DNA of 63,465 nucleotides, counting the filler, from Collodictyon triciliatum (lineage: Eukaryota), in the NCBI GenBank assembly GCA_043381765.1. It is 28 parts of 28 records of this genome, joined end to end, with 100 filler letters (N's around TTAATTAATTAA, not from the genome) between each part and the next. Parts side by side here need not be neighbours in the genome. Positions count along the whole stretch, not along the records: positions 2,317 to 4,532 come from JBHJMP010009266.1; 27 more parts are not named here. One strand, 5' to 3'. Made by a program: the position numbers and the translations under genes. A model generated the notes under the pieces. The model saw only the letters and a program-made list of their open reading frames with translations. It searched no databases and was not told the origin of the DNA. Position 1 is the first letter of the stretch; each line of letters starts with the position of its first letter. Below, piece by piece: positions 1 through 63,465 of this stretch.

Positions 1-1587
1 CGTTTAATTGCATATGCTATTTTAGTTTTTGCTTGAATCATAATCATCGTAGAGTTTACTTGTTTTCTCTTGAAATTTAATCGCTGAGGGTGAATGGTTT
101 TATTTATCAACATTTTTAAACTTGAGTATAAAAGCTGACAACCTCTTGATGGACAACGAAAAGAACTCACGGCCTGAAAAAATTATATTCGTACATATAT
201 AAAAATTGTAGAAACATACTAAAATGAAAATAAGGATTGAAATATTATGATAAACATACCTATCCCATAATCTATCTATCTATCTGTGTAATTTTTTTTT
301 AAAAAGATAATGACATGAGTGGTGCAGTGATTGCTAATCATGAAAGGGAAACCATTTGTTGTTTTTGTTATAGCAAAAGTCCATGTATTAATTTTGCTTA
401 ATTTTTTAATTTTGAAGGCCCTATTTTAACAAGACTAAAAGTATTGAATATGAATCAGAACGAAATAAAGCGTGGTAGAAGATGATAAAAGAAGGTCATC
501 AGATCAATTTAACAATCAGGAAACGAGAGCAACTGACCAGAAGCAATCCAAGAAAGGGTAATGAGGTAAAATTAATCGTGTGGAACAAACATGGCTGAAT
601 GCAAAATACATATGGTCGTAAGAAAAAGGAAGAAAATACGATAGTGCAATAAAATGTGCATAAAACAAAGGAATAAGCACATGAAGGTAAAGGAGAAATT
701 TGATAATTTAAAAACCACAGCGCTCTATGTGCAATCGTTACGGATACAATTTACACAAAAGAAAGTTTGGGTCTCTTTTTTTCTGGGGATAAGTTCCACT
801 TTAAAGCTCATATTACCACACAATTACGAGGTAAGAAGGCGATGCTTGCTATGATGGAAAAAATATCGTCAACTATTCCAAGCAAAAGACAAAAAGGTGG
901 CAACTGGACAGAAGACAACCTTGACATGCACCGTTCAAATGAAGCATAAACACCAACACATAACCAAATAATCTGTTACTATCAAGCACTTGTGCGGCAA
1001 AAGAAACTATTATGCATGCATTACCAAAAAAATGGTATTCATAATTCGATGAGCTTTTTAAATGACATATTAAATGGAGAGACTTAAGCGTAGTAAATTA
1101 GTTTTTGGCAAATGTTTATAAGAAAACAACTTTGTGAGCTGTGAGAGAAAACCATGGAAAAAACATGCTTATGCAAGTGTAGATATTGTGATTCGTAAAC
1201 AAATAAAAAAGTCGAAAATAAAAACATAAATATCAATAACGAGGGTGACATGGAGATAAAAGAAAGTAATCTCATAAGAAAGATAGAAGCACATCACAGA
1301 AATGCAAATTATTTTCAAATAAATGAACGAGTTTGCGTCTTCATGAGACATGTCACCAAATATATGTACTGTGGATATAATCAATCACTGGTGCCAATTC
1401 CTGCGAAGGATACAAAGCTGGCTGTACACTACACTCTGAGATTTAGTAGAGATATACACTACAAAGTGAGATTAGACAACCATGCTTATTTCTCCAGGGA
1501 TACATATACATGATGCAAAGCTTCTGTAGAAACCTAGCATAGAAAGATTATCTACACAAAATAAAAACTATGAAAAAGATAAATATG

Positions 1588-1670
1588 GCCTTGCCTTTCT
1601 CATGCAAGCACAAGACCTCACCTACAGGCCAATGCACAGTACATAATTCTTGATTACAATCTACTTCTCC
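1588..1670 (+). mobile_element. Degenerate non-LTR retrotransposon ORF2 3' remnant (family A); may extend upstream to about 700
   Basis: Ungapped 83-nt match (~78% by hand count) to 27049-27131, the C-terminal ORF2 segment of the LINE on another contig. An A-rich stretch follows at about 1770-1800. Confidence 0.75.
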
Positions 1671-2216
1671 AGTCAAACAGCAGCCAGTACGGTCCATGCA
1701 AAAGATGACCATTGATTCGAAGTCAAATCCTTAAACATGTCGCACAAATTGAAAGGATTGTAATGAGAAGAAAAGATTAAAGAAAAAGAAAAAAAAGAAT
1801 TGCAGTCAGCAGGTGAATGTTAAAGAATAAACAAAACCAATGCCACTGTGGCATTAACTCATATACAAAACAACAAAACACTCTGCCGATTAATCAAAGA
1901 ACAAAAACTGCAGATTCAACGGACAATAATGCAATCAGTCAGGATATGCACAGCTTTCAAGTCGATGAATGAAAAATATAAGACACAGAGTAAAGGCACA
2001 CAAAGCAGTGCATGTAATATTAAAGCCCTCGTCATGCGCAAATAGGAAAAGAAAATATTGTATTCATGAAGCATACATTGCGACTTGTAACCAAGCGAAA
2101 AAAATATGAAAAATCATGAAAGCATACAGTCTCATTAGAAAATAGACAATCAACACATAATCATCCACTTAGCATGTGACACATACTCAACATCGATTAG
2201 CAAACAAACAGGATAT

Positions 2217-2316
2217 NNNNNNNNNNNNNNNNNNNNNNNNNNNNNNNNNNNNNNNNNNNNTTAATTAATTAANNNNNNNNNNNNNNNNNNNNNNNNNNNN
2301 NNNNNNNNNNNNNNNN
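2217..2316. other. Artificial contig-joining spacer (N44-TTAATTAATTAA-N44); first of about 27 identical spacers
   Basis: The same 100-bp spacer, with stops in all six frames, recurs every ~2.3 kb. Flanking contig lengths decline slowly (2216, 2216, 2216, 2215...), consistent with size-sorted unplaced contigs. Confidence 0.97.
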
Positions 2317-2475
2317 TCTGATAAGTCCGGTTTGGCCTTCTGCCGGAAAGGATGTGTTCTGTAAGGCCTATGACGCACGAGTAGACAAACGACAGGAAGG
2401 GCATCAAAGACAAAACGGGAGTATGATTTTGGAAGAAGGATAAAGTGAGACACCAAGGCGCCGGATACACACCGC

Positions 2476-2680
2476 ACAATATTTTGTCTACAATTCCCCT
2501 TAAAATGTAATTTCATGCCACTTTACATTTGTAACTAGGAGTATACTATCTTTCGACTGGCAAACTTGTTCCGCTAGTATCCAAGGTCTCACCACTTTTT
2601 TTCGCAGAGGTTGTGTGGTGGTTAAGGTTGCCAGGAAAGACCCAACAGCCTGTTTTTTAGAGTAAGTTGTTTTCGAAGAA
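2476..2680 (-). ncRNA. Putative Fanzor omegaRNA scaffold plus flanking guide
   Basis: Lies directly 3' of the Fanzor stop. Inverted repeats: 2503-2510/2523-2530 (perfect 8 bp), 2534-2538/2574-2578, and 2590-2595/2615-2620 enclosed by 2585-2589/2638-2642. Candidate element end at ...TTTTAAGGGG (2496). Boundaries are inferred. Confidence 0.55.
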
Positions 2681-4311
2681 TTAAAAGAGCTTTGTTGAGT
2701 ACATTATTAACGCTGCTAAGTCCCTTGTCAAGAATACACTTTGTTTACTTTCTGAGTGATTGCATTCTTTACACATGAGACATCTATACACCTTTTTTGT
2801 ATTTCCTTTCAGTTTCATATATTCCAGTTCTTTTTCGCAGTTGCAGCACATCTTGGAGGTTCTAAATTCATCTACACTAACTGTTTCAAACCGTTTGGAT
2901 AATATTTTTCGTAATCCTCTTCTGATTGTTGGCATAAAATTTTTCATCTGACATTTTCTGCTCCAGTCTCCATACGCCAGTACAACATCCTTGCCAAATG
3001 TCTTTTCGATTCGGTCCATAAACAATTGTTCACTTCTTTTTGTGTTAACATACTGTATCCATCTCATCTTTCGAAAAGTTACTTATTCATAAAATCCGGA
3101 AAGTTCTATCTGGTATCTTGAATACATAGATACATATTTTATAAATTATGTATAATCGACCGAGCGTGTATTACGTTCACTCAGTTCTGTATCTAAATCG
3201 ATTAAAGATGCTCTTGATGTCTCAAACTGCTGATTCTCTTCAAAAATCATGTGAACAAAAGAAACAGAACTTTGTAAATCTGTTGCCATATGTATATCCC
3301 TGAAGCTTCGTACTTTTCTTGCGCAAGAGTATTTTGTGATTTTTAAGAGATTTGCTATCATGTCTTGTTTGATGAGCCATGTAAAGTAATTTCTTACCTG
3401 TCTCATCCACCATGTAAACCAAATAAACTTGCCTGCGTCCACTCCAACTATTTTTTTTTTTTTTTTGTCGCTAATAAAGATAACTGCTCTTCGGAAAGTT
3501 CATCTATATATACATATTCTTGGATTTTTGATTAAATAGGAATTTTGAATTTGAAATACCTTTCTTTTCAAATAATCATGACACCACCAAGCCGTCTGTT
3601 TGTATCATGCATTTAAAATTGTAGTATCTTTGATGAAAAACTTTCTTCTTCATTTCAAAGAACTTATTCCATAGGGTCTCTTTGCATCCTGATATGTTCT
3701 TCTTTAATGATGTTTTCCAGATAATACTAATAGATCTATCAAATATGCAGTTTCTAGAGTAATATGTCACGGTATATTGTTAGTTCTTATAGAGATTGGT
3801 TGAAGCAGTTTGGTTACAATGTCCTCAAAAATGCGATTCATGTAAATCAGACGTGGAATGTACTTATTTGGATTGACTTTGGCGACATATTCGATACCTT
3901 TTACAATATCGCTGGTAATGATATGATGCAAATGCATTGTAGCCCATTCTTTATATTGTTCTGGTATTTCGAGATTCTTGAAGATGACTTCCTTTTTAAC
4001 TTTCGTAACTCTGCCTTTTTTTAATAGCTTCCGTAACATTCTCATCTTTAGGAACTGTTTGATTTATAAAGCGCAGTAACCTCTTAACAAAATACTCCTT
4101 AATGTTATTGTGATACGCTGTTAACATTTGCTTCGCCAAGTACGGTAATACATGAGAGTCCAACCAACGGAAAGCGTTCTTCTCGGGACAAAAGGAATCG
4201 AAAATAAGTAAGAGATAAAAAGTCATGTATTTACTGATACGTGTTTTTTTTTTAAAAAAAAAAACTTGCCAGTCTATCTTGTGAAACTATTCCGACTGTC
4301 TAATAAGCGTA

Positions 4312-4352
<41 letters not shown>

Positions 4353-4532
4353 ATTCATCGATTGTTGGGAGTTGTGATTTCAATACGTAGCATCTTGCAA
4401 ACAGATAAGTGTCGGTAACCAAATTATGACACAATAAAACTGTATCTTGATTTTGTCATAGTCATCCGCATTCTTTACAATCGACTTTGGAGATGTTTTC
4501 ACATTTCGATAGCCTGGTTTTACAGACTTTAG
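2681..4532 (-). pseudogene. Fanzor1 (TnpB-like RNA-guided RuvC nuclease), frameshifted, 5' end lost in gap
   Basis: Joining frames gives the Fanzor1 motif order: KTSPKSIV..DTVLLCHNLVTDTYLF..LPTIDE; LPYLAKQMLTAYHNNIKEYF; IQTDG; YIDEL..KKIVGVDAGK (RuvC-I D at 3437-3439); TELSERNTRSVDY..FRKMRW..NTKRSE; LAYGDW; VDEFRTSKMCCNC (RuvC-II E at 2867-2869); CKEC; TRDLAA (RuvC-III D at 2720-2722). Multiple stops and frameshifts, some at homopolymer runs. Confidence 0.9.
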
Positions 4533-4632
4533 NNNNNNNNNNNNNNNNNNNNNNNNNNNNNNNNNNNNNNNNNNNNTTAATTAATTAANNNNNNNNNNNN
4601 NNNNNNNNNNNNNNNNNNNNNNNNNNNNNNNN

Positions 4633-4870
4633 ACAATAATAACAACAATAATAACAACAATAATAACAACAATAATAACAACAATAATAACAACAATAAT
4701 AACAACAATAATAACAACAATAATAACAACAATAATAACAACAATAATAACAACAATAATAACAACAATAATAACAACAATAATAACAACAATAATAACA
4801 ACAATAATAACAACAATAATAGCAACAATAATAGCAACAATAATAGCAACAATAATAATAACAACAATAA
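4633..4870. repeat. Microsatellite (AAC/AAT mix); representative of the simple repeats at most contig ends (ACTCTTTT, AGAAG, ACAT, GATGAA, AAAAG, AAAAGCAT, AAC, etc.)
   Basis: Directly visible tandem repeats abutting the gaps. Confidence 0.95.
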
Positions 4871-7146
4871 TATTATTATTAGAAATAATAAACGTAAAAT
4901 TCGTGAATTAGAGAAAAAGAACGTTGAAAGTCGATAGGAACCTACTTTAATACTTTCAAAAAGGACAGCCTCTTGTTCATCCTCTTCTTGATTAAATTGA
5001 AACCCGAGTACCTGGGTTACAACCTCCTTGATGAGGGCTTTTACTGACTCGATCGCCTCGGATATCTGATCTACAATGGAAGGCACGCTTGATCCGTCCA
5101 TGCTCCTTATGCTTGGCAACGATGCCTAGAGGAATAGAAATAGCTGAGCCAAGTGGAAAAGTTTCTTGACGTATGTCGAGCACAGTTGACACAACACTTT
5201 TTTTTTTCTTTTTCTTTTCCAATTTTTTTCTTCTACATGTCCGCCATTCTCTCGAAATACCAGACTCCTTCTTTGCAAATGAGCAGCGTTGCACTGAACA
5301 GAGTGCGTGCAAGGACAAGGAACAGAGGGCAGGCGCATTGTAGTCCACACTGTTGGTGTGTTCTGACTTGTACAGACGGCTTGGCAGATTCTGATGTGCT
5401 GATCGAGAGTTTTGCGAGAATCACGCCAGATTCTCTCTTTCGGATTTTCTGAATTCGTCACATGCCAAAGATTTTCAGTCCCAACCGCAGCCAAAAGACT
5501 TGAATTTTGGTTGCATCTTGGCGGTGCGGCAGTGGTTTTGCTGGGACAGGCCCAAAAACATTTTAGTACTTGATGTCATGAACATATTGTCCACCTGTTT
5601 GCATAATGCTCTGTCTGTGATTTTCCCTCCCATTTTGAAGATTCAGCAATCCATATATCGCAGGATAATCTCATCAAATGCTTCCCGTGACACATCTCCG
5701 TTCTGTTTTGTACACCCCAATCTCTTAATATTAACGAAAAACAGTACCTAAACACATCCCCAATTACTCCACATTGACGTTCTCTCATTATTATTTCTGC
5801 TCCAGAAGAGGTTGCCATAATATGATTGCTTTTTACAAGGTAATTTCACATGCATAACAATCTTGATGTATGCATACGCCAGACACTTAACATATTTTGG
5901 CTCAGAGATCTTGTCCTTTTCTTTTAATAAAAAATTGCGGCCTTTCCTTTCGTCACTCTAACACTTTATAATTTCTAACTTAGAGCCAAAATAAAAACTC
6001 TGATGCACCGAAGCTTAGTTTAAATGATTTGCATTAGAGACAAAAAAATTTCTTATTTCACTATTTTCCTTTGCCTATATTTTTCATGAAAATAAAGCAT
6101 CGAGGATGCTTGTGGTACTTTATTTGATGTTTTCAAAAAAAATAATTATGAGTACTCTATCCTACTAGAAGGAATAAATGCATTATTTGAATTTATGAAA
6201 TGAAAAACCTGCTGTGATTCTCGTCCGGGTTCCTTGTTTCATGCCTGGTGGGATGATAAATAAGGGATTAATCTAATGCGTTCATGCGAATCAGTGAGGA
6301 AACATGGGTTTTTTTTTACTTTACTGTTTCAAGGGATGATTAAAGAGGATTGGAGTTTCCATTCTTCCATGGGTGGTGTATTTTTTGGATATTTTATTCG
6401 CTGCACCTTATGTTTTATAAACCCATGGATGCTTCAAAATCAATTGCATACACTTACTCTTTGAGCAACACAATGAAAATCCGCTACGATTTGTTGTCGA
6501 GTGAAAAATACTTGGATTGAATTGATTATAAAGCCTTAAAATCTAATCTATTGAACCATTAAGCTAAATTCTTACCCAGGCGCATACAATCGTATGACTT
6601 TTTTTCTCAGCTCCCTTTTGGTGCAGGCGCCTGTCGTGCTTGTGAAACCCAAAATCCAAAACCAAAATCCAAAACCAGAATCTAAAACCAGAACACAAAA
6701 ATTATAAATTGAAAGATCAAAACCTTGTCAAACTGCAGCATTAACGAACACATATATTTTCCAGAATAACAAAAGAACGAACAAACGTGGAATTTTAAAT
6801 TCGTAAAACAGCGGAAAGCACAACGAGACGCTTGCGAAACTGCACGGTNNNNNNNNNNNNNNNNNNNNNNNNNNNNNNNNNNNNNNNNNNNNTTAATTAA
6901 TTAANNNNNNNNNNNNNNNNNNNNNNNNNNNNNNNNNNNNNNNNNNNNACTCTTTTACTCTTTTACTCTTTTACTCTTTTACTCTTTTACTCTTTTACTC
7001 TTTTACTCTTTTACTCTTTTACTCTTTTACTCTTTTACTCTTTTACTATTTTACTCTTTTACTCTTTTACTCTTTTACTCTTTTGTTCTTTTGTTCTTTT
7101 ACTCTTTTATTCGTTGGATTAATTTTATAATGGGTGTGTATCCTAC

Positions 7147-8694
7147 CTTGTCCTTCGTGCTCTCATATTCTGATTTCTGTAGCTGGAGTTTCAAAAAATC
7201 GATCTGTTTCCTAAAACCCTCCATTTGTCGTTGTATTTGAGCAGTCTCGCCATCGCGCTCCATACTTAAAGAATAAATAATCAATTAAATTGTTACTCTT
7301 TATATTAATTTATTTGTGTGGTTCTTTTTTCGCTTCATTATTTCAAAAAAACATTGGTCTATTTTGCTCTATGTACGAGAAAAATAGCAAGAAAATGGAT
7401 AATAAAACCTTGTCGAAAGACTCTTCAGCCTAGATATGGTTTGTTTATCTTTTTCATTTTCCTCCATCGATGCACGAAGTCTCATATCGTAGGATTCTAT
7501 ATCCGCTTGTAAGTTGCGAATCTGATGTTGAAGTTCATTCTTCATACAAAGGGACTTTTCATAAAGAATCAATTTCTCAGATTTCAATTGGTCTCTCTCC
7601 TTTTCAATCAAAATGGCTCTTTGGTACAGGGCATTGAAATCCAAAGTCTTTCTATTAAGCTTCGGGTCAATTAGAGTTAAGAGATAAGCCCATGCTGTTG
7701 AAAGTTTGAAAAAATGTCGAGCTTAATTAAATAGAACAAGATGGGCATTAAATACCTTATCTTGAGCTTCCATTATTTTAGATTCCAAACTGGCCTCACT
7801 TTTTAGTGGCATATGCTTCATCTAAAATAGTTATGTGAGTAAGTAGTCAAAAGAAAAAAAAGAGTCCAAATATCATAATTTTCTTGCATTCGATTTTCGT
7901 TCCACATGAAATGAAACATATATGTTTGTAGGCGAATGATATCAGCTTCACACTTGGGCTATGAATTTCATTTGCTGCTCCAAGTCTCTTCTCAGGCTAA
8001 AGAATACAGTGGAATAAATTAATGTTGACAGCAATTAAATTGTTTGAAAGAGAGATGGAGAGAAAAACATACTCGCGGAAAAAGATACTATTACCTTAGA
8101 ACTATGGATTCTTTCTCTTCAATTATCCTATCTTTCTCTTGTATTAATCTTTCCCAAGCTCGTCTGGCATCTTCCATTGTCTCAGCAAGAGTAAGAGAAG
8201 ACATGTACGCATGGCTCTGCGCGGTGGGGTATAAAAAGTGAATTTTGACCTACTTTTGGTAGTCTTTTTTTTTAGCAAAGTAAAATAGCAAACTGATGAT
8301 GCGTGATACGGCCTTCGGTCTTGACGAAGAGACCCTTCTGCGTATCCAGGATTGCTGTTTTCTTCTTATGAGGTGATGACATGTTACTTTTTCAAATTCG
8401 ATATAATTAGACAACCGAAAAGAATCATAAAATCATACGTTAGAGTTATATGGTTCGCTCAACCATGATAAACGTATATAAATATTCACTTTGTGTCCTA
8501 AGTGGCGATTCATTAGCGTTCCTTGTGTCAAATGATGCAAGAATTGCTTCCTCTGTTTTCAATCTCACATTTGTGCCATCTCTATCTACCAAAAATCGGT
8601 TTCCTTCTACTCTCTCATAGATTTCGTCGTCCGGCAAAGGCTTCGGTGCCTTCCGTCGTGCTTTATCTGGTGTTTGTGTTTCCGTCGCTTTCAC
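7147..8694 (-). CDS. Multi-exon coiled-coil protein, partial, unidentified
   Basis: Heptad-rich segments (AWERLIQEKDRIIEEKE; IEKERDQLKSEKLIL..LQHQIRNLQADIE; QIQRQMEGFRKQIDFLKLQLQK) bounded by GT/AG sites. Ends are uncertain. Confidence 0.5.
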
Positions 8695-9365
8695 TGGGGT
8701 AGTGCTTTGGAGAAGGGTACTTGGTCTCGATTGATAATATGTGTTACTTTAATATGGATGGATGCTCTTCTGAAGAGGAACATGTTTGTGGGATGTATCA
8801 TGGGTAGGTTAATAGGATTCTTTACCGGATGTGCGATTGTCTCGTTGCATTCGTAGTAGATGGATGTGGACTACGGTAAGTGTTTTGTGCGTTCGGTGTC
8901 CTATTCTTTAATGGAAAATAAATATTTATATTGATAGGACATGTTCTTTGATAGGTGTCTTTTTTCTGCATTGTTTCTTTTAGTTTCTTTTTGTTTCTTT
9001 TTGTTTTTTTGTTTCTTTTTGTTTCTTTTTGTTTCTTTTTGTTTCTTTTTGTTTCTTTTTGTTTCTTTTTGTTTCTTTTTGTTTCTTTTTGTTTCTTTTT
9101 GTTTCTTTTTGTTTCTTTTTGTTTCTTTGTGTTTCTTTGTGTTTCTTTGTGTTTCTTTGTGTTNNNNNNNNNNNNNNNNNNNNNNNNNNNNNNNNNNNNN
9201 NNNNNNNTTAATTAATTAANNNNNNNNNNNNNNNNNNNNNNNNNNNNNNNNNNNNNNNNNNNNATGGTAGTTTCTCAAACTGTGGAAGCAGTGATATTGG
9301 CTTCACTTTGTTTGGGTGCACCTTCCCCTGTTTGGTCATGCAAAAATGTGATAGATTTCATGTCA

Positions 9366-9462
<97 letters not shown>

Positions 9463-9599
9463 GCCCAAATTTTGACAAATGATGATCAAGTAATGAGGGT
9501 TTTATTTTGAAAATATTGTAAACGATAGGAATAACAAGGTCAAAATATGGTTCAGTACATCTCCATCTAATATCGTTAAGATGTGCATATGTATGTTTT

Positions 9600-11330
9600 G
9601 ATCGTTTTAATAACTTTCTTTTCATGTATAACAAAAGCAGTTGAAATTGAGTCAAAAAATACCTTAAAAAAGCTTTCAAATCTTGATTCAGCTGCTTGCC
9701 TTTCCATTAAATTATATCGGGGGAAGTATGGATTGTATTCTGACCATGATTCAGGTTTCACAACAAACTTGCCTAAAGAAGCAATATTGTTTTGGATTCA
9801 CTTTCAATCGGTTAGCAAAATAAACTACAGGAAAAAAATTCTAATTTTTTTGCTGATTTACCCTGCTCTAAGGTGTTGGGGCTTGAAAATGAAGCTATCT
9901 CTTTAATTAAATGTGTAATTTTTGAGGAAATAAACGCATCTCCAGATAACCCTTCAGTCAACTAAACAGTTAAAATAATACTTTTTTTCAACATAACCAA
10001 AAGTCATTCACAGAGTAACAATATCATGTATCAATTAATTCTTATGATCGTATAGTGAATATAACCTTGCTGTGAGTCATGTTGTCCACAAAAAGTCTGT
10101 GAAGAAGTTCATACTTAAGACTATCTTCATCTGACCACCCGACCTATTTTCAGTAAAAGAGTATGTAATTATGCTATATGAGCCAGCAGGATAACCATCT
10201 GAATAAAGCCATCTACAGTTATGAGAAGTACAGTTACATTTTAGTGAAGTATTTGGAGTGAGTTTTTAATTGTGTAGAAATTAATAGAAATTTGTATTTG
10301 CCTTCTGGCCGCTACTGACGACGTAAATCAGAAATTGAAAGAAATTTTCGACATAAGCAATGTCACTTTTTTTGACCTGGTGATTAAAAAAAATTGTGCA
10401 CATTAACATAGATTTAATCAGAGAATTTCACATAAATAAATTTTCAATAGGTATTAAGCAATTATATCATAAATGTATGGCTCACTGGTGATGCTTGGCT
10501 AAAATAATTGGAAACAGCAAAATGCCGATACACTAGCTCTATAAAATGATCTGGGTTCATTACTGTGGCCATAACCTATTGAAGTAAATGATTAAGGAGA
10601 GTTCTTCGATTTACGAATCTATGATATAAGCCGCTAGGAAGTGTATATTATATTTTTTCGGTTACATTATTATTTGTATGAAAGCCATACTTGTACAAGG
10701 TAGATATCAAGGTCGAAATAGTAGCGAGTGAAATAAACGCTTGTGTAGGTCATTGACTGGGCCCACGTTGATATTCCTATGTCATCATTTCAGTTTGTTT
10801 TTTCTTTTTTTCGAATTCAAGTACATACTCTTCATGAAATGATTTGACTGTCACATCAGCCTACCATTTCTCTTCCATATACCGATGATGTTCTGTGCCC
10901 AGCAAGCTTGGATGTTAAGAATATCAAAGAGGAGCAATGTCTGGTGAGATTAATATCATCGTTAGGTGTAGAACTTTCTGTCGAGCTAAAGTAATTTTGC
11001 GCTTTAAATTCGTTTATTACTAAACCACAATCTAAATGATAATAGTGTTGAAGTAACTTAGAATTGATTGGTTATTATAATTTCTTTCTACTTGTCCAGG
11101 CATTGATGAGAAATAGAAATGGCTCATTTCAAAAAACATAAAAAAAAAATACCTGAATGTGCATATCGCTAATTGACTGTGGTAAGTTTATATGTAAGAT
11201 GCTTTTAATGTCAACATCTCCTATCCTTACCAGCTCTTGAATTGAAGCTACATTTAACGTTTGATCAGCCATAATATCAAAAATATTGAGAAGAGTGATT
11301 GTAAGTATAAAAATGAGGCGAACATGATTA
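9600..11330 (-). CDS. Probable multi-exon gene, unidentified, with hydrophobic N-terminal segment
   Basis: Short open segments separated by GT..AG intervals; RLIFILTITLLNIF near the 5' end. No family recognised; coordinates are approximate. Confidence 0.3.
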
Positions 11331-11763
11331 CAGATAAGTCATACTTGTAGCATCTTTGCTTTTATTTTATTTTGTTTTGTTTTATTTTGTTTTATTTTGT
11401 TTTATTTTGTTTTATTTTGTTTTATTTTGTTTTATTTTGTTTTATTTTGTTTTATTTTGTTTTATTTTGTTTTATTTTNNNNNNNNNNNNNNNNNNNNNN
11501 NNNNNNNNNNNNNNNNNNNNNNTTAATTAATTAANNNNNNNNNNNNNNNNNNNNNNNNNNNNNNNNNNNNNNNNNNNNGAAGAGAAGAGAAGAGAAGAGA
11601 AGAGAAGAGAAGAGAAGAGAAGAGAAGAGAAGAGAAGAGAAGAGAAGAGAAGAGAAGAGAAGAGAAGAGAAGAGAAGAGAAAACTGTAAAAATTTATATT
11701 TATAACCAGACATGACAAAAAGTATCATGTGTTTCCACTGGTAAAAGTAAATTACAAACACAC

Positions 11764-13416
11764 TTCGGAGTCGATGTCGTCATGGTTTTGAACAAGTTGG
11801 TTAAGCCGCTTCTGGCATATATTTAGTGCAAATTTGAGAATCGTGATGTTGAAGAGAGACAGTTCCCCTTCTCTCGTTTCCTGGACTAATCTCTTCATTA
11901 CAGCTTCTGCAGCTATGTAATGAAATTCATCTATTTTTCGATTTGAGGATAGAAAATAAAAAGTAAGAACTATTTCCAAATAAATCAAAAACTTAAAAAA
12001 TAATCTAGGTTTCGAGATAGAGCAGCTATGTTCCTACATTGTATCAAATGACGGATAGATATGTTTTTTTTTTCACTTGCTACATTCATGAACTCATTTG
12101 AAGATTGAAAATATATGCATATAAAATGACAAGTTGGGTCCCAAAATGTTACATACTGATAAAGTCTTGTCTCTCATGGCAGTTACCGAGGTCAAAACAT
12201 ATGGGAAAGAAAGACGTGCATCCGATTGGCTCGTGCCAGGAAACCGAGCGAATATTTCGGCAGAGGCCAGCTTTTGTGGTTAGTTCGGTGGCACAAGGAA
12301 AGTGATTGACTGTCTGATCTTTCCGCAGATTCTTGAAGTCTATGTCTATTCCTTTGAGGCACCATTTGAAGTCGTAGAATGGACTCTCTGGATTCGTGTT
12401 TTCCACCCATCCACGTTCCAGAAAAAGCTGACGGGCATCCGGATACGGGCCATGGACCATGAAAACTTTTGTCCGCTCATCGATTCTGTTCTTTTTCTTC
12501 CATTCCCCCATATCTAACCTCACTTGGTTGCCATTGACACTTCCATACCGGACCTCTTTGGATAAAGCGTGAAGTTATCGAAAGGAAAATAAGTAATAAT
12601 TGATAATTCAGTCCTTATCGCATACCATGTGTTATGAAGGTAACATATCGTTTTATCATATTATTGAAAAATTTAATAGTGTCATATTTTGCTTGAGCAC
12701 GAAATCATTTTTTTTTGGGAAGGGAAAGGAGAAAAAAAAAGGGCGATGCTGTCCATGAAGGAAAATATACCTGGCTTTGATGATTTCTGCATCACATATA
12801 TTTTTCAGTTTTTTTTAAAAGGTCAGTTCTCATTAAATCAATATAAATTGAAGAAATTTAGACCTCACAAAAAATTTGAAAATGAATTTGCAACGTTATT
12901 TCCCCCTGAAGGAAATGCACTTTGTTTTCTTTTTAATTTTGTGAGAACCAACCTTGCTTTCCTTTTCCATCAGCCTCCGATTAGCGACTTGATTCTCTTT
13001 CATACGTCCTTGTGGTTGATGCCTTGGTGCGCTTGTTTTTAAACTTGCACTAAACGTTTCGTCTTTCAATATCTCCGTATCTGAATCAGATTCTGGTACA
13101 ACTCTTTCATGGCTTCACATAGCATACATTCAACACCGGGAAAACGAAAAAAATATCAGAGATTAAAATAAGGGACCCAAGATAACGATATATTCAAGAG
13201 GTTTATATCCTTATAGGAAGATTAGCGAGCTGCAATGCAAAGAATGAAAAGACATGAAAAAGTAAAATCTTACAATGATTCGTCCATTTGTTCGCTGTCA
13301 TCAACCTCTTCAGGAAGAATTGCCACGTCGAAATCAGTGTCTTCCCCCATAACTGCATCAGATAAAACAGTATCACCGGCTGTTTTAAAAGGTCTTTGGA
13401 TGAACTTTGAAGGTAT
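11764..13416 (-). CDS. TTLL3: Tubulin monoglycylase TTLL3/TTLL8-like, partial, spliced
   Basis: GPYPDARQLFLERGWVE..YDFKW..QTVNHF..ELTTKAGLCRNIRSVSW..FFPICFDL..RQDFI|DEFHYIAA are characteristic TTLL3/8 motifs. Confidence 0.85.
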
Positions 13417-15550
13417 CTATGTTTTAGTTTTAATTTCGATTAATTGCTACATAAGCAAACCAATGAATATATATATGAAATTGATGAGTTATACATGTTG
13501 ATTTCTAGAAGTAGACTATATATAATCAAAGAGATTAATATGTTTGCAGTTATAAAGCGTCAGTGTGGTGTTTAATATTATCTAAATTAACCTTTTCGCA
13601 ATTCGTGAGCAAAACGGCGCTTGTTGATGATTTTAATTGGTTTTCTAAGGTAATTTTTGTATTTACAAAAAAAATAGATCATACATACATACATACATAC
13701 ATACATACATACATACATACATACATACATACATACATACATACATACATACATACATACATACATACATACATACATACATACATACATACANNNNNNN
13801 NNNNNNNNNNNNNNNNNNNNNNNNNNNNNNNNNNNNNTTAATTAATTAANNNNNNNNNNNNNNNNNNNNNNNNNNNNNNNNNNNNNNNNNNNNAAGCCAT
13901 CAATCACTAAGGTCAGTATGTAGTAGATAAAGCAATATAAATTGTTCTTCTGGCATAAAAATTAGATTTTCAATTTCATCATAGTGGATTTTTTAACATA
14001 ATCAAAAGCTAAACATGAATTTTACAAATATATTTCACAAATCATAAATACACTGTTTTAGGCATTATATCCATATCGTCACAAAAAATAATAATTAGAC
14101 ACATGATTTATTCAACTATTCGATTCTATTTAATTAGTCTTTCACAAATGATACACAATAAGATTTTGAGATATCAATAAGCCACTGCACACTGCAAGCG
14201 TAATCTCGGTCTTCATTAGCCAACAGTGATAGGACAGCCCAAGTGCGTTCTTTATAAGAGAGTTTATAAACAATTCACACGTTAATAGTAATGTTTTTGA
14301 TACACGTAAATCATATCAATAATAATGGTAATGATAATAAATGCACTAGTTAAATAAAGTTGAAGATAAAACTTAAATGACAAAAAAAAATTTTTATTTA
14401 AGGTAAGCACATCCTTATATTTAGCGCACCTACACCGCCCAAACGTTCGATATATCTTAACAAGTAACGTGTGCATAAGCAATTCGTACTTTATTTCGGC
14501 TTAGCAAAGTTGGCTTTGAATTACCTTTTCTTTTTTAATATTATTTCTTCCAATTTGTGCAATATGATGGGGGTTTATACTTTGGTAAATTGCCTTTCCT
14601 TCCACAATCCAACAATACAGTTGTGCTTTCTCTATGTGGAAGTGACACGAGTCGGATTTGGCTACATGTCAGGTCGGAACAGGAACTGAATTTAGGATAT
14701 CCTCCTATGAAATCAGTAGGTAACAATAATATTATCATCAAATGCAAAGCTATAACAACCAATAACTCAGACCCCAACTTTATCCACGGCCAGATTTTTT
14801 GAATTATAACAATTGTGCATAAAATTGGTTTATGAAAAATAATATAAAACCAACAAATCACACCGGTCTAGTATTTATTTTGACATATAAAATTCTACAA
14901 ATTCATTACCATTACAGTTCTTGAGGCAAATTATTCACTAAAAATATATCAGTGTCGTTGTAATTAACCTTCCTCTGATCCGAATTAATAGAATCTACTT
15001 TATATCTTTAAACACAAAAAAAACATTCTTGATGCAACAAAACTAACTTGAAAAATCAGTATTTCCCATTAATTATGTGATGTCATACTATTAACTTATC
15101 TCTTACAATTTTAATTGTTTATTCATATTCTGTTAATAGTCTTACACGCTATCGCTCAGATGTATGCGTGCTATTTCCTACCAGTTCACATCTATTTGCA
15201 TTTATTAGCATAATATGATAGTTTCTCATCATTTCTACTCTGTCCTCATCAATCTGCATACATCAACATCAATCCACATCGATTACCATATATTTGCATT
15301 CCATCCTATTTTTCCCATCTGCCTTCCATGTCGTGTTTCCGTGTCTCTGGCTTTCTTCATCATCCTATTTGTCACAAATCCGCCGTTCCTATCCCAATAG
15401 AAAGAAAAGCCAGACCCGTCAAAGGCTTCGCAAGTCGCAGCCAGTTCTTCTGGTTCCAACAGTGGTGCGGAAAAACCCCAAGTTGCACGTAAGTCTAGGG
15501 AGACCCATGCAAGGAAGCCGCCTGCAAGTCTGTCTGATCGGACAGTATTT

Positions 15551-16107
15551 TTGCATAATGTCGAGCTAATCGTTTACAACAAGAACAAGGCCCGCAGACT
15601 CACAGATGCGCTCGCCTCCTTCTTGAAAGCGAACAAACCTTGGGAAGAGTCCATCCAATTGCGCTTACCGGATAGTGAAGGCCTTTGCCTGATCGCCTTC
15701 CACACTGCAGAAAACGCCCGAAAGCTTCTGGAGCTGAAGCAGGTAAGTTTGATCGATATTACGAGCAGCTTCAGCAGAAGTAAACCAACAGAGACCCCTG
15801 TGATGATCTACCAACTACCGCTGGGCGTGTGGCCGCAACTCCTTCGTGAGGAGCTGAAGCCGTTCAGACCGACCCACGTGGAGATCAAAAAAGGACAAAG
15901 GCTTATTCACAGACACGGCCGTGGTGAAGCTTCTTTGTCACAAGAACCAGCTCCCTGCAAAGTTTACGGTCATGGGCAAAGAAGTGTCCAAAGCGCATTC
16001 TCAAAGAGCGTCCGCCAGCCGCGAACAACGAACGACAAGTAAAAGCCCCGCAAAAGAATACAACCGCCAAGCAGACAAGCAGCAACGGGGTCAAGGAAGC
16101 CAAGGCC
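15551..16107 (+). mobile_element. Non-LTR retrotransposon (L1/Tx1-like) ORF1 with RRM-like domain, frameshifted, truncated by gap
   Basis: VMIYQLPLGVWPQLLREELKPF.. continues as EIKKDKGLFTDTAVVKL..LPAKFTVMGKEV if one A is removed from the A6 run at 15887-15892. This resembles the L1/Tx1 ORF1p RRM pattern. Intronless and GC-richer than the flanks. Confidence 0.6.
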
Positions 16108-16635
16108 NNNNNNNNNNNNNNNNNNNNNNNNNNNNNNNNNNNNNNNNNNNNTTAATTAATTAANNNNNNNNNNNNNNNNNNNNNNNNNNNNNNNNNNNNN
16201 NNNNNNNACATACATACATACATACATACATACATACATACATACATACATACATACATACATACATACATACATACATACATACATACATACATACATA
16301 CATACATACATACATACACGAATCCGCTTCCTGTTTTATTATCTGTATTATGTACGCTATTTTTTTGGAAATGCATGGATTAGACAAGCAAAATTTTGAG
16401 AAAATCGATGTCTTTATTGTGTATACAAAAAGGATACCATTTTTACAAAACTTAATTCATTTTAAATCACTAAATATATATTGAATTTTATAATAAATAT
16501 ACCCTATTTCCCTAATTCATAATTGCAGTTTTCATCGATGAAGTTCCCAACAGTGGCCAATGCTTTACTATTGGGTAATATTTCTTGAAGAATCTAGTAT
16601 ATACTATGGATATTTGACGAAATTATGAATAAACT

Positions 16636-18421
16636 TTGCCACTTTTTTCGACAGGAGTACTTATTTGCAGTCATTTTGGCGACACAAAAGGGCAAACCTA
16701 TCTAATTCGAACATTGTCTTGCCATAATAATGGCGTGCGTAGTGTTTTCGTTACAGCTGATGTTTCAAAACTTGTTTCGGGAAGCGATGACAACACAATC
16801 AAAATCTGGAATCTAACAGATGGAAGTTTGATTCGAACGCTGACTGGCCATATTGACAACGTGTATAGTGTTTTTGTTACAGCTGATGTTTCAAAAATTG
16901 TTTCAGGAAGCAAAGACGAAACAATCAAAATTTGGGGAGTTTGCGAAGCAGGTTTCTTTTATGACGTAGAATCTTAAATATGCTCATTATGCCCCTCAGG
17001 AACATACAACCCTTCCATCGGCTCTACGAGCTCCAGTGCGTGTATTTCATGCGCTGCTGGAACATACAATCAATTAACCGGACAATCAAGTTGCTCATCA
17101 TGCCCTTCAGGTACATACAGTAATAAAACAAGTAATATTAATTGCAATGAATGTGAACCAGGAACCTTCAATGATGAAGTACACCAAGTCCAATGCAAGA
17201 TTTGCAGAGATGGAACATTCAATCCTGATTTTGCATCAATTAATATCTCTTCTTGCATTAAATGCCCAATAGGAACTTACGGTACCCAATCAAAAGATAA
17301 ATGTGATTTATGTCCTGTAGGCACATTTAACAATAAAACAGGATTATTTGGTGTGAATTCATGTATCTATTGTTATAATGGAAGTTTTAGCTCAGATGAT
17401 AGGTCATCGTGTATTGTATGTTCTTCAGGTTCCTATCAGCAAGAGGGAGTATCTAAAGACCCTTCTTCATGTATTCCATGCCCGAAGGGGACATTTAACC
17501 CCAATACCGGTTCATACGGAAATATGTCTTGCAATGAGTGTCCTCAGGGCACCTGGAACGATAAAGAAGGCCAGACATCATGCATATCGTGTCAAGCTGG
17601 AACAAAAAACAATATAACTAGTTCATTTGATTCATCATCATGTCAATCCCAACCCCAACCCCAACCCCAATCTCAATCTCAATCTCAATCTCAATCTCAA
17701 TCTCAATCTCAATCTCAATTCCAATCTAAATATCATTCTCAGTCTCAGTCTGAGTCTCAATCCCAATCTCAATCTCAACCTCAGTCTCAATCTCAATCTC
17801 AATCTCAATCTCAATCTCAATCTCAATCTCAATCTCAATCCCAATCTAAATATCAATCTCAATCTCAATCTCAATCTCAGTCTCAATCCCAATCTCAATC
17901 TCAATCCCAATCCCAATCCCAATCTAAATCGCAATCTCAATCTCAATCGCAATCTCAATCTCAATCTCAATCCCAATCGCAATCTCAATCCCAATCGCAA
18001 TCGCAATCTCAATCTCAATCCCAATCCCAATCGCAATCGCAATCACAATCACAATCTCAATCCCAATCGCAATCGCAATCTCAATCTCAATCCCAATCGC
18101 AATCGCAATCGCAATCACAATCACAATCTCAATCCCAATCACAATCACAATCTCAATCGCAATCGCAATCGCAATCGCAATCGCAATCGCAATCTCAATC
18201 TCAATCTCAATCTCAATCCCAATCCCCATCCCAATCTCAATCTCAATATCAGTCTCAATCGCAATCCCCATCCCAATCTCAATCTCAATATCAGTCTCAA
18301 TCGCAATCGCAGTCTCAGTCTCAGTCTCAATCCAAATCCCAATCTCAATCCCAATCCCAATCCCAATCCCAATCCCAATCCCAATCCCAATCCCAATCCC
18401 AATCTCAATCTCAATCCCAAT
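16636..18421 (+). pseudogene. WD40 repeats + Cys-rich (CxxCPxGTY, TNFR/GCC2-like) repeats + Ser-Gln repeat, interrupted by one in-frame TAA at 16975-16977
   Basis: Two WD40 repeats (GH..VSGSDDNTIKIW). The frame stays open after the TAA through about ten CxxCPxGT[YF] units and into (SQ)n. ORFs 16636 and 17353 are in the same frame. Confidence 0.7.
17644..18421 (+). repeat. Coding hexanucleotide repeat (TCNCAA)n encoding poly(Ser-Gln)
   Basis: About 130 units, with variation mostly at the synonymous Ser third position. Confidence 0.9.
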
Positions 18422-18656
18422 NNNNNNNNNNNNNNNNNNNNNNNNNNNNNNNNNNNNNNNNNNNNTTAATTAATTAANNNNNNNNNNNNNNNNNNNNNNN
18501 NNNNNNNNNNNNNNNNNNNNNAAGATGAAGATGAAGATGAAGATGAAGATGAAGATGAAGATGAAGATGAAGATGAAGATGAAGATGAAGATGAAGATGA
18601 AGATGAAGATGAAGATGAAGATGTGAGAAATTCCTCATCAAACAGCGGATGGTTAC

Positions 18657-20505
18657 TTGGAAGCGCATATATCGAAGGACAAGCTTCAAGGCCGAATATT
18701 CAGGTGCATCTGATTTACCATTTTCCTGTAAAAAAGTGGATTAGAAAAAGTTTCGGGTTCTGCTGCTGAGTTTTCATATTTCCAGGCAACAAGTGAAAAT
18801 ATAAAAATAGTAATAAATGTAACATATTGGTTTATAAAATGGTAAATAGTAAAAGAGGCGATACACTATAAAGGATGGTCATCAATCTCTTAACTAGCTG
18901 GCTAATAAATACTGGGCGATTTGAGAGGCAAATAATTACCTGAGCTCGTCTTATGGTTAGAAGATTCTCGCGCTCTTTGACAATGCTATCCTCCCATTCA
19001 GCATCTGTTTCAGGACAGATGACAATATCTTTCATAGAGTCGCTCATTATCTCGAACATCTCATCTGTTTATCATGCATATTATTTCATAGCTTCAATAT
19101 AAATGTGCGTTATCCTCTTAAAATTTAATCCTTTCAAAAACCATATTCCGTGAAAGTGAAAATGAGATAAAGACAATGAAAAAAAAAAGGATGAATAGAA
19201 ACACACCCAAGTCGCTGTCGTCTGACCCAATAAAGCTCTCCAAGTGCATGTGAAGTGAAAGTCTTATCGCGTGAAGAGCCACTTGTTGCTGATTGGTTTA
19301 TTAGAGCAAAGCAATGAATATGCCCCTACTTGGGGTGATTAAAGAATATGCCCAGAAGTAAGACGCGAGACACAAAATAGAGCAATATACCAGCATTTGC
19401 ACGTCCACAAAAACCCATTCGTCTTTTTGATTATTAACTCGGAAATCTCCTCGAAAGGTGGAATGGAAAGTCTCCAAAAAGAACTCAGGGGCAGTAATGA
19501 TTCCAGATGATGGAGTCAAACATCGCCTAGTTTGGGTTATACTTAAATCGATATAGAAGGACAACAGAAATCCCATTATAGCACTCTTTATTGCATGAAC
19601 TTTTATTATTATGATTAGATTAAGATTAAATTCAGGATACAGAATTCATACAAACCGTGCAACCACCGACAGTGCGTATGCAAAAACAACAAGTGTATCC
19701 TGACTATGATTGTGCTCAGGACTCGCTGTTGGGAGCTCATTAGCACGTTCCCTGTAAGAATAAAGCACAGAATTTACTCATGTACTTGACTAAATCAAAT
19801 CTAATCATATTTATGGCAAAGATTTTTTCTTGAAATGCATGAACTGAACAATCGACAAATTACTTTTCCTCTCTGGAGCTTACACAGTGTTCTATCCATC
19901 GACCATAAAACTTCCTGAAACATTCCAATGAGACTCCGCCTATCGCTTGATCAAAATCTTCATCTATAAAACGAATTAAAGATTATACAAATGAGCATAA
20001 GGGCATCTTGTTTCTGCATTCTGAATCGATTAAATTTTTAACGGCAACTGGGAAGATAAAAGAAAGAAGGAAGTTAGAAATTTCACCCCATCTTTTGGAA
20101 AAGATTCCATCCACTTCGCTTGGATTCACGTTCATGATTTCATAAATTTTCCTTTGAACGGCCGGGTTATTTACCCAGTTGTAAAAAGACGGGTGGCGAG
20201 TGGCGAAGAAAATGACACTGTAAACATAATATCTATGGGACAGTCAAAATGTTCAGCATCGATATCATGTTGCAAAATAATAGTGTCAAGTGCATGTTAT
20301 CGTAATTCCAATAGGTATATGCCCGGTATGGATTTGGGCAGCGTAGTTGGTGGGAAATAATTGCTTGGCGACTCACTTTAATATGCTTTTTCGGGAGTCA
20401 TAGGACAAGAAAATACTCTGTGCTGGGTTAATCATTACACTGTAGGTTCGGAGAACATATTGATTGTTGACATGTCTCCAACCAAATAAGCGGAGCTTCA
20501 AACAT
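18657..20505 (-). CDS. PCNX: Pecanex-like protein, C-terminal conserved domain, partial, spliced
   Basis: Exons read YVLRTYSVMINPAQSIFLSYDSRK; DEDFDQAIGGVSLECFRKFYGRWIEHCVSSR; QDTLVVFAYALSVVAR; FRGDFRVNNQKDEWVFVD; IRLSLHMH; IVICPETDAEWEDSIV; EYSALKLVLRYMRF. These are colinear with the pecanex C-terminal motifs. Confidence 0.85.
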
Positions 20506-20834
20506 CAAATATAGAATATAGTGAAGAGCGATGTTGAGGTTTGTGAGGTTCGATAAAAAAAATTATTGTTATAAAAACTACAACAAATAGGGGAATTCAT
20601 AAAAATGCAGAAATTTATGCTATTTATTCAATACCGAAAGAAAAGAAAAGAAAAGAAAAGAAAAGAAAAGAAAAGAAAAGAAAAGAAAAGAAAAGAAAAG
20701 AAAAGAAAAGAAAAGAAAAGAAAAGAAAAGAAAANNNNNNNNNNNNNNNNNNNNNNNNNNNNNNNNNNNNNNNNNNNNTTAATTAATTAANNNNNNNNNN
20801 NNNNNNNNNNNNNNNNNNNNNNNNNNNNNNNNNN

Positions 20835-21517
20835 CAACTTTGCTGGGATAGAGCAAAAGGCTTCTGTATCATCAAGTCGAGAGAAGGAAACAGCTCCTTC
20901 ATCCTGCAACAAGTCACATTCCAAAAGGATGGGAGCCTCGCACCGTCGAAAAATGCAACGATATTTCACTCCTCGAATGCAACCCCAACCACAGCCGTCC
21001 TGAACAACAAAGGAGAATGGCGCTCACGACATTCCATATCATACGGAGCACCGTCGCCATTTTTCTTTCGCCTGAAGAACCGAAGGCGGTCCATCGCACC
21101 TGATTCTCCGCAATTCTCGATGGCCATGACGTACTCCAAATTCTTCCGCTATAAAATCATCAGTCCGAATCCCTACAAACCGGAGAAGATGAGTCGTTGG
21201 GCCGAAACCATATGCATTATAGACATATAATCGAAAAGAGGAAGCAAGCCAGCATTATTCGCTACTTTGACTGCAGGAAAATAGAGATGTGGGAATGTGT
21301 CGTGCGATATCTGCCACAACATATCCTACCCCTTCTACTCACGCAACCAATCAACCAGTTGGGACGCCCACCTGACCAGCTCGCTATCACAGACTTCTTT
21401 CCAGTGCTAGCCTCTCCACGGTAGCGTCTTCTCCTGCTCGCGTTTGCTCTCTACCATGCGCACCTATCTCGCCCCTTTGTATGGCATAACCTCGCTACAC
21501 TTTGAACCGAATAAAGG
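20835..21517 (+). mobile_element. 3' end of non-LTR retrotransposon (family B): ORF2 C-terminus with PIP-box, plus 3' UTR
   Basis: The peptide EMWECVVRYLPQHI..QLAITDFF aligns without gaps to family A DMWKEAEKEIQPRL..QFLITDYF. Upstream frames are broken. It ends in AACCGAATAAAGG. A homologous copy lies at 40465-40705 (-). Confidence 0.65.
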
Positions 21518-21559
21518 AATTTTTTTTAACCCTATGAGATAAGAAACACTCCGGTTTTA

Positions 21560-22414
21560 TTATTTTTTGGTTACGGAGCATAACAGGTCAGATGACCTCG
21601 TCCTTTTGGAAACACGCAAATCCTGATCACTTCCTTCTCTGGTTTCGCTTGGAGCTCCCTGGTTAGGGCTCTGCTCAAGCCAAAAATGATTACCCTCCAA
21701 CAAGCCTGCCAGCACAAAGGCGTGTCCCATCTTCGGCTTGGGTGACATAAGCACCTCTTTCAAAGAAAATCCTTGGGCAACATGGTCCCATCCATCATGG
21801 TCCAAGAGAAAAAGAACGCGTCCTTCTGAGAGTGCTTTTTCATATAGTTCCTTCAACCTCGAGAAGGCTTGTGTCTTAACCACCGCCTCTGCATACAAAG
21901 GGGCGTATAGCTTTGCTCTAGACTCAATATATCCCAACATTTGCCCTTTAACCCAAGAGCCCAAAGGAGCTCTGCCTCTTCCCATCGGGAACCGGACTGG
22001 GTCTAAACGACTAAAGCCTGCCTGAGACCATCTAAACCAAGAGTCCGTTGGTCTCTTATTCGCCCTGTCGCCGTGCTCGTCATAAACTTTACTAAACTGC
22101 CACGCATTTTCCATCACCTTCGCCACAATAGGAGTCTCTCCTGAAACCGCAGGTAGAACCACAGGACCAAGAAAGAACGGGCTCAGGCCTCGCGACCATT
22201 CCTCTTTGGAAGTGCTTGTGGTGTTAACCACATAATGCTGTTCCATAAACTCCTCTGGTTTCTTGCACCGCATCACCATCACTCTTACGGCCCTTGGATT
22301 TGTCACCAGCAACTCCCTGTGTCGCTCATCAGTTCCATTCGTTCTCTTGGGGAAACGCAGCGAGGCGGACGATGTCTGACAGGCTTTTTGACGCTTTCTT
22401 GCATCCTGGCTCAT
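21560..22414 (-). CDS. Intronless DUF6939-like (possibly NADAR-related) protein, 284 aa
   Basis: Motifs LSPFFLGPV..AKVMENAWQFSKVY..RFPMG..LGYIESRAKLYAPLY..LLDHDG..KMGHAFVLA. Confidence 0.65.
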   Translation of the reverse strand: MSQDARKRQKACQTSSASLRFPKRTNGTDERHRELLVTNPRAVRVMVMRCKKPEEFMEQHYVVNTTSTSKEEWSRGLSPFFLGPVVLPAVSGETPIVAKVMENAWQFSKVYDEHGDRANKRPTDSWFRWSQAGFSRLDPVRFPMGRGRAPLGSWVKGQMLGYIESRAKLYAPLYAEAVVKTQAFSRLKELYEKALSEGRVLFLLDHDGWDHVAQGFSLKEVLMSPKPKMGHAFVLAGLLEGNHFWLEQSPNQGAPSETREGSDQDLRVSKRTRSSDLLCSVTKK

Positions 22415-23144
22415 CTGACAGGAGAAACTTTAATAAATAAATAAGAAAGAAAGCTAAAAGCAGCGATAACAACAAGGGAATTGTAGAGGAAAGTCACAGG
22501 AACCTGAATCATTGCAATGCTGCTGCAACCAGGTGTTATTGCCTTGGCAAATCGGGTTAGGGGTTTCTGTGGTTGTGGCTTAAGTAGACAGGATACAACA
22601 AGCGTTTGATACAATTTATACCTTCCTCTTTCTAATATAATATCGTTTCATAGATATTATATAATTAATACGGTAAAATTCAAATATGTCATGAGAGCGC
22701 TTTTTCCCTTTTTTTTTTTGTTGTATTTTAATTTGACTCTCGAATGGCTCAGACTTTATGAGATTTGTTCCCACAACGCGTCGCTTGACGGAAAGAGTCA
22801 GCGCGTGATCCAGACAACTTCTAAGCTGCGAATAAACTTGCAGATGTCCTCCTTGAACGGGGCAGTTGTTTGGCTGATCTTTGTTTGTCTTTTGACCATC
22901 GCACTTCGGCCGATCGCGCGGCATGTTGTTCGCCCGTTCGTGGAATATGTGGCAATCACAGTAACAAAATGGAAACGAGGAGCAAAAGGTATTATAACCG
23001 ATTGTTGTTGTTTCTTTCCCTATTCTTTTTCCTTCCCCCCCCCCNNNNNNNNNNNNNNNNNNNNNNNNNNNNNNNNNNNNNNNNNNNNTTAATTAATTAA
23101 NNNNNNNNNNNNNNNNNNNNNNNNNNNNNNNNNNNNNNNNNNNN

Positions 23145-25317
23145 TGTTGATGTGCATGACCTCACCCTTGACAAAACCAGAAAGGAAAAGAACCTAGTTT
23201 CTTTGAATGAACACATCGTGCGAGTTAAAGACGGGAAACAATTTTTGAAGCTCAACATCGAAATGTATGCACCTGGTTCAAATGGTATGTTCTCGTTTGA
23301 CAAATAAATAAATTATCGCAATTAAAGCAAAGGAATACTTCTTTTAATTTTAAATAATTTTTCTTTTCCTGTTCAAGAGCATTTCATCGGCAAGATTTAT
23401 GGCCGTGTAGCCAGCCTGCAATTCACCCTTTTGAACCGGTTTATAAAGGAAATGCTTAACTTCAAGACTGAAATTCAGCACATGACGAAGGCATTCTTTA
23501 ATCTCTTTGATAAGTTTGGCTCATGTTTTTTTTTTTCTTGATGATTTGGAAATTAATTTTTTTTAAAAATTTTTTTTGATTGTATTGATGAATAAACTTA
23601 CGAACACTTTGAATCAAGATATCAAGTTATTAATCAGTTGTTGGTAGTTTCTGCAAACACTGGTTCGTTCGTCCCTGACCAACACACCTCAGCAGACGAC
23701 TTATCAGGTTCAAACGGTCCACAATCAAAAGAAGATAAAGCAACCGAAGCCCATAGAATTAGATGTACTTGTTGAATCTCCCGAAATTATTATTCCTCAA
23801 TCAAGCGACTCTGGGCTTTGTTTGATTGTTTGCTTAGGAAGTCTCAGTGCTGTCAACGATATTAAGGTATCATGTTTATTCATACAATAACTTACTCTTG
23901 ATTCACTCCAGCTAATATATGGTTAAAAAAAAACGAAGCAGTATTTTTATCATTATTGATAACTTTTTAGGATGGAGCACAAGAGGTTTACATGAAGCTT
24001 ATCGATATCGAGGTTATGATATACGACTCTATTTCAAAGGAGAAAACAAACTCAATTATTGAAAGGACTACTCTAAAATCAAGGGTGCATTTGCCTCTAA
24101 AAGTCGAGCCTCATATGGACAGCAGCGTCGATGTAACTATCTTTCATAATTTCTAATTATGTCTGATATTTTTGAGCTCACACAATAATGTATCTCAATA
24201 CTAAAATAATTTTAATCACATAGATATTTGCCGAATTTGATAATATTGCGATTAAACTGTCTAGAATGGAAATGGGAATTATTTTGAAGACTCTGATTTC
24301 TAACCTCCAAGAGCCCACCGTCGTTCCGCCCCCACTCCTTCTTAACAAAGGTATCAACACTTTTATACTAATTAAACGGTTGTGAACTGTATATCGGATA
24401 TGACTTTACAAATTATATGTATCACCTTACAATTACATGAGAGAGAAATAACTCTTTGAATATATTAGTCAAATTGTCACAGATATTGAAAGTTGGAAAA
24501 CAATTGTATGATCTCTCTGAAAGTAACTCGCAAAACATTACGAGAAATATCACCAAATTTCAAGCAACTATAACCTTTAAGATCGAAAACTTTGCCTTAC
24601 GAATCGATCAACTAGTTGCCACAGAAGCGAACAGTAAGGATTATCTAAAGAATTCCAGTATTCGATATCAATCCTTTTCTTTCTTATTTTTATGTTGTTT
24701 ATGTTATTAAAAAAAAATCGTATATTTCATTTTTATTAATCTTGATGCACACTCAACAATCTAAATGTGGATTTATTGTGGACGATCTCTTAGATTTAGA
24801 ACTTCATCTTTCACATTCAAATTTACTGGATGGGACTGCTTCACTTTTTGTACTGGAGCTAAAGGATATGTCTCTACATGACATACGTGATGCTGAGAGC
24901 AACGTCTACAAAGACATAATACATATCGGGAAAAGGTCAGCCTTACTCCCCGAGATTCAAGTATCGAAATCAAATGAGAGAGGAAAAGCTCTTGTTTTCA
25001 GTGCTCAGAGGAACTATGACGGTGCAATTACAGTCGATGCCGAAATCTTCCAGCCAGTTGTTTCCATTATCCCCGACTTCATCAATGATGTATTGAATTT
25101 CTCTGTCAGCTTCATAGAGGACCTGAAAGCAGATATAGCTTCTAGCCAAAACAGCGATGGTTCAACAGATGACGAATCAGACATGAGTGATACCGGCAGT
25201 GTATCTAGTAAATCGCCAACGCCGCAAGAAAATAAGGAATCCGAATTTCCTGAATTGAACGCAAAACTCAAAGTAGCCAACTTGACCTTTCAGCTGGTGG
25301 AAGACCCTTCCAAAATG
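23145..25317 (+). CDS. VPS13: VPS13-family lipid transfer protein, internal spliced fragment
   Basis: SLQFTLLNRFIKEML; LDVLVESPEIIIPQSSDSGLCLIVCLGSL; FDNIAIKLSRMEMGIILKTLISNLQE; LKVANLTFQLVEDPSK. Confidence 0.8.

Positions 25318-63465: not shown

Follow-up and report, generated by a model that had tools for sequence, protein, structure and literature searches.

Fanzors are compact RNA-guided nucleases of eukaryotes that have attracted interest for genome editing, and Fanzor1 is a descendant of TnpB that occurs in eukaryotes and in giant viruses. Published work on intact TnpB and Fanzor members places the guide RNA at the 3' end of the element. How Fanzors move between giant viruses and their hosts is still being worked out. 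PMC3627910 gives D-X-[TS][TS]-X-X-C4-X-RD as the Fanzor pattern, names G500 and E536 as conserved in Fanzor1, and describes mariner-borne Fanzor1 genes in giant viruses. The exchange of Glu for Gly together with a relocated Glu has been described for Fanzors in PMC10530073. In the Fanzor1 of Spizellomyces, D383, E541, N385 and D606 coordinate two magnesium ions, and D606 is named as the catalytic residue (PMC10432273, Nature 2023). For an endogenous giant virus of Chlamydomonas, bioRxiv 10.1101/2024.09.03.611062 reports elements that combine Fanzor1 with a Tc1/mariner transposase, Fanzor-only and degraded forms of these elements, and a fragment in the host chromosome.

Here we characterize a Fanzor1 copy that had been noticed in a sequence-only reading of a 63,465-base stretch of DNA. 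This reading had proposed a Fanzor1 locus in a protist genome whose copy is dead but whose family might hold a new programmable nuclease.

Results

A short unplaced contig carries the gene

The window, that is the whole stretch of 63,465 bases that was analysed, is divided by 27 identical linkers (100 bases each: 44 N, TTAATTAATTAA and 44 N) into pieces of about 2.2 kb that are sorted by decreasing length, and resembles a string of unplaced contigs. As the linkers are artificial, window sequence left of 2317 or right of 4532 is not genomic context for the Fanzor1 copy. The features of the contig in question are as follows.

2317-4532, no strand assigned: contig with the Fanzor1 copy, 2216 bases, between linkers at 2217-2316 and 4533-4632
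2614-4532, minus strand: pseudogene of the Fanzor1 type, to which residues 12-642 of the related protein P0001 align collinearly
4313-4351, no strand assigned: 39 consecutive A (coding strand: T), where Phe-Phe of P0001 has become 13 Phe codons
2537-2613, minus strand: likely 3' (right) end region of the repeat, from the last aligned codon to where other copies stop matching
2317-2536, no strand assigned: flank outside the repeat, uncovered in other runs save for one 151-base contig

The interval 2681-4532 that had been taken as the locus covers most of this contig, which itself extends from 2317 to 4532. The term locus proved too generous for a 2.2-kb unplaced contig that comes without an upstream end, a recognisable inverted end or an omega-RNA-like element. 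Rfam at gathering scores returned 0 matches for the entire window, a tRNA scan returned 0 genes, and no second Fanzor1 copy was found within the window by tblastn or blastn.

The other contigs of the window carry fragments of genes that are ordinary for cellular eukaryotes (Ephrin-receptor-like repeats, LRR, GT92, WD40, TAP42, Ras, DEAD and Pecanex). The GT92 open reading frame has 10 relatives at E <= 1e-10, of which 9 come from EukProt transcriptomes, with 54% identity for the best, and an Atlas search with a neighbouring 651-aa open reading frame gave no usable match. With about 33%, the GC content of the Fanzor1 contig is like that of neighbouring window pieces. An under-sampled microbial eukaryote would fit as the host. 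The earlier attribution to a protist agrees with the eukaryote genes and the EukProt kin of GT92, and falls short of proof.

The gene is a member of the Fanzor1 family

When the 133-aa C-terminal fragment (2681-3082) was used as query, 12 longer proteins were matched, seven of them about 620-650 aa in length; the best relative was P0001, an intact metagenomic protein of 648 aa (E 1.7e-55). A family profile built from seven intact relatives was compared with the PDB at E <= 1 and matched exactly three distinct sequences, all three of them Fanzor1: those of Parasitella (E 1e-61), Spizellomyces (E 1.3e-57, over profile positions 4-606) and Guillardia (E 1.2e-43). No TnpB or Fanzor2 chain was among the PDB matches of the profile at this threshold, and the 133-aa fragment alone hit only the same three Fanzor1 proteins at E <= 0.01. 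Judged by sequence, the gene belongs to the Fanzor1 family, as had been proposed.

The motifs and codons listed below were read on the contig.

3591-3599, minus strand: TDG
3431-3448, minus strand: VGVDAG
3437-3439, minus strand: GAC, the Asp codon of RuvC-I within VGVDAG; aligns to D383 in Fanzor1 of Spizellomyces
2963-2974, minus strand: YGDW
2969-2971, minus strand: Gly codon GGA, in YGDW, at the canonical RuvC-II Glu place
2837-2875, minus strand: VDEFRTSK-containing motif VDEFRTSKMCCNC
2867-2869, minus strand: GAA, the alternative Glu codon of RuvC-II within VDEFRTSK; aligns to E541 in Fanzor1 of Spizellomyces
2771-2848, minus strand: C4 zinc ribbon (CCNC ... CLMCKEC)
from 2771, minus strand: second CxxC (CLMC, then CKEC)
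2720-2728, minus strand: TRD
2720-2722, minus strand: GAC, the Asp codon of RuvC-III within TRD; aligns to D606 in Fanzor1 of Spizellomyces

The minus strand carries all six Fanzor1 motifs of the sequence-only reading, arranged as it had listed them. The three RuvC catalytic codons are intact as claimed (GAC, GAA and GAC), and RuvC-II is rearranged in the way it had described: Gly occupies the old Glu place, 34 residues ahead of the alternative Glu, which lies in the DE motif. RTSKMCCNC, CLMCKEC and TRD follow each other in this order within 2720-2875 (minus strand) and form a C4 zinc ribbon. The family Asp, Glu and Asp align with residues 777, 935 and 1000 of the 8gkh chain, which correspond to D383, E541 and D606 after subtraction of the fusion offset. 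A Pfam version that does not contain PF26935 returned a sole match for the fragments, Cas12f1-like_TNB, which was weak (E 2.1e-4) and under the curated cut-off.

The window subfamily resembles the structure-solved Fanzor1 proteins of Spizellomyces punctatus, Parasitella parasitica and Guillardia theta (PDB 8gkh, 9cf0, 9cer) over the whole length of the profile. As in these proteins, the Asp, relocated Glu and Asp of RuvC stand at corresponding alignment positions in the window copy, Gly occupies the former Glu position, and a C4 zinc ribbon separates the Glu from the RD motif; unlike them, the window copy is a pseudogene, disrupted by 18 lesions. Its subfamily is distant from the fungal and cryptophyte proteins, and only profile searches span the whole length. 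TnpB (IS200/IS605, IS607) and Fanzor2 have the RuvC-plus-zinc-ribbon core in common with the window family, in line with the weak Cas12f1-like_TNB match. However, the window family differs from both in being about 640 aa long and in having the extended N-terminal half that is typical of Fanzor1, and the carrier transposon of its relatives is of the DDE_3 type and not IS605 or IS607.

The reading frame is broken at many places

A frameshift-aware alignment of P0001 to the contig recovered a near full-length Fanzor1-type gene, collinear with residues 12-642, in which 375 of 625 aligned residues are identical (60%). The 5' end of the gene is cut by the end of the contig at 4532, so that approximately the first 11 codons are missing. 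The frame changes 11 times, near 4447, 4155, 4010, 3705, 3514, 3455, 3423, 3313, 3293, 2718 and 2656, and the change at 2718 directly follows the RuvC-III Asp codon. When the printed sequence contexts were read by eye, three of these changes (near 3455, 4010 and 2656) were located at or beside T runs and the other 8 of the 11 outside homopolymer runs. Seven in-frame stops at 4300, 4252, 4231, 3767, 3576, 3146 and 3083 (one TAG, four TAA, two TGA) interrupt the gene; in P0001, six of them face the residues K, P, C, L, K and R, and the seventh faces a gap. The contig contains long A/T runs at 4244-4264 and 4313-4351, the latter being visible in the alignment as a homopolymer expansion in which ETFFLYAL of P0001 stands opposite ECFFFFFFFFFFFFFLYAY.

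In a tblastn search of the whole window, P0001 matched contig 2317-4532 only (E 6e-78 and 2e-61). Likewise, the family HMM gave 7 collinear minus-strand matches among 1458 six-frame window fragments; every one of them falls on this contig, and the best reaches E 9.8e-62. Such matches go well beyond what chance would produce.

Recoding of stop codons was considered and rejected: since all three stop types are present and face varied residues, an alternative genetic code does not rescue the frame, which is in addition shifted 11 times. Introns in place of frameshifts were discarded as well, because the alignment is collinear and has no long gaps at the breaks. With 11 frameshifts, 7 stops and the start cut off, we found no open reading frame able to yield a protein. 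The pseudogene is Fanzor1 by descent only, a dead copy from which no nuclease is possible. This bears out the earlier statement that the copy is dead and its near full-length reconstruction; its count of five ORF fragments was too low for a gene with that many interruptions.

Nearest labelled relatives reside on giant-virus contigs

A profile search of 1.84 billion proteins retrieved 7421 cluster representatives with a cut-off of E <= 1e-3, of which 1522 also pass E <= 1e-30. In the Atlas, P0001 adjoins clusters named DUF8286 (PF26935), and the labelled members of the nearest clusters are 92-100% Viruses, mostly Nucleocytoviricota. We found no paper under the name DUF8286; published Fanzor survey lists may already include close relatives of the window copy. 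Pattern scans yielded 80 relative loci from metagenomes and 75 from a viral collection, many of the latter giant-virus bins, and the viral-collection proteins are approximately 30-47% identical when measured against P0001.

In a FastTree phylogeny of 119 rows, which is unrooted and biased toward viral rows (45 of the 119 were drawn from the viral collection), the window copy and P0001 pair with a support of 100 on a long branch (0.63). The pair falls within a clade of 28 rows (support 95), 7 of which stem from viral contigs, and the nearest forks around it have supports of only 89-90. Because the tree is unrooted and the sampling favoured viral rows, we draw no direction of transfer from it.

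The four nearest viral loci are surrounded by genes for VLTF3, mRNA capping enzyme, the ribonucleotide reductase small chain and DUF5755, and in 4 of 4 a DDE_3 transposase is encoded just upstream of the Fanzor gene on the opposite strand. A DDE_3-like match was present in 86 of the 155 relative loci. Comparison of loci delimited a 3.3-kb element in one of them (L081, 3631-6952) with inverted ends of about 33 nt. A 31-nt end was found downstream of the gene, 31-193 bases past the stop, in 68 of 155 loci, most of which also have a matching inverted copy upstream. The elements measure between 2.06 and 6.06 kb; those at the short end are Fanzor-only.

Between the gene end and the right inverted end, or overlapping the last codons, 53 of these 68 loci contain the motif GTTG[ATG]TTTT[AGT]C. 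RNAalifold of the viral 3' regions gave only a weak consensus (-1.66 kcal/mol), owing to a gappy alignment. As an ungapped alignment of the motif region shifted the hairpins out of register, hairpins were counted sequence by sequence. In this count a hairpin follows the motif in 27 of 29 distinct sequences, formed by 17 different complementary stems, with a mean energy of -4.39 kcal/mol compared to -0.80 kcal/mol for shuffles. Motif and covarying hairpin of these relatives may form a guide-RNA scaffold, as would be expected of a TnpB-type nuclease.

By tree and Atlas, the window copy probably belongs to the subfamily of the giant-virus Tc1/mariner Fanzor1 elements (PGv-1 of Phaeocystis globosa virus, Bao and Jurka 2013; Fanzor families A-C of the endogenous giant virus of Chlamydomonas). 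Its relatives match the published giant-virus layout, in which inverted ends enclose a transposase and Fanzor1 and which also includes short Fanzor-only forms as well as degraded copies. The window copy differs from these elements in that neither a transposase nor a viral-type inverted end nor the conserved RNA motif is seen with it, and in that it lies with P0001 on a long separate branch. No DDE_3 match was obtained anywhere in the window (best E 0.81); the contig itself ends about 11 codons inside the Fanzor gene and thereby leaves out the upstream half of any element. The viral 31-nt inverted end (ending GGTGTAAA) is absent from the contig, where the best matrix score was -2.7; true ends score at least 30.9, and shuffles have their 95th percentile at 2.4. 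A look-alike at 2512-2542 was dismissed with a score of -5.4, no better than chance. The motif GTTG[ATG]TTTT[AGT]C is likewise absent from the window, and a single-sequence fold of 2525-2725 (minus strand) was no better than shuffles (z +1.02).

Other runs contain many diverged copies of the repeat

Indexed sequencing runs share few of the sampled contig words (<= 0.10); they comprise freshwater, lake and subsurface metagenomes and two small runs, and no RNA run is listed among them. Four runs, whose source organisms may be mixed samples, were mapped to the contig at 80% likeness and gave 135, 13, 360 and 319 matching contigs. The 360 contigs of run X3 and the 319 of run X4 range in likeness from 80 to over 99% across 2539-4532, and up to 26 contigs from the other runs lie over one place of the pseudogene. 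Contigs at least 99% alike numbered 39 of 360 in X3, 37 of 319 in X4 and 12 of 135 in X1. The repeat is thus multi-copy and diverged in these other runs, which does not amount to a copy number for the source genome. It contrasts with the few near-identical copies described in viruses.

The copies in other runs have insertions or deletions at or near 2717, 3423, 3524, 3712, 4016, 4156 and 4446 and carry T>A at stop 3767. Several frameshifts of the window copy and the stop at 3767 are absent from contigs of other runs, and since the copies differ at these places, the lesions concerned are private to some copies. At 3423 in X3, an extra base is present in 107.5 of 175.4 of the depth and missing from the rest. 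That part of the depth matches the window state at some lesions hints that already broken copies multiplied.

Summed depth falls from 1.6-53 in bin 2539-2612 to about 0.1-2 in bin 2465-2538, with a loose end at 2537, and the drop below approximately 2538 likely marks the 3' boundary of the repeat. A single 151-base contig from lake water (run X2) spans this boundary at 2425-2575 with zero differences.

Discussion

We consider it very probable that the contig carries a neutrally decaying, non-functional Fanzor1 copy, and that a member of the giant-virus-type subfamily entered a eukaryotic genome and multiplied there. Intact members of this family, about 620-650 aa in length, would act as omega-RNA-guided endonucleases that cleave double-stranded DNA, as suggested by their homology to solved Fanzor1 structures, with a predicted active site composed of a split RuvC (Asp, relocated Glu, Asp) and a zinc ribbon. 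In giant-virus genomes the DUF8286 subfamily is carried by Tc1/mariner-type elements of 2-6 kb. Two inverted ends of 31 nt typically enclose a DDE_3 transposase, followed by the Fanzor1 gene and then by a structured non-coding stretch that is conserved; shorter, Fanzor-only derivatives occur as well. One member of the subfamily would then have entered a eukaryotic genome and given rise to many diverged copies. The window copy is probably one of them, derived from a mobile element, residing in a host nucleus and disrupted by its 11 frameshifts and 7 stops as well as by the expanded homopolymer.

The contig could instead be a piece of a giant virus, either integrated (endogenous) or co-assembled, in which case the Fanzor1 relic would be a viral gene. 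The nearest labelled relatives are indeed located on giant-virus contigs, the nearest Atlas clusters are 92-100% viral, degraded Fanzor elements inside an endogenous giant virus are reported in bioRxiv 10.1101/2024.09.03.611062, and the flank on the contig measures just 220 bases and is without match. We nevertheless regard this origin as unlikely: the copy has accumulated 18 disabling lesions, the two small runs yield hundreds of contigs with a likeness of 80 to over 99%, which points to a diverged multi-copy repeat and not to one viral gene, and identity to the viral collection, measured against P0001, is only about 30-47%. The other window contigs carry no viral hallmark gene, which is weak evidence as they are unlinked to this one. 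A contaminant (another eukaryote in the sample or its virus), which would make the contig uninformative about the assembled organism, is a somewhat more remote source still. The contig is unplaced and 2.2 kb long, and its words recur in freshwater, lake and subsurface metagenomes, but its GC content agrees with that of the neighbouring window pieces.

It is very improbable that the organism has an intact or nearly intact gene and that the breaks merely reflect errors in a small, unpolished contig. A short and unplaced contig, the three frameshifts at or beside T runs and the two long A/T runs are what such errors might leave behind. However, length errors in homopolymers cannot yield seven stops of three kinds, eight frameshifts lie in ordinary sequence, and contigs at least 99% alike recur in the independent runs X1, X3 and X4. 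Moreover, the depth in other runs partly keeps the window state at several frameshifts, as at 3423 in X3. Neutral decay of a probably host-resident copy remains our preferred reading.

The expectation of a new programmable nuclease was overstated, given the 7421 known cluster representatives and nearest labelled relatives that are giant-virus genes. Its premise is partly borne out: P0001 is an intact metagenomic member of the family, contigs of other runs are free of several lesions, and intact copies may exist in this lineage. The family is very large and already described, virus-host sharing is already in print, and the window copy is an ordinary relic of a well-sampled family. It yields no usable enzyme, guide RNA or target motif, and as thousands of intact sequences of the family are already known, the practical gain is small. 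This would change only with intact long-branch copies and their ends.

Such copies are at the centre of a more tentative idea. A giant-virus-type Fanzor1 without its mariner carrier might have colonised the nuclear genome of an under-sampled freshwater microbial eukaryote and been amplified to tens of copies, some of them already broken; we hold this to be possible, though doubtful. If it were true, P0001 would stand for members that still live in hosts and whose own ends and guide RNA have yet to be seen; the group would then be a separate subgroup of Fanzor1 that could be put to use, and would clearly exemplify how an RNA-guided nuclease spreads from virus to host. The window copy itself adds one more decayed host-side relic to a subfamily that is otherwise found mostly in giant viruses, and such a relic fits the published idea that giant viruses ferry these elements into eukaryotes.

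Composition of the window

The window (1-63465) is made up of some 28 contigs, each roughly 2.2 kb long and chained by falling length, and a gap of 206 N lies inside one of its pieces (54087-54292). The contigs are joined by linkers that read 44 N, TTAATTAATTAA and 44 N:

2217-2316, 4533-4632, ... 62285-62384: linkers, 100 bases each

The contig following the one with the Fanzor1 gene carries a long (AATAAC)n-type microsatellite (4633-4870), which reads as poly-Asn in one frame. Other contigs contain cellular eukaryote genes:

33270-34547 (-): GT92 glycosyltransferase
16978-18477 (+): Ephrin-receptor-like cysteine repeats
58119-59600 (+): LRR proteins
19304-19645 (-): Pecanex fragment

EukProt transcriptome proteins accounted for nine of the ten relatives found for the GT92 ORF, with a top identity of 54%. 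For an open frame of 651 aa (27908-29863, minus strand), neither a Pfam family nor a usable match in the protein cluster resource Atlas was found.

Fanzor1 relatives and their element

On giant-virus contigs, Fanzor1 is part of a Tc1/mariner-type element in which a DDE_3 transposase and then the Fanzor1 gene lie between two inverted ends of 31 nt:

L081:3631-6952, and 67 other fetched loci: Tc1/mariner-type Fanzor1 element

The 31-nt inverted end is present in 68 of the 155 fetched loci, and between loci the inner letters of both ends vary in step. These giant-virus elements range from 2.06 to 6.06 kb in length, the short forms being Fanzor-only.

A conserved motif, GTTG[ATG]TTTT[AGT]C, stands close to or overlaps the Fanzor stop codon in relatives and, where it overlaps the gene, translates as SVDFT. 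Of 29 distinct sequences, 27 show a hairpin after the motif, and these hairpins have 17 different complementary stems; examples are:

L023:7013-7054, L083:6837-6878, L096:2600-2641: motif with hairpin

Motif and hairpin together are a candidate guide-RNA scaffold.

Lesions shared with other copies

Lesion sharing was read over window positions 2539-4532 from the sequencing runs X1, X3 and X4. At several frameshift places of the window copy (e.g. 3423 and 4446), only a part of the depth from these other runs is lesion-free, and therefore some other copies carry the same lesion. This hints at duplication of already broken copies.
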